Below are positions 1 to 64,000 of a DNA stretch of 64,000 nt, piece by piece. Source of the DNA: Nostoc sp. DedSLP01 (GTDB lineage: Bacteria > Cyanobacteriota > Cyanobacteriia > Cyanobacteriales > Nostocaceae); assembly GCA_034530875.2 (NCBI GenBank), contig JAVRCJ020000016.1, positions 96,001 through 160,000 on the forward strand, read 5' to 3'. How positions within the stretch are numbered: position 1 is the stretch's first letter; each line of letters starts with the position of its first letter. The notes under the pieces were generated by a model. That model did not search any database. It was not told the DNA's origin and saw nothing but the letters and a program-made list of their open reading frames with translations. Position numbers and translations under genes: made by a program.

Positions 1-2
1 TT

Positions 3-2852
3 CAAATTATCTCAAAATTTGACGCTAAAGCTATTAAACCAGAAGTGCTTCTAGTGCTGGGAGCTTTTGTTCTGCACCGCAAATCTCACATCAAAGATAC
101 CCTCCCACTTTTGCAAGAAGGCTACGTAACTGGTCTAGAAGTTGGCAGTACGAGGTTTGCTGGATATCACGCCCGTACTTTTTGTAATGCTTCTTTTTGG
201 TGTAATCAGCCTCTTGCTATTGTAGAACAAAATGCTCGTGCTTACTACAATGGGTTGATGCAACTTAACCAAGCGGCACTAGCAAATCATTGTCGCCTTT
301 CTTGGCAATCGGCATTAAATTTGCTGGGTTTTGGGGAGCATCCTTGTATTTTGTCTGGGGAAGCTGTACAAGAGACAGAAATGCTGCCGCAGCTAATGTC
401 TGATAATGATGTAAGTGAGTTATGTGTCTTCCATTCATATAAACTTATGCTCTATTTCTTATTTGGAGAAATTGAGCAAGCGCAAAACCATACTGTTGAG
501 TGCAGTCGCTACTTATCTGCTGCTAAGGGATTAGTTTATGAGCCAGCGTTTTATTTCTATGATTCTTTGATTGCTCTAGCAGCTTTAAATTTGCGATCGG
601 AACAAGTAACAGAGGTATTGCAAAGGGTAGAGCAGAACCAAATTCAACTACAACACTGGTCGCAATATGCTGCTATGAATTATCAACATAAGGTTGATTT
701 GGTGGAAGCAGAAAAATGTCGAGTGTTAGGCAAAAAAGCCCAAGCCAGTGAATTATACGATCGCTCAATATCTGGTGCCAAAGCCAACGAATATATCCAA
801 GAAGAAGCACTGGCTAACGAACTGGCTGCTAAATTCTACCTAGATTGGGGCAAACAGCGGATAGCTGGGGAGTACACGATCGCAGCATACTACGGCTATG
901 CTCGCTGGGGTGCAAAAGCCAAAGTCGCTGATTTAGAAAAATGCTATCCCCAATTACTCGCCCCAATATTACAGCAGACTCGTTCGACTCTTTCCACCCA
1001 AGAAACTATCTTCGCTGTGGGGACTACTGTTACTTCTACAAGTTCTGCCACTTCTAGCACCAATGTCTCAAATACCTTAGATTTAAAATCTGTTCTCAAA
1101 GCTTCCCATACTATTTCCGGTGAAATCGAACTAGAAAAACTGCTCTCATCATTGCTTTTCATGGTTATGGAAAATGCGGGGGCTGATAAATGCGTGTTAA
1201 TGCTGTTGCGAGACTCGCGCCTGCTAATTAAGGGTTTAATTACCCAGGGAACACAGCCAGTTGTGTTACAGAGAATTCCTGTTGAGGAAAGTCAGGATAT
1301 TCCCCACAAGCTAATTTATAAAGTCAAGCACAGCAATCAAACTGTTGTGCTGGTAAATGCGACAGCAGATCCGATTTTGGCGAATGACCCGTATATTGTG
1401 CGTCAACAGCCGAAAAGTATCTTGTGCAGTCCGATTTTGCATCAAGGCAAGTTGATGGGAATTTTGTATCTAGAAAACAGTTTAGTTACGGGTGCGTTTA
1501 CAAGCGATCGCGTCGAACTACTGAATTTACTTTGCACTCAAGCCGCAATTTCCCTAGAAAATGCCCAACTTTATGAACGTTCTCAGGAATATGCCCAGCA
1601 GTTAGAACAGTCATTGGCTGAATTGAGTACTGCACAGTCTCGCTTCCACAACTTAGTAGACAATGTGCCTGGTGTAGTCTACCAGTATTACATGGCTCCT
1701 GATGGCGCGATTTCATTAGCCTATATTAGTGCTGACTGTCACAGCCTATTTGAAATTACTCCCGAACAAGCCGCAGCCCAAGCAGAGTTTCTCACAGAAC
1801 TGGTGCATCCAGAAGATATGCTCAGTTTTCAGCAGTCTAGGACTGATGCCATTCAAACTCATTCGTCTTGGCAATGGTCAGGGCGAATCGTCACTCGATC
1901 GGGACTCATTAAATGGATTCATGGCGAAGGGCGAATTGAAGAGCGTGCTGATGGTTCGGTAGTTTGGGATGGATTGTTTTTGGACATTAGCGATCGTAAA
2001 CAAGCTGAACTTGCCTTGCAACAAGCCCAATTACAAATTATCCAAAGTGAAAAAATGTCTGCACTGGGTAACTTAGTTGCTGGTGTTGCTCACGAAATGA
2101 ATAATCCATTAGGTTTTATTGCCGCTAGTCTTCAACAAGCTAAACCCTCTTTTGCTGATATTGTCGATCACCTAAAACTCTATCAAGAAACTTACCAAAA
2201 CCAGAGTGAAGAAATTATTGACCATGCCGAAGAAATTGATTTGGAATATCTCATGGAAGATTTACCAAAAGTGATTGATTCTATGACAATGGCGTGCGAC
2301 AGGCTGAAAAATATCAGCACCAGTTTACGTACTTTCTCTCGTGCCGATCGCGATTACAAAGTACCATTTAATCTTCACGAAGGTATTGATAGTACCATTC
2401 TTATTCTCAAACATCGCCTTAAGGCTAACGAACAACATCCGGCAATTGAAGTAGTAACTAATTACGGTAATTTACCGCCAATAGAATGTTTTCCTGGACA
2501 ACTAAATCAGGTGTTTATGAACATCTTAGCAAATGCTATTGATGCTTTAGAAGATGCAAATCATGGGCGTAATTTCGTAGATATTCAAGCTAATCCTAAC
2601 CGTATCACTATTACCACTTTAATAGCAGATTGTTGTGTCAAAATTGTCATTGCTGATAATGCTAAGGGGATGAGTCCAGAAGTCCAACAAAAAATCTTTG
2701 ACAATTTATTTACGACGAAAGCTGTCGGAAAAGGGACGGGGTTAGGATTGGCTATAGCAAAACAAATCGTCGAACAAACCCACGGTGGAAAATTGTCTTG
2801 TCACTCTGTTATCAATCAAGGTACGCAATTTATTATTGAAATTCCCGGATAA
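3..2852 (+). CDS. Ser/Thr kinase-AAA ATPase-GAF-PAS-histidine kinase, 5' end outside the window
   Basis: Frame is open from nt 3 (QIISKFDAKAIKPEVL...) and collinear with the downstream paralog; GAF, PAS, H-box AHEMNNP and G-box GKGTGLGL present. Confidence 0.9.
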   Translation, partial: QIISKFDAKAIKPEVLLVLGAFVLHRKSHIKDTLPLLQEGYVTGLEVGSTRFAGYHARTFCNASFWCNQPLAIVEQNARAYYNGLMQLNQAALANHCRLSWQSALNLLGFGEHPCILSGEAVQETEMLPQLMSDNDVSELCVFHSYKLMLYFLFGEIEQAQNHTVECSRYLSAAKGLVYEPAFYFYDSLIALAALNLRSEQVTEVLQRVEQNQIQLQHWSQYAAMNYQHKVDLVEAEKCRVLGKKAQASELYDRSISGAKANEYIQEEALANELAAKFYLDWGKQRIAGEYTIAAYYGYARWGAKAKVADLEKCYPQLLAPILQQTRSTLSTQETIFAVGTTVTSTSSATSSTNVSNTLDLKSVLKASHTISGEIELEKLLSSLLFMVMENAGADKCVLMLLRDSRLLIKGLITQGTQPVVLQRIPVEESQDIPHKLIYKVKHSNQTVVLVNATADPILANDPYIVRQQPKSILCSPILHQGKLMGILYLENSLVTGAFTSDRVELLNLLCTQAAISLENAQLYERSQEYAQQLEQSLAELSTAQSRFHNLVDNVPGVVYQYYMAPDGAISLAYISADCHSLFEITPEQAAAQAEFLTELVHPEDMLSFQQSRTDAIQTHSSWQWSGRIVTRSGLIKWIHGEGRIEERADGSVVWDGLFLDISDRKQAELALQQAQLQIIQSEKMSALGNLVAGVAHEMNNPLGFIAASLQQAKPSFADIVDHLKLYQETYQNQSEEIIDHAEEIDLEYLMEDLPKVIDSMTMACDRLKNISTSLRTFSRADRDYKVPFNLHEGIDSTILILKHRLKANEQHPAIEVVTNYGNLPPIECFPGQLNQVFMNILANAIDALEDANHGRNFVDIQANPNRITITTLIADCCVKIVIADNAKGMSPEVQQKIFDNLFTTKAVGKGTGLGLAIAKQIVEQTHGGKLSCHSVINQGTQFIIEIPG

Positions 2853-2927
2853 ATTTTTGTGAGGTCATCAAAATAAGTTGATATCTCTGGGAATACTAAA
2901 TCGAGAAACTTTGAGGATAAGCGTAGT

Positions 2928-5900
2928 ATGAACGGTACTCTTGCCAGTATTCCTGGATATTATGTAACTGAAGAACTCTACAATGGTTCCAGAACAAGAG
3001 TTTATCGAGCAGTTCGAGAAACTGACTCATTACCAGTAGCTCTCAAACTACTGAAAAATCCTTATCCCAGCTTCCACGAACTCTTATCGTTTCGCAATCA
3101 ATACACTATCGCCAAAAATCTCAACTCACCTTTGATTGTTCAAACCTTTAGCCTCGAACCTTACCAAAATGGTTATGCACTGGTAATGGAAGATTTTGGC
3201 GGGACTTCTCTCAAAAATTATTTTGACGACGTGCAGACGTTACATCTAACGTCTGTACAGGAATTTTTACAAATAGCAGTGGCACTGTGCAACACATTAG
3301 ATATACTCTACCGCGAACGCATTATTCATAAAGATATTAAACCCGCCAATATATTAATTAATCCCGAAACCAAGCAAGTTAAATTAATCGACTTCAGTAT
3401 TGCCTCTTTATTACCACGGGAAACACAAACTCTAGTTAACCCCAATGTGTTAGAAGGGACGCTGGCTTACATTTCTCCAGAACAAACAGGGAGAATGAAT
3501 CGTGGAATTGATTATCGCACAGACTTCTATTCTTTGGGTGTAACTTTTTATGAATTACTGACAGGAGAGTTACCTTTTGCGTCAAATGACCCAATGGAAT
3601 TAGTGCATTGTCACCTTGCTCAAACAGCACCATTAGCGCATGAAATCAATTCCAAAATTCCTGCGGTCATTTCCATAATTATCAGCAAATTAATCGCCAA
3701 AAATGCTGAAGATAGATATCAAAGCGCATTGGGATTGAAATACGATTTAGAAAATTGTTTACATCAATTAAAAGAAACTGGCAAAATTGAGAGTTTTGAA
3801 ATTGCACAGCGTGATGTGTGCGATCGCTTCCTCATTCCTGATAAAATTTATGGAAGAGAAGCTGAAGTTCAAACTCTACTGCAAGCATTTGATAGAGTCA
3901 GTCTTGGTGCAACAGAAATGATGCTCGTTGCCGGTTTTTCAGGGATTGGTAAAACTGCGGTTGTCAATGAAGTACATAAACCAATTGTCAGACAACGCGG
4001 CTATTTTATCAAAGGTAAATATGACCAATTTCAACGCAATATTCCCTTCTCTGCTTTTGTGCAAGCATTCCGGGATTTAATGGAGCAATTATTAACAGAA
4101 AGTGATGTCCAAATTCAGCAATGGAAAAATAAAATATTAGAGGCTGTTGGTGAAAATGGGCAGGTAATTATTGAAGTAATTCCCGAACTTTCCAGAATTA
4201 TTGGCGAACAACCACCAGCAATAGAGTTATCAGGAACAGCAGCAGAAAATCGCTTCAATTTATTATTCCAAAAATTTACTTCTGTCTTTACTAGTGCATC
4301 ACATCCATTAGTAATATTTTTAGATGACTTGCAATGGGCAGATTCGGCATCGCTGAAATTAATGCAGCTATTAATGGCTGATACAAGTCATCTTTTTATT
4401 ATCGGTGCCTACCGCGATAACGAAGTCAATCCCGCACATCCATTAATGTTGACTTTGAATGAAATTGCGAAATCACAAGCAAAAATTAATACGATTACTT
4501 TAGCACCACTGAGTCAAGTACAAGTAAATAAGTTAGTAGCTGACACGCTCAAATGTTCAGAAGATTTGGCATGGAATCTTTCTGTATTGATTTATCAAAA
4601 AACTCAAGGAAATCCATTTTTTGCCACACAGTTTCTCAAAGCATTACATCAAGATGGATTAATTCAATTTGACTTTGAGTTAGGCTGTTGGCAATGCAAT
4701 TTATCAGAAGTGACAGCTCAAGCAGTTACAGATGACGTTGTAACTTTTATGAGTTTGCAACTGCAAAAATTACCGCGATCGACTCAAAATGTCTTGCAAT
4801 TAGCGGCTTGTATTGGCAACTCTTTTGATTTAGCAACTTTGGCGATTGTTTCGCAGCAATCGGAAATTGAGACGGCTGCGGCTTTGTGGAAAGCTTTGCA
4901 AGAAGGGTTGATTTTACCAATTGGTGATGTTTATAAGTTTTATCAACAAGAGTCATTAGTCATTGGTCATTTGTCATTAGACAAGAGCAAACAAATGACC
5001 CTTACGGGTGACGCTCGCAGGCTCGCTAACGCTGCGCTAACGGCAGTTGCTTCAAGTCGGGGAACCCGCCCAACGCACTGCCTCACCAATGACCAAGGAC
5101 AAATGACAGTTTCTTACAAATTCTTACATGACCGAGTACAGCAAGCAGCTTATTCCCTGATTCCTGATGACCAAAAGCAGACGACTCATTACCAAATCGG
5201 ACAACTGCTGCTGCAACAAATTTCCGCACAAGCAAGAGAAGACCGGATTTTTGAAATCGTCAATCAATTAAATTACGGCACGGCTTTAATTAGCGAACAA
5301 ACTCAACGAGATGAACTAGCACAACTGAATCTGATTGCATCTCGCAAAGCCAAAAATTCCACCGCCTATCAAGCAGCGCATGAATATGTCACAGTGGGAT
5401 TGTCTTTGTTGGGAGAAAATACTTGGCAGCAGCAATACGAAATGACCCTCGCCTTGCATGAATTAGCGGCGGAAATAGCACTGCTAAATGGTAGTTTTGA
5501 GGCGATGGAACAGTTCATTGATACTGTCATTGAACAGGCACATTCTTTATTAGAAAAGGTGAATGTTTACTGTATTAGAATTCAATCTCAGATTTTCCAA
5601 AGTAAATTGACCTCAGCGATCGCGATCGCCCAACCAGTCTTACAACAGCTTGGTGTCACCTTTCCTGAAACACCCACACCATCAGATCTGCAACAAGAAA
5701 TCCAAGAGATTGAGGAACTGATTGGCGATCGGGAAATTACCGATTTGGTTAACTTGCCACAGATGAGGGATGCAGAAAAACTCGCTACTCTCAAGATTGT
5801 CAATATCATCAGCCCAGCAGCTTACCTCACTGGCTCAACGTTGTACCCATTGCTGAATACTTTGTCCGTTAAACTCTCGATTCAGTACGGTAACACATCG

Positions 5901-8819
5901 ACTTCTACTTTCGGCTATGCGAACTATGGCAATATTCTCTGCAATTTCTTCCAAGTCGTAGATACAGGAACGCAGTTTGGTTCTCTAGCACTCCAGATTA
6001 TCTCAAAACTCGATGCCAAAGCCAGTAAGACAGAGATTTTGATGATTTTGGGGATATTTATTGTACACCGCAAATCTCACGTTAAAGAAACACTACCCAT
6101 GTTGCAAGAAGGTTACACCAGTGCCCTAGAATTTGGCAACCTAGTACTTGCTGGATATAATGGGCACACTTTTTGTCTTAATTCTTTTTGGTGTAATCAA
6201 CCCCTGGCTACCTTAGAGCAGGATATTAGCGCCTACTGCCATAGTTTGATGCAAATAAATCAATTGACAACCGCAAATTATTGTCGGATTTATTGGCAAC
6301 CGGTTTTAAATCTACTTGGTTTTGCAGAACATACAACCCTTTTGTCTGGAAAAGCCCTGGAAGAAACAGAATTTCTCCAGCAGCTACAATCTACCAATGA
6401 TGGATATGGATTGTATATTTTCCATTTGTATAAATTAATGCTTTGTTTCTTGTTTGGAGAAATTGAGCCAGCGAAAAATCATGCTATTGAAGTCAGGCGC
6501 TATTTTATGGCTGGTGCGGGATTAGTCAGCGAACCAGTATTTTATCTTTATGATTCTCTGCTGACTTTGGCACAATTGAATCCACAGTTAGAAGAAACAT
6601 CAGCAGCATTGCAGAGTGTAATAGAAAACCAAACCCGCTTACAGCAATGGGCGCATCATGCACCCATGAATTACCAGCATAAGCTGGATTTGGTAGAGGC
6701 AGAAAAATATCGGGTATTAGGCAAGAATTATGAAGCAGGGGATTATTACGATCGCGCTATTTCTCTTGCTAAAGCCAACAGCTACATCCAAGAAGAAGCC
6801 TTAGCTAACGAACTAGCAGCTAAATTCTACCTGGGCTGGGGTAAAGCCAAAGTTGCCGCCGGCTATATGCAAGAAGCTTACTATTGTTACGCCAAATGGG
6901 GTGCAAAAGCCAAAGTTGCCGATTTAGAAAAACGCTATCCCCAATTACTTGCCCCCATATTACAGCAAACTCGTTCGACCCTCTCAATTAAGGAAACCAT
7001 CATCCCCTTGGGGACTGTTACCTCCACAAGTTCTGCCACTTCTAGCAGCAGTGTTTCAAATACCCTAGATTTAGAAGCGATTCTCAAAGCTTCCCACACT
7101 ATCTCCAGTGAAATCGAACTCGAAAAACTGCTTGCATCGTTACTAAGAATCGTCATCGAAAATGCGGGGGCTGATAAATGTGTATTAATGCTGTTGCGAG
7201 ACAATCGCCTGTTAATTAAAGGATCGATGTCCCAGGGAACACAGCCAGTAGTGTTGCAGAGAATTCCTGTTGAAGATAGTCAAGATATTCCCCACAAACT
7301 AATTTACAAAGTCAAGCACAACAATCAAACTCTTGTCCTGGTAGATGCAACAGCAGATCCGCTTTTAGGCAATGACCCGTATATTGTGCGTCAACAGCCG
7401 AAAAGTATCTTGTGTAGCCCGATTTTGCATCAAGGCAAGTTGATGGGGATTTTGTACCTGGAAAACAGTTTAGTTACAGGGGCGTTTACAAGCGATCGCG
7501 TTGAAATACTCAATTTACTTTGCGCTCAAGCCGCAATTTCTCTAGAAAATGCTCGTCTTTACGAGCAAGCCCAACAAATGCTAGCACAACTGAGTGCCAG
7601 CAAAGCCCGCTTTCAAAAGCTGGCGGATAATCTTCCTGGCATAATTTACCAGCTTTGCCTCGCTCCCGATGGTTCTGTTTCAGTTCCCTACGTTAGTCCG
7701 GGGTGCGCGGCTCTATATGAAGTGCCACCCGAAGATTTCTTGGCAGGCATCACAGATTTTCGGATGCTGGAGCATCCAGACGATCGCTCAACCCTCACCG
7801 AAGCGTTCATTGATTCTGCCGAGACTCTCGCACCTTTTGAGCAAGAATGGCGCATTATTACGACTTCTGGCATTGTGAAATGGGTGCAGGCGGCATCACG
7901 ACCGGAACGGCAAGCCGACGGTTCGATCGTTTGGGATGGCGTGATGATGGACATTAGCGATCGCAAACAAGCAGAATTTGCCTTGCAACAAGCGCAATTA
8001 CAAATAATTCAAAGTGAGAAAATGTCTGCTTTGGGTAACTTAGTTGCTGGTGTCGCTCACGAAATGAATAATCCTTTGGGCTTTATTTCTGCCAGTATTA
8101 AACAAGCTAAACCCATCTTTGCTGATATTTTTGAACACTTAAAACTCTATCAAGAAACTTTTCCGAATAAGAGTGAAGAAATCGAAGACCACGCTCAAGA
8201 AATTGACTTGGAATATAGCTTAGAAGATTTGCCAAAAATGCTCAATTCCATGACTTTGGCGTGCGATAGGCTGAAAAATATCAGCACCAGTTTACGTACT
8301 TTCTCTCGTGCAGATCGCGATTACAAAGTGCCATTTAATCTTCACGAAGGCATTGAGAGTACAATTTTAATTCTCAAACATCGTTTGAAAGCTAACGAGC
8401 AACGTCCGGCAATTGAAATTGTCACTAACTACGGTAATTTACCGCAAATAGAATGTTTTCCTGGGCAATTAAATCAGGTCTTTATGAATATTCTTGCCAA
8501 CGCTATTGATGCTTTAGACGAGTCGAATCTCGAACGAAGTATGGCGGATATTCAAGCCAATCCCAACCGCATTACTATTACCACTGAACTAGCAGATAAT
8601 TTTGTGAAGATGAAGATTGCTGATAATGCTATGGGAATGAGCGAAGAAATTAAACAAAAGATATTTGACAATTTATTTACTACGAAAGCTGTCGGAAAAG
8701 GCACGGGATTGGGATTGGCGATCGCCCGTCAAATCGTCGAAAAAACTCACGGTGGAAAACTAAGTTGCAAATCTGTTCTGGGTGAAGGAACAGAATTTTT
8801 AATTGAAATTCCAGTGTAA
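2928..8819 (+). CDS. Trifunctional Ser/Thr kinase / AAA ATPase / GAF-PAS sensor histidine kinase
   Basis: HKDIKPAN kinase loop, Walker A GFSGIGKT, Walker B IFLDDLQW, GAF, PAS, AHEMNNP, GKGTGLGL. Confidence 0.95.
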   Translation: MNGTLASIPGYYVTEELYNGSRTRVYRAVRETDSLPVALKLLKNPYPSFHELLSFRNQYTIAKNLNSPLIVQTFSLEPYQNGYALVMEDFGGTSLKNYFDDVQTLHLTSVQEFLQIAVALCNTLDILYRERIIHKDIKPANILINPETKQVKLIDFSIASLLPRETQTLVNPNVLEGTLAYISPEQTGRMNRGIDYRTDFYSLGVTFYELLTGELPFASNDPMELVHCHLAQTAPLAHEINSKIPAVISIIISKLIAKNAEDRYQSALGLKYDLENCLHQLKETGKIESFEIAQRDVCDRFLIPDKIYGREAEVQTLLQAFDRVSLGATEMMLVAGFSGIGKTAVVNEVHKPIVRQRGYFIKGKYDQFQRNIPFSAFVQAFRDLMEQLLTESDVQIQQWKNKILEAVGENGQVIIEVIPELSRIIGEQPPAIELSGTAAENRFNLLFQKFTSVFTSASHPLVIFLDDLQWADSASLKLMQLLMADTSHLFIIGAYRDNEVNPAHPLMLTLNEIAKSQAKINTITLAPLSQVQVNKLVADTLKCSEDLAWNLSVLIYQKTQGNPFFATQFLKALHQDGLIQFDFELGCWQCNLSEVTAQAVTDDVVTFMSLQLQKLPRSTQNVLQLAACIGNSFDLATLAIVSQQSEIETAAALWKALQEGLILPIGDVYKFYQQESLVIGHLSLDKSKQMTLTGDARRLANAALTAVASSRGTRPTHCLTNDQGQMTVSYKFLHDRVQQAAYSLIPDDQKQTTHYQIGQLLLQQISAQAREDRIFEIVNQLNYGTALISEQTQRDELAQLNLIASRKAKNSTAYQAAHEYVTVGLSLLGENTWQQQYEMTLALHELAAEIALLNGSFEAMEQFIDTVIEQAHSLLEKVNVYCIRIQSQIFQSKLTSAIAIAQPVLQQLGVTFPETPTPSDLQQEIQEIEELIGDREITDLVNLPQMRDAEKLATLKIVNIISPAAYLTGSTLYPLLNTLSVKLSIQYGNTSTSTFGYANYGNILCNFFQVVDTGTQFGSLALQIISKLDAKASKTEILMILGIFIVHRKSHVKETLPMLQEGYTSALEFGNLVLAGYNGHTFCLNSFWCNQPLATLEQDISAYCHSLMQINQLTTANYCRIYWQPVLNLLGFAEHTTLLSGKALEETEFLQQLQSTNDGYGLYIFHLYKLMLCFLFGEIEPAKNHAIEVRRYFMAGAGLVSEPVFYLYDSLLTLAQLNPQLEETSAALQSVIENQTRLQQWAHHAPMNYQHKLDLVEAEKYRVLGKNYEAGDYYDRAISLAKANSYIQEEALANELAAKFYLGWGKAKVAAGYMQEAYYCYAKWGAKAKVADLEKRYPQLLAPILQQTRSTLSIKETIIPLGTVTSTSSATSSSSVSNTLDLEAILKASHTISSEIELEKLLASLLRIVIENAGADKCVLMLLRDNRLLIKGSMSQGTQPVVLQRIPVEDSQDIPHKLIYKVKHNNQTLVLVDATADPLLGNDPYIVRQQPKSILCSPILHQGKLMGILYLENSLVTGAFTSDRVEILNLLCAQAAISLENARLYEQAQQMLAQLSASKARFQKLADNLPGIIYQLCLAPDGSVSVPYVSPGCAALYEVPPEDFLAGITDFRMLEHPDDRSTLTEAFIDSAETLAPFEQEWRIITTSGIVKWVQAASRPERQADGSIVWDGVMMDISDRKQAEFALQQAQLQIIQSEKMSALGNLVAGVAHEMNNPLGFISASIKQAKPIFADIFEHLKLYQETFPNKSEEIEDHAQEIDLEYSLEDLPKMLNSMTLACDRLKNISTSLRTFSRADRDYKVPFNLHEGIESTILILKHRLKANEQRPAIEIVTNYGNLPQIECFPGQLNQVFMNILANAIDALDESNLERSMADIQANPNRITITTELADNFVKMKIADNAMGMSEEIKQKIFDNLFTTKAVGKGTGLGLAIARQIVEKTHGGKLSCKSVLGEGTEFLIEIPV
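4951..5108. repeat. In-frame repeat insertion in the kinase gene: heptamer arms around GC-rich hairpins
   Basis: GTCATTA/GTCATTG/GTCATTT tandem on the left, inverted CAAATGAC/CAATGAC units on the right, inner hairpin GGCAGTTGC...GCACTGCC. Confidence 0.75.
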
Positions 8820-8849
8820 ATAGCAGCTACACAAACAAAGCCTGCCAGG

Positions 8850-9056
8850 GCGATCGCATCCTAAGCGTGGTTTTTAGTCCCGATGGTAAAACTATTGCTT
8901 TTGCTACTACTGACGGTAGCGTGATTTTATGGGATTGGGATCTAGATTCTCTAATGGTTAGTGCTTGCGATTGATTGGGCGCGAGATTATCTCCAGAATA
9001 GCGCGGCGCTAGAAGAAAGCGATCGTCATCTCTGCGACGGTATCGGTAAAAATTAA
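8850..9056 (+). pseudogene. C-terminal remnant of a WD40-repeat protein
   Basis: Reads DRILSVVFSPDGKTIAFATTDGSVILWDWDLDSLMVSACD, then after a 4-bp ATTG duplication WARDYLQNSAALEESDRHLCDGIGKN*; no start codon. Confidence 0.8.
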
Positions 9057-9069
9057 TTTCACCTCTGTC

Positions 9070-10095
9070 TTATTCCACATTGACAGCAGATTCTAACATT
9101 CGTATTGTTCCAACATTGGCATCTATTTCTACTGGTACGCCAATTGGTAAGGTAAATTTATCTTTAATATGACCAATCATTGAACCATACCAAGCAGGTA
9201 TTCTTAAAGGAAGTATATGGTCTTGTAATACTTGAATTAAAGTGAACGATGGTTCATCGCCAGGGCTACAATCAGTACATTGTCCAAAGATAAAGCCAGC
9301 AATTTGGTTAAGTATTCCAGCAGTTTTTAACTGAGTTAACATTCTATCTACACGGTAAACATCCTCGCCAATTTCTTCTACAAATAAGATACTCCTGTTC
9401 CAGGAAGGTAAATAAGGCGAACCTACCATTGCTGACAATACTGATAAGTTTCCACCAATAAGTTTACCCCTCGCTTTTCCCGGTGTTATTACCTCCACTT
9501 GCACGTTGTTATTATTATTATTTTGCATAGTGACAGCTTCAGCATTAAATAGAATGCGCTTGAAGTAATCTACTGTAAACTGATTCCAGGTAGACGTAGC
9601 AACTGGGCCGTGAAAAGTAATTACTCGACTACGAGCATTAATTGCTAACAATAAAGTAGTAATGTCGCTGTACCCAATGAGGATTTTGGGATGGGAGCGA
9701 ATTAGTGAATAGTTTAGTAAGGGTAAAATGCGATTACAACCCCAACCACCACGCATGGCAATTATTGCTTTAATCGAGCGATCGCCAAACATTAAGTTTA
9801 CATCATCGGCGCGATCGCTATCTCTACCTGCTAAATAACCATAACGGTCTAAAATATGTTTCCCTAGCTTAACTTTTAACCCTAATTCTAAAATTGATTT
9901 CTCTGCTGCTTCGATTTCTTTGGCGTCAACAATACCCGCAGGAGCAATTAATCCTACAGTGTCGCCGACTTGCAAGCGTGGTGGCTTGAGAACGGTGTTT
10001 ACGGATAGCTTACCTTGAGCGCTAAATGTTGGTATTTGGGTAGCTAAGGTAGCTAGTCCACAAGTTGTAAGAAATTGCCGACGCTGAATAGTCAT
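9070..10095 (-). CDS. LD-carboxypeptidase (S66 family) with Tat signal
   Basis: RRQFL twin-arginine leader; RGGWG, GYSDIT, GGNLSVL, EE and GH motifs. Confidence 0.9.
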   Translation of the reverse strand: MTIQRRQFLTTCGLATLATQIPTFSAQGKLSVNTVLKPPRLQVGDTVGLIAPAGIVDAKEIEAAEKSILELGLKVKLGKHILDRYGYLAGRDSDRADDVNLMFGDRSIKAIIAMRGGWGCNRILPLLNYSLIRSHPKILIGYSDITTLLLAINARSRVITFHGPVATSTWNQFTVDYFKRILFNAEAVTMQNNNNNNVQVEVITPGKARGKLIGGNLSVLSAMVGSPYLPSWNRSILFVEEIGEDVYRVDRMLTQLKTAGILNQIAGFIFGQCTDCSPGDEPSFTLIQVLQDHILPLRIPAWYGSMIGHIKDKFTLPIGVPVEIDANVGTIRMLESAVNVE

Positions 10096-10110
10096 AACCT
10101 ACGGTTGCAG

Positions 10111-10740
10111 CTACATCGGGAAAGTGGCGGCTTGAAAAATCTGTTCAGCAGTTAAATTCAATTCTGGGAAAATAGGTGATATGATGCGATCGCTCTCACG
10201 AAACTGCCGGACTTGGTATTCTCCCTCAACTAACGAGTAAATAGAGATAGTTGGCTGTTTGGGATTGCCTATGAATTTTCTACCACCTAATGCGGCGTAA
10301 TCTACAATCCAGTATTCTGGGATGCCAATAGCTTCATACTGACCAAGTTTGGTAAAGTAATCATCGCGCCAGTTAGTGCTGACAACCTCTATAACCAATG
10401 GAATTGATGCTGATTGGCTTACTGTTGATTTAGTCCTCCACAACGGCTCATTGGCTAGGTTAAGACGATTTAATAACAGCACATCGGGTAAGAAAGCAGA
10501 TTCACTTTCAGATGATTGAACAAATCCCATTTTAGGAATGTCATAGGGCATTGAAAGTCGAGCGCACTCTAGCAAAATTTGCTTGGTTAAGAATGCGAGA
10601 ACTAATTCACGATCCCCTGTTGGCGGTGGCATTGGTTTGATAAACCCGTAATGTAGTTCGTAACGAAGCTGTGTTGTATTAATAGGATACCAGTCTAGAA
10701 ACTGGTCAACAGTAATAGGAATTGGTAACGACTGAATCAT
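10111..10740 (-). CDS. Uma2/DUF820 family endonuclease-like protein
   Basis: PDV...LVIEVVSTNWRDDY..KL..YE..GIPEYWIVD. Confidence 0.9.
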   Translation of the reverse strand: MIQSLPIPITVDQFLDWYPINTTQLRYELHYGFIKPMPPPTGDRELVLAFLTKQILLECARLSMPYDIPKMGFVQSSESESAFLPDVLLLNRLNLANEPLWRTKSTVSQSASIPLVIEVVSTNWRDDYFTKLGQYEAIGIPEYWIVDYAALGGRKFIGNPKQPTISIYSLVEGEYQVRQFRESDRIISPIFPELNLTAEQIFQAATFPM

Positions 10741-10815
10741 TTACCTCCCTCCCTTGCGATAATTTCCAGTAGTTATATTAACCTCAATGTTTGAGTTTTT
10801 TCTAATTTATTCGTG

Positions 10816-13296
10816 TCAAATCTCTTGTACTCCATCAACTAAACCATCTGAAATTACAAATCCATTGGTAGCAAATCTGGCATCTGTACCTGATAGCTCA
10901 GGGTTAAAATACATAAATTCTACATCACCAATTACAGGCAAAAAATGGTCGGATAATTGCATTGACTGCAAACAAAGATTTATACTAGAAGCTGCTGAAT
11001 TATACGTTTCGATATTTTCTTCAACAACATTCAATAATCGCTGGTTAGCCGCAAGTTTGGCTTCAGCTTCTTGCTCTAGCGTTCTTTCTAAAAATGCACG
11101 CGCTTGTGGGTACTGCTGCAAAATGTCATCTGCTTGTTGTTCCGCCATTGGTAATAACTGAGTTTTCAGAATTTGGTTGATGGTTTGGCGGAAAGATTTG
11201 CGAATAGTTTGGGAAACTTTTGGCTCAAAATCTAATTTTAATAATTGCCTAATTGCTGGTTCTGCTTCAACGATACTTTCAGCGTCGTAAGTTTGGGAAG
11301 TTTGTAATAAAGTCTGGTGAAATTGATATATAGAAAAAGTGCCTTCGTCGTAAAATCTGGGACTTTCACGCACAAAGCGATCGCATTCTACACTAGCTGC
11401 ACTAACTACTGCTTGAGTCACTCGTTTTTCTAAATTTCTAATCTCTTGCTCAATGCCGCCATCATTATCTAATAAACGATACAATTGGCGATAATATTCT
11501 GATTTGCGAATTTTTTCAAGCAACCGTTGGAAAAAGTTGGCAATTATTTGTTGAGAAGATTCGATTAAAATATCTTCTAATTGATTTGCTAAATAATAAA
11601 ATGCCTCAACTAAAATCGCCAATAAAGGTGCAGTAGCATTGCGAGGGTGGCTGATGGTTGCACGTCGATAAGCATAAGCTACAGAAAAAGTATCTAGTAA
11701 CTCATCTAAACGGCGAATCATTCGTGATTGCAGTTGCTTAAAATCTGTTTCAAAAGCATCGCAAGAACTAGTAATTATGAGGTTAGCTTCTTCTGTAATA
11801 TGTTGGTTAAAGTCTTTACCAATTTGCTGGAGTTGCTGATTTAGGCGTTGTAATTCTTGCGCCTTCATTGTTTCAATTTCTTGTGGCTGACTATCTAAAT
11901 TTCGCTGCACTTCCTCGTAATATTTTTTCAGCTTTATACAAATATCTTCCAAGTCATTAGCAAGATTTTTAAATAATTGCGGACGCTTTTCTTCAGTTAA
12001 ATAACGAGTAATGGCTATGCGAAATTCCTCAATTCCACTATCTTCAATTAGCTGTTCTATCAGTTCATTTCCCCAATCTTCCAAAATTCTTACATAATTT
12101 TGATTCGGCGTTTCAAACCCGTTAACAGAAACACGGAATTTTGTGGCAGATAATTTTCCGGAATTTACACAATAGTTGTTAAACGCATAGACAAATTGTG
12201 GCGTTTCTTCTTTACCTTCTAAACTTTTGACGCTTTCCGCAAAAAAAGAATCTAAACCAAATCTATTTGCTCTACTTGTTTGTTTAATTTGACTGCCATA
12301 AAATCCTAATAATCCACTAGTTTTATAAACTCTATTTGTATCCCGAAATTGCCCATTAATTAAATCATCTAATCGTTGTCGTAGCTGAGTATTATACCAA
12401 GTCTCATCGATACGGTTGAAAATATAGAAAACGCGATCGCGTACTCCTCCATTCTGCCGCATTAATTCCAAAAGTTCTGTTTCTTCTTTTGTCATATCGC
12501 CCGCCGAAGCAGGCTTTAGCACGCATACCACCGCCGAAGTATCGGGATGTTGAATTTTGGTGTATGTTAGCTGTGCATCTTTCTCCACTGGTGCATCGAT
12601 GCCAGGAGTATCGATAATTACATTGTCATCTTGTAATAAAGGATGGTTGCAATAATATTCTATCCGCTTCAATACCGCGCTATTACTACCACGACGCGCA
12701 TATCCAGCAGCTTCCTTGAGATTAGAAAAGTTAAACTGCTCCATTGAATATGTAGCATTAGTTACGGTGTGAATGCGATCGCGATTTGCTATATATCCTT
12801 CTAACAACAAGATTAACGCCTTCGCCTGTTTTCCACGTTCTGATTTACTCTCACCACCTTCCTGCTGAACGATCGCTTCGCAACCTTGGCGTAATAAATT
12901 AATGACATCAGGTTGGTTAATATTTGCTACTGTTTTAAATCCTAGTTGCTGACACAAAAAAACTGCCTGTTCTCGAATTTCCGCTTCACTTAAAAAGGTT
13001 AAAACAACGCGTTCCTTATCTAATTCTGCATACTCAATTTTGCACTCTGTACCTGTAGCGTGTCCTTCTGCACTGTATAGTAATTCTCTCTCCAAAAGTG
13101 CATTAATTAACATTGATTTTCCGGCACTAAATGCGCCTGCAAATACAATCTCAAACTTAGGAGAAATCGCTTTATTTAAAGAAGTTTGTACAAATGTAAT
13201 ATCTTGAGAACGTAGGGTTGGTTCTTGTTGGAAAAGTTGTAATATAGACTCGACTTGTTGTTTCAAATTTTTGCACTGAAGAGGCAGATCTGACAT
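10816..13296 (-). CDS. Dynamin-like GTPase
   Basis: GAFSAGKS P-loop, DTPG, NRID, long helical C-terminal region. Confidence 0.85.
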   Translation of the reverse strand: MSDLPLQCKNLKQQVESILQLFQQEPTLRSQDITFVQTSLNKAISPKFEIVFAGAFSAGKSMLINALLERELLYSAEGHATGTECKIEYAELDKERVVLTFLSEAEIREQAVFLCQQLGFKTVANINQPDVINLLRQGCEAIVQQEGGESKSERGKQAKALILLLEGYIANRDRIHTVTNATYSMEQFNFSNLKEAAGYARRGSNSAVLKRIEYYCNHPLLQDDNVIIDTPGIDAPVEKDAQLTYTKIQHPDTSAVVCVLKPASAGDMTKEETELLELMRQNGGVRDRVFYIFNRIDETWYNTQLRQRLDDLINGQFRDTNRVYKTSGLLGFYGSQIKQTSRANRFGLDSFFAESVKSLEGKEETPQFVYAFNNYCVNSGKLSATKFRVSVNGFETPNQNYVRILEDWGNELIEQLIEDSGIEEFRIAITRYLTEEKRPQLFKNLANDLEDICIKLKKYYEEVQRNLDSQPQEIETMKAQELQRLNQQLQQIGKDFNQHITEEANLIITSSCDAFETDFKQLQSRMIRRLDELLDTFSVAYAYRRATISHPRNATAPLLAILVEAFYYLANQLEDILIESSQQIIANFFQRLLEKIRKSEYYRQLYRLLDNDGGIEQEIRNLEKRVTQAVVSAASVECDRFVRESPRFYDEGTFSIYQFHQTLLQTSQTYDAESIVEAEPAIRQLLKLDFEPKVSQTIRKSFRQTINQILKTQLLPMAEQQADDILQQYPQARAFLERTLEQEAEAKLAANQRLLNVVEENIETYNSAASSINLCLQSMQLSDHFLPVIGDVEFMYFNPELSGTDARFATNGFVISDGLVDGVQEI

Positions 13297-13427
13297 AATT
13301 CACGAACCTAATAATATTTATGTATATATTAGTTATATCTATTATCTTAATGGCTCAGTAAAATTCCTGAGAAATTCCTATTGAGTTGCTAGATTTTACC
13401 TAAAATACTAACTAATGGTATTTAATA

Positions 13428-13826
13428 ATGAAAATTTTTGCTATCAGATTAAAACCCCAGAACGATTTAAAAAAAAGCTTAAAGAATTTTGTCGAACAAG
13501 AAGACATTAAAGCAGGGTTTATATTAACTGCCGTTGGTAGCCTAGAAGAAGCAAGAATTCGCTTTGCTAATCAAGCCATTAGTACAGTATTAAGCGAAAA
13601 ATTTGAAATCATTGCTCTCAATGGTACAATAGCAACTACAGGTGTGCATTTGCATATCGCTATTTCCGATGGAGAAGGCAAAACTATCGGCGGACATCTT
13701 GACTATGGATGCATTATCTATACAACTGCTGAAATAGTCATTGGTGCGAGTGAGGAATTTATTTTTAATAGAACTTTTGACCGACAAACAGGTTACCAAG
13801 AACTAGAAATTATCCGCGATTGTTAA
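13428..13826 (+). CDS. PPC/DUF296 domain protein
   Basis: AVGSL, FEIIALNG, HLHIAISD, GGHL. Confidence 0.9.
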   Translation: MKIFAIRLKPQNDLKKSLKNFVEQEDIKAGFILTAVGSLEEARIRFANQAISTVLSEKFEIIALNGTIATTGVHLHIAISDGEGKTIGGHLDYGCIIYTTAEIVIGASEEFIFNRTFDRQTGYQELEIIRDC

Positions 13827-13952
13827 TACAGCAGTAAATAGGGAATAGGGTTAAAATGCCAAATTTACGACTATTTAATTAGTCTTACAGCTAGAGTAAA
13901 ACAAAATCTTTAAGCAAAAGACATTTTACGTCAGTACTGTTGTTAGACAAAA

Positions 13953-14082
13953 TATAGGAATCATATTTGATTTGGTGAAAAAATGACTTACACATTGAAA
14001 AGCCGAATTCCCTACTCCCTACTCCCCATTCCCTACTCCCTACCTACACAAATAATTTCAAGAATCAAACCGGATTTCTATA
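13953..14082. mobile_element. MITE-like element, TATAGGAATC terminal-inverted-repeat family
   Basis: Ends TATAGGAATCATATTTGATT / AATCAAACCGGATTTCTATA; internal CCCTACT repeats; related copies elsewhere in the window. Confidence 0.75.
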
Positions 14083-14097
14083 CAAATATCATCTGTT

Positions 14098-14502
14098 ATG
14101 CAACCTTCTCTACCTCTTGATAGCTTACATATTCTCGTAGTAGAAGATGATGATGATATTCGAGCCTTTGTTACCACAGTATTGGAAGCAGATGGAGCTA
14201 CCGTTGTAGCAGTTCCATCAGCAGCTGCGGCAATGGAAATTTTACCGCAATTGCAACCTGATATCTTAATTTCTGATATAGGTATGCCTGGGGAAGATGG
14301 CTACACCTTGATCCGAAAAATACGTGCGCTCAAACCAGATATGGGTGGAAAAGTCCCAGCTATTGCTTTAACTGCTTATGGCGATAGCGAGACTCGTATT
14401 CGTGCTTTAGAAGCTGGCTTTCAGACTCATGTATCTAAACCAATCTTTCCAGAAGAACTAGTTGAGATTGTCGCTGATTTGTTTGGTTCTTGTAATTGGT
14501 AA
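14098..14502 (+). CDS. Single-domain response regulator
   Basis: VVEDD, ISDIGMP, ALTA, KP receiver motifs. Confidence 0.9.
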   Translation: MQPSLPLDSLHILVVEDDDDIRAFVTTVLEADGATVVAVPSAAAAMEILPQLQPDILISDIGMPGEDGYTLIRKIRALKPDMGGKVPAIALTAYGDSETRIRALEAGFQTHVSKPIFPEELVEIVADLFGSCNW

Positions 14503-14514
14503 TCGCTCGTATTT

Positions 14515-15498
14515 TTACCTCTTATTAGGTACTAGTACAGGCAATTTCCGAATACCCGCTACCGTCCTAGCGTGTTCTCCAACAGTCAAAACATTGAACT
14601 GAGTCGATATCATTTCTAAACTTTTATTCACCACTGCCAGCTTTTTGTAAGTGGGGACATCCATACCTGGAAAAAATGATAATTCTGGCACATCTTCTTG
14701 ACTTAAAAAGTCTGTGGGATGGAGTAGTAAAGAAGGCTGCGTGCGTGTAAGTTTACACAGCCACAAAGCAATTCTCAAGTAAAGTAATGCCAAACCGCTA
14801 GAAAATCTAGTCAGATACATGATGTAGCTGAAATGAATTGGCACTTTAAAAATTGGCATGGTGCTAACAGGAATTTCAGTCAATCTATCCTCACCCATTT
14901 TCCACTGGTAAGGGTTGAGAGGCTGCAAACCGTCTTTGAAACTGCCGAATAAAGCTTCGCGTTTTTTGCGTTCTTCTTTGCTCAGTTTACAAGTCATCAA
15001 ATAATAAGCTCGTGCTACCGGCCCCAAAATTGTGGGAAAAGTGGAAGCATCATATTCATACCCGCGTCGCGCTAAAACTTTCAACACTGCTGGAGAAAAA
15101 CTGTATCCAGGGCCTCGAAAGCCTACAGGTTGTTGACGAGTGACGCGCTTGATATGTTCTTCAGCCATAGCCACTTCTTCTTCTATCTCACTTTCAGAAT
15201 ACAGATGCAGCCAGGGAGAGTGATAGAATGAATGGTTACCGATTTCGTGACCGGCGTTGGCGATCGCTTGTATTGCCTTGTGGTTCTTTTCCAAGGCTGC
15301 ATCTTGACCAACGATGAATACTGTAATTTTCAAATTCCATTGCTCGAGAATTTCTAAAAAACGCGGTACTGCAATATCTAAGTAAGAAGGGAAAGTCTCC
15401 CAACCCTGAGCGCCTTGATTTTTCAGATACGACCAAATATTATCTAAATCTAAAGAAAGACTCGCTATTGGTTTATTTGCTTTACCTTTGTTTTTCAT
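14515..15498 (-). CDS. Polysaccharide deacetylase family protein
   Basis: SLDLD, HEIGNHS..H, GFRGPG, LLLHP. Confidence 0.85.
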   Translation of the reverse strand: MKNKGKANKPIASLSLDLDNIWSYLKNQGAQGWETFPSYLDIAVPRFLEILEQWNLKITVFIVGQDAALEKNHKAIQAIANAGHEIGNHSFYHSPWLHLYSESEIEEEVAMAEEHIKRVTRQQPVGFRGPGYSFSPAVLKVLARRGYEYDASTFPTILGPVARAYYLMTCKLSKEERKKREALFGSFKDGLQPLNPYQWKMGEDRLTEIPVSTMPIFKVPIHFSYIMYLTRFSSGLALLYLRIALWLCKLTRTQPSLLLHPTDFLSQEDVPELSFFPGMDVPTYKKLAVVNKSLEMISTQFNVLTVGEHARTVAGIRKLPVLVPNKR

Positions 15499-15732
15499 TA
15501 TCTAGTTCAAGTATTTGACAATTTCAAAATAAAGAGTGAGTTTAAAAGCAACATTTTTTTAATTGCTGGCAATTAATATATCATAAAAAAGAAGTATTTA
15601 AACCTATATAAGTAAGTCTTAGCGATTCCTTGAATTTAGAATCAGATTTTTATAACTTAATTTCACAATGTAGCTTAGTTTGTACTTGATGGGCGATCGC
15701 CGCAAATAATCTCCACCACAAAGGAGTTCATC

Positions 15733-15834
15733 ATGACCACAATACGTACTCAATAAATGGGAATTGTCACCACTACCATCACTGTCTCAAATTTGGTCGA
15801 TCAAATTTTGGTAGAACGAGGTTTAATTTTGTAA
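15733..15834 (+). pseudogene. 5' remnant of a clan AA aspartyl-protease-like gene
   Basis: RBS AAGGAG, then MTTIRTQ*MGIVTTTITVSNLVDQILVERGLIL*, resembling the N-terminus of cyanobacterial aspartyl proteases. Confidence 0.5.
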
Positions 15835-15854
15835 ATTGAGCGATTCTATTTATT

Positions 15855-16190
15855 TCAACCAGTAGCATATTCTGTGAGCGATCGCATCCAAACTGAATGA
15901 AATCCAATGACAATATCTTGGTTTGGTACTCCGAGTTTAACTAACTCTTCAGCAAAATCAATTTCTGTACCATTATACTGAAGCCAAATTTTGCCATCTT
16001 TGATATCAAAATGTAAAACGCATCCATATACGCGACGACGATTGTCCCAACCAACATTAACTAACTGGTAATGGTCATGCTCAATATTGAAAACCAGTTG
16101 TCTTTCTACATCAGCCTTACTTGCTCCAGTGTTGGCATAATCTACAATCATTTTTTTGAGTAAATTTCGGTATTTTTATAACTTATCCAT
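15855..16190 (-). pseudogene. xisI: XisI family gene with a nonsense codon at position 5
   Basis: MDKL*KYRNLLKKMIVDYA...HDHYQLVNVGW...HFDIKDGKIWLQYNGTE...IVIGFH. Confidence 0.85.
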
Positions 16191-16224
16191 TGTTCAATTA
16201 ACTCCAATTCTGGGTCGTAAATTT
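16180..16224 (-). pseudogene. xisH: C-terminal remnant of xisH
   Basis: IYDPELELIEQWIS overlaps the xisI start, as in typical xisH/xisI coupling. Confidence 0.6.
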
Positions 16225-16851
16225 TTATGTCGCAAGTATACCTAATATTACTCGTAATAAATCTTCTAAACCTTCAGGAACCCGATAAAGTTTGATATCT
16301 TCTGTAACTAGCTTTTGTTCTCTATTAAGAGTACCAAATTTCCAATCATCGCCGTTAGTAACAGCCCCATATAAAATAGGGGATTGATTATCTAAATATT
16401 TATCCAGAGCGATTAATTCTACTGCTAGTTGTGTAAATCCCCTTCTGATATCTGATTGTTTAGCTTCAATTATTAATAAGCAGTTAGATTTATATAAGTA
16501 ATAATCTAAAGTTACTTTGAGTTTTTCATCTACATTCAGAGGATACTCACTATATAGTTGAGCTTTTGTCTGGTCGCAAATTTCAGCAAGGATAGGAGCA
16601 ATCAGAAATTCTCTAATTGATATTTCTGCTACAGGATTAAAAAGTCTGATATTACGTTGTAAATATCCTTGCAAAAACTCTAAATATTGAATTTCATCGG
16701 GATACCTGAACAAATCCAAATTTGTACGCTGATAGCTGTACTCAAATTCAGCCAAAATCTCTGCTGTAGGGTTAGTTAGTTGAAAATATTGGCTGAAAGT
16801 ATAGCTTTGGTCTGGTTTTAAAATTTTATATTTGCTCATGACAGCAGACAA
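16225..16851 (-). CDS. Hypothetical protein, PD-(D/E)xK restriction-endonuclease-like
   Basis: LDY...IIEAK...GFTQL..ELIA...YGAVTNG..WKF pattern. Confidence 0.7.
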   Translation of the reverse strand: MSAVMSKYKILKPDQSYTFSQYFQLTNPTAEILAEFEYSYQRTNLDLFRYPDEIQYLEFLQGYLQRNIRLFNPVAEISIREFLIAPILAEICDQTKAQLYSEYPLNVDEKLKVTLDYYLYKSNCLLIIEAKQSDIRRGFTQLAVELIALDKYLDNQSPILYGAVTNGDDWKFGTLNREQKLVTEDIKLYRVPEGLEDLLRVILGILAT

Positions 16852-16865
16852 GAATACTATTAGTA

Positions 16866-18428
16866 TTAACTCTGGATTTCTTCATCACGTTCAACTACCT
16901 CAGCTTGATTTTGTAATGGCTTGACTACTCGGGCGATCGCTTCTTGAATAAAAGCTTTAATAAATTCATCTCTGCGATTAATTTGAAACTGTCGCTGTAC
17001 AACTTCTGTCATGCCGCCATCACCCCAATCTTGGTCGTGACGGAAATATTCAATAAAGCTTTTTCCAGCAATTCGCGTTAAATAAGCGGCGGTGACACCT
17101 TGAATTGCTCTCCCAATAATAAAGGTGGCAACATTAAGTTGCAAAGCTGTAGATAATAATTGAATTGCTCCTTTAACAATGCCCAAACTGGCGATGGTTT
17201 TTGCTAAAGAAAGGGCTAATTCTCGTCCCCTTTCCATATTCAATTCACAGCCATATACTCGACCAATTTCTACGACCATTTGAGCATTGACAGCCGCAGT
17301 TGCTAATAAATCTACTACTGGTACAGGCGTAACTGAGACAACACCAGCACCAATCCATTGAAACCGTTCTACGATTTTGTCAGCTTGGCGGCGGCGCTGG
17401 CCGTCGATAAGTTTTCGCGCTTCGTCACCCAATCGCAGAGATTGTAAAAGGATGTTATCTGCTACCAAATCTTCACCTTCGGCGCGTAAAATTGCAGCCA
17501 TACGCCGCAACAAAGGAACGATATCTGGTTCTGGCTGGAAGGTTTCGCCAGTTTCTAGTTGTGCAGTTTGGGGATTAGCAGCGATCGCTACTACATCATT
17601 AGTAGCAATAAATCCCCGCACCCGCTGACGCAACCTAGCAAGGATGGCTTCTTTATCTTCATCTGTATATAAATCAGTTTTGTTGAGAACTAAAAGCGAT
17701 CGCTTACCAATTTCTGCTAATCCCCGTAGCGGTTCATATTCCGAACGCCGTAAATCGTTATCCACCACAAACAACAGTAAATCTGCTTCCGTCGCTAGTT
17801 CTCGCGCCATTTGTTCGCGTTCCGTCCCCGCCACACCAGCTTCTAAAATTCCCGGCGTATCCGTAATTAAAATTTTGCGTTCTAATCCCTTCAACCGCAG
17901 ACAATAAGTTTCCCCAACTTGGGTTGTACCCATCGGCGCATCCACTTGGCCTACCATGCGTCCCATGATGGCGTTTACAAGGGAAGTTTTACCAGCACTG
18001 CCGGTACCAAATACCACCACTTGAATTTCACCCCGTGCGAGATTGGCTTCAATCTCGCGGGATTTACTTAATAAAGCTTGACGTGCGACTTCATCTTGAA
18101 TTTGGGCTACCTGTTGGCGCACAGCTTGTAAAGTTGTAGAAGCCGCATCAGATTTGCCGGCGGGAATTTGCGCGGGAGTGACGCGAGAACGATTGCGGCG
18201 CGATCGCTTTTCGCCAGCTTGAAGCACTAGGACATAATAAACAAAAGCCGCAACCAACCCTCCAATCAGCACAATCAGCAGCAACAGCAGCAAATTCCCT
18301 AACAACGGCGAATAAGACAATTGCCAATAAAGCCGCGATAGCGAATCAATTAGCCATAAAGCTAGCCCCAAAATGACGATTAGACCGACAATCAGCGTTA
18401 CGATGCGTGACAGAGGCATGGCTGGCAA
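16866..18428 (-). CDS. GTP-binding DUF697/YcjF-type membrane protein
   Basis: Two N-terminal TM helices, GTGSAGKTS, DTPG, NKTD. Confidence 0.85.
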   Translation of the reverse strand: MPAMPLSRIVTLIVGLIVILGLALWLIDSLSRLYWQLSYSPLLGNLLLLLLIVLIGGLVAAFVYYVLVLQAGEKRSRRNRSRVTPAQIPAGKSDAASTTLQAVRQQVAQIQDEVARQALLSKSREIEANLARGEIQVVVFGTGSAGKTSLVNAIMGRMVGQVDAPMGTTQVGETYCLRLKGLERKILITDTPGILEAGVAGTEREQMARELATEADLLLFVVDNDLRRSEYEPLRGLAEIGKRSLLVLNKTDLYTDEDKEAILARLRQRVRGFIATNDVVAIAANPQTAQLETGETFQPEPDIVPLLRRMAAILRAEGEDLVADNILLQSLRLGDEARKLIDGQRRRQADKIVERFQWIGAGVVSVTPVPVVDLLATAAVNAQMVVEIGRVYGCELNMERGRELALSLAKTIASLGIVKGAIQLLSTALQLNVATFIIGRAIQGVTAAYLTRIAGKSFIEYFRHDQDWGDGGMTEVVQRQFQINRRDEFIKAFIQEAIARVVKPLQNQAEVVERDEEIQS

Positions 18429-18587
18429 GGATTAGTGGTATGAAGTAGGCACATGCTTCTCATCTTAATAGTTTCAGTATTTTTTATCAGAGTAGCAAGC
18501 AAATAAAAAGTTAAAAATACCTCTACACCCTGGCAACATCTTTCAAACTAGAATTAATTCTACTAACTCCCTAACCGAGAGGCGACG

Positions 18588-18839
18588 ATGCACATCCTAT
18601 CCCTTCATTATCCTGATGACTTACTCATTACCTCCGGAAAATCACCGCAAGCATTAGAAGCAGAACTCACATTTTTACTTGCAGTTAAACTATTTGAACT
18701 ACGCCGGCTATCCCTTGGTAAGGCAGCTGCCTTTTGTAACATGAACAAACCCCAATTCATGTACGAACTAGGGCGGTTGCAAATCCCTGTTATCAACCTA
18801 GATGATGACCAAATCGCCGACGAATTGCGCGATGATTAA
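18588..18839 (+). CDS. UPF0175 family putative antitoxin
   Basis: LAVKLFE..RLSLGKAA..C; overlaps the downstream PIN gene. Confidence 0.85.
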   Translation: MHILSLHYPDDLLITSGKSPQALEAELTFLLAVKLFELRRLSLGKAAAFCNMNKPQFMYELGRLQIPVINLDDDQIADELRDD

Positions 18840-19329
18840 CTCTGTTATTGTTGCCGATAGTAGCCCTCTCATCTCCTTGTCAATCATCGGGCAACTAGAA
18901 CTTCTACCCCAACTGTATCAACGGATATTAATTCCCCCAGCCGTATGGGACGAAGTAACAGTGCAAGGTGTAGGTTTACCTGGCGCACAAGCCGTTAGTC
19001 AATTAACTTGGTTAGAAATTCAAATTCCTGAAGCCCTTATATTACAACCGTTATCAATTCTAGTCGATCGCGGTGAGGCTGAAGCTATTGCTTTGGCTCA
19101 GTCCACTCGAGATAGTACGGTACTTTTAGATGATGCTCAAGCACGACGGGTTGCAGAACGGTTAGGAATTCGCCGAATAGGTACTCTTGGCATTTTACGT
19201 AAGGCGAAAAAAGCAGGCTTGATTGTTGAGGTTAAAGCATACATTGAACAGTTATGCAGCAATGGAATTTATATCCGACCTAGCCTCATTGATGCAATAT
19301 TACGGGATGTCGGCGAAATAGATTTTTGA
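18832..19329 (+). CDS. DUF3368 / PIN-domain putative toxin
   Basis: VADSSPLI, DRGEAEAIALA, LLDD..AR, GTLGIL; ATG at 18832. Confidence 0.85.
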   Translation: MINSVIVADSSPLISLSIIGQLELLPQLYQRILIPPAVWDEVTVQGVGLPGAQAVSQLTWLEIQIPEALILQPLSILVDRGEAEAIALAQSTRDSTVLLDDAQARRVAERLGIRRIGTLGILRKAKKAGLIVEVKAYIEQLCSNGIYIRPSLIDAILRDVGEIDF

Positions 19330-19347
19330 CCTTCAGAACAACTTTCA

Positions 19348-19490
19348 GTTATATCTTGCACCAGGCGACTGGAAGTCGCGGCTACACAGGCAAAACCCGC
19401 CTGCGCGGGTTGAAAGCCTTAGTCCACGCAGGCGAACTTTGTTTGTATAGCCGCGATTTCTAATCGCCAGGGCTAAGTGCAAGATGTAAG
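19348..19490. mobile_element. Palindromic MITE/REP-like element
   Basis: Ends TTATATCTTGCAC / GTGCAAGATGTAAG; internal inverted arms GGCGACT..AAGTCGCGGCTA / TAGCCGCGATTT..AATCGCC. Confidence 0.7.
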
Positions 19491-19572
19491 TTGACCTTCT
19501 GAGGTTCAACTTTGACCTTCTGAGGCTCAACTTTGACCTTCTGAGGCTCAACTTTGACCTTCTGAGGCTCAA
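19491..19572. repeat. 21-bp tandem repeat, about 4 copies
   Basis: (TTGACCTTCTGAGGCTCAACT)n with no spacers. Confidence 0.9.
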
Positions 19573-19841
19573 ACATAACTTTGTAATATTATTAACAAAA
19601 ATTTTGCAATACATGTATTGAGTTTAAGAGCAGACATCTGTACATCCCTACTTTATACTTTCAGTATTTTTGACCAGGGTAAAAAAAACAACTTCTGGTA
19701 AACTAATAGCGCATTTTGTATCAAATTTGCTTTCACTCACCGCATTTCTCCGAAGTTCTGTTTGCAAAAGCTGACGCTGGTGATTTCTGTGTTTATCTTT
19801 CTACTTCCCACTCTCTAGCTAATTCAACAGCGAGTTACACC

Positions 19842-21572
19842 ATGACTGCAACACCTAAAGTAAGATACTCTAACTGGGTTAAACGAGTGTTCTACCAGCT
19901 GAGTATTCGACAAAAAATCGTTTGTGGGTATGGACTATCTTTAGGAATTGGAGTTTTGGGAACGACAGCAGGGTTGGTAATAGGCGATCGCTATTTCCAA
20001 CAAGCTAGAGAACAAATGGTCTTGGCAAATGACGAAGGAAGCTTGTTAAGTAGTTTGCAAGGAGAACTGTTAGAAATACAGGTTCGCCAGAAAGAGATAG
20101 TGCCTTTTTTACAACAGCCACAAGCCTTGCAAAGAGGAATTTCTAATTTTAAGACTGATTTAGCCGAAGCCGAAACATTACTTGCTCAGGCAGAAGAATT
20201 TAGTCAAACTCATTCCCAAGGAGATTTACACCTTCTGCTGCTCAAGTATGATAATTCGATAAGCATATATTTTGAGCAACTGAGGTCGCTAATTCGGCAA
20301 ATTATACCATTAACTTCGCAGCCACAGGGAGCATTAAAAGCGCAGGAATTAATCTCGAACTTCAGTCAAAGTCAAGATGCTTTGAAGTTTTATCAATTTG
20401 CCCATGAATTAACTGACTTTGCTAAAACAGTTCGAGAAAGTCAAGAAAAAGCTGATATAATTCAAGATAAAGCTGCATTAATACAAGCTCAGATTATTAT
20501 TGGTAGTATCTTATTGTCAGCGGCGATCGCAGCTATCCTTGCGTTGTATACAAGTCATGTTATCGCTCGTCCCCTAAACGAAGTCACAAATATTGCGAAA
20601 AGAGTTACCAAAGAAGCAAATTTTGATTTGCAAGCACCTGTAACTACAGAAGATGAAGTCGGTGCATTAGCTAATACTTTGAATCAGCTAATTCAACAGG
20701 TAAAGCAACTTTTAGCAGAACAAGAAGCCGAGCATCAAGCAAGGCTAATTCAAAGCGAGAAAATGTCTAGTTTAGGACGAATGTTAGCTGGCGTTGCTCA
20801 TGAAATTAATAATCCCATAAATTTCATTTCTGGGAATCTCGTACATGCAAAAACTTATACTGACGATTTGTTAACGCTATTGCAAACATATCAAACTGAA
20901 GTGACTCACACTTCGCCTGTTTTGGAAGAATTAGCAGAAGAAATTGATTTGGAGTTTCTATTACAAGACTTACCAAAACTCTTTAACTCAATGAAAGTTG
21001 GTGCTGACCGCACCCGAGAAATTATCCGTAGTTTAAAAGATTTCTCTCGTTTAGATGAAGGGGAACCGCAGGCAGTAGATTTACACGCTTGTTTAGATAG
21101 TACGCTATTAATTTTGAATAATCGCCTGAAAAATGGTATTAACCTTGTTCGTAATTATGGAGAAATTCCCCCAATTCCAGGTTATACAGGTTTACTTTAT
21201 CAGGTATTTATGAATCTTCTGAGCAATGCTATCGATGCTGTGCAGGAAAAAGCAGAGCAGAATCCAGAATTTTCACCTCAAATCACTATTATCACAGAAC
21301 GCTGTCAAAATGATTGGGCGATCGTCAGAATTGCTGATAACGGTTGTGGAATTTCGCCAGAAAATCTACATAAAATATTTGAAACATTTTTTACTACCAA
21401 ACCGCGGGGTATTGGTACTGGTTTGGGGCTAGCGATCGCATATCAAATTGTGGTAGAAAAACATCACGGTAAAATTTCCTGTGAGTCTGAGTTAGAGCAA
21501 GGTACAGAGTTTGCTATTACTCTGCCAATTTCTCAGAACTCAGCTAATAACACAGCAGCGATTATTGCATAA
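19842..21572 (+). CDS. HAMP-domain sensor histidine kinase
   Basis: Two TM segments, HAMP (DEVGALA), AHEINNP, GTGLGL; probable start ATG 19842. Confidence 0.9.
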
Positions 21573-21613
21573 TATTCAACATCTGGTAAAACTAATTCTG
21601 CATTACCCGAAAT

Positions 21614-21650
21614 TCATGTAGAGACGTAGCACTGCTACGTCTCTACATGA
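21614..21650. repeat. Perfect palindrome (REP-like)
   Basis: TCATGTAGAGACGTAGCA-C-TGCTACGTCTCTACATGA. Confidence 0.85.
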
Positions 21651-21726
21651 TTCCGCCTTGGGATACTAGCTTTTGGCAGATGATTTTTTGATAACGATCG
21701 GCAGCAAAAACAAAGGAAAAAAATTT

Positions 21727-22248
21727 ATGGGACTTTTCGATCAAATTCTCGGTGCTGTTGCGAATCCCAATCAACAGGGCAGTTTAGGTCAAATAGGGAG
21801 TATTGTTAACACTGTAAATCAACTGAGCGATCGCACTGGCACAGATCCTTCTACCATCCAATCGGTTTTGTCAATTGTCGGTAGTCAAGTTCGTTCGGCT
21901 TTACAACACAAACAAGCCACAGATGGTAACGAAGCCGCAGAAACTCTAGTCAATCAATATGCTGGTACTTCTCCTAACCCCCAAGCAGTTGATTCCCTAT
22001 TTCCTGGCGGTATCCAACAGCAAGTAGCTGAAATTGCTGCCCAACGCACAGGCTTAGATCCTAATCTGGTTCAACAATTACTGCCTTTAGCAGTACCTTT
22101 AGTACTGAATTTTCTCCAATCAGGCGCCAATGCTCAAAATCCCCAAGGAGGCGGAAATCCCGTCCTCAATTCCTTCTTAGATGCTGACCGCGATGGAGAT
22201 GTTGATATCGCCGACGCCCTACAAATGGCCAGTCGTTACATCAGTTAA
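21727..22248 (+). CDS. DUF937-like protein
   Basis: MGLFDQILGA..., C-terminal EF-hand-like DADRDGDVDIAD. Confidence 0.75.
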   Translation: MGLFDQILGAVANPNQQGSLGQIGSIVNTVNQLSDRTGTDPSTIQSVLSIVGSQVRSALQHKQATDGNEAAETLVNQYAGTSPNPQAVDSLFPGGIQQQVAEIAAQRTGLDPNLVQQLLPLAVPLVLNFLQSGANAQNPQGGGNPVLNSFLDADRDGDVDIADALQMASRYIS

Positions 22249-22361
22249 CGAAGGCAGGAGGCAGGGGGCAGAAGGCAGGAGGTCGTTTTTGTAACGAGAA
22301 TTCATACCCCATTCCAAGAACTTTGGACGAAGTACGGTTTTTGACCCGATTGATTCGATAA
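22245..22361 (+). mobile_element. Dispersed repeat family A, copy 1
   Basis: TTAACGAAGGCAGGAGG...GACCCGATTG.TTCGATAA; near-identical to 23104-23206, 42099-42206 and 56547-56697. Confidence 0.8.
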
Positions 22362-22473
22362 TAATTCTCTTTGCCCCAAAACATATCAGACATCGGCAAA
22401 AAACCTTGCTAGATTCTAAACTTAGACATAGGCTCAAAAGAAGTGAAATCTCCTAAGACAAATCACACAGTCT

Positions 22474-23034
22474 ATGGCTAAACTTTTTGACTGTATTACT
22501 GAAGAACTGCAAAACTTTATTGCTGCCCAACACATTTTCTTTGTTGGTTCTGCACCCTTAAGTTCTACTGGTCATGTTAACCTGTCTCCTAAAGGTTTGA
22601 ATTGCTTTCGCATCCTCTCTCCCAATCGAGTTGGTTATATAGACCTTACAGGCAGCGGCAACGAAACTTCCGCCCATTTACAAGAAAATGGGCGAATTAC
22701 TTTCATGTTTTGCGCCTTTGAAGAACCTGCTTGTATCCTGCGCCTTTACGGTCAAGGAAATACAATTTTACCGAATTCTCCAGACTGGAATTCCCTGTAC
22801 TCTTTATTTCCAGAAATACCAGGAACTCGTCAAATTATCGTCGCTGACATCCAAAAAGTACAAACATCCTGCGGTTTTGGCGTACCGCTTTATGAATATC
22901 GAGGTCAGCGCGAAACTCTAGTAAATTGGGCTAATAAAAAAGGTGAAGAAGGACTTAGAGAATATCAACAGCAGAAAAATCTCGTTAGTCTCGATGGTTT
23001 ATCGGCTCCACTGAGTAAGTTACTTTCCAATTGA
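22474..23034 (+). CDS. Pyridoxamine 5'-phosphate oxidase-like FMN-binding protein
   Basis: VNLSPKG, DLTGSGNETSAH..ENGRIT.MFCAF, TSCGFGVP. Confidence 0.9.
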   Translation: MAKLFDCITEELQNFIAAQHIFFVGSAPLSSTGHVNLSPKGLNCFRILSPNRVGYIDLTGSGNETSAHLQENGRITFMFCAFEEPACILRLYGQGNTILPNSPDWNSLYSLFPEIPGTRQIIVADIQKVQTSCGFGVPLYEYRGQRETLVNWANKKGEEGLREYQQQKNLVSLDGLSAPLSKLLSN

Positions 23035-23103
23035 AAAAAGCAGGTTTAGGGCAGGATTTATATCGAGTTAACTGAGATAATATTATTTTTTTGGGAAGTA
23101 GTT

Positions 23104-23206
23104 TTAACGAAGGCAGGAGGCAGGAGGCCGTTTTTGTAACGAGGATTTATACCCCGTTCCAAAAACTTTGGACGAAGTACGGTTTTAGACCCGATTGTTT
23201 CGATAA
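23104..23206 (+). mobile_element. Dispersed repeat family A, copy 2
   Basis: Direct repeat of 22245-22361. Confidence 0.8.
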
Positions 23207-23220
23207 CTTGGTATTAAAAC

Positions 23221-23736
23221 ATGATAAATTATTCTATTTTTCCACTCACAGAAAAAGATGAGCCTTTTCTGTGGCAGATGCTTTACGAAGCAGCGCATCT
23301 GGGGAAAGAAGGTAATTTGAAAGTACAAGATGCAATGAATCATCCCGATTTAGCAAAATATGTAAAAAATTGGGGATGTAAAGATGATAGTGGGTTTGTT
23401 GCGATTTTAGAAAGTACTAATCAACCAGTGGGAGCAGCGTGGTTGCGTTTATTGACAGGTGAAAATAAAGGATATGGTTATATTAGCGATCGCATTCCCG
23501 AATTAGCAATTGCAATTCTCCCCGAATATCGCAATCAAGGCATAGGCACGCAGTTACTCAAGCATTTATTAGCAGCAGCTAAAACAGCTTATCCATCAAT
23601 ATCTCTCAGCATTCGCGCAACAAATCCTGCCTTGGCTTTATATCAAAGATTAGGTTTTGAAGTTGTCCCCGGTAGTGAAACAATCAACAGAGTGGGCGGA
23701 ATCTCTTTAAAAATGATAGTTGATTTATCAAAATAG
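23221..23736 (+). CDS. GNAT N-acetyltransferase
   Basis: YRNQGIGT, NPALALYQRLGF. Confidence 0.9.
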   Translation: MINYSIFPLTEKDEPFLWQMLYEAAHLGKEGNLKVQDAMNHPDLAKYVKNWGCKDDSGFVAILESTNQPVGAAWLRLLTGENKGYGYISDRIPELAIAILPEYRNQGIGTQLLKHLLAAAKTAYPSISLSIRATNPALALYQRLGFEVVPGSETINRVGGISLKMIVDLSK

Positions 23737-23795
23737 AATTCAGATTTCCCTGGCTATGCAACTAAGTTATCCAAATCAAAACAGACTGCTATCAA

Positions 23796-26144
23796 TTACT
23801 TATCGCACAACATAGGAGAAGGGCTGGAATAATTGGTTTGTGGAACTTGAGCTACAAGGATAATATCACCGCGATCGCTTTCGATCCATCCTTGAGCTTC
23901 TACAATCGGTTGAGGTTCTGGTATTTGTTGTGCGATTTTATTTGTTCTGGCGACTGGCAAATTTACCCAATTTGTAACGATAGCGCGCCCCCGCAATGGT
24001 TCCAACGGACTAGCAGGTAATCCACCCCGTCCTGTAGCTATAAAGCGACCGACTGTTTTTCCTTTGGCGGAACAGCTTTGAACTATTTTTTGAGAAGCAT
24101 CAACTAAATCAGCAGGTAGCTGCACTAAGCCGCGACTAGGGTCTACATCTGGAGTATTAATAGTTACAAATCCTTGAATGCCAAATTCTGAACTAGCAGT
24201 GATATCGCTTAGTGGTGTTAGGCTTTGTTGGGGAAAAATTCCGAAAATACCGCTAGTTGCAATGTCTACTCTGCCACCTTTACCAGTGTAAGCATTAGCA
24301 GTGATGTCACTATTTTCTTGAGGAACGGCAGCAATAAATGGACTGTCGATAATAATATTACCGCCATCGCCGCCAAATCTACTATTACCTGCATCGGTGA
24401 AAATTCGGCTTTCGTTGCGTAGTAATAATAAATCTTGCAACTGCAAGCTAATATCTCCACCCTGTCCAGAGAAGCTAGCCGCGCTAATTTCTCCCTTGTT
24501 ATTCAGAAGGATATTTCGGGCTGTAATATTTAACTCACCTGCACCTTGAGCGCTGGGAGATTCGCTTCTACTAGTAACAGTGATTGCTGCACCATTCGTC
24601 ACACTCAGCTGCCGAGTTGCGATGTTCAGGTTTCCCCCTTTCCCAGTAGGCACAACAGACTCACCACTACGGCTGATTTCCCTAAAATTAGCGCCGACTT
24701 CAGCGACTATTCTGCTACGCAACTCACTATTTCTACTTCTACCAATTAATTGCACCCCATCTAAAGCATTAATTTCAATTTCTCCCCCACTACCAGCCCC
24801 AAAAGTAGAAGCAGATAACTCGGCTCCATCGCTGATAGTCAAATTTTGAGTATTAATTGTCAATTTGCCAGCATTTCCTCTGCCTCGAGTCTGCACGGAT
24901 AATCCACTGGAACGTAGCCCTCCTGATGCACTAAAAGTGCCAATTAATTCTACAGAATCAGAGGCGTTGACCGTAATATTTCCTCCCACTCCATTAACAG
25001 AACTAGCTGATATTCGTCCTCCATCGCGGACAATTAAGCGCTGAGTATTAATCGTTAGTTCCCCTGGTATATTTCCTGTCGCTCGATTGTCAGTAGCGAA
25101 GGAGCTAGGACTTCGACGGTTATCTTGAGGATTATCTGCTGTGGTTCCACTGAGTTCCACTAATTCCGAAGCTGTTACTGTCAACTTTCCCCCTGGTGAA
25201 GTTGTCAGGCTAGTGGTTTCAATTTGAGAACCACCCTGTAGCGTTACCCGTTTACCCCTGATTTGAATTTCACCGCCACTCAAGCCGCTTGCATCTATGG
25301 TTGTCGCTTTCAAGAGCTGAATATCTTGAAAGTTGGTAATACCTTCGTAACCCAAGGAAAAGCCATTAGTTACAGGATTCAAGCTAACTGTACCACCTCT
25401 TACGCTACCTACTTCAATCCTGCCCCCATCTGTCTTTAACGTCCCACCCTCAAAAGTGACATCACCGCCGACCAAAGCCAAGGTTTGATTCATTGGGACG
25501 CGTAAAGCTTCATTAGTATCAATTACAGGGGATTCTTGATTTCTTATACCCCGACCATTTCCTTGGACTAAAATTTTTCCGGGACTATCTCCCAATTGCA
25601 ATCCAATCGGTGCAGTAATAGTTAACAGTGGTGTGATGGCAGATGCAGTGGTATCCAAGCGAGTACCATCAGCAAAAATGATGTTCTGAGCAGTACTAGC
25701 AACAAAAGATCCTGCGATATCCAACCTGGCATTTTGCCCAAAAATTATGCCATTGCGATTGAGCAAAAATAGATTTGCTGCACCATCAACTCCCAAAGTA
25801 CCCAGAATTTGAGAAATGTTATTCCCTGTGACTCTGGCCACAATATTGGTAATTCCTGGGGGATTGGCAAAATAAACTCGCCCAGATTCGCCTAGATTGA
25901 ATTCTTGGAAGCTGTGAAACAAATTAGTATCGCGAATTGCTCCGCCATCAATGCGGTCTGCGGGAAGTCCTTTAATATTGATATTGGGGCTGATAGTTGA
26001 AGAAGATTCGCCTAATGTTTTATCAGGAATAATCTCAGCAGATGCGTGGTTTCCACCATAAAATATGGCAAAGGCAAACACTCCAGCAAGGCTGAAAACT
26101 CCTAAGAATCTTAAAAACCCAATTTTATCTGCTCTAATTGTCAT
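23796..26144 (-). CDS. Filamentous-haemagglutinin N-terminal (TPS-like) domain exoprotein
   Basis: Signal peptide, NLFHSFQEFN, NLFLLNRNGIIFG, Gly/Asn-rich beta-helix repeats, TGRGGLP C-terminal motif. Confidence 0.9.
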   Translation of the reverse strand: MTIRADKIGFLRFLGVFSLAGVFAFAIFYGGNHASAEIIPDKTLGESSSTISPNINIKGLPADRIDGGAIRDTNLFHSFQEFNLGESGRVYFANPPGITNIVARVTGNNISQILGTLGVDGAANLFLLNRNGIIFGQNARLDIAGSFVASTAQNIIFADGTRLDTTASAITPLLTITAPIGLQLGDSPGKILVQGNGRGIRNQESPVIDTNEALRVPMNQTLALVGGDVTFEGGTLKTDGGRIEVGSVRGGTVSLNPVTNGFSLGYEGITNFQDIQLLKATTIDASGLSGGEIQIRGKRVTLQGGSQIETTSLTTSPGGKLTVTASELVELSGTTADNPQDNRRSPSSFATDNRATGNIPGELTINTQRLIVRDGGRISASSVNGVGGNITVNASDSVELIGTFSASGGLRSSGLSVQTRGRGNAGKLTINTQNLTISDGAELSASTFGAGSGGEIEINALDGVQLIGRSRNSELRSRIVAEVGANFREISRSGESVVPTGKGGNLNIATRQLSVTNGAAITVTSRSESPSAQGAGELNITARNILLNNKGEISAASFSGQGGDISLQLQDLLLLRNESRIFTDAGNSRFGGDGGNIIIDSPFIAAVPQENSDITANAYTGKGGRVDIATSGIFGIFPQQSLTPLSDITASSEFGIQGFVTINTPDVDPSRGLVQLPADLVDASQKIVQSCSAKGKTVGRFIATGRGGLPASPLEPLRGRAIVTNWVNLPVARTNKIAQQIPEPQPIVEAQGWIESDRGDIILVAQVPQTNYSSPSPMLCDK

Positions 26145-26539
26145 ATCAAAGCCAACCTCACAGTTGTTGATTTTACACGCGCAGCAGTTTTGCAACAGCT
26201 GCGCGAATTTAATATCTAGTTAATTGCCAGCTAAAAGAATTAGAATAGGCTCTGCAAATAAGTACCCAATTGAAATTGCGAACTTAAAATCTGCTGTAAT
26301 TTCCTCAAAGATGCTGTCTAAATCGAAGTTAAATTTTATAATTTTAAAACAATTGCCATGTTCTCTATGCTAAGAACTGTTAAAGAGTAATTGCCATATT
26401 GGTCGCTAGAGTAATTCTATTTCATCAGTCAAAGATTAAAATAATCCTAGTTCGGATAATTGTAAAAGCTATTATTTTTGTAATTCTTAAACTAGCTTCT
26501 CTTTCCCTACAGTGTAAAAATAAGAAACACTAAATAGTT

Positions 26540-26573
26540 AAAAAAGGTGCGTTAGCGTTTCGCTAAACGCACC
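26540..26573 (-). terminator. Hairpin plus T-run downstream of the RTX gene
   Basis: GGTGCGTTAGCG-TTT-CGCTAAACGCACC preceded by an A-run on the + strand. Confidence 0.5.
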
Positions 26574-26630
26574 CTCCTACAAAGACTTAATTTTGTTCAA
26601 AAACGAAACCGGATTGCTATCAGTCCAGTT

Positions 26631-27737
26631 TTAAACTAAAAGGATGTCAAGACTAGGAATAAATCCACTACCTAAGTTGGGTTGGAGAGAGGCAAATTGC
26701 ACTGCTCCGACGCCATCATAAGGAGATTGGTCAAAGTACAAAGCACCGCTGCTGTTGTTATAACTAAACTGGCTGGTAGAACTAGCACCAAATCCTAGTT
26801 TAGAAATCTGAATTTTATCTCCTTCAAAGTACTTAAAGTCTGAAATGTAATCCAGTCCATCATAGAGAGAGTCGAAGACAAATTTATCGGCTCCGGTTCC
26901 TCCGGTAAGATAATCGTTATCTTTACGACCATTTAAAATATCATTGCCTTCTCCTCCGTAGAGAAAGTCATAGCCTTCGCCACCATTGAGAAGATCGTTG
27001 CCACTGTTGCCGTAAAGAATATCGTTATCGCCCTGACCGAAGAGAGAATCATTGTCGTTACCTCCATAGATGGTATCTCTGCCAGTGCCTCCTAAGAGAG
27101 AATCATTGCCACTACCTCCGTCAAGATAGTCATCGAAAGCCCCTGCATTCAATGTATCGTTGCCACCATTGCCGTATAGGGTATCAGTGGTGTTGTTGAA
27201 GGTAAAGCTATCAGCGTTATTACTGCCTTTGAAGGAAATTTTTTCGACGTTAGTGAAGGAAAAACTGTAAGGGGTGGTGGTATATGAGTAGTCGGCTACG
27301 AGTAAATCGACTCCTGCGCCGCCATCTATATAATCATTAGTTCCAGAGCCAGGGTTAAGGGTATCGTTGCCATCTCCTCCATAGAGAACGTCGCTGCCGC
27401 TACCTCCGTTCAGATAATCATCGAAAGCCCCTGCATTCAATGTATCGTTGCCACCATTACCGTATAGGGTATCAGTAGTGTTGTTGAAGGTAAAATTATC
27501 AGCGCTATTACTGCCTTTGAATAAAACTTTTTCGATATTATTGAAGGAAAAGCTGTAAGGAGTGCTGACATTGGAGTAGTCTGCTACGAGTAAATCAACC
27601 CCTGCACCGCCATCTACATAATCATAAAGTCCAGACCCAGGATTTAAGGTATCGTTTCCTCCAAGCCCATAGATATTATCAGTATAAATACTACCAAGAA
27701 TATTGTCATTCCAGTTAGTTCCAGTGTAAGTAGGCAT
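26631..27737 (-). CDS. RTX/haemolysin-type calcium-binding protein
   Basis: GGxGxDxL nonapeptides; start MPTYTG at 27737; 288-bp internal duplication. Confidence 0.9.
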   Translation of the reverse strand: MPTYTGTNWNDNILGSIYTDNIYGLGGNDTLNPGSGLYDYVDGGAGVDLLVADYSNVSTPYSFSFNNIEKVLFKGSNSADNFTFNNTTDTLYGNGGNDTLNAGAFDDYLNGGSGSDVLYGGDGNDTLNPGSGTNDYIDGGAGVDLLVADYSYTTTPYSFSFTNVEKISFKGSNNADSFTFNNTTDTLYGNGGNDTLNAGAFDDYLDGGSGNDSLLGGTGRDTIYGGNDNDSLFGQGDNDILYGNSGNDLLNGGEGYDFLYGGEGNDILNGRKDNDYLTGGTGADKFVFDSLYDGLDYISDFKYFEGDKIQISKLGFGASSTSQFSYNNSSGALYFDQSPYDGVGAVQFASLQPNLGSGFIPSLDILLV

Positions 27738-27943
27738 TCTAGTTATTCCTCTGAATAAAAGTAAAAGTTTTAGTTTTAGCAAGCTCTATCTGAGGTGATA
27801 TTTCATCAGATAAAGACCAATTAGAAGTTCGGTTTTAGACTTGAGTTAAGTCAATCTTCCTTCTGAGGTTATGTACGATGAGTTGGATTTTCTTATGCAC
27901 CCCAAGCAGAAATTTTTTTTTGGACATTGGGAAGAGGCGGTTT

Positions 27944-28055
27944 TAATACTGCTCGGTTAAGCATTTTTAACTCGGCATTGGGTTTGGGGAAAAGGTTAAA
28001 GGATAAAGGTTAAAGGTTTTTTCTATCCCCTTTTCCCCTTAACCGACAAGTATTG
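27944..28055. mobile_element. MITE, CAATAC..CGGTTAAG family (degenerate copy)
   Basis: Ends TAATACTGCTCGGTTAAG / CTTAACCGACAAGTATTG; degenerate 10-bp flanks GAGGCGGTTT / GAGGTGGTTC. Confidence 0.7.
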
Positions 28056-28142
28056 GAGGTGGTTCTTTTTGGCAGCCGATCGCTCGAATGTAAAAATCAC
28101 TTATGCTTAAATAGTTAGTTTTCAACCCTCAACAGCAAGAAA

Positions 28143-30737
28143 ATGTATCGCAGGCGATTCCATCGCACCATCTCTGGCTGGGTTTTCATTTTGATGGTGT
28201 TGGTGACAGCATTTGTGTGTGTTATTGCTACTCCCGTCACTGCCAAAATGACGATGGTAGAGTCTGCCAAACCTTTGCTGGCTGAGAATGTCCAAACGCC
28301 TGATTTGCTACAACAGGGCAAAATCCTCTATGATGCTGGACGCTTTGCCGAATCTGTGGAGATTTTGCAAAAAGCAGCGATCGCTTTTCGCAACCAAGGC
28401 AATAAAATCCGGCAAGCTGTGGCATTAAGTAATTTGGCGTTGGTATATCAAAAATTGGGTAATTTGACACCAGCACAGCAGACAATTACTGAGAGTATAC
28501 AATTGCTGGAAAAAGCTCCAGGAGATGTAAAAAAGGTTCTGCCGCCAATTCTAGATATTCAAGGTGGTATTCAATTAGACTTGGGACAAAATCAACAAGC
28601 GTTGGAAACTTGGCAACGCGCCCAAGCAATTTATCAGCAATTAGGCGATCGCAATGGTGTTATCCAGGCTGGTATCAACCAAGCACAAGCATGGCAAGTT
28701 TTGGGATTTTATCGTCGGGGTTTGACATTATTAACGCAATTGCAGGATGAGTTGGAATCGCAACCCGACTCAATTACCAAAGTTGTAGAATTGCGATCGC
28801 TTGGAGATGCCTTGCAACTGGCTGGAAATTTACAGCAATCTCGTCAGGTATTGCAGCAAAGTCTAGAAATTGCCCAAAAATTAAAATCTTCAGAAAATGT
28901 CAGTGCTGCCTTGTTCAGTTTAGGCAATGGGGCGCGGGTACAGCAAGATTTAGCAAGCGCGATCGCTTTTTACCAACAAGCTGCTGCTGTCGCACCTAGC
29001 GCGATGATTAAAATTCAAGCTCAAATTAACCAGTTAAGTTTGCTAGTTAACAAAGGACAACTAACAACCGCACAGCAATTATTTCCTCAGATTCAGACTC
29101 AACTTGCCAATTTACCACCATCTATTGCAAGTATCTATGCCCGCATTTATCTAGTTCAAAGCTTGCTGAAATTAAGGCAACCTCCTATAGTAATAGCTGA
29201 AATCTCCGCCACCGCCGTGCAGCAAGCTAGAGATATAGGAGATCCGCAAGCTTTGAGTTTTGCTTTGGGTACTTTGGGCAGTGTTTACGAACAAAATCGG
29301 CAATGGTCAACTGCTCAAGAGCTTACCGAGCAAGCACTTAATATAGCTCAAAATATTAATGCACCAGATATTGCTTATCGTTGGCATTGGCAGTTAGGAC
29401 GATTATTAAAACAGCAGGGAAATATTCCCAATGCCATCGGTGCTTATGATATTGCAGTTGATGAGTTGCAGACTCTCCGCAGCGATTTGGTAGCTGTAAA
29501 TCGCGATGTGCAGTTTTCTTTTAAAGAAAGCGTAGAACCTGTTTATCGAGAGTCAGTAGAATTATTATTGCAATCCTACCAAAGCGATCGCAGGGAAGAA
29601 AATTTAGACAAAGCTAGGCAGAGAATGGAAGCACTGCAACTAGCAGAATTAGACGACTTCTTCCGCGAAGCTTGCGTGCAAGCTAAAACTGTTCTGCTGG
29701 ACACAGTGGTAGACCGAGAAAATCCGACAACAGCGATCGTTTATCCGATTATTCTGCCCCAGGAATTGCAGGTAATCGTCAAAATTCCCAAACAACCCCT
29801 GCACCATTATGTAATTGAGAAATCCCAAGCTGAGGTAGAAAATATCCTCAAGCAAATGCAGGAGTATATCCTCGAACCTGACAGAACCGAGGAAGTAGAA
29901 TCGTTATCTCAACAAGTATATAACTGGTTAATTCAACCCATTGAGTCTGATTTAAAAAATAGTAAAGTCGATACTCTAGTATTTGTACTAGATGGAGCAT
30001 TACGAAATGTACCAATAGCTGCTCTGTATGATGGTAAGCAATATTTAGTAGAAAAGTACGCAGTTGCTCTGAGCTTGGGATTGCAATCGTTTGAATCCAA
30101 GCCTTTGGCAGAAACAAAACTCAACGTTCTAGCTGGTGGTTTAGTGGAACCGCCACCAGAGTTTCAAAAAAAATTTCCGCCATTACCAGAAATTAAGTCA
30201 GAATTCAGTTTGATTTCGCAAGCAGGAGTAACTACCACCGAATTATTAGATCGGCAATTCAATAGTAAGAATCTAGAAACTCAGGTGAATGCCACCCCGT
30301 TTAACATCTTACATTTGGCAACTCATGGTCAATTTAGTTCTCGTGCGGAGGATACTTTTATACTTGCTGCCGATGGGCCGATTAACGTTATACAGTTTGA
30401 TAGTTTGTTACGTCGTCGAGACGAAACTCAAACACAAAGCTTAGATATGTTGGTTTTGAGTGCTTGTCAAACTGCCCTTGGCGATAATCGCGCTACCTTA
30501 GGACTAGCAGGTGCATCCGTGAAGGCTGGAGCGCGCAGTACTTTAGCTTCGCTGTGGCATATCAATGATAAATCTACTGCTATCTTCATTGGTGAATTCT
30601 ACCGTGAATTAGCTAAAACTAAAGTCACGAAAGCAGAAGCTTTGCGTCGCGCTCAGGTGACTCTGTTGCAGAACTATCCCAATTACAGCCGTCCAGCTTT
30701 TTGGGCGCCGTATGTATTAGTTGGCCAGTGGCGTTGA
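28143..30737 (+). CDS. TPR + CHAT (caspase-like) domain protein
   Basis: Signal peptide, TPR repeats, HLATHG and LSACQT dyad motifs. Confidence 0.92.
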   Translation: MYRRRFHRTISGWVFILMVLVTAFVCVIATPVTAKMTMVESAKPLLAENVQTPDLLQQGKILYDAGRFAESVEILQKAAIAFRNQGNKIRQAVALSNLALVYQKLGNLTPAQQTITESIQLLEKAPGDVKKVLPPILDIQGGIQLDLGQNQQALETWQRAQAIYQQLGDRNGVIQAGINQAQAWQVLGFYRRGLTLLTQLQDELESQPDSITKVVELRSLGDALQLAGNLQQSRQVLQQSLEIAQKLKSSENVSAALFSLGNGARVQQDLASAIAFYQQAAAVAPSAMIKIQAQINQLSLLVNKGQLTTAQQLFPQIQTQLANLPPSIASIYARIYLVQSLLKLRQPPIVIAEISATAVQQARDIGDPQALSFALGTLGSVYEQNRQWSTAQELTEQALNIAQNINAPDIAYRWHWQLGRLLKQQGNIPNAIGAYDIAVDELQTLRSDLVAVNRDVQFSFKESVEPVYRESVELLLQSYQSDRREENLDKARQRMEALQLAELDDFFREACVQAKTVLLDTVVDRENPTTAIVYPIILPQELQVIVKIPKQPLHHYVIEKSQAEVENILKQMQEYILEPDRTEEVESLSQQVYNWLIQPIESDLKNSKVDTLVFVLDGALRNVPIAALYDGKQYLVEKYAVALSLGLQSFESKPLAETKLNVLAGGLVEPPPEFQKKFPPLPEIKSEFSLISQAGVTTTELLDRQFNSKNLETQVNATPFNILHLATHGQFSSRAEDTFILAADGPINVIQFDSLLRRRDETQTQSLDMLVLSACQTALGDNRATLGLAGASVKAGARSTLASLWHINDKSTAIFIGEFYRELAKTKVTKAEALRRAQVTLLQNYPNYSRPAFWAPYVLVGQWR

Positions 30738-30881
30738 TTTGGGAAAGTCTGTAATTATTTTGGTATTTAGATTCGCTACTAATTAAGCAATCCGATTTGA
30801 TTCGGAGAATTACTTGCTTATATCAATTCACGAAATTACCGATAAAAACCTCTTCTGAATAAACTTAATTTATTCAGTATC

Positions 30882-31040
30882 TATAGGACTCACATTTGAT
30901 TGCGTGAAAAAAATCAGTAAATCCATACAAGGCTTCTGCCCTAATCCCTACTCCCCATTCCCTACTCCCTGTCTATCGCGCTTGCGCTGCGCTTCACGCA
31001 CCACACAAATAAATTCTCCAAATCAACCCGGATTCCTATA
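30882..31040. mobile_element. MITE-like element, TATAGG family, with a GC-rich insert
   Basis: TATAGGACTCACATTTGATT ... AATCAACCCGGATTCCTATA. Confidence 0.7.
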
Positions 31041-31179
31041 GCAGTAGTAGGACGCAGGAAAATCAAGTGTAATTTGATGTTACAAAAAAAATCAGTTACC
31101 CCTGTCAAACACTCTGGAATTTGCTTGTCTGTTTTTGTAGCTTTAAAAAGCTCAAATTATCAATTTTTGAGGTTAGAAA

Positions 31180-31548
31180 ATGAAGAAGTTCACCTGTTTG
31201 ATGATTTGCGGGGCAGTATTGTCGATTAGTGCGCCAGCATTGGCTGAAACTCGTGCGGTTAATATCAGTATTGGCAGTATTGGTGGCGCTTTAGATAATG
31301 CGGCTTTGCGAACAATTCGCCAAGTTATCGGATTTGGGGTTGGTACCGGCACCGTCGATAAATTTATTGTATATAGTCCCAGGACTGGTTCTGTTCCCAT
31401 CGAAGGCGGGTTAACGGCTTGTGCTGAAGCTGGCTTTGGCATCAACAATACAAAATTTAATGCTTTTATCCAAGAACTGCGTTCAATTAAACCCAAACCA
31501 GGAACTTTCTACAATATAGAACTTACCGAAAGCTGCAAACTCAAATGA
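31180..31548 (+). CDS. Secreted hypothetical protein
   Basis: GAGG RBS; signal peptide MKKF...PALA. Confidence 0.7.
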   Translation: MKKFTCLMICGAVLSISAPALAETRAVNISIGSIGGALDNAALRTIRQVIGFGVGTGTVDKFIVYSPRTGSVPIEGGLTACAEAGFGINNTKFNAFIQELRSIKPKPGTFYNIELTESCKLK

Positions 31549-31825
31549 GAATGTTGAGAAAGTTAAGTTTGTTTTCTGATGAACGCGGAGTTGATTAGGT
31601 TAGCGATAATACATCTCATGATGTGATAATAGACCGCACAGATAATCAATCCGTTTCCAAGCAACAGCAGCCTGTTGTTACTTGAAGGATAAAGTAGCAG
31701 TTCTCGCCACTTTATCCTTTACTACATAGGCGGCCAAGATATGTTTCATAAAATACATCTGAGTAATGAAATGAAAACTATCAGTGAAACGTAATGCATC
31801 TTTTGTGTCTCGTAGGTAGTTCGCT

Positions 31826-33127
31826 ATGCGAATTAATCGTTTAACTAATGAACCTTCAATCCGTATTGTTATCGTTGGTGCTGGATGTGCTGGTTTAACT
31901 GCTGCCGAAGAATTACGCGATATTGGATATCAAAATATCACGATTATTGATGCCAAAAATCGCGTAGGCGGGAAAACATATTCAATTAAATACAAAGACG
32001 CAAGTCTTCAAGCCCGTGGTATTTATGAGGGTGGAACTGTTTGGATCTTACCTAGCCCCCTGTACAAAAAATACAGAAAAAGGTATGGAATTTCTCCATC
32101 ACTGCATATAATGCCACGGGTGCAAGTATTTGACTTGGGGACTGGCAAAATTTCTAGCCCGTTTTTAGTCGATTCCAAATATTCTTTATTCAGCCGACTC
32201 TGGCAGTTAAGGAAATTTTTCCGAGAATTGGACAAGTATACTTATGACGATCCAGGCTATATCAATCCTGCTTACCGAACTATGAATGAATCCTCACCTG
32301 AATGGTTTAACAAACAGGGTTTGGATTTTATTCGAGATGCTTTAATGCCTATTGCTAATGCAGCACAATTTGGATATCTGGAACAAGAAACTGCTACTGC
32401 TTATGTGATTCGGCTACTGGCATTATTGAACCGTTGCAGTTTCCTGAAAAAATTGGTTTTGAATCTGCCCCAATTCCAAGAAGGAAATCAAGAATTATGG
32501 AATCGTTTAGCAGCAACCCATAACTTGTGTCTAGGAGAAACTATTGAGCGTGTTTCTCGCGGGAAAACAATTGCGATCGCAACTACCTCAAATCAGTGGG
32601 AATGCGATCGCTTAATTTGGACTGCTCCTGTAGATGACTTTCTTCGCGTAGCAGATGCTTCCCCTGAAGAAGCAGATATTTTTTCTCGGGTACGCACAAT
32701 TAAAAGAGCAGTCATTACCTGTAAAGTAGAGGGTTTACCTGCAAACATTTTCTACGCCATCAGAAATACTTCAAATCAGCCTTTACCAGCTAGTTATCCA
32801 TTGGCTATCTTCGAGGTCGATCCAGGTAGTAAAATTTACAATTTTTATCCATTCATGGATGAAACGACAACTACTGAAGAGCTGGAAAACAATGTAGTCG
32901 ATTGTGTCAAAAAGCTCGGAGGTACCCAAGTAACACATATAGAACAACCCCTAATTTGGAAGTGGTTCTCTCATTTTTCAGCCGAAGACCTCAAGGATGG
33001 TATTTATCAGCGATTAGAAAAGTTGCAAGGTAATCAAAACACGTACTTTGCAAATGAAATGATTGCTGGGGTGAGCGTACCTTATGGTATGGAATATGCA
33101 GCTTATTTAGTGGAACGCTTCTTTTGA
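31826..33127 (+). CDS. FAD-dependent oxidoreductase resembling PUFA (linoleate) isomerase PAI
   Basis: GAGCAG and RVGGK motifs; C-terminus W.WFSH..EDLKDG.YQRLEKLQG.QNTYF....YLVERFF. Confidence 0.75.
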   Translation: MRINRLTNEPSIRIVIVGAGCAGLTAAEELRDIGYQNITIIDAKNRVGGKTYSIKYKDASLQARGIYEGGTVWILPSPLYKKYRKRYGISPSLHIMPRVQVFDLGTGKISSPFLVDSKYSLFSRLWQLRKFFRELDKYTYDDPGYINPAYRTMNESSPEWFNKQGLDFIRDALMPIANAAQFGYLEQETATAYVIRLLALLNRCSFLKKLVLNLPQFQEGNQELWNRLAATHNLCLGETIERVSRGKTIAIATTSNQWECDRLIWTAPVDDFLRVADASPEEADIFSRVRTIKRAVITCKVEGLPANIFYAIRNTSNQPLPASYPLAIFEVDPGSKIYNFYPFMDETTTTEELENNVVDCVKKLGGTQVTHIEQPLIWKWFSHFSAEDLKDGIYQRLEKLQGNQNTYFANEMIAGVSVPYGMEYAAYLVERFF

Positions 33128-33189
33128 GCAATACCCGAGCAAATTTATTTCCACCATACTCTAATAGTTTCCCTAAAAAGTGATTAGCC

Positions 33190-34455
33190 TCAAGTAAAAA
33201 ATATTGATTGAGAGTTAATCTGACTAGCACTCACACCTGAAATTAATATTGTTTGTTCGCTCAACAAAGAATCTAATTTCAGCAATGTACCATCTTTCGT
33301 ATTAGTTATACTACCTAGTTCACTCCAACCATCTAATACAATCTTATCAATACCAACTTTGAAATCTTTAATCGTATCAAAGTCTTCTCTCAATAGAGTA
33401 TTGTCATTGTTGAAAAGAAATTCGTCATTACCACCGTCACCAACCAAGACATCATCCCCACTACCACCAATCAGGACATCATCGCCCAAACCGGCATAGA
33501 GTGTATCATCACCATCGCCACCATCTAACAGATCGCTACCTTGGCCTGCATCGAGGTTATCATTACCTTTTTTTCCATATAGCTTATCGTCCCCCAAGCT
33601 GGCATAAATTTTGTCTGCACGCTTGGTTCCATTTATCTTATCGTCCCAAATTGTCCCATAGATAACATCTTTACCCAAGTTGCCAATTAAAGTATCTCCT
33701 GCCAACTCAACAGCACTACTATTAATTTTGACTACAGTTATGTTGGTATCCCGATCGAAGCTTCGTTTATAAGTCCCAACAGCACTACCATTGAGAGAGT
33801 CATTACCATTATCACCATCAATATCAGCACTTTTATTACGGTTGTTAATAGTCACATAGCGGCTACGACCAATAGTTAGATTGCCGATGTAGTCAGAGGA
33901 GATTAAGTCACTCTGAATGCCAAAATAATCTAAAACTTTAGCCTGATTGGGATTTGTTGTGTCTAATACCAAAAAAGTACTTTTAGACTGAGCCTTGTTA
34001 TATTCAATGTCGGAATTTTCAATTTCTTTAGCTGTCAGTTCTAAATCTGCTGAAAACTGAAAAGAGAATTTTTGATTCGCGCTAACTGTAAAACTAGCAA
34101 GTACTTTGGTTTCGCTGTCAGAATTAGCTGTAAACTGACCATCCGATCCAGTAGCTTTAGTATTAGTAAAGAGCGATGAAAAAGTGGGGTCGCTATTCAA
34201 AAAAGTTGCTTCAGCCTGAGCAATAGCAGCAACCACACCACCTTGAACTAATGTCTTTACTTGGGCATCAGTCAAAATGCCTGAAGCATTTTGGCTATAT
34301 TTGGAAAAAATAGTATCCCCTTGAGCAGTCACAAAATTAGGAGTGTCATTAGGCTTAATATTTGTAACTTCATCGCTATCATTATAGAAATCGAGAATGT
34401 ATTTGCTAAGGGAATTGGGAAGAATTGAGTCTAAAAGTTTAGCTAATGATGACAT
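33190..34455 (-). CDS. RTX calcium-binding secreted protein with a beta-rich N-terminal domain
   Basis: C-terminal GGxGDD repeats and DTIKDF..GIDKI; probable start MSSLAK. Confidence 0.85.
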   Translation of the reverse strand: MSSLAKLLDSILPNSLSKYILDFYNDSDEVTNIKPNDTPNFVTAQGDTIFSKYSQNASGILTDAQVKTLVQGGVVAAIAQAEATFLNSDPTFSSLFTNTKATGSDGQFTANSDSETKVLASFTVSANQKFSFQFSADLELTAKEIENSDIEYNKAQSKSTFLVLDTTNPNQAKVLDYFGIQSDLISSDYIGNLTIGRSRYVTINNRNKSADIDGDNGNDSLNGSAVGTYKRSFDRDTNITVVKINSSAVELAGDTLIGNLGKDVIYGTIWDDKINGTKRADKIYASLGDDKLYGKKGNDNLDAGQGSDLLDGGDGDDTLYAGLGDDVLIGGSGDDVLVGDGGNDEFLFNNDNTLLREDFDTIKDFKVGIDKIVLDGWSELGSITNTKDGTLLKLDSLLSEQTILISGVSASQINSQSIFFT

Positions 34456-34562
34456 AAATCCTCTGTTGATTTTAGGAACTAATTTCTGAAAGCGTAAGTA
34501 TGTCCACAGCAATTTTCTCGTAAGGTTACGAGCTAGCTCTCTTGACTATTTATTTGAAAATG

Positions 34563-34733
34563 TCAACTTTTATCTAGAGATTGCTTTGCTTTTAAAAGCA
34601 CTTTCAAATAAGTTAATTGACTATTCCAAGCCGAACGTGGAAGCAAAGGAATTTTCTCTAATTCTTCAGATGGTGATGATTCAACGTCAGTTATTTTGCC
34701 TGAATTTGTAGTATCGACTGAATTTTCTGCCAT
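34563..34733 (-). CDS. plpY: PlpY/PcpY-like splicease partner protein (56 aa, not in the ORF track)
   Basis: Hand translation MAENSVDTTNSGKITDVESSPSEELEKIPLLPRSAWNSQLTYLKVLLKAKQSLDKS*; starts 3 nt after the rSAM stop; LLPR..W..Q..YLK..LKAKQ.L motif. Confidence 0.8.
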   Translation of the reverse strand: MAENSVDTTNSGKITDVESSPSEELEKIPLLPRSAWNSQLTYLKVLLKAKQSLDKS

Positions 34734-34736
34734 AAT

Positions 34737-36002
34737 TTATTGTCTTGCTAGGGAGTAAGAAACTTCGGGTTCTTGTTGCCAACTTTGCGACCACTGAATG
34801 CTGTCAGCAGTAAAGTGTAATGGGTCGTTTGTTGGCAAAAGAGTGTCTGTAGACTCAAGAATTAGTTCAAATTCACCATTATCAAATGGCAAACCTTTCG
34901 CCTTAACTTTGGGAACTAGACGCTCTCTCATCCCTTGTTTTGCATGAGTAAGAGCGCGATGATGACAGTAGGGATTATTACCTCTCTTGTCAAAGAAAAC
35001 GTGGGCAGTCCAACTGCAACCTCCACGACAAAGTTCGGCGTATTCGCAGGTTTTACAGAAACCCCACAGATGTTTTGTGCCTTCGGGCGTTCCTGCTCCT
35101 ATATTGAAGTTTAGTTCTTGTGTATTTTCAATAATTTCGCGCAGTGCATGGTCTCTAATATTACCGCCTGTATAAGCCGTAGTAGGCAGTGAAGGACAAC
35201 CTTTAATTGCTCCGTCAGCTTCAATTCCCAAGGTGGAGAGTCCGGCACCGCAACCTTGCCAAAATAAAAATTCATGCTCCTGTCCGCGTCCCCGCAACAG
35301 GCGTTCGTAAGGCCCGTAGTAACCAATATTATTTCCTGCTTGGAGTTGCACGCCTTCTCGATAAGCACGACGCGCTACACGAGCGAGCATAGGGTAAATA
35401 TCTAATAATTCATAGGGTTGGAGGAGGATATCTGCATTGTCAGCGGCATTCCCCATTGGCACGGTGAGTTGAATTTGCCAAGCACGGGCACCTGCATCAC
35501 GAATCGACTCATAGATGCGGGGAAACTCTGGTGCTGAGAGGCGGTTAATTTGGGTGTTGCAACCGAAGGAAATACCGACTTCTCGCAGATGGCTCATGGT
35601 TTTAAATGCATATTTCCAAGAGCCTTTTTTTCCCCGGAGGCGATCGTGAGTTGCTTCTAAGCCATCAATAGAAACAGAGACAGTCCGAATCCCTGCTTCT
35701 TTCATTTTTTGTGCAGTTTCTAATGAAATACCATAACCGCCGGTAGTCATACCACATAGCATCCCTCTGTTGTCGATCGCTTTGGCAATCTCTAGCCAAT
35801 CTGGACGCAGAAATGCCTCACCACCAATGAGAGTAACTTCTTTAATTCCAACTTCTGCCATCTGTTTGACAAGATCGAGAGCTTCCTCTGTGGAGAGTTC
35901 TTTTGTGCGCTCGTGTCCGGCGCGGGAACCACAATGACTGCAAGCTAGATTACACTTTAAGGTAATTTCCCAAACTGCGTAGCTTTTGCGCTGATATGTC
36001 AT
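34737..36002 (-). CDS. plpX: Radical SAM/SPASM splicease (Nif11-class peptide maturase 3, PlpX/PcpX-like)
   Basis: YAVWEITLKCNLACSHCGSRAG (CxxxCxxC), WQIQLTVPMGNAAD, SPASM cysteines CGAG..GCPSL..CKTC...CRGGC..PYCHHR. Confidence 0.9.
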   Translation of the reverse strand: MTYQRKSYAVWEITLKCNLACSHCGSRAGHERTKELSTEEALDLVKQMAEVGIKEVTLIGGEAFLRPDWLEIAKAIDNRGMLCGMTTGGYGISLETAQKMKEAGIRTVSVSIDGLEATHDRLRGKKGSWKYAFKTMSHLREVGISFGCNTQINRLSAPEFPRIYESIRDAGARAWQIQLTVPMGNAADNADILLQPYELLDIYPMLARVARRAYREGVQLQAGNNIGYYGPYERLLRGRGQEHEFLFWQGCGAGLSTLGIEADGAIKGCPSLPTTAYTGGNIRDHALREIIENTQELNFNIGAGTPEGTKHLWGFCKTCEYAELCRGGCSWTAHVFFDKRGNNPYCHHRALTHAKQGMRERLVPKVKAKGLPFDNGEFELILESTDTLLPTNDPLHFTADSIQWSQSWQQEPEVSYSLARQ

Positions 36003-36248
36003 AAATTAATACTCAATGTCCATTTTAAAAGTTGAGTTTATTCAGTGTTGAGGCTGAGTGAGGGGACTTTTATAATGCTTTTGGGTTGAGCCTAATACAA
36101 ATCAAATTCGCAATCCTAAAAGGTAAAGAAAGTAAGATTGCATTCATCTGTTCTCAAAAGAGAGATGAATAAAAATAAGTTCAGAGCGTATTACATACAA
36201 AGGAAAAGCCCCATAAATCAGCACTCGTAATTAGCTTATGCAACGCTA

Positions 36249-36378
36249 TATAGGAATCATATTTGATTTGGTGAAAAAAATCAGTACACCCAAACAAGGC
36301 TTCTTTCCTACTCCCTACTCCCCATTCCCTACTCCCTGCCTACACAAATAATTTCAGTAATCAAACCGGATTCCTATA
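36249..36378. mobile_element. MITE-like element, TATAGGAATC family
   Basis: TATAGGAATCATATTTGATT ... AATCAAACCGGATTCCTATA. Confidence 0.8.
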
Positions 36379-36383
36379 TCTGT

Positions 36384-36818
36384 TTATGATAATTGTCGTG
36401 GAATAACTGCCCCGTATACCGCCTGTATAGGAGTATCGATGATGGCGCCATATAGGGGTTGTGGGTGCAACGGTGGCTTTGGACGCGGCCGAGGAATGCA
36501 TTTAATAATTGATGACTTTCCAGGTTCGATTACAACACCATACAGTGGCTGAATAGTTACATTATCTTTATTTGCAAATCCGCCAACAGCTCCCACTAAT
36601 TCCTCTTCAGTGAGGTCGTCAAATAGACCTAATTCTTTTAATTCCAATATTTTAATAGAGGCTGTTTCAAATTCTTCTTGAGAAAAATCATAGCCGCCTT
36701 CTTCCATGACTTTTATCGCTTCGTCGATTCGATCGCTCATTAATTGAGTGCGAAAAGTTTCGTCTTTGACAAGTCTGATGATGAAATCTTTAACTTTCTC
36801 AAAAATTGATAAGGACAT
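36384..36818 (-). CDS. Nif11-leader RiPP precursor with three XYG motifs
   Basis: RBS AAAGGAGAG; leader ...DETFRTQL...GYDFSQEE...LTEEELVGAVGG; core carries PLYG, PLYG, AVYG. Confidence 0.9.
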   Translation of the reverse strand: MSLSIFEKVKDFIIRLVKDETFRTQLMSDRIDEAIKVMEEGGYDFSQEEFETASIKILELKELGLFDDLTEEELVGAVGGFANKDNVTIQPLYGVVIEPGKSSIIKCIPRPRPKPPLHPQPLYGAIIDTPIQAVYGAVIPRQLS

Positions 36819-36862
36819 ATTTTTACTCTCTCCTTTGATATCAGTTTTGTAGTGGAAAAGAT

Positions 36863-37134
36863 ATACCAATTCAAAATTTATGTATTAAGAAAACTAGAGA
36901 TCGCAAGGGTTTAAGCTTATGTATCTGTCAATAAGGTTCGGTTAAGATCCCCCCGCCTACGGCGACCCCCTTTTTAAGGGGGTAAAAGAGGGTTGTAAGC
37001 CCACCTTTTTAAGGGGGTAAAAGAGGGTTGTAAGCCCCCCAATTTATCGGGGGGTTGGGGGAATCTTGGAGGAATAAACGCGTTAACCGAACCGTATTGA
37101 TGTATCTGTCGCATTCCTTTTTTCAAATTGGTAT
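36863..37134. mobile_element. Host MITE (ATACCAATT ends) carrying a nested element
   Basis: ATACCAATTCAAAA ... TTTTTCAAATTGGTAT. Confidence 0.65.
36929..37099. mobile_element. 171-bp MITE with 17-bp inverted ends and a perfect 10-bp target-site duplication
   Basis: CAATAAGGTTCGGTTAA / TTAACCGAACCGTATTG flanked by ATGTATCTGT at 36919-36928 and 37100-37109. Confidence 0.9.
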
Positions 37135-37156
37135 CAATCAATATTTGCAGCGATGG

Positions 37157-37609
37157 TCAACTCTGTAAATATACAGAAGTATCTGCGACTTGACGTAACT
37201 GCTCGGATGCAGAATAGTTATCTGTGATGATTTGCGGACATCGCATACAAGCTGCTTTGCCTTCTTGCTGCCACCAGCGACAATCTCGACGGATAGAACA
37301 AGGTGGTAGTTGTTCTACCACTGCGGGCAATTTCTCAACAATTCCCTTCGCAAGACGACAGTCCTGGCCATCAAAATGCTGACAACCTGATTTTGCGCAG
37401 GATGCGGCCGTCCGAAAAATTTCGGCAGGTGTGACTGGGCTAGCTTTTGCTACCAGTTCATCTGTAATGGGCAAAGGTTCTTTGAGATAAGCTATGCGAG
37501 GTGCTGTTACCGTTCCACCAACTATACCGAAGATAACAGTATCTCCAGATTCGGTTTCGGGTCTAGCACTAGGGCAAAGGGTAGTACGAACGGGAGTTGG
37601 ATCTTTCAT
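37157..37609 (-). CDS. Cysteine-rich hypothetical protein (8 Cys) in the RiPP cluster
   Basis: CPSARPE, CAKSGCQHFDGQDC, CSIRRDCRWW, ACMRCP; GGTGGAG RBS before ATG 37609. Confidence 0.8.
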   Translation of the reverse strand: MKDPTPVRTTLCPSARPETESGDTVIFGIVGGTVTAPRIAYLKEPLPITDELVAKASPVTPAEIFRTAASCAKSGCQHFDGQDCRLAKGIVEKLPAVVEQLPPCSIRRDCRWWQQEGKAACMRCPQIITDNYSASEQLRQVADTSVYLQS

Positions 37610-37769
37610 TAATGAATTCTCCACCGAAAGAATATCTTCACTTGAAGACTAGCGGTCTATCGTAATTAATGATGGTGGTTATATGTATTTGTAGTCAGGA
37701 CTTTAGTCCTTGGTTTTTTCAGCACTAAAGTCCTTGTTAGAAACCTTTCAAAATTTTGGCTTGAAACCG

Positions 37770-37988
37770 CTAGCTAATCGCTTGGCGGTCATCTTGCTGT
37801 GCAATTATCCCAATTATTATCGGCGGCTTGCATACTATTTTGTTTATACCCACACCACCTGCAACTCCTGCTGATTCTTCATCAGATAAAGTTTCTACTA
37901 ATTCTCTGCGGGTTACCGCATCGGCAATGGCATTTTCAATCAGATTGTTGATTTCTATTTGCCCATCGGATTTTTTATGTTCTGACAT
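37770..37988 (-). CDS. Double-glycine-leader peptide, putative second RiPP precursor
   Basis: Leader ends LSDEESAGVAGG; core VGINKIVCKPPIIIGIIAQQDDRQAIS; GAGG RBS. Confidence 0.75.
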   Translation of the reverse strand: MSEHKKSDGQIEINNLIENAIADAVTRRELVETLSDEESAGVAGGVGINKIVCKPPIIIGIIAQQDDRQAIS

Positions 37989-38090
37989 ATTTTAAGTTCC
38001 TCTCAGATAAAATTTTTGGTAAATTTGGATTTCGACTCGTTCTAAATTCAACTTTTCGATCGCAGTTTTTGTTGTAGTATCACCTCCAAG

Positions 38091-38507
38091 TTATTGAGTT
38101 TCTACCATATTTGGCTGTAGTGCGATCGCCTGTCGGTCGCAAACAACAGCAGTTTTCCAATGGACTACATGTTTGCGGGCAAAGCCTAGCTGATAATTCA
38201 ATTGAGCATAGTAAGCTTGTTTGTCTGGTGAAAGCGTTCCTTGGGCAAAAAGGACATTCCCGAAATTGACTGCTGCTTCTATGCAGTTGGGCTGAAATTC
38301 CAGAGCTTTTTGATAGTATGCGATCGCTTTCTTTAACTTACCTTGTTGTTGCAAGTTGTAGCATAAGCTCTTACAATTTGTTACTTTGAATCCTAATATT
38401 TCTTTATATATGAATCCAGCTTCATCCAATTGTCCTGCTTGATGTTTTTGCAGTGCTAACTGAATGAGAGATTGAATTGGCGATTCAGAAATATTTTTCG
38501 CACTCAT
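38091..38507 (-). pseudogene. Truncated TPR-repeat protein
   Basis: TPR motifs (ALQKHQAGQLDEA, AIAYYQKALEFQPN, QAIALQPN) with broken helices and an early stop. Confidence 0.6.
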
Positions 38508-38526
38508 TGCTATATAAATAGAATTC

Positions 38527-38633
38527 TAAGTAGAAGGCAGGAGGCAGTTCTTGCTGGAGGCAGGAGGTAAAACCCTTAATAATAAAAGGTTTCACCCTTT
38601 TGGATTTTACATTTAATTATGTCTGCCTACTTA
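38527..38633. mobile_element. MITE-like element, TAAGTAG...CTACTTA family
   Basis: Inverted ends; similar to 49318-49408. Confidence 0.7.
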
Positions 38634-38867
38634 TTTTTCTCAGTTAGTATATTTATCAGAATTAAAATTCTAGAATCACGATTCAATAATAGAACCCAGG
38701 ACTTAAACGCAAGATTTTTAAATTGTTATATATAGGTGTATGGCATACTATTCTGAAGTTGCACGCAGCGATCGCACATCCCAGACTTGGAAAGATAATG
38801 TTGGGTGCCACCGAACTCTAGTTAACCAGTAATTGTTATTTTCGTCGTCTATTGATGACGAGGAATC

Positions 38868-39725
38868 CTAAGTAAGATTAACGCCTGCTACAACTGCAAT
38901 CAGCTCGGTACCAGTAGGAAGGTTATCAAAAATCAGTGTATCAACGCTACCAGTATCGAAAAAGTCGGCTGTCCCAAGTTCGTAATTTCCAGCTGGACTG
39001 AGTTGAAACCGATCTATGCCTTTCTCAAAGCCTAAAATTACAGCAAAGTCGTCGAAGCCAGCTTTGGTGTAAAAAGAGCCATTAGTATCCCCAAGCAAAA
39101 ATGTGTCTTTAACACCATCGCCAAGAGGATTCCCATCACCATCAAGTAGACCGCCAACTAAGAAATCTTGCTCAAAAGATTTCCCTCTTGCAGCATTACT
39201 ACCTCCTACAAGGATGTCACTGCCATTTCCTCCTAAGAGGATGTCATTACCGGTTCCGCCACTCAGGTTATCATTGCCATCACCTCCATTGAGGGTATCA
39301 TCGCCTAAACTTCCATCAAGGGTGTCATCACCCAAACCCCCATCAAGTTCGTCATTGTCCAATCCCCCATAGAGCTTATCATCGCCCTTGCCTCCATTGA
39401 GGATGTCATTGCCCAGGTCTCCAGATAAAAAGTCGTTGCCTAAACCCCCATCGAGTTTGTCATTACCAAGATTCCCGTAGAGTTTATCATCGCCTTTATC
39501 TCCATTGAGGATGTCATCGCCGAAACCCCCAAACAGCTGGTCGTTACCGTTGCCCCCATTTAGTGTGGAATTGCCACTGCTGCCTGCAAAAAGTTTGTCG
39601 TCACCACCTCCACCGGTTAAGGTGTCATTACCGCCAAGACCATAAATACTATAAGAATCAAGATTAGTGTTTCCTCCAGGTACAGTTAATAGATTGTTGC
39701 CGCTAGTTCCTCGTAAAGTAGGCAT
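38868..39725 (-). CDS. RTX calcium-binding protein
   Basis: About 15 GGxGxDxL nonapeptides; GGAGG RBS. Confidence 0.9.
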
Positions 39726-39780
39726 ATTGTTTACCTCCTAAAGTTTTTAATTTGACTATTATGTTTTCAAATCTGTTAGA

Positions 39781-40031
39781 ACTTACGCACTGAAACCTGA
39801 AACCTAGATCCCCCCACTACACCCGTTTTTAAGGGAGTTGGGGGATCTGAGTGGAATGGCACTAAGAAAAGATGAAATCTCGTCAGGGCAGGGTGTAGGG
39901 TGTAGTGTTTAACAATTTAATTTGGATTGCGCCAAAAATTTCAACATCTTCTTAATTCCCCACACCCTCTAAGCGAACCATATCAAGGGTTTGCGCTTAA
40001 CTTAGTGGGATTCGGATCTGAGTGCGTAAGT
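39781..40031. mobile_element. MITE (ACTTACGCAC ends) with a nested element at 39854-40013
   Basis: Outer ACTTACGCAC / GTGCGTAAGT; inner GAATGGCACTAAG / CTTAGTGGGATTC flanked by duplicated GGATCTGAGTG. Confidence 0.75.
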
Positions 40032-40202
40032 TTGCTGATTGAGAATATGAATTTATCGGGCTACGCCCCGCTTTGCTAACACGCTTCAGGTGCAGAGTCG
40101 CAGAGAGTAAGAGTTGAGAAGAGTTGATTTTTGGATTTCATATTCAAATTCAGCAATGCGCGAAAATTTGTGGACTTTGCATATATGCCACTTTAGCTTT
40201 AA

Positions 40203-40913
40203 CTAAAAAATTGAGGAAAAGCTCAAATTTGTATTTGGAGAACTTTCCCTAGCGATTACAGGGACAAAATTCTCAACCTCTAGTGTTGACTTGTTATTAG
40301 CGTCAAGCGAGCCTAGAACTATACCCAGGAAACTGTTTTTGTATTGAACTAGAGTAGCGTCTAGTTTGCCATTATCGTTTGAATCGAAGCTTTGCAATAC
40401 TAAGTTTTTGGGGATAATGCTATTTGTGACAATGCCAATGCGATCGCCTCTAGCTGCATTAAAGTCAGTAATGACATCAGCAAGCAGAGGATCGGAAGTT
40501 CCTGTCTTCAGTACAAATAAATCGCCACCAGCACCTCCGGTAAGTCTATCGATGCCTGCGCCGGCACTCAGAGTATCGTTACCTTTACCCCCGAGTAGGA
40601 CATCATTTCCTGCGACTCCTTGCAGATAATCGTTTTTTGCCGTGCCCAAAATGAGATTGTTAGAAGAGTCAGTATCTCTAGATAGGGGAGTCCTAACCAA
40701 GCCCGCAATTGAAGAATCCGTGGCTGCTACTATAGTGCTAGCCGACGATCCTCCAACTACGAAAACGTTGTCACTCTTGCTAATAGTTGAACCGTCAGGG
40801 GAGGTAACTGTAAGATTGACGCTACCGCCAGCACCTTTTATATTGACGTAAGACAGACCTGTAACAGAAATACTGCTACTGCCACTAAGTACTTTAATTT
40901 GAGAAGTAATCAT
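40203..40913 (-). CDS. Ser/Thr-rich protein with short RTX repeats
   Basis: GVAGNDVLLGGKGNDTL..GAGIDRLTGGAGGD, DVITDF; GGAGG RBS. Confidence 0.8.
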   Translation of the reverse strand: MITSQIKVLSGSSSISVTGLSYVNIKGAGGSVNLTVTSPDGSTISKSDNVFVVGGSSASTIVAATDSSIAGLVRTPLSRDTDSSNNLILGTAKNDYLQGVAGNDVLLGGKGNDTLSAGAGIDRLTGGAGGDLFVLKTGTSDPLLADVITDFNAARGDRIGIVTNSIIPKNLVLQSFDSNDNGKLDATLVQYKNSFLGIVLGSLDANNKSTLEVENFVPVIARESSPNTNLSFSSIF

Positions 40914-40972
40914 TACATTTCCTCCTCGATCTTCCTAGATGGATAATGCCCAGTTTACAAGTCATCCGAGGC

Positions 40973-41227
40973 TTAAGCTTCGACTGTAGTACTTGTGCTT
41001 GGGGACTGACTGCTGGAGGTACTAGCACTAGCACTAGCATTACTAGACTTGGCTTGGGGATTGAATGCTACTGCACTACTACTATGAGTTTCTCCATTTG
41101 CAGAGGTGGCTGTAGCAATACTTACGCTCCCAGAACCTTCGCCATTGACAAATGATTTAGCTACCACAACAGTGCTGCTAGATTGACGAAGAGATACTAG
41201 CTGTAATATTCGCCGAGATAAAGACAT
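40973..41227 (-). CDS. Ser/Ala-rich small protein, possibly 5'-degraded
   Basis: Low-complexity SSNASASASTSSS; co-oriented with the cluster; start uncertain. Confidence 0.45.
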   Translation of the reverse strand: MSLSRRILQLVSLRQSSSTVVVAKSFVNGEGSGSVSIATATSANGETHSSSAVAFNPQAKSSNASASASTSSSQSPSTSTTVEA

Positions 41228-41280
41228 AGCTTTGCAATTATCGCATCGACTGTGCTAACATGGGCTTGAAATTTATAAAG

Positions 41281-41316
41281 CTGCTGAAAGCTATATCTGG
41301 AAATAGCTTTCAGCAG
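41281..41316. terminator. 14-bp-stem hairpin
   Basis: CTGCTGAAAGCTAT-N8-ATAGCTTTCAGCAG. Confidence 0.45.
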
Positions 41317-41464
41317 ATTTAAGTAGTTCTAAGATAGGTTGAGTAGAGTACAAGATAACCTAACAAACAGTTGCGCTGGAGTGTTGGTTTCGTACTCGCT
41401 CAAGCCTATTTTTGTTTTGAGACTTAGTGCGAACTAATCCTTTTGGATAGATGGATTAGTTTGA

Positions 41465-41761
41465 TTATGAGCTAACGGAAGTAGCTTCAAGGAAGGATTC
41501 AGAGCTCTTAGGACTGGTTTTTGTACCGCCAACTACACTGGTGAAAGTGTTGTCACCGGTAGCATCTGCGCTACCTGTTAATGAAGCTGTGTTGTCTTTG
41601 ATATTAGGAATGACTTTATAGCTATTGTTTATGGTCTCCTTGATGTTAGCCACAATATTCTTTTTGACAGTGAATTTGCTGTTGATATTAACAGGGGTGC
41701 CAGTACCACCGAAGACTTCTTCTGAAGTATTTTCCAAGTAGTTGAGATCGGAAATAATCAT
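41465..41761 (-). CDS. Double-glycine-leader secreted small protein
   Basis: MIISDLNYLENTSEEVFGG leader; Ser/Thr/Asn-rich core; AGGAG RBS. Confidence 0.8.
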   Translation of the reverse strand: MIISDLNYLENTSEEVFGGTGTPVNINSKFTVKKNIVANIKETINNSYKVIPNIKDNTASLTGSADATGDNTFTSVVGGTKTSPKSSESFLEATSVSS

Positions 41762-42098
41762 TATTTTTCTCCTGAAAGGTTGTTGGTTTTCTGGGGTGTT
41801 TTTATTAACTAACTTGTGTTTGTTAGTTACATGATTACTATATAGATACCAATTTAAAAAGTCAATACTTTATTCGATAGTTTTTACAAATTTTTCAGTC
41901 AAAAATTCAAGTCAAAATTGATTATTTTAATTCTATAAATGCAGCAAAAAATAAAGCAAAAAAACAAATTTTCCTGCCCATGAAGGCTTACAGCAATTTA
42001 AATTAATTTTTAATTACCTAAATTTAGCTTTTTCTTTAATAACTTAAAAATCAGCTAATATTGAAATTATTTTAATTAACTAATACCAACATACAAAA

Positions 42099-42206
42099 TT
42101 ATCGAAACAATCGGGTCTAAAACCTTGCATTTTAAGGCGAAAAGTTTTGAGAACGGGGTATAAATCCTCGTAACAAAAACGGCCTCCTGCCTCCTGCCTT
42201 CGTTAA
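42099..42206 (-). mobile_element. Dispersed repeat family A, copy 3 (inverted)
   Basis: TTATCGAAACAATCGGGTCTAAAACC...CCTCCTGCCTTCGTTAA. Confidence 0.8.
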
Positions 42207-42281
42207 TCTGCAATCGGATAATTTACTATCCATAAAATTATTTGAAATTTCAGGAGGTTTTGATGTTGGTGAATAACAGGC

Positions 42282-43061
42282 TTAAGCGTGTACTAATACC
42301 TCCTGCGATCGCAAATTGGCATCCGAGTCTATCTCAATAAAAATTTCGATAGCGTTAACTTGTTGCTTTAACCAATCAGAAAATAATTCTGTAATGATTT
42401 TTTGGCGCAACTGTTCATCTAATTGGGGTTGAATGACTTCTTCCACCCAAATTAAATGCACTCCTTTGGGAGTTGTAATCGGTTTGAGAGCTTCTGGTGG
42501 TGCAGCAGCAAATACAGCGGCTGCAATCTCTGGACGAAAATCTTTGCGGTATCGGAGTCCTTGATATCCATAAGTCCGGCGGAGTTCTGGTTCTGGGATA
42601 TATAAACGAGCAATTTCAGGAAAATTCACTTCACCTTCTTCTAGAGCATAAAAAAGCTCTAAAGCCAAGTCTCGATCCTCCAAGACAACTTCGTAGGTAA
42701 CAGCAGCAACGTAATCTAGTTGGCGTTCGTAAAAATACTTTTCGAGTTGAGCAGAAAATAAATGATTACCTAACTTGCGCGCAAGGATTTTGTTGTAGGC
42801 TAATTCTTCAAACTCATTCACAGAAAGATGGTGTTTTTCTAGCCACATCCAAGTGTCTTTAGCTCTAACAAGTTTTTTGGCGAACCTTAGGTCATCTCCT
42901 TCTTGCTGGAGTTCTTCTGGCGTGACTGTAATTCCTGCCTCTCGAGCTGCTTCGGCAATAATGCTTTGCGATGCTATTGCTTCGGCGACATCAGGTATTT
43001 GGCAAGAAAGTTTAAGACTGTGAATGATGTCTGAAGTGGAAATGTTCAGCTGGTGAGGCAT
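42282..43061 (-). CDS. PpiC-type peptidyl-prolyl isomerase associated with the peptide exporter
   Basis: ALELFYALEEGEVNFPEIAR, FRPEIAAAVFAA, PITTPKGVHLI; lies after hlyD. Confidence 0.85.
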   Translation of the reverse strand: MPHQLNISTSDIIHSLKLSCQIPDVAEAIASQSIIAEAAREAGITVTPEELQQEGDDLRFAKKLVRAKDTWMWLEKHHLSVNEFEELAYNKILARKLGNHLFSAQLEKYFYERQLDYVAAVTYEVVLEDRDLALELFYALEEGEVNFPEIARLYIPEPELRRTYGYQGLRYRKDFRPEIAAAVFAAAPPEALKPITTPKGVHLIWVEEVIQPQLDEQLRQKIITELFSDWLKQQVNAIEIFIEIDSDANLRSQEVLVHA

Positions 43062-43125
43062 AACATCATATCTCCAATAATTATCTGGGTTGTCTGATTT
43101 CGTAATTTCAGTGTTTGCGCTCTAA

Positions 43126-44679
43126 CTAAATCTCTAAACCCCCTTTTTGCAGCTTCTTGAACGGATCTAGAACAAAGTCAATCACCCGACGTTGACGAAT
43201 TATGACTTCAGCATTCGCTGTCTGACCGGCAGTTAATGGAATACGTTTGTTACCGTTTTCGAGATATTGCTGGTCTAAAGTGATTTCTAATTCATAGTTT
43301 TCAATATTTCCTTGGGGTGTTTGGCTAATTTTGGAGTCCGGAGAAATCCAAGTAACTTTCCCTTGGCCGATGCCATATTCTTGGAAGGGATAGGCATCAA
43401 ACTTGACTTTAACTGGCATTCCTAATTTCAAGAAGCCACTATCTTGATTGGGCATATTAGCTTTGAGGATGAAATCTGCATTCTTGGGTGCGATTTGGGC
43501 AATTCTTTGACCGACTTGTACCACTGCTCCTGGCTTAGTGGTAGGCAATTCAAAAATCACCCCATTGATGGGCGATCGCACTACTCGCTGCTGAATTTGC
43601 AGTCTGATAGATATAATCTGGCTTTTAGTTTGAGCAACTTCTGACTGCACCGCTGTTATTTGTGCCTGTAAGTCCTTTAGCTGTTCTATATTTTTCATCA
43701 AAGCCAGTTTCCCGGCTTGCATCAAACTTTGATAGCTACTTTGCTCTTCTTGCAGTCGCAGTTTTGCTTGTTGGATATCAGACTCCAACATCTTAATAGT
43801 TACTTGATAACGATTTAACTCTTCTGCCAAGCGCAACTCGGCTTGTTTAATATCTGATACAGCCCTGTTATAGAGTCGTTTGCTTTCTTGTTCTTCTTTT
43901 TTGAGTTCATCGATTTGGGTTGCAGAAACCGCACCATCCTCAACGAGTTTGCTAAAGCGTTCGACTTGCCTAGTATCTAAACCCAGACGGGTTTGAGCAG
44001 ATTCGCGATCGTTGCGAGTAATGTCAATCTGCTGCTGTGCTTGCTTGACTAATGCCTGTTTTTCTAACTTTTGCAGGTTATAGCTACTGAGTTTGGCATC
44101 TAGATTTTGCTGCGCCTGGTTAACTTGAGCGATTTTTTCCAATTCTTGGGATTTATTTTGCTGCTCTAAAAGATTATTTGAGGCTAAAAGTTGATTTTTG
44201 AGCAGTTCTAGTTGGGATTGCCGATTTTGTAGCCCTTGCAATTTGGTTTGGACTTGTTGGAGTTCAGTTTGTAGCAGGTCTGAGTCTAGTTGCAGTAGAA
44301 CTTGTCCTGGTCTGACTGTATCTCCTTCTTTGACCATAACTGCTTTGACAGTCCCACTAGCTTGAGAGTCTAATTTTTGAGTTGCGCCTTTAGGTTCTAT
44401 ACGTCCTCTGGCGCTACCAGTTTCATCTACTCGCGAGAGACTTGCCCAAGGCAAAAATAGACCAGCAAAGGCTATGAGTACATACAACAAACTCCGAGTC
44501 CAAATTTGAGGTAGCGCATTCAGCAGTCCTTCAGTGCCGTAGTGCAAATCTTGACTGTCATTTTCTGCCTCTGTCTGCTCGTTAACTTCTACATGTTCCT
44601 CATCTTCTTCCTGTATGTAACTTTCATGCCGGTCTGGCTCATCTTGGGAAACTGGGGACGATCTATTAGGATATGGCAT
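43126..44679 (-). CDS. HlyD family secretion membrane-fusion protein
   Basis: TM helix, VKEGDTVRPGQVL, coiled coil, VRSPING, KFDAYPFQEYG. Confidence 0.92.
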   Translation of the reverse strand: MPYPNRSSPVSQDEPDRHESYIQEEDEEHVEVNEQTEAENDSQDLHYGTEGLLNALPQIWTRSLLYVLIAFAGLFLPWASLSRVDETGSARGRIEPKGATQKLDSQASGTVKAVMVKEGDTVRPGQVLLQLDSDLLQTELQQVQTKLQGLQNRQSQLELLKNQLLASNNLLEQQNKSQELEKIAQVNQAQQNLDAKLSSYNLQKLEKQALVKQAQQQIDITRNDRESAQTRLGLDTRQVERFSKLVEDGAVSATQIDELKKEEQESKRLYNRAVSDIKQAELRLAEELNRYQVTIKMLESDIQQAKLRLQEEQSSYQSLMQAGKLALMKNIEQLKDLQAQITAVQSEVAQTKSQIISIRLQIQQRVVRSPINGVIFELPTTKPGAVVQVGQRIAQIAPKNADFILKANMPNQDSGFLKLGMPVKVKFDAYPFQEYGIGQGKVTWISPDSKISQTPQGNIENYELEITLDQQYLENGNKRIPLTAGQTANAEVIIRQRRVIDFVLDPFKKLQKGGLEI

Positions 44680-44738
44680 AATTTTTTCTTTTATATCTAT
44701 AGATAGATGTGGAGATGAGAAATTCCCCATATCGAATC

Positions 44739-47700
44739 TCAACTAACTTGGGCTAGTTGTTGTTGATTGAGATAGTAATAATGACCTTTTTTAGCGATTA
44801 ATTCGTCGTGAGTACCGCTTTCTACTAAAACGCCTCGATCTAAAACTAGAATCAAGTCAGCGTTACGGACTGTAGACAGGCGATGAGCAATAATTACGCT
44901 TGTGCGTCCTTGAAGAATTGTTTTGAGATTGTTTTGAATAATTCGTTCTGATTCAGAATCTAGGTGGCTGGTGGCTTCATCAAATAGTAATAAGCGAGGA
45001 TTACCGAGCAAAGCACGAGCGATCGCTAGGCGTTGGCGCTGTCCGCCAGAGAGCATACCGCCGCCTTCACCAATTTGGGATTCGTAACCCATCGGTAGTT
45101 TTTGAATAAAATCATCGGCCCCAGCGTATTTTGCGGCTTGGATAATTTCTTCTATAGAAGCATTGGGATGAGCGATCGCAATGTTTTCCTGAATAGTCCC
45201 ACCAAACAAAAAAGTATCTTGATCTACAACGCCGATTTGCGAACGGAGCGATCGCATAGATATAGTAGTGATGTCGCGGCCATCAATGAGTACTTTGCCA
45301 TCTGTCGCTGGGTATAAACCCAAAATTAATTTACTCAGGGTTGTTTTTCCAGAACCACTGCGGCCGACTACTGCAACCATCTGTTCTGGCTGAATTTCAA
45401 AGTTGAGATTTTCTAATACGTTAGTCTCAGTTTCTGGATGATAGCGAAAGGTAACATTTTGAAAACAAATGTGACCTCGCAGTTTACCCAAGGACTTGCG
45501 AGGTTTAGTTTGTAAGTCTTCTTCTGGTTCGGCCTCCAAGACATCATTAATACGTTCGGTGGAAATCACAATTTCCTGCAATTGATTCCACAGCATAGAC
45601 AGCCGTTGAAAAGGACTCAAGACATTACCTACCAACATATTGAAAGCGATTAATTGTCCGATAGTTAGATCGCCATTAATCACCTGAGTAGCTCCATACC
45701 ACAGCAATCCAGTATTCACAAAGGTTTGAATGACGCCACTGATAATTTGCAAATGATTGCCAATTATTTGAGCATTAAAGGCTTTTTTGACTAAATTATT
45801 CAGCAATTCCTCCCAACGCCAGCGCACCGACTGTTCGATTGCTAACGAACGGACGGTACGAATTCCGGTGAGGGATTCTATGAGATAGCTTTGTTCTTCG
45901 GCACCAGCATTAAAAATTTCTCTGGAGATGCGGCGCAAAATACTTGTACTAGCCAGCGCCAAGATAAAAAATGGCGGTACAGTACACAGCACGAATAATG
46001 ACATCCGCCAGCTATAGGAAAACATTAAGCCCAAGTAAACCACCAATGTCAACAAATCCAACAAGATAGAGAGTGTCTCACCGGTCAGGAATTGCTGAAT
46101 TTTTTGGTTTTCTTGGATGCGCGAGACTATATCCCCGACGAAACGCGACTCGAAATAGGAAAGTGGCAAACGAAAGGTATGTTTGATAAAGCCTACTAGT
46201 AGGGAAATGCTAACTCGGTTAGCAGTATGAAATAAGAGATATTGCCTGACACCGTTGACAGCGACACCGAACAACCCAAAAACAATCATTCCCAAACCGA
46301 TGGCGTTTAAGGTCGTAACGCTGCGCTGCACAAGTACTCTGTCGAGCAACAGTTGGGTGAATATCGGCGTTACCAGTCCAAATAATTGGATGACTACGGA
46401 AGCAATAAAAATTTCTATCAGTGTCCGATAGTGAGGTTTGATTAACTCAAAAAATTTCCAAAAGCCTATACTTTCGTCTTTAATATTTTTTAGTAAAGGT
46501 GTAGGTTGGAGCAATAATGCGTAACCACTCCAACCTGCTTGAAATTGAGCTTTTGTCAGGCTGCGTTGGCCGAGGTCGGGATCGCATACAATCACCCGCT
46601 TTTTTGCGATTTCATAGACAACTATGAAGTGTTTGCCTTCCCAGTGAGCAATTGCAGGTAAAGGTTGTTGTGCTAATTTCTCCAGTGTCGCTTTTACCGG
46701 ACGGGTGGAAAAACCCAGGCTTTCTGCTGTTGCTGCCATAGCTTTGAGCGATGCACCATTGCGGTTGACGTTAGTCATATCCCGCAGGCGATTAATATTA
46801 AAATGTTTGCCCCAATAATTACCAATCATTACCAAACAAGCACAGCCACAATCGGCTGCGCTTTGTTGAGCATAGAAGGGATAGGTTTTAGTGAGGCGTT
46901 TCCACCAATGCCCCATTTGCACTTTGGGACTGGGAAAGTAAAAACGCGATTGTTTTGGCTGTTGTTGTGATTGCTGTTCTCGTTGGGGAAAAGGAATGAT
47001 TTTAGCTTTTGCAGACTGGGAAGTTTTTTCCTTAGTCCCCACTTCCCAGTTTCCACTCTCGAGTCCCCACTCTCTCAATTCTGGGAAGTATTCTAGTGCT
47101 GTTTGGCTGCGATCGCTTTTTAGAATATAAACAATCGTTGGCTGGGTTACTTGCCAATCTCCTGGTTGTGGTTGGGTCAATATTGTGCCTGGGGTTAAAA
47201 TATATCCTTGAGAATGCCGCAGTTGCCCTCTGTACAATAACCACAATTGCGAATCTGGGAATATTTGGGGACTTATAGAGCCGATTTCTAATTGATGTCG
47301 CTCAAACACAGATAAGGCTTTGAGCATCCCTGGAACTTGCGATGTATGGTTCGGTAGTTGTGAAGTTTGGCGAGATAACAACAACAAATCCCAAAGTTCT
47401 GCACGGGCAAAAAGGCGATCGCGAATGTTAGGATGCTTGTCTATCAAGGTTTGCAATGCTTCTTGCCTGAAATAACCAAGTTTTAAGTTTGTGGAAGCTC
47501 TAACTATATAAGGAGTAAAGTTCGCTTCAGGAAACAGAGTCAATTCACCGAAAAAAGACCATGCACCAAAGCTAGCGATTAAATTCTCAAAGCTATCTAA
47601 GAGTCTGACTTTACCTGTAAGGATAATGTAGATACCAGGATTTGCCTGTGCTGATTGCCAGAACTGCTTTGCCACTGGCGGCTCCACCATCTCCATTTCT

Positions 47701-47795
47701 TCAAGGAAGCTTTGTAATTCTGGTTCTGAAAGCATTGCACCTAAGGTAGATGAGAGCCTTTCACCCAGATGTTGCTCAAAAAGCACTGGCGGCAT
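44739..47795 (-). CDS. C39-peptidase-containing ABC transporter with a cNMP-binding-like N-terminus
   Basis: QQSAADCG (catalytic Cys), HWEGKHF, TM domain, GRSGSGKT, LSGGQRQR, DEATSHLD. Confidence 0.95.
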   Translation of the reverse strand: MPPVLFEQHLGERLSSTLGAMLSEPELQSFLEEMEMVEPPVAKQFWQSAQANPGIYIILTGKVRLLDSFENLIASFGAWSFFGELTLFPEANFTPYIVRASTNLKLGYFRQEALQTLIDKHPNIRDRLFARAELWDLLLLSRQTSQLPNHTSQVPGMLKALSVFERHQLEIGSISPQIFPDSQLWLLYRGQLRHSQGYILTPGTILTQPQPGDWQVTQPTIVYILKSDRSQTALEYFPELREWGLESGNWEVGTKEKTSQSAKAKIIPFPQREQQSQQQPKQSRFYFPSPKVQMGHWWKRLTKTYPFYAQQSAADCGCACLVMIGNYWGKHFNINRLRDMTNVNRNGASLKAMAATAESLGFSTRPVKATLEKLAQQPLPAIAHWEGKHFIVVYEIAKKRVIVCDPDLGQRSLTKAQFQAGWSGYALLLQPTPLLKNIKDESIGFWKFFELIKPHYRTLIEIFIASVVIQLFGLVTPIFTQLLLDRVLVQRSVTTLNAIGLGMIVFGLFGVAVNGVRQYLLFHTANRVSISLLVGFIKHTFRLPLSYFESRFVGDIVSRIQENQKIQQFLTGETLSILLDLLTLVVYLGLMFSYSWRMSLFVLCTVPPFFILALASTSILRRISREIFNAGAEEQSYLIESLTGIRTVRSLAIEQSVRWRWEELLNNLVKKAFNAQIIGNHLQIISGVIQTFVNTGLLWYGATQVINGDLTIGQLIAFNMLVGNVLSPFQRLSMLWNQLQEIVISTERINDVLEAEPEEDLQTKPRKSLGKLRGHICFQNVTFRYHPETETNVLENLNFEIQPEQMVAVVGRSGSGKTTLSKLILGLYPATDGKVLIDGRDITTISMRSLRSQIGVVDQDTFLFGGTIQENIAIAHPNASIEEIIQAAKYAGADDFIQKLPMGYESQIGEGGGMLSGGQRQRLAIARALLGNPRLLLFDEATSHLDSESERIIQNNLKTILQGRTSVIIAHRLSTVRNADLILVLDRGVLVESGTHDELIAKKGHYYYLNQQQLAQVS

Positions 47796-49317
47796 TTTCT
47801 AATCTCCACAATAGAATTTAGTTATTTATCCTGAATGAAATTCAAAAATTAATTAAAACTTTTTGGGAATACCGTATTTTCACAGTGGAAACCCTAAGCC
47901 TCCTTGGAGTAAAGTTTTAAGAATACAAAATGTCAATAAGTAACACTTAGACACAAAGTATTTTTGTTGGGCAGATATTTGTAGTGGTTGTAGTCAATCG
48001 TTAATCTCAATACCAAAATGTCGAACTAGAAATTTGTTTAGTTAGATAACATTTAGGCTCGGGATAAAAAATGGAATCGAGATTCTCGAAGCAAATATAG
48101 CTTGCTTATTTTGACAATCAGCAGCTTTCCTAAAGGATGTTTGAGAAAAATTCTTTTCACATCCAGATGTAGTAGATGCAGCGATGAATATGCAATCGCT
48201 TCGAGTTCCCAATTATTAACTGGTGAAATTTTTCCAGATATCGATTGTTAAGAAAATATCTTGGCTGAAAATTAGCTTTCAGTCTCTATAACAAAACCTA
48301 AGCTTGAAAAAGGCTTAAAAGACTGATTTCAGATGTTCCTAGCTTTTTAACAGCGTTGTCTTGAGTAAAGTTGTGTGGCATAATTATATACAGTTGCACT
48401 GAGTTGTAAATTTTTGGTAAACGAATCCATTGCAGTTGTGCGATCGAAGCCTGACAGCAAAAAACACAACTGCATATCAGATCGACCCTGCAAGGTTAAT
48501 CTGATATTTACACGATGTGCAGCGCCCGGTGTAATTCCCCTATAATTTTTCGATCTTTATAGGGGTTAGCATCGGGATAGCCTCAGTCTCAAGGATGCAA
48601 CCTAGATACCTAAAAAGGTAGCTATTTGTAAGGCTACAGTAAGTAGAAGAGAGCTATAACAATACAAGGCACATCATAACTTTTTGTTTTTTGAGATTCT
48701 ACTGCTCGAGCAAAACCTCACTCAGAAAACATTGATTAAGCTTGCTTGGAAGATTCTAGGGTGAATTTGCAGCAGTCTCTAGTTTTTTTAAGGGAACATC
48801 TAGCGAAGCCATTTGACGTCTGTATTATACCTCCCATAGTTTGATAAATGCAAGCGACTAAAAGAAATTTGTTAACATGCTATTAACATACTTACCATCA
48901 TTACACTGTCAAAGTTTAGATTTGAAGAGTTTATGAGTTTCTTAATCTAATTTTGTTGAAAAACCATGTAATACATACAAACTTTTCATAAAAAAATCAA
49001 AACTATTTAGTACTTCTCTGTAAAGGATTGTGAAGTCAAAGAAAAGTTGGCTTTAGTACTCCATCAATAATTTTATTGCACAATAGACCGCGCCAGTAAA
49101 AGCCGTGTCCATCGACTTTCATTTAAAGTTTTGCAAATTTACTGTGTTAAGTGTTTTATACAGACAGGAATTATAAAAATGTAAATTAAAAAACAAAAAA
49201 AAATTTTGTCCGAATGCTTATATCTGCAACTGCTTTGACACAGACCGATCTGGAGTCAGCAATTGTTCGTAACATTTGATTGTTTCACAATATACATCGT
49301 TAACGGCGATTACTTAC

Positions 49318-49408
49318 TAAGTAGAAGGCAGGAGGCAGAAGGCAAAAACCAGTTGACCAGAGGATTTTAAAAATTAACATTTTACATTTAATTATGTCTA
49401 CCTACTTA
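49318..49408. mobile_element. MITE-like element, TAAGTAG family
   Basis: TAAGTAGAAGGCAGG ... ATGTCTACCTACTTA. Confidence 0.7.
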
Positions 49409-49600
49409 TCATCGCTCAGAAACTACAATGTACAATTCGTAGCAAAGATTTAGCATCTCGCTTTGGTGGTGATGAGATTATAATTTTGCTGGAAGATATT
49501 GCAGGCATTAAAGAAGCAATTTCAGTTGCTCAACGAATCTTAGTAAAATTACAATCTCCATTCATACTGAACGACTCGGAAGTTTTTTTAACCACTAGCA
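49408..49600 (+). pseudogene. Internal GGDEF-domain fragment
   Basis: IIAQKLQCTIRSKDLASRFGGDEIIILLEDIAGIKEAISVAQRILVKLQSPFILNDSEVFLTTS; no start codon. Confidence 0.85.
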
Positions 49601-51463
49601 GCGTTCCCTATTTTCTACTGTAAAAGGATTATCGATAGCCACATAAATCGAGTGAGTGGGAAGAGAACTGTGCATTTCATCAATGTCGTGAAAGCGGGAG
49701 ATGAGATTGGCTTTGCAACGCCACTGCGGTTGGCGAAGTTGATGCAGGAGTTTTGAGCTATCTGGCTCTATATGTGCGTATGTATCTAAAGTAGTTCTGA
49801 CTTCTGCTAAAAGTACTCGTTCATCCACCAAACCAGCGACACCGAAGGCATTAATCAGCCCCAACAAATGATTGTTGAAAAAGTAATAACCCAGGCGTTC
49901 GTCAGCAGCAACGGCATTTTTAGACACCGTATGGCTTCTGTTAGTAAAGCCAGGGAGGATGCCATCTAAATGTTCCCGAAAAGCCGGGTGACAGTAATAA
50001 TCTTGATTATCGCGGAAAAAGAAGCGGTAAGGATAACCATCTTGGAGTTGCAAAACACTATTTTGTTGATGCGCTTCTAGCCCTATGCCATAAGTAAAGT
50101 AAAGCCAAAGAATCGGCTCTAGGGAAATTTTCAGGTAACGGCAAAACCAATCCCGGCTAACTTCACTTGTGGGGCGTTGTTCGCGTTCTGCTAGTAATTT
50201 GATAATATTTGTCAAGCGCGAACCATCATAAAACATTGCATCTTGACATAGAGATATTAAACAAGTGGCATCAGGAGCAGGATTGTTTGGGAAAACATTT
50301 TCTCGTAATAGAGAAGCGAAAGCACTACTGGGTTCGCCGTCTATTTTCAAGGTGATGTAGGCAGGCTCTCGAATAATATTAAATTGTGGGAAGCGATCGC
50401 GCAATTCCTGACCGACTTGAGTATTCAATAATTGATAGAGTTCTACCGCCCGTTTTAACTCTTTATAAGTAATAGCCCGTATCGAGTTAGTAATCTTGAC
50501 GTTCAAAGAGAGTTTGAGCATGAACGCTGCATCAGGATGATAAACTGTACGAATTGAAGAAGTAGGCATAAAAGCTCGCCCTTGTAACCCCAAATCTTCC
50601 AGCAATCCTTGATTCAATAACTGCTGCACTGCTGGTTGACGCCGCACAAAATTTGCCTGCCAAGGATGCATCGGTAACAAAGCATATTCATCTGTGCGGC
50701 AATAATTAATCTTGAAGTTTTCATCCACTTGAGTATCCGCCAACAGTTCTGCTTTAATCAGTTCTGTAGCTGTTTGTGGCAATGCTGAATTTGACTCCAC
50801 TATCGACTGATGGGCGCGAAAGTAGTGCAGAGGAAAACAACCTTTCAATTCTGGAGAATAAATAGCTAATTCATTCTCAGCAAATTCTGGACGGCTTTTT
50901 GGTGTTGGGTGTAAAGGATGCCCAAAAACTAGGGCTTGTTCGGTTTCAATAAAATTACTTTTAAAAGCATAAAGAATATCTGTATCCTGTCGCCGCTGCC
51001 GCACAAACTGTTCGATATTGCCACAGCTTTCTACTACTCGCCGCAGCAATTCCTCCTGGTGTCCATTATTACCATCAACCAGGGCTAACTCTTTTATCAG
51101 TAGAGTAACTAAAGTGATGCAATCAACTTCTAAAATAGCAGTTTTATCCGCTGGTTGATAATAAATTGGAAAGTAAAATAAATGCCGTCCAGTTAGCGAA
51201 TAATAGCGTAAACCAGCCAATATTTGTATATTTTGGTGCTCTAAGTAACAACGTATTAATACTTCAGTTTTAGTACGATTAAATACTTCATTTATACCAT
51301 CGCCGATCGCTTCAGTATTGGCTTTGATAATTTTGCCCGTACCAGTTTCTCGCAGGTAACAATTGAAAAAGCTTTGGATTGTTGCTTGTTCGGCAATTTC
51401 TTTGTCAGTGCGATTTATAGTCAGTTGTGACGTTGCAGTGGTAATAATGGTTTGCTGTATCAT
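49595..51463 (-). CDS. IucA/IucC-family NRPS-independent siderophore (NIS) synthetase
   Basis: EQALVFGHPLHPTPKSR, PMHPWQ, TSSIRT, KLSLNVKITNS, EAHQQN, FRD. Confidence 0.92.
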   Translation of the reverse strand: MIQQTIITTATSQLTINRTDKEIAEQATIQSFFNCYLRETGTGKIIKANTEAIGDGINEVFNRTKTEVLIRCYLEHQNIQILAGLRYYSLTGRHLFYFPIYYQPADKTAILEVDCITLVTLLIKELALVDGNNGHQEELLRRVVESCGNIEQFVRQRRQDTDILYAFKSNFIETEQALVFGHPLHPTPKSRPEFAENELAIYSPELKGCFPLHYFRAHQSIVESNSALPQTATELIKAELLADTQVDENFKINYCRTDEYALLPMHPWQANFVRRQPAVQQLLNQGLLEDLGLQGRAFMPTSSIRTVYHPDAAFMLKLSLNVKITNSIRAITYKELKRAVELYQLLNTQVGQELRDRFPQFNIIREPAYITLKIDGEPSSAFASLLRENVFPNNPAPDATCLISLCQDAMFYDGSRLTNIIKLLAEREQRPTSEVSRDWFCRYLKISLEPILWLYFTYGIGLEAHQQNSVLQLQDGYPYRFFFRDNQDYYCHPAFREHLDGILPGFTNRSHTVSKNAVAADERLGYYFFNNHLLGLINAFGVAGLVDERVLLAEVRTTLDTYAHIEPDSSKLLHQLRQPQWRCKANLISRFHDIDEMHSSLPTHSIYVAIDNPFTVENRERC

Positions 51464-51679
51464 TGGGTTTTTAGGTCTAAAGATTGAGTATTTCTCAGTA
51501 AATGACTAATACCAATTGAAAAATATTCGCGACAAATATATTCTGATACAGAATTATCGCTTTGCAAACCAAGATTTGAAGGGGTAAAGGGAAAGGGAAA
51601 GGGAAAAGGGAAAAGGGGAATGGGCATTGCTGATTCTCCCCCTGCCCCCTAGTTCCCATTCCCCAATCGCCAGTCACCT

Positions 51680-54600
51680 TTACACAGCTCCTCCATCCTG
51701 CTGCGATCGCAGTTGCGTTTCTGGCTGAGTTGCAGGCAAAGTTCTATGGCCAAATTCTGAAGTTCCATTTGGAGACTCTGGGGGATTTGAGCCTCCACGA
51801 CGGCCGCGAGAAAATATAGTCTCAGCCAAGGTTTTAATCAGAATGTAGAGAATTGGCACTAAGAACAAACTCAAGAACGTTGAAACCAGCAGTCCCCCAA
51901 ACAAGGCTGTACCTAAAGACCAACGGCTACTTGCTCCAGCTCCTTCAGAAATCACCAAGGGCAAAAATCCTAACAGCGCTGCAAAGGAAGTCATTAAAAT
52001 CGGTCGCAAACGTTCTTGTCCGGCTTTTACTGCGGCGCGGGTATAGCTCATGCCTCGCTCGTGCAGTTGATTGGCAAATTCCACGACTAGAATCGCGTTC
52101 TTGGCGGCTAGACCAATTAAGGTTACCAAACCTACTTGGCAATAAATATCATCTACTACCTTGGGAAACAGACTGCCAGCCATGAAAATATTCGATCGCA
52201 ACCAAATCGCTGTCATTGCTCCCAACACTGCCAGGGGAACTGTCAGCAAAATAATAATTGGGTCAACGTAACTTTCATATTGAGCCGCCAGTACTAAAAA
52301 TACAATAGCGATCGCTAAAGCAAAAATCAGTCCGGTAGCTCCTCCAGATGTCTTCTCTTGCAGATAAGTCCCCGTCCACTCGTAACCAAATCCCTGGGGT
52401 AATACCTCTGCGGCTACTTCCTCCATCGCTTTAATCGCCTGTCCGGAACTCGCACCAGGAGCCGGAGCGCCTTGGACTTTAATTGAGCGATACAAGTTAT
52501 AATGCGAGATTGTCTTTGGCCCTATAAAGGGAGTCACTTTCACCAGACTGCTCAAGGGGATCATCGCCCCAGTAGACGAGCGAACATATAACTTGCCAAT
52601 ATCATCGGGATTTGAACGGTAAACTCCATCTGCTTGCACGTATACTCGGTATTGTCGCTGTCCTTGGACAAAGTTATTCACGTATTGCGACCCCAAGTAA
52701 GATTGCAATGCCCCAAAGATATCATTAATTTCGACATTGAGAGCTTTGGCTTCGTTGCGGTTTACCTGGATTTCAAATTGCGGCGTATTGGCGGTGAATT
52801 GGGTAAAAACTCGTTGCAGAACGGGCTTTTGATTTGCTGCGGCAATGAACTTTTGAGTGACATCAACCAAAGTTTGAATCGGCGCGCTGCCCGTGCGGTC
52901 TTGGATAATAAACTCAAAACCACCCGTAGTACTTAATCCTCTCACTGGCGGAGCATTTACAGCGATCGCTCTAGCTTCGGTAATCCCAGACAGCTTTTTG
53001 TTGAGCCTTTGCAAGATGCCATAAACAGAATGAGATGCTTCGGTTCTTTCTTTCCAAGGTTTCAGGTTCGCAAAGGCAATACCCAAATTAGAAGCATTGC
53101 CATCAAAACCAAAACCGCTAATCATAAAACTAGCTCTCACTTCCGGAGCTGCTGTCACTTCCTTAGCAACCCGTTCCATCACCGATTCCGTGTATTTCAA
53201 AGAAACTCCATCAGGCCCCTGGACAATTACAAAGAAGTACCCTTGGTCTTCCTCTGGAATAAATCCTGTAGGCACTGTTTTGTACATGAAAACCGTTGCC
53301 AGTATACCAGCGATGAAAACTCCAATCACAACTGCCTTTATATGGGTAAGGAAGCTGACAAACCTCACATATCGGCGCGTGAACCAGCTAAATCCCCGAT
53401 TAAACAGCCCAAAAAACCAGCCCAAAGGCCCCCGTGGAGTTCGAGCAGGGCGCATGAGAATTGCTGCCATACTGGGAGAGAAGGTTAAAGCATTGAAAGT
53501 CGAAATCCCAATAGAACAAGCAATGGTCAACGCAAACTGCTTGTAAACAATCCCAGTCGTACCCGGAATAAATGCAACGGGAATGAATACCGCCATCAGT
53601 ACAAGCGAAGTAGCAATGACTGCCCCCGTCAACTCTTTCATAGCTTCTACGGCTGCGTCAAACGGCTTCATACCTTGTTCGAGTTTGACTGCAACAGCTT
53701 CCACCACAATGATGGCATCATCGACGACAATACCGATCGCTAGAACGAAACCAAATAAGGTCAGTGTATTAATTTGAAATCCTAGAACCAAAAGAGCCGC
53801 ACACGTCCCAATCAAAGAAACGGGGATCGCAACAGTAGGAATGATTGTGGTGCGCCAATCTTGCAAGAAAACAAAGATTACTAACACCACCAGTGCGATC
53901 GCTTCAACCAGCGTGTGCAGAACTTCTTCTAAGGAAATTTCCACAAACGGAGTGGTATCAAATGCTAACTGTGCTTTGAGTCCTGGCGGAAAATTCTTCG
54001 ATAGGATTTCAATTTGTTCTTCAACAGCATGGGCAACTTGTAAGGCATTACTACCAGGAAGTTGATATATCCCTAAACCAACAGCAGGCTTGGGATCTTT
54101 TCCTGGAATGGTAAATTTGGCATCAGCAAGATAGCTTTCTGCTCCTAGTTCAACTCGACCGACATCTTTAACTTTAACTAAGGTGTTAGCAGTGCCACCT
54201 TGCCCCACTTTTAACACCATCTCCTCAAATTCAGCAGCATCTTTGAATCGGCTGGTTGCCTTTAAAGCAAATTCAAAGCTTTGATTATCTGGGGCTGGTT
54301 CCTTGCCAATTGCCCCTGCGCCCACCTGAATATTCTGTTCTTGCAGCGCAGTTGTCACATCTTGAGGAGTTAGTTGATGTTGAGCAAGTTTGTTGGGATC
54401 GAGCCAGAGACGCATTGCATATTTGCGTTCTCCAAAAATTCTAGAACTGCCTACACCAGGAATGCGTTTAATTTGGTCGAGGATGAATAAGTCAACATAG
54501 TTACTAATAAAAATGTTGTCATATTCATTATTTTCTGAGTAAAAACCATAGACGAGCAGCAGACTAGTTGATGCTGTTTCAACAGTTACACCCGTTCTTT

Positions 54601-54970
54601 GAACAATATCCGGTAATTGAGATTCAGAGAGAGCTTCTTTATTTTGAACGTTTACTTGAGCAATATCGCTATTAACACTAGTTGGGAAGGAAACAGTTAT
54701 ATTGCTCGAACCATCATTACCTGTATTAGAAGAGATGTAAGATACATTTTTAACGCCATTAATTTGGCGCTCGATAATATTAGTAACAGTGCTTTCTGTT
54801 GTTTGAGCATCTGCACCAATATTATTAGAACTAACGTTGATTTGCACCGGAGCTAGATCCGGTAGCTGAGAAATCGGCAGCACAGGAATACAAATACTTC
54901 CCAGCAGCAAAATGATAAATGTACAGACGGTCGTCAGAACTGGACGCCTGATGAAAGTTTTGACAAACAT
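51680..54970 (-). CDS. RND efflux permease (AcrB/HAE1 family)
   Basis: FIRRPV, AMRLWLDP, GIVVDDAIIVVE, KNAILVVEFA, RLRPILMTS; start ATG 54970. Confidence 0.95.
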   Translation of the reverse strand: MFVKTFIRRPVLTTVCTFIILLLGSICIPVLPISQLPDLAPVQINVSSNNIGADAQTTESTVTNIIERQINGVKNVSYISSNTGNDGSSNITVSFPTSVNSDIAQVNVQNKEALSESQLPDIVQRTGVTVETASTSLLLVYGFYSENNEYDNIFISNYVDLFILDQIKRIPGVGSSRIFGERKYAMRLWLDPNKLAQHQLTPQDVTTALQEQNIQVGAGAIGKEPAPDNQSFEFALKATSRFKDAAEFEEMVLKVGQGGTANTLVKVKDVGRVELGAESYLADAKFTIPGKDPKPAVGLGIYQLPGSNALQVAHAVEEQIEILSKNFPPGLKAQLAFDTTPFVEISLEEVLHTLVEAIALVVLVIFVFLQDWRTTIIPTVAIPVSLIGTCAALLVLGFQINTLTLFGFVLAIGIVVDDAIIVVEAVAVKLEQGMKPFDAAVEAMKELTGAVIATSLVLMAVFIPVAFIPGTTGIVYKQFALTIACSIGISTFNALTFSPSMAAILMRPARTPRGPLGWFFGLFNRGFSWFTRRYVRFVSFLTHIKAVVIGVFIAGILATVFMYKTVPTGFIPEEDQGYFFVIVQGPDGVSLKYTESVMERVAKEVTAAPEVRASFMISGFGFDGNASNLGIAFANLKPWKERTEASHSVYGILQRLNKKLSGITEARAIAVNAPPVRGLSTTGGFEFIIQDRTGSAPIQTLVDVTQKFIAAANQKPVLQRVFTQFTANTPQFEIQVNRNEAKALNVEINDIFGALQSYLGSQYVNNFVQGQRQYRVYVQADGVYRSNPDDIGKLYVRSSTGAMIPLSSLVKVTPFIGPKTISHYNLYRSIKVQGAPAPGASSGQAIKAMEEVAAEVLPQGFGYEWTGTYLQEKTSGGATGLIFALAIAIVFLVLAAQYESYVDPIIILLTVPLAVLGAMTAIWLRSNIFMAGSLFPKVVDDIYCQVGLVTLIGLAAKNAILVVEFANQLHERGMSYTRAAVKAGQERLRPILMTSFAALLGFLPLVISEGAGASSRWSLGTALFGGLLVSTFLSLFLVPILYILIKTLAETIFSRGRRGGSNPPESPNGTSEFGHRTLPATQPETQLRSQQDGGAV

Positions 54971-54974
54971 AAGA

Positions 54975-55030
54975 CTGGGGGCTGGTGATTGGGGGCTGGG
55001 GACTGGTGACTGGTGACTGGTGACTGGTGA
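54975..55030. repeat. Heptamer short tandem repeats (STRR-like)
   Basis: (GACTGGT)n and GGGGCTG units. Confidence 0.8.
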
Positions 55031-55247
55031 ATAAGGAGTGGGGAGTAGAAAGTAGAAAATAAGTTGCAAGGCATCTTTCCCCAGACCTTTATACCTAAAG
55101 CCTCTTTCAATGCCCAGTCGCCAATCCCCAGTCCCCAGTCGCTAATCCCTAATTTCCAGCCCATTAAAATTTTTTATCGCAAACTGCCTCAAAAGTCCAA
55201 GATATATTGCTATAACCAAAAGGAATAGATAAAAATTACCAAACAGC

Positions 55248-56156
55248 ATGGATGCAGATTTACGGTTGCTTCGTTACTTTGTTGCGGTGGCACAAGAGTT
55301 GAACTTCACCCGTGCTGCTGAACAGTTATATATTTCACAACCAGCATTGTCTAAGCAAATTCGCCAACTAGAGCGAGAATTGGGCATTGAATTACTGCGC
55401 CGTAATAGTCGGGAAGTAAAACTGACTGCTGCTGGTGAAGCATTGTTGCCTTTAGCCCAAGGACTAATCCAGGATTGGCAGTTTACGTTATTAAAGCTGC
55501 GAGAAGTAGCGGCAAGGGAAACGCAGACATTACGCGTTGGTTTTGTTTGCAGGATTGGCAGTGAATTAACGAAATCTATTCTTTCACAGTTTCAAGCCCT
55601 ACAACCAGGGTGGAAGGTAGCAATTCGTTTCTTTGAGTTCTCAGATCCTACGGCTGGGCTACTCTCTGGCAATACTGATGTTGCTTTATTACGGTTGCCA
55701 GTTCCCAAACAAGAAAAAGTATTCACCGAAATCTTATTGGTTGAACCAAGATGGGTGGCTCTACCATCAGAACATCCACTCGCGCAACACCAAGTTTTAC
55801 AGATAGCTGATTTGGTTAACGAACCATTTATTACTTTGCCTGCTGAAACAGGAATATGGCGAGATCACTGGCTAGCAAAGAATGAGCGTGGTGGGCATCC
55901 AATTGTCTTTGGCACGGAAGTCAACAATATTAATGAGGCAATGGAAGCGGTGATTAACAATCAAGGAATAGCCCTAGTCTCAGAAACCACGGCACAAATT
56001 TATGCTTTGTCAGGACAAACTTTCCGCCGAGTTCAGGATGTCAGTCCTAGTGTCCTAGCTGTGGCGTGGCGGCGAGATTCTGCAAATAGTGTAGTTAAAG
56101 ACTTTGTACAAGCTTGCCTTGATGTGACTCAACATCTCCGGCCTCTGAATTGTTAA
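55248..56156 (+). CDS. LysR-type transcriptional regulator
   Basis: LRYFVAVAQELNFTRAAEQLYISQPALSKQIRQLE; divergent from the RND gene. Confidence 0.95.
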   Translation: MDADLRLLRYFVAVAQELNFTRAAEQLYISQPALSKQIRQLERELGIELLRRNSREVKLTAAGEALLPLAQGLIQDWQFTLLKLREVAARETQTLRVGFVCRIGSELTKSILSQFQALQPGWKVAIRFFEFSDPTAGLLSGNTDVALLRLPVPKQEKVFTEILLVEPRWVALPSEHPLAQHQVLQIADLVNEPFITLPAETGIWRDHWLAKNERGGHPIVFGTEVNNINEAMEAVINNQGIALVSETTAQIYALSGQTFRRVQDVSPSVLAVAWRRDSANSVVKDFVQACLDVTQHLRPLNC

Positions 56157-56228
56157 AGGAGGCAGGAGGCAGGAGGCAGGGGGCAGGAGCCAGGGGGCAG
56201 GAGGCAGGAGGCAGGGGGCAGGGGGCAG
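56157..56228 (+). repeat. (GGCAGGA/GGCAGGG)n heptamer array
   Basis: About 10 units; inverted counterpart at 56626-56692. Confidence 0.85.
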
Positions 56229-56546
56229 TTTCAATGAAATAATTTTCACAAACATGTATGAAAAAGGAATATCCCTTACACCCTTATTATGAGGATTGTA
56301 ATTTTGAATTTTGAATTCCCCAAACGGGTTGACTTGCTTTTTGAATTTGTATGTGATAATTTCTGCTTTAGTAATTCTACTGTTTTCCGACCGACTTATC
56401 GGATTTAGAGAAACTAAGCTGTCGAGCATCTAACGCAGCACATTTTTTTTCTTTAGACAGTCCAAATTCGAAAGTTTTTTGGCTATGAGTGCCAGTCACT
56501 CATGGCGAAATGATGCTATTGGGTTTGCTCTTGTGCTTGGTAAATC

Positions 56547-56697
56547 TATCGAAACAATCGGATCTAAAACCGTACTTCGTCCAAAGTTTTTGGAACGGGG
56601 TATAAATCCTCGTTACAAAAACGGCCTCCTGCCTCCTGCCTCCTGCCCCCTGCCCCCTGCCTCCTGCCCCCTGCCTCCTGCCCCCTGCCTCCGTTAA
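56547..56697 (-). mobile_element. Dispersed repeat family A, copy 4, with an expanded heptamer tract
   Basis: TATCGAAACAATCGGATCTAAAACC...(CCTGCCT/CCTGCCC)n CCGTTAA. Confidence 0.8.
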
Positions 56698-56715
56698 CCT
56701 TCAGGAATTTGATAC

Positions 56716-56919
56716 ATGACCAAAGTTTTGATTCTCGATGCCAACCAACAACCTTTATACCCAGTACGTATCAGCCGTGCTAGGCTGCTGTTGTCACAAG
56801 GGCAAGCTAGTGTATTCCAGCGATATCCGTTCACTATCATCCTCAAGGAGTCGCTTTCCCATTTAAAACTTGAGCAACTTGGCTTTAAAATTCACCCTGA
56901 TGTCAAAAATAAAAAGTAA
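56716..56919 (+). CDS. Stand-alone RRXRR/PLMP domain (IscB N-terminus-like), 67 aa
   Basis: MTKVLILDANQQPLYP...RARLLLSQGQASVFQRYPFTIILK...FKIHP; AGGA RBS; no RuvC/HNH follows. Confidence 0.75.
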   Translation: MTKVLILDANQQPLYPVRISRARLLLSQGQASVFQRYPFTIILKESLSHLKLEQLGFKIHPDVKNKK

Positions 56920-57014
56920 AAGTTTTATATGCAAACTTGTGAGCGATTCCCAATGGTAACTTTATTTTTGCTGTAACGTACTATTACTACGATCGCCAAA
57001 AATAAAAAAGTTAG

Positions 57015-57102
57015 TAAGTAGGTTGGCACAACAAAACGAAAGTATTTAAATAAAGATTAACTTAAGCTAAAGCTATGAGGAATATTTACGCCAACTTACT
57101 TA
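57015..57102. mobile_element. MITE-like element, TAAGTAG family
   Basis: TAAGTAGGTTGGC ... GCCAACTTACTTA. Confidence 0.65.
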
Positions 57103-57120
57103 GATTAATCAGGAATATAG

Positions 57121-57792
57121 ATGATTAATGATACTATCTTAGAACCATTGCCAGAAGACCAATGGTTTATTGAAAGCCAAGAACTGCGCTCTTTTATAGC
57201 AACAGTACGTGAAATTACTGCCAACACATCTGAAAATCGCACCCAAACCCTCGCTAAATTAGAACCCTATTTTCAAGAGCTACTTGCCCAACAGCAATGG
57301 TTGCCCGAAAAGTTTACCCGAGTCAACCCGGAAAGTAAAATGGGCGGTGGTATCGGTCAATGGCTACTTTATCGGGCTAAAGACCGTTCTTTGTCAGTTT
57401 TTAGCTTGGTAATTCCTCCAGGTTCAACCACTCCCGTCCACGACCATTTAGCTTGGGGATTGATTGGTTTATATAAAGGCAATCAAGAAGAAACAGTCTA
57501 TCGGCGTGTAGATAACGGCAATGCCGAAGGACATGCACAATTACAAATAACTGAAGTGCGATCGCTTGAAAGGGGGGATATTTACCGCCTCCTACCTCCA
57601 GATGGTGATATCCACGCTGTTAAAACCACATCCGAGAGTGAATCTGTATCGATTCATCTCCTGGGCAATGATACTGGTTGCGTCTGGCGTCACCAGTTCA
57701 TTCCAGAATCTCACAGCGTCAAATCTTTTCGTTCTGGATATTCTAATGCTCCCTGTAAAGAGGAGGAGGAAAAAGAATATGCCCAAGTATGA
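57121..57792 (+). CDS. Cysteine/thiol dioxygenase-like cupin
   Basis: TPVHDHLAWG, DIHAV, SIHLLG. Confidence 0.8.
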   Translation: MINDTILEPLPEDQWFIESQELRSFIATVREITANTSENRTQTLAKLEPYFQELLAQQQWLPEKFTRVNPESKMGGGIGQWLLYRAKDRSLSVFSLVIPPGSTTPVHDHLAWGLIGLYKGNQEETVYRRVDNGNAEGHAQLQITEVRSLERGDIYRLLPPDGDIHAVKTTSESESVSIHLLGNDTGCVWRHQFIPESHSVKSFRSGYSNAPCKEEEEKEYAQV

Positions 57793-58540
57793 AAGACCGC
57801 AACCCCCCGTATTCGAGCGAGTTGAAGACGAACGCCTGCACCGCAAGCAACGCCTAGCCGCCGCCCTGCGGTTGTTTGGTCGCCTTGGCTTTTGTGAGGG
57901 GGTCGCGGGTCATATTACAGTCCGCGATCCTGAGTTTACAGACCATTTTTGGATCAATCCACCGGGGACATACTTCGGTCATATCAAAGTTTCTGACCTG
58001 GTTTTGGTTAATAAAGATGGTGAAGTGGCCAAAGGCGACGCTGAGGTAAATCGAGCCAGTTTGACCATCCATTGTGAAATTCATGAGGCTCGACCTGATG
58101 TCATTGCAACTGCACACGCCCATTCAATTTATGGCAAAGCCTGGTCGAGTTTGGGGCGTCTCCTCGACCCCTTGACTCAAGATTCTTGTGCTTTTTACGA
58201 AGACCATGCATTATTTGAAGACCATACAGATAGTACATTAGATGCCTCACAAAGTAAGCGATTTGCTGAAGCTTTGGGCCCGAATAAAGCCCTAATCCTG
58301 CGTAACCACGGCATTTTAACTGTGGGAAATACGGTGGATGAAGCTGCTTTTTGGTACATTAACCTAGAGCGATCGTGTCAAGCACAACTGTTAGCAGAAG
58401 CCGCAGGTAGACCTAGTATTATCAAACACGAAACAGCCCGTTTAACCCACAGCCAAGTGGGATCGCCCACAAGCGGCTGGTTCGGCTTCCAGCCACTTTA
58501 CGAAAGGATTGTGCGGGATGAACCAGATTTGCTCGATTAG
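57779..58540 (+). CDS. Class II aldolase/adducin family protein
   Basis: EGVAGHITVRDP, IH.EIHEARPDV..AHAHS, LRNHG; start MPKYERP. Confidence 0.9.
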   Translation: MPKYERPQPPVFERVEDERLHRKQRLAAALRLFGRLGFCEGVAGHITVRDPEFTDHFWINPPGTYFGHIKVSDLVLVNKDGEVAKGDAEVNRASLTIHCEIHEARPDVIATAHAHSIYGKAWSSLGRLLDPLTQDSCAFYEDHALFEDHTDSTLDASQSKRFAEALGPNKALILRNHGILTVGNTVDEAAFWYINLERSCQAQLLAEAAGRPSIIKHETARLTHSQVGSPTSGWFGFQPLYERIVRDEPDLLD

Positions 58541-58583
58541 TCATTAGTCATTAGTTATTAGTCATTAGTCATTAGTCCTTTGT
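58537..58583. repeat. (TTAGTCA)n heptamer tandem repeat
   Basis: About 6 units directly after the stop codon. Confidence 0.8.
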
Positions 58584-58641
58584 CTAAAACTAATTACTAA
58601 TAACTAATGCCCCATGATGCTTATGAATTAGGAGATTAATT

Positions 58642-59463
58642 ATGACTAATGCTAGAGAATTATTGCGATCGCGTTACGGCGAAATTCCTTTCAATGCCGA
58701 AATTGAATGGAATGATTCTCTGACATCGCTATTATCTCACCGTTCAATTCGTTCTTATCTATCCGACCCTTTACCAGCGGGAACTCTGGAGTTATTAGTT
58801 GCAGCGGCCCAATCTGCATCTACTTCCTCAAATTTGCAAACCTGGAGTGTGGTAGCGGTCGAAAATCAAGAACGCAAAGATGAGTTATCAAAACTGGCGG
58901 GAAATCAAGCACACATTAGACAAGCGCCTTTATTCTTAGTTTGGTTAGCAGATTTAGCACGCCTGGCTTACGTTGCTGACAGTCGCGGCATATCCCATGA
59001 CGGTTTGGATTATTTGGAAATGTTTGTCATGGCAACGGTTGATGCGACATTAGCAGCGCAAAATGCCACAGTAGCTGCTGAGTCCCTCGGTTTGGGAACG
59101 GTATATATCGGTGGAATCCGCAACCGCCCGGAAGAAGTAGCAGCAATCTTGAATTTGCCTTCTTCTGTGTATGCTGTGTTTGGGCTGTGTATCGGCTATC
59201 CGAATCCAGAGGCGAATGCAGCAATTAAGCCGCGCTTACCACAATCAGCTGTGTTGCACCGAGAAACTTATAATTTGGCAGAACAAGATGAAGCGATCGC
59301 TCATTACAATAACATCATCAAAGAGTTCTATACTGAACAACAGATGAACGTTGCTGGTGATTGGTCAGAACATTCATCTGGGAGGATTGCAACTGTCGAG
59401 TCATTGAGAGGACGCGATCGCTTGCGGCAAGTTCTAAATAATCTAGGCTTCAAGTTACTGTAA
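58642..59463 (+). CDS. NADPH-dependent flavin reductase/nitroreductase (NfsA/Frp family)
   Basis: HRSIRSY, SASTSSNLQ, YIGGIRN, KPRLP. Confidence 0.9.
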   Translation: MTNARELLRSRYGEIPFNAEIEWNDSLTSLLSHRSIRSYLSDPLPAGTLELLVAAAQSASTSSNLQTWSVVAVENQERKDELSKLAGNQAHIRQAPLFLVWLADLARLAYVADSRGISHDGLDYLEMFVMATVDATLAAQNATVAAESLGLGTVYIGGIRNRPEEVAAILNLPSSVYAVFGLCIGYPNPEANAAIKPRLPQSAVLHRETYNLAEQDEAIAHYNNIIKEFYTEQQMNVAGDWSEHSSGRIATVESLRGRDRLRQVLNNLGFKLL

Positions 59464-59481
59464 ACAATAAATATCAAAATT

Positions 59482-60270
59482 ATGGATTTGCAACTCCGTG
59501 GCAAAGTCGCCTTAATAACAGCTGCTAGTAAAGGTTTGGGCAAAGCTACAGCAAGGCAATTTGCCCGTGAGGGTGCAAAGGTTGCTATCTGCGCCCGCAG
59601 TGAGTTAGTTGACAAAGCTGCTGCGGAAATTACTAGCGAAACAGATACCGAAGTCCTATCTCTGCGCGCAGATGTCACCAATCAAGCAGATATTGAACGG
59701 GTGATTAATGCCACAGTAGATAAATTCGGCGGGTTGGATATCCTCGTTACTAACGCCGGAGGGCCACCCGCTGGTACTTTTGATGATATCGATTTAGCAA
59801 CTTGGGAAACTTCGCTTAATTTAACTTTGCTGAGTGCAGTTCGCTTGGTGAAATACGCTTTACCTCACTTGCGCCAATCTAGCGCACCAGCGATTCTAAC
59901 TATTACCTCAACCTCAACTAAACAACCAGTCCAAAACCTTGTATTATCGAATTCCATTCGGTTAGCGGTTATTGGTTTAACTAAAACTCTCAGCCAAGAA
60001 TTGGGTAGCGATAAAATTCGCGTCAACAGCATTTTACCAGGCTGGACATATACACAACGAGTAGAAGAATTAATCAACGCCCGAATTGCTAAAAGTGGTG
60101 AAACAAAAGAAGCAGCAATTTCTCAAATCAGCGCTACAGTTCCTTTAGGTCGTATGGGAACGCCAGAAGAGTTTGCGAATGTGGCAGTATTTTTGAGTTC
60201 GCCAGCAGCCTCATTTGTGAATGGAGTCATGCTACAAGTAGATGGCGGAACGGTTCAAGGAACGTTTTGA
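59482..60270 (+). CDS. SDR family oxidoreductase
   Basis: TAASKGLG, NAGGP, PLGRMG.PEE, VDGG. Confidence 0.9.
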   Translation: MDLQLRGKVALITAASKGLGKATARQFAREGAKVAICARSELVDKAAAEITSETDTEVLSLRADVTNQADIERVINATVDKFGGLDILVTNAGGPPAGTFDDIDLATWETSLNLTLLSAVRLVKYALPHLRQSSAPAILTITSTSTKQPVQNLVLSNSIRLAVIGLTKTLSQELGSDKIRVNSILPGWTYTQRVEELINARIAKSGETKEAAISQISATVPLGRMGTPEEFANVAVFLSSPAASFVNGVMLQVDGGTVQGTF

Positions 60271-60756
60271 GGTATTATCGAAACATTGAATTGTTCCTTG
60301 ACGATCGCCATCGTCAATCGCTATTTCCCTAAACTTCCCTTTCGTGTAATCTAAAATGACACTGTGCCAAAATTTTTGAGCGACTGTATTTGTCTTCATT
60401 TGATAAATCTCCCACCTACCGCAAAATCCATCGAAGATTTGAGAAGCAACTAACTTACCAATTCCTTGCCGCCTATATTTTCGCAAGATAAAAAACTCTG
60501 CCATAGAATACTGATTGCTGAGAATATATGTGAACTGGTTCACTAAAACAAATCCAGCTAGCTTACCGCTTACGCGTACAATGAAAGGATAGCGATCGCT
60601 TTCAATCCAGTAATAATCTAGATATGGGTATCCAAAATAACCATGTTCGTCCAGATCTTGGTCTGCAAACTCTGAAAAGTCATACTGATAAAGCTCCATC
60701 ATCCTTTGGATGAGTGGTTTGTCATCAATTGCAGCAGATAACACCTCTACATACAT
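60232..60756 (-). CDS. GNAT acetyltransferase
   Basis: EFFILRKYRRQGIG, NTVAQKFW. Confidence 0.85.
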   Translation of the reverse strand: MYVEVLSAAIDDKPLIQRMMELYQYDFSEFADQDLDEHGYFGYPYLDYYWIESDRYPFIVRVSGKLAGFVLVNQFTYILSNQYSMAEFFILRKYRRQGIGKLVASQIFDGFCGRWEIYQMKTNTVAQKFWHSVILDYTKGKFREIAIDDGDRQGTIQCFDNTSKRSLNRSAIYL

Positions 60757-61326
60757 AATCTATCAAAAACAACATTTCTTAATAGTATTTAAAATTAGCA
60801 ACATAAATGTCTATAGATTTCTCTTGGCGTCAGGATATCAAATGAAATACTCTATCTGCGATAATAACGGCAGTAGCTCAATTAGACTATTTTTGATGAA
60901 AAGATTTTAGATTTTGGATTGGAAATTGCCTGATGTATCGGGCTTAATCTGTCGCCATCGTTTTTCAAATTGTTATAAAACTATTTCCTTCTTAAAAACT
61001 GGAAACAAAATTTTATCTGATGTTTTGGCAGAAGTTGACACATATCCACAACTATGCATATATCTTTCAAACATTCTCTAAAGTACGGAGAAAGGAAAGA
61101 CTTTTTTGTTATCAACTTTCCTTTTACCTTTCCCCCTTCTTCATTTTTTTATCATTTTCCCTATAATGCTAATAAGGAAAATATTTCTAACAGTAATGCT
61201 TGACTAAAATGAAATTAAATTATAAATTTTTAAAGGTGAATATATGAAAATATTGTATTTTTAATTCCAACTGTGTATATTAAGTTCCACTCAAAAGCAC
61301 AATAGCAAAAATTCCGAGAAAACTCC

Positions 61327-62373
61327 ATGCACAACCACCAATTATTTAACGCTAACATCGAGAACGATCGCGTTCTTTTAACCCCCAATGAAATTAAATC
61401 AAGATTGCCATTAACTAAATCAGCAGAAGAAACAGTTTTAAGGTATAGAGAGGAAATAGAAGATATTTTGGATTTTCGCGATCGCCGAAAATTCATAGTA
61501 GTTGGCCCTTGTTCGATTCACGATCCGAAAGCAGCGATCGAATATTCCCAAAGATTGAAAGCCTTGGCAGAAAAAGTCCAAGATAAGCTGCTACTAATTA
61601 TGCGCGTCTACTTTGAAAAACCAAGAACAACCGTAGGCTGGAAAGGATTAATTAACGACCCAGAGATGGATGATTCTTTTCATGTAGAAAATGGCTTATT
61701 AATTGCCCGCCAGCTATTACTAGAAATTACAGAATTGGGGTTACCTGCTGGTACAGAAGCGCTAGATCCAATCATACCTCAATATATTAGCGAATTGATT
61801 ACATGGTCGGCGATCGGGGCACGTACCACCGAATCGCAAACTCATCGGGAAATGGCAAGTGGACTTTCTATGCCTGTGGGTTTTAAAAATGGCACCGACG
61901 GCAATATTCAGGTAGCTTTAAATGCTCTTCAATCAGCTAGAAACCCTCATAATTTTTTGGGAATTAACCAAAACGGACAAGTCAGCGTATTTCAAACCAA
62001 AGGTAATGCCTACGGTCATGTCATTTTAAGAGGTGGTAATCAGCCCAACTTTGATGCAGCAAGCGTCAACCTAGTGGAAAAGAAATTAAAAGAGGCAGGT
62101 TTACCACCAAGAATCGTTATTGATTGCAGCCACGGCAATACTAATAAAGACTACAAATTACAAGCTGCCGTCTTAGAAAATATTATTCAGCAAATATTGG
62201 ATGGCAATACATCAATCGTTGGTATGATGCTGGAATCAAATATATATGAAGGCAATCAACCAATTAGTGGGAAGAAGGAAGAATTAAAATATGGCGTTTC
62301 TGTAACTGACAAATGTATTAACTGGGAAGAAACAGAGAAAATTATTTTGGCTGCTTACGAAAAACTTAAGTAG
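61327..62373 (+). CDS. DAHP synthase, class I-alpha (AroF/G/H type)
   Basis: GPCSIHD, RVYFEKPRTTVGWKG, IGARTTESQTHRE, DCSHGN, SVTDKC. Confidence 0.95.
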   Translation: MHNHQLFNANIENDRVLLTPNEIKSRLPLTKSAEETVLRYREEIEDILDFRDRRKFIVVGPCSIHDPKAAIEYSQRLKALAEKVQDKLLLIMRVYFEKPRTTVGWKGLINDPEMDDSFHVENGLLIARQLLLEITELGLPAGTEALDPIIPQYISELITWSAIGARTTESQTHREMASGLSMPVGFKNGTDGNIQVALNALQSARNPHNFLGINQNGQVSVFQTKGNAYGHVILRGGNQPNFDAASVNLVEKKLKEAGLPPRIVIDCSHGNTNKDYKLQAAVLENIIQQILDGNTSIVGMMLESNIYEGNQPISGKKEELKYGVSVTDKCINWEETEKIILAAYEKLK

Positions 62374-62510
62374 CTAATTTGGAAGACTATAGGAATCATA
62401 TTTGATTTTTGAACAAAATTAAGTATTAGATTTCTTGCAGAAGTCGGGAAAAGGGTAAAGCGATAAGAAAAACCCTTTTCCTTTTACCTTTTACCCAAGA
62501 GTTCAAAATA

Positions 62511-63326
62511 TTATTGATGGGACAACGCGTCAAAACTTTGCTCTAAACGTATAATTTTTGGCTTCAATGAACCTGCTTCAACCAATAGAATACTTTGTTC
62601 TTGGAAGGGTACCCAATTTTGCTCAGACAAAGGTTCAGATGCAACAATAACTGCATTTGAATTATTTTCATCTTCATAAGACCAATACAAAGTAGGTGCT
62701 GGTGTATCATAGGCATACCTAACTGCTGCCATTGTTTGACCATCACTGACAATTATATTGGCACTAAATGTAGTATCGTATTTTTGAGCTAAATCAGTCA
62801 ATTTTTGCAGCGTGATACTTAGAGCTGACAAAAGATTACTATCTACAGATGACTGCCACGTTTCTACTAACAAAGCGAAAATGTGTTCTGAGTCTGTCAT
62901 ACCTTTAATCAAACGGTATGTTGAATCAGAAAGTCTATCACGTATTGGTCTATAGAGTGTTTGTTGAAAGCTCGATATTTCACCATTATGGACAAACAAA
63001 AGTTTTCCACTGCGGAAAGGTTGACAGTTACTAATGTCAAGCGATTCCCCGATTCCAGCTAGTCGGACATAGCCTACAGTGCAATTAGATTGTACATATT
63101 GGCTTAACTGTTGCAAATTTGTATCGTTCCACAGGGGAATAGTATTACGGTAAATAAATGATTTTCCGGCTTCATCGTACCAGCCTATACCAGCACCGTC
63201 TGCACACACCATTCCAGACATTAATTCTTGAGGGTTATAACTTTGTTTTTCCAGAGAATGTTCTTCTTGATACAATAATTTTTCTAGCCGAATAGCGTTG
63301 CCAAGGTAGCCAATTAATCTACACAT
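62511..63326 (-). CDS. Class II glutamine amidotransferase, EgtC-like
   Basis: N-terminal MCRL (Ntn Cys), ADG.GIGWY, NCQPF, HNG, TDSE, ASEPL. Confidence 0.8.
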   Translation of the reverse strand: MCRLIGYLGNAIRLEKLLYQEEHSLEKQSYNPQELMSGMVCADGAGIGWYDEAGKSFIYRNTIPLWNDTNLQQLSQYVQSNCTVGYVRLAGIGESLDISNCQPFRSGKLLFVHNGEISSFQQTLYRPIRDRLSDSTYRLIKGMTDSEHIFALLVETWQSSVDSNLLSALSITLQKLTDLAQKYDTTFSANIIVSDGQTMAAVRYAYDTPAPTLYWSYEDENNSNAVIVASEPLSEQNWVPFQEQSILLVEAGSLKPKIIRLEQSFDALSHQ

Positions 63327-63645
63327 AGAAAACAAAAATAATATAAAAATGAGCGAATTTTGTTACGAAGCCAATTTTAATTATCTAATTTTGACTTTTG
63401 TTAACTATTATTACTTTAGCAATGAATTTATATATTGTGTATGCTTGAACCATGACTAAAGTAATGGATGTGTTTATGACTTTAGTCAGAACATCTTTAT
63501 TCGGGACAAACAAGTGTCTGACTTTTGCAATCTATAACCTCAGAGTGATGTTTAATTTCAAGAATTGAGCGCTCCTTTCTTTGGGTCTTATTTATTAATA
63601 AGTAAAAGAAACACCAAGTATGTCATCTCAAGTTGAAGAATTTAC

Positions 63646-63750
63646 TATAGCAATCCTAAATGAGTTGCAAAATTAGTCATGAAGTAGGGAACAGAAAACA
63701 AGAACGTACAAATGTACTCTAGCTTTCACAAATGAAATAGGATTGCTATA
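63646..63750. mobile_element. MITE-like element, TATAGCAATCC ends
   Basis: TATAGCAATCCTA ... TAGGATTGCTATA, perfect 13-bp inverted ends. Confidence 0.8.
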
Positions 63751-63769
63751 CCTCGTAATTCAATTCAAA

Positions 63770-64000
63770 TTAAACAACGACAAAATTGCTGCTGGTTAAT
63801 GACAATCCAGCAGTAAGTAAAGCAAATTGTACCTTGGCGAACCCACCCGCACTACCATCAGAGTCAAAGAACAATGCACCTGTAGTTGAGTTATAAATAA
63901 ATCGCTGACTACTTGTGGTTGCAGATGTACCGATGGTAAATTGACTAGCTTTGAGTACGCCTAGCGATAAGTCGCCACCAAAACCGCTAGCTGATACCTG
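63770..64000 (-). CDS. C-terminus of an RTX-type secreted protein (continues beyond the window)
   Basis: QVSASGFGG...QRFIYNSTTGALFFDSDGS...VQFALL...NFVVV*. Confidence 0.85.
   Translation of the reverse strand, partial: QVSASGFGGDLSLGVLKASQFTIGTSATTSSQRFIYNSTTGALFFDSDGSAGGFAKVQFALLTAGLSLTSSNFVVV

Follow-up and report, generated by a model that had tools for sequence, protein, structure and literature searches.

IscB is the transposon ancestor of Cas9, and PLMP, the N-terminal domain of the RNA-guided IscB and IsrB proteins that are encoded 3' of their omega-RNA, is a domain that Cas9 discarded. In the 64-kb stretch of a Nostoc genome analyzed here (the window), a first-pass annotation made from the letters alone noticed a 67-codon frame resembling such an N-terminus at the head of a thiol-metabolism operon, and read it either as a domesticated, nuclease-free RNA-binding regulator or simply as transposon debris. 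The locus hence raises the question of whether a lone PLMP domain has been retained by the host as a gene in its own right and, if so, to what end.

A PLMP domain encoded on its own

The 67-aa product of this frame (hereafter the mini-protein, encoded by the mini-gene) is a genuine IscB PLMP domain. It matches positions 1-58 of 174 in the Pfam RRXRR model (E 1e-12; 48.6 bits, cut-off 25) and positions 1-59 of 314 in the NCBIfam IscB model, the latter far below the whole-protein cut-off. A Foldseek search with its predicted structure, itself weak (pLDDT 62.7), retrieves PLMP domains of IscB and IsrB as the ten best matches (rmsd 0.7-2.4 A). The mini-protein thus shares with IscB/IsrB both sequence family (the N-terminal third of Pfam PF14239) and fold (PDB 8csz, 7utn, 9k30, 8dmb), with at best 54% identity to IscB N-termini from Nostocaceae and ~60% DNA identity across the frame. 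The reported likeness to an IscB N-terminus, preceded by a ribosome-binding site, was therefore correctly perceived, an AGGA lying 9 nt 5' of the ATG; only 15 of the 62 orthologs aligned have a Shine-Dalgarno-like motif.

What sets the mini-protein apart from IscB and IsrB is the lack of the bridge helix, RuvC, HNH and the omega-RNA. As first noticed, the frame ends where RuvC-I would begin, with KIHPD at the position where all 20 sampled IscBs carry K[ILV]DPG; the RuvC-I Asp column is retained in 10 of 62 orthologs. A profile of the 20 IscBs, searched in six frames across 55000-61500, matches only positions 1-65 of the mini-protein; the earlier observation that RuvC/HNH remains are missing downstream therefore stands, and the split RuvC with its bridge helix is absent from the mini-protein. 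The omega-RNA that the first-pass annotation implied upstream did not materialize, and we reject its presence at the locus or in trans: Rfam, including HEARO (RF02033), gave no match at the locus, and HEARO gave none in this genome or at five ortholog loci, against matches at 17 of 20 full-length IscB loci used as controls. In three genomes where the mini-gene stands alone, weak HEARO matches adjoin IscB-like frames that are broken or diverged; the profile clearly matches at three of four such loci. A retained omega-RNA terminal hairpin 5' of the start codon was also discarded, the GYAAGGA-type motif being too thin (6 of 62 mini-genes, 5 of 20 IscBs).

Residues K3, R23, R36, K44 and K58 are retained in nearly all 62 aligned orthologs. 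The basic positions 12, 27, 35 and 56 of IscB are lost, and the net charge of residues 1-57 is +4.2 as against +6.6 in IscB; S20, S27, E53, L55 and G56, foreign to the IscB consensus, are newly invariant or nearly so. A homodimer prediction (score 0.00) is uninformative, as is sparing of Cys and Met, since IscB N-termini contain just as little of either residue.

Table 1. Features of the mini-gene locus, in window coordinates
Feature	Position	Strand	Basis and remarks
Predicted sigma-70-type promoter	56334-56362	+	Boxes and spacing conserved in 40 aligned upstream regions, several genera
Palindromic DNA operator, predicted sulfur-starvation regulon	56376-56405	.	Just 3' of promoter; includes TCCGA..TCGGA
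Strong RNA hairpin in leader	56478-56510	+	-16.1 kcal/mol, z -4.6
Dispersed repeat, ~85 nt plus heptamer tandem tail	56546-56697	.	Inserted ~20 nt 5' of start codon
AGGA ribosome-binding-like motif	56703-56706	+	Sequence
PLMP-only mini-gene	56716-56919	+	67 aa, ATG start; conserved core, residues 1 to ~60
Decayed DNA remnant of ancestral longer C-terminal tail	56979-57016	+	Aligned to the tail that 83-90 aa orthologs keep in frame
Thiol dioxygenase-like cupin (3-mercaptopropionate/cysteine dioxygenase family)	57121-57792	+	PDB 3uss/4tlf, E 1e-24
Class II aldolase/adducin family protein (PRK06208)	57779-58540	+	415 bits, cut-off 255; overlaps dioxygenase stop
NfsA-like nitroreductase/flavin reductase	58642-59463	+	Pfam PF00881; PRK10765 202.7 bits, below cut-off 223
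Short-chain dehydrogenase/reductase	59482-60270	+	Pfam PF13561, E 4.5e-55

Orthologs, selection and origin

Of 301 genomes of the family, 79, spanning 12 genera, carry orthologs of 64-93 aa, and an order-wide search of 251 genomes, of which 13 belong to the family, yielded no clade member outside it. Tree reconstruction places 62 mini-proteins apart from 20 IscBs (split at 100/99), and by this sequence-based topology they are a single clade of one origin. In a database search at the 50%-representative level, the family formed a single cluster (P0006) that ranked above numerous IscB fragments, and the ESM Atlas returned RRXRR-type clusters only; cluster P0059 was rejected as a repeat protein with a spurious match. 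Several database records mislabel orthologs as "HNH endonuclease".

Whereas mobile IscB and IsrB vary in site and copy number, the mini-gene is single-copy, vertically inherited and at a fixed site: 77 of the 79 carriers have it at a single place, and the second copies in the other two are broken. It lies immediately 5' of the dioxygenase gene in 27 of 29 loci of the genus and precedes one or more operon genes in 28 of the 35 loci from other genera; in 7 of these 35 it stands alone, the enzyme genes being gone from the stretch examined (mini dN/dS 0.11). Paralogous enzymes elsewhere in genomes with such loci may be partners of the mini-protein. Outgroup versions of the organosulfur operon lack the mini-gene, and in 4 of 11 non-carrier loci of other genera the monooxygenase and dioxygenase genes are spaced by 39-81 nt with no mini-gene.

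The frame is open in 34 of 35 loci outside the genus, and lost or broken in genus members L009, L031, L067, L068, L111 and L120. Among 28 genus orthologs, dN/dS is 0.080 (95% 0.04-0.13) at a dS of 0.37, a synonymous distance equal to that of the neighboring dioxygenase gene (dN/dS 0.11 at dS 0.38). The same value, 0.080, was obtained for 34 orthologs of other genera, whose synonymous sites are nearly saturated. Identity is 0.91 in the coding DNA versus 0.54 in the 100 nt upstream, and where the dioxygenase gene is gone from the locus, dN/dS is 0.12 (g55) and 0.11 (g29). This selection leaves us with high confidence that a PLMP core of ~60 residues has been kept by the host as a protein-coding gene. 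The search for RRXRR-only frames at the syntenic position, with their dN/dS, that the first-pass annotation had proposed thus speaks for domestication, which is strongly supported by the syntenic orthologs, the low dN/dS, the single clade and the empty sites in outgroups.

The mini-gene derives from a local IscB. The orthologs of 83-90 aa bear an in-frame C-terminal tail resembling IscB residues ~373-392, in the C-terminal region of that protein, and the truncation was therefore probably an internal deletion. The first-pass annotation had regarded decayed RuvC/HNH sequence downstream as evidence against domestication; decayed sequence does lie 3' of the stop, beyond an insertion, but it is a remnant of this tail and not of RuvC or HNH. 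Reading the long tail as a decayed RuvC-I was rejected, since IscB residues 60-95 take 5% of 440 pair alignments and residues 360-400 take 44%. We propose that, in the ancestor of one group of Nostocaceae, an IS200/IS605-type iscB would have inserted into a pre-existing organosulfur operon, separating the gene for an SsuD-like monooxygenase from that for the thiol dioxygenase; the omega-RNA would have been lost, as would the interval from PLMP to a short C-terminal piece, probably by one in-frame internal deletion.

The operon and its predicted sulfur control

The dioxygenase, aldolase, flavin reductase and SDR genes follow on the strand of the mini-gene, as originally described; the dioxygenase-like cupin has no Pfam or NCBIfam match. 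A position at the head of the operon applies to some lineages, and in others the mini-gene lies inside it. A LysR gene upstream is a neighbor in part of the genus only. The non-coding stretch 5' of the mini-gene measures ~560 nt (56157-56715) rather than the ~300 nt first reported, and both reported hairpin sequences are in place within it, along with a promoter, an operator and a dispersed repeat. The promoter comprises TTGCTT (56334-56339), a 17-nt spacer and TAnnnT (56357-56362) preceded by TG, and is not among the results of a stock consensus scan. The repeat has 83 blastn matches in the genome, 57 of them of at least 70 nt, and is missing at this site in six close relatives.

As to the two hairpins, only that at 56478-56510 folds more stably than shuffles; it has a single copy in the genome (up to 4 mismatches), is unaligned in six close relatives and, among the loci compared, was seen only in this genome. 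The other, TCCGA..TCGGA near 56386-56403, was rejected as an RNA hairpin (z -1.2 versus shuffles) and is best read as a predicted DNA operator common to sulfur-gene promoters. With this site left out of its construction, the matrix still gives it 26.2 bits, the next best in the window reaching 2.7, and sites above 16 bits number 35 in the genome as against 0-4 in five column-permuted controls. They precede ssuA/ssuC/ssuD, tauD-like and dszC-like genes, and two lie between cysE and an Rrf2 gene. The operator outlines a predicted sulfur-starvation regulon of this genome, and the thiol-metabolism link widens to an organosulfur-scavenging operon with an operator common to ssu, tauD and cysE promoters.

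Members of the Rrf2 family, such as CymR of Bacillus, are regulators of sulfur regulons. The present arrangement resembles such regulons in its palindromic operator just 3' of the promoter, common to sulfonate, taurine and cysteine genes, and in the presence of this operator at the Rrf2 gene divergent from cysE. Unlike Bacillus CymR, the Rrf2 protein here falls short of the cut-off of the CymR model (90.7 bits versus 195); from the gene set we infer that this protein would bind the motif and that sulfur starvation would induce the genes. Outside the genus, 26 of 35 mini loci have an operator within 5 kb and 9, all g29, have none within that distance; sulfur control is therefore not universal. 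All seven loci with the mini-gene alone have an operator 101-195 nt upstream, five of these sites belonging to the matrix training set.

A 12-pair leader hairpin occurs in one copy each in 46 of the 301 genomes, all 46 among the 79 carriers, and reversed-pattern controls gave 0. In its alignment 96% of cells pair, changes being mostly G-U wobble; covariation does not exceed shuffles (128/500), with one two-sided change, and its co-occurrence with the mini-gene is explained by one shared origin. The hairpin is not in this genome, its closest relative checked or 14 of 15 g29 genomes, and in g29 the mini-gene is conserved despite this. In the 46 genomes it is a candidate target of the mini-protein.

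Proposed function and competing explanations

The retention of a lone, nuclease- and guide-free PLMP in a sulfur-scavenging operon suggests a new regulatory job. PLMP binds the terminal hairpins of omega-RNA mostly without sequence specificity (PMC9640706); it also contacts a Shine-Dalgarno hairpin, through which it has been proposed to control translation, and in IsrB it is braced by RuvC and TI (PMC9581776), both of which are gone in the mini-protein. The best reading, which we hold to be about evenly balanced between right and wrong, is that of a sulfur-starvation-induced, guide-free, RNA-hairpin-binding regulator. Transcription would proceed from the promoter bearing the operator; since this operator is common to the sulfur-scavenging regulon, the mini-protein is most likely made under sulfur shortage, upon release by an Rrf2/CymR-like repressor. 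It would then apply the ancestral PLMP grip, without a guide, to an RNA stem-loop close to a ribosome-binding site, and might tune translation or stability of sulfur-regulon transcripts, the target in many lineages probably being the leader hairpin of its own operon. Counting against this reading are the reduced basic charge, the weak structure model, the missing RuvC and TI braces, the losses of the gene in some genus members, the absence of the leader hairpin here and in most g29 genomes, and the operator-free g29 loci. More tentatively, we posit an RNA- or ribosome-binding regulator induced in sulfur starvation, possibly acting in trans, for which a new leader hairpin would have replaced the omega-RNA end. 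Of the regulator first suggested, the nuclease-free domestication is thus supported, while the RNA-binding role is what we infer from the fold.

The mini-protein might instead act on the ribosome or another protein, for instance as an IF3-N-like modulator of translation in sulfur shortage. PLMP is similar to the IF3 N-terminal domain (PMC9581776), IF3-N chains rank, weakly, after IscB in two fold searches (Foldseek E ~1, VIA Z 3.1), the five newly invariant or nearly invariant residues could make a new interface, and persistence without hairpin, operator or enzymes fits; however, the resemblance to IF3 does not exceed chance here and is inherited from PLMP, and we consider this explanation unlikely. 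Decidedly less probable is a cis-acting leader or spacer frame, whose translation would couple or attenuate the downstream genes and whose released peptide would matter little. In the long forms the stop does touch or overlap the start of the dioxygenase gene (4 of 28 genus loci have a gap of 0), and in other genera the dioxygenase lies at +248 to +275; yet constraint acts on the amino acids themselves along ~60 codons, with the dioxygenase-proximal tail left unconstrained (dN/dS 1.8 with a broad interval). In the window, 201 nt separate the two genes, and in L035, L037 and L059 the next gene is convergent.

It is very unlikely that the mini-protein is an accessory subunit of an operon enzyme or transporter: its gene sits within the operon and, in the long forms, is coupled to that of the dioxygenase, but it is missing from outgroup operons and conserved both where the dioxygenase has left the locus and where the stretch examined has no enzyme genes. 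A decoy role, in which the mini-protein would bind omega-RNA ends and dampen IscB transposons, is also highly improbable. Other IscB-like matches are fewer in carriers (at least 52 in 79 genomes versus at least 519 in 222), but kinship and a limit of 20 scored candidates per genome confound this contrast; G018 combines an intact mini-gene with 13 HEARO matches, 19 of 41 genus genomes have no HEARO match, 15 of these being carriers, and a sulfur operator ill suits such a role. Functionless transposon debris, the other option of the first-pass annotation, is extremely improbable: truncated IscB N-termini are very common in databases, the tail decays and several genomes have lost or broken the gene, but purifying selection (dN/dS 0.08) with synonymous divergence close to saturation since the common truncation, a single copy at one syntenic site, open frames, a single clade and empty outgroup sites reject it.

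To our knowledge, the known domesticated relatives of IscB and TnpB (Cas9, Cas12, TldR) all retain RNA-guided targeting; here the host retained the domain that Cas9 dropped, and dropped the guide. With TldRs, domesticated nuclease-dead TnpB repressors (bioRxiv 10.1101/2023.11.30.569447), the mini-protein would share the conversion of a transposon RNA-guided nuclease into a host or phage regulator upon loss of catalysis and mobility. TldR, however, stems from TnpB, retains most of that protein along with a guide RNA and binds DNA, whereas the mini-protein is one 60-residue IscB domain for which no guide scaffold, bridge helix or RuvC lobe was found. IshB is likewise a short PLMP-bearing protein without RuvC, but it combines PLMP with HNH, and no HNH lies in or 3' of the mini frame. 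In the literature searched, we found no description of a PLMP-only host gene or of the mini-locus operator. Should the more tentative reading given above hold, the mini-protein would represent a class of host post-transcriptional regulators arisen from OMEGA transposons by internal deletion. As a natural stand-alone PLMP domain, it makes the proposal of translational control via the Shine-Dalgarno hairpin (PMC9581776) testable without the rest of the nuclease, and Nostoc punctiforme PCC 73102, with a 69-aa ortholog (ACC79378.1), offers a culturable carrier for such tests. Our findings also correct the HNH endonuclease labels on the ortholog records.

The PLMP-only gene and its conservation

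The 67-aa ORF that the first-pass annotation had likened to the N-terminus of IscB is confirmed as described; we refer to it and its orthologs as the PLMP-only gene, after that domain. It matches model positions 1-58 of 174 in Pfam RRXRR and 59 of 314 in the NCBIfam IscB model, and its homology to IscB loci at the DNA level extends from the ATG to near codon 65. Six frames of 55000-61500 were scanned with a profile built from 20 full-length IscB sequences of Nostocaceae; it finds positions 1-65 and nothing further, in agreement with the earlier remark that no RuvC/HNH remains lie downstream. No other RRXRR match exists in the genome (99.8% complete). With an AlphaFold model of modest confidence (pLDDT 62.7) as query, all ten top Foldseek matches and all five VIA-align matches at Z of at least 5 are IscB/IsrB, suggesting the same relationship. 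Five basic residues are nearly invariant and four others are lost, and the RuvC-I Asp column holds Asp in 10 of 62 orthologs (ungapped count).

The genus was searched with the dioxygenase (61 genomes, loci from the best 30 examined), and the PLMP-only gene lies directly 5' of it in 27 of the 29 best loci of other genus genomes, at 85-94% identity. Its dN/dS is 0.080 (bootstrap 0.04-0.13) at dS 0.37 over 28 genus sequences, against 0.11 at dS 0.38 for the dioxygenase (Nei-Gojobori across all sequence pairs, which overlap and so are non-independent). A search of the family recovered matches at E <=1e-21 in 79 of 301 genomes (the carriers; 81 places, 67-100% identity, open frames of 67-134 aa), spanning 12 of 68 genera by our tally; the next matches listed are one 72% fragment and then sequences of 42-54% identity, mostly in frames of ~420-450 aa. 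The relatives that bear names are Nostoc, Desmonostoc, Anabaena, Trichormus, Cylindrospermum, Calothrix, Tolypothrix and Aulosira. Outside the genus there are 43 carriers; of the 35 whose loci were fetched, 34 keep the ORF intact at 64-93 aa and one has a disturbed start. Codons 2-45 of those 34 give a dN/dS of 0.080, and 64% of their synonymous sites differ. In a tree of only 62 columns, a 100/99 branch separates the 62 intact sequences from 20 IscB N-termini picked from the best-scoring rows, and, beyond the family, a search through 251 genomes of the order did not recover the clade. The synteny, selection and single clade bear out the domestication proposed earlier; as far as sequence comparison can tell, this is a conserved host gene, not an OMEGA system. 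It is absent or broken in the genus members L009, L031, L067, L068, L111 and L120, usually along with the promoter, and is hence not essential.

Two genomes (L069, L070) carry a second, broken copy at a different site common to both, and a database protein (P0056) joins the first 41 residues of the PLMP-only gene product to the dioxygenase C-terminus, which looks like the outcome of a deletion. Databases automatically label the orthologs 'RRXRR domain-containing protein' or 'HNH endonuclease'. In the literature searched, which takes in few subscription journals, a host gene consisting of PLMP only is not described; the original IscB survey (Altae-Tran 2021) or supplements to the literature may list such proteins. 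The nearest precedent is TldR (bioRxiv 10.1101/2023.11.30.569447), which keeps its guide.

Operon, operator and origin

Several genera share the order DszC/SfnB-like oxidoreductase, SsuA-like binding protein, SsuD-like monooxygenase, PLMP-only gene, dioxygenase, aldolase, SsuA, nitroreductase and SDR. The PLMP-only gene is absent from all 11 loci of non-carrier genera, whose dioxygenases are 61-73% identical and may include paralogs; in four of these the monooxygenase ends 39-81 nt 5' of the dioxygenase with no intervening gene, and the operon is therefore probably older than the insertion. The gene itself was probably born by internal deletion of an IscB. A tail is seen in the 22 of 62 orthologs of at least 80 aa; a reading of it as RuvC-I was rejected, its best match being residues ~373-392 of the 427 in IscB (mean score 19.9 vs 1.5 +/- 3.7 across positions; best local score 26.2 vs <=24.6 in 200 shuffles; 44% of 440 tail-IscB pairs at IscB 360-400; profile-profile probability only ~5%). 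Judging by its position (PMC9640706), this piece would belong to the TI domain. The tail is unconstrained.

Of 70 upstream regions, 30 of them only ~1-1.5 kb long, 40 keep a promoter-like TTGCTT-17-TAnnnT and, after it, a 30-bp palindrome, the operator. A palindrome matrix finds 35 sites above 16 bits in this genome vs 0-4 in five permuted controls; its training set had taken in the site in the window as well as three wrongly anchored rows, and after retraining without these the window's site scores 26.2 bits. Annotated sites, in 10 regions that we chose from the top 45 and that have some neighbors unrelated to sulfur, lie 5' of ssuA, ssuC, ssuD, tauD-like, DszC-like and monooxygenase genes, with two between cysE and an Rrf2-family gene. 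The palindrome appears to outline a sulfur-starvation regulon of ssu, tauD-like, DszC-like, cysE and Rrf2 genes, putatively recognized by a CymR-like repressor, and may already be present in regulon databases.

The omega-RNA suspected 5' of the gene did not materialize: an Rfam scan of 50000-64000 gave no credible match, and the omega-RNA model HEARO (RF02033) gave none in this genome at E up to 1, whereas it passed the cut-off at 17 of 20 IscB loci. A HEARO match is also absent from 19 of 41 genus genomes, 15 of them known carriers. By these searches, the DNA 5' of the gene does not encode an omega-RNA. Elsewhere, sub-threshold HEARO-like RNAs (L123, L124, L125) adjoin diverged or broken IscB-like frames that are weak on the local IscB profile.

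Features of the locus and related sites (window coordinates unless a contig or locus is named)
Feature	Position	Strand	Remark
PLMP-only gene	56716-56919	+	
Operon enzymes	57121-60270	+	
Remnant of ancestral tail	56979-57016		decayed DNA, all that is left of it here
Operator	56376-56405		
Further operator sites (examples of 34)	C19:76798, 76892; C6:4220-4383; C51:18393; C22:73672		
Operator sites 5' of unexpected genes	C17:30345; C19:75737		flavodoxin-like ORF; CRP-family gene
Paralogous SsuA-dioxygenase-aldolase operon (L097)	G000:C36:50084-52900		same operator, no PLMP-only gene
Second hairpin of first-pass annotation	near 56485-56503		strong, single
Dispersed repeat	56546-56697		~85 nt with heptamer repeats at end; 83 matches in genome; resembles a miniature mobile element
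Further repeat copies	about 23111-23205, 22253-22360, 42096-42199		
LysR regulator, divergent from RND efflux gene	55248-56156; 51680-55069		adjoin operon in part of genus only
622-aa ORF	49595-51463	-	presumably IucA/IucC siderophore synthetase-like
Leader hairpin	L036:4263-4306		also in 29 further loci (alignment A2)

Readings of function

In solved complexes, PLMP grips terminal omega-RNA hairpins in a mainly sequence-nonspecific manner (PMC9640706); PMC9581776 describes its contact with the Shine-Dalgarno hairpin, for which the authors suggest expression control, and likens it to IF3-N. Of the 301 genomes, 46 have a 12-pair leader hairpin, and all 46 are carriers; it was not found in loci of non-carrier genera. 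It pairs in 96% of alignment cells with G-U variation; covariation does not exceed shuffles, Rfam has no match, and this genome lacks it. In seven of 35 loci the PLMP-only gene stands without any operon enzyme in the fetched stretch (~6 kb per side where the contig allows), with a dN/dS of 0.11 and an operator <=195 nt away in 7/7; in some of these the operator may serve a divergent chrA-like or aldo-keto reductase gene instead. Nine loci of one carrier genus lack the operator, and the gene is still conserved there.

Since the gene outlasts the enzymes, PLMP grips hairpins, basic residues are kept and the leader hairpin is carrier-only, we favor an RNA-hairpin-binding regulator, for which we see an even chance. 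Homology, selection, synteny and the operator are demonstrated; induction, repressor, RNA binding and target would all be predicted features of such a regulator. Action through the ribosome or a protein partner, beside the likeness to IF3-N, is possible and rather unlikely. That the ORF acts in cis is improbable; an accessory to the enzymes, next to which it usually lies in the genus and without which it persists in the seven loci, is less probable again, and a decoy for IscB slightly less so. Debris, with such dN/dS values, is very improbable.

Where it occurs, the leader hairpin is followed by a U-rich run and preceded by a conserved 20-nt block.
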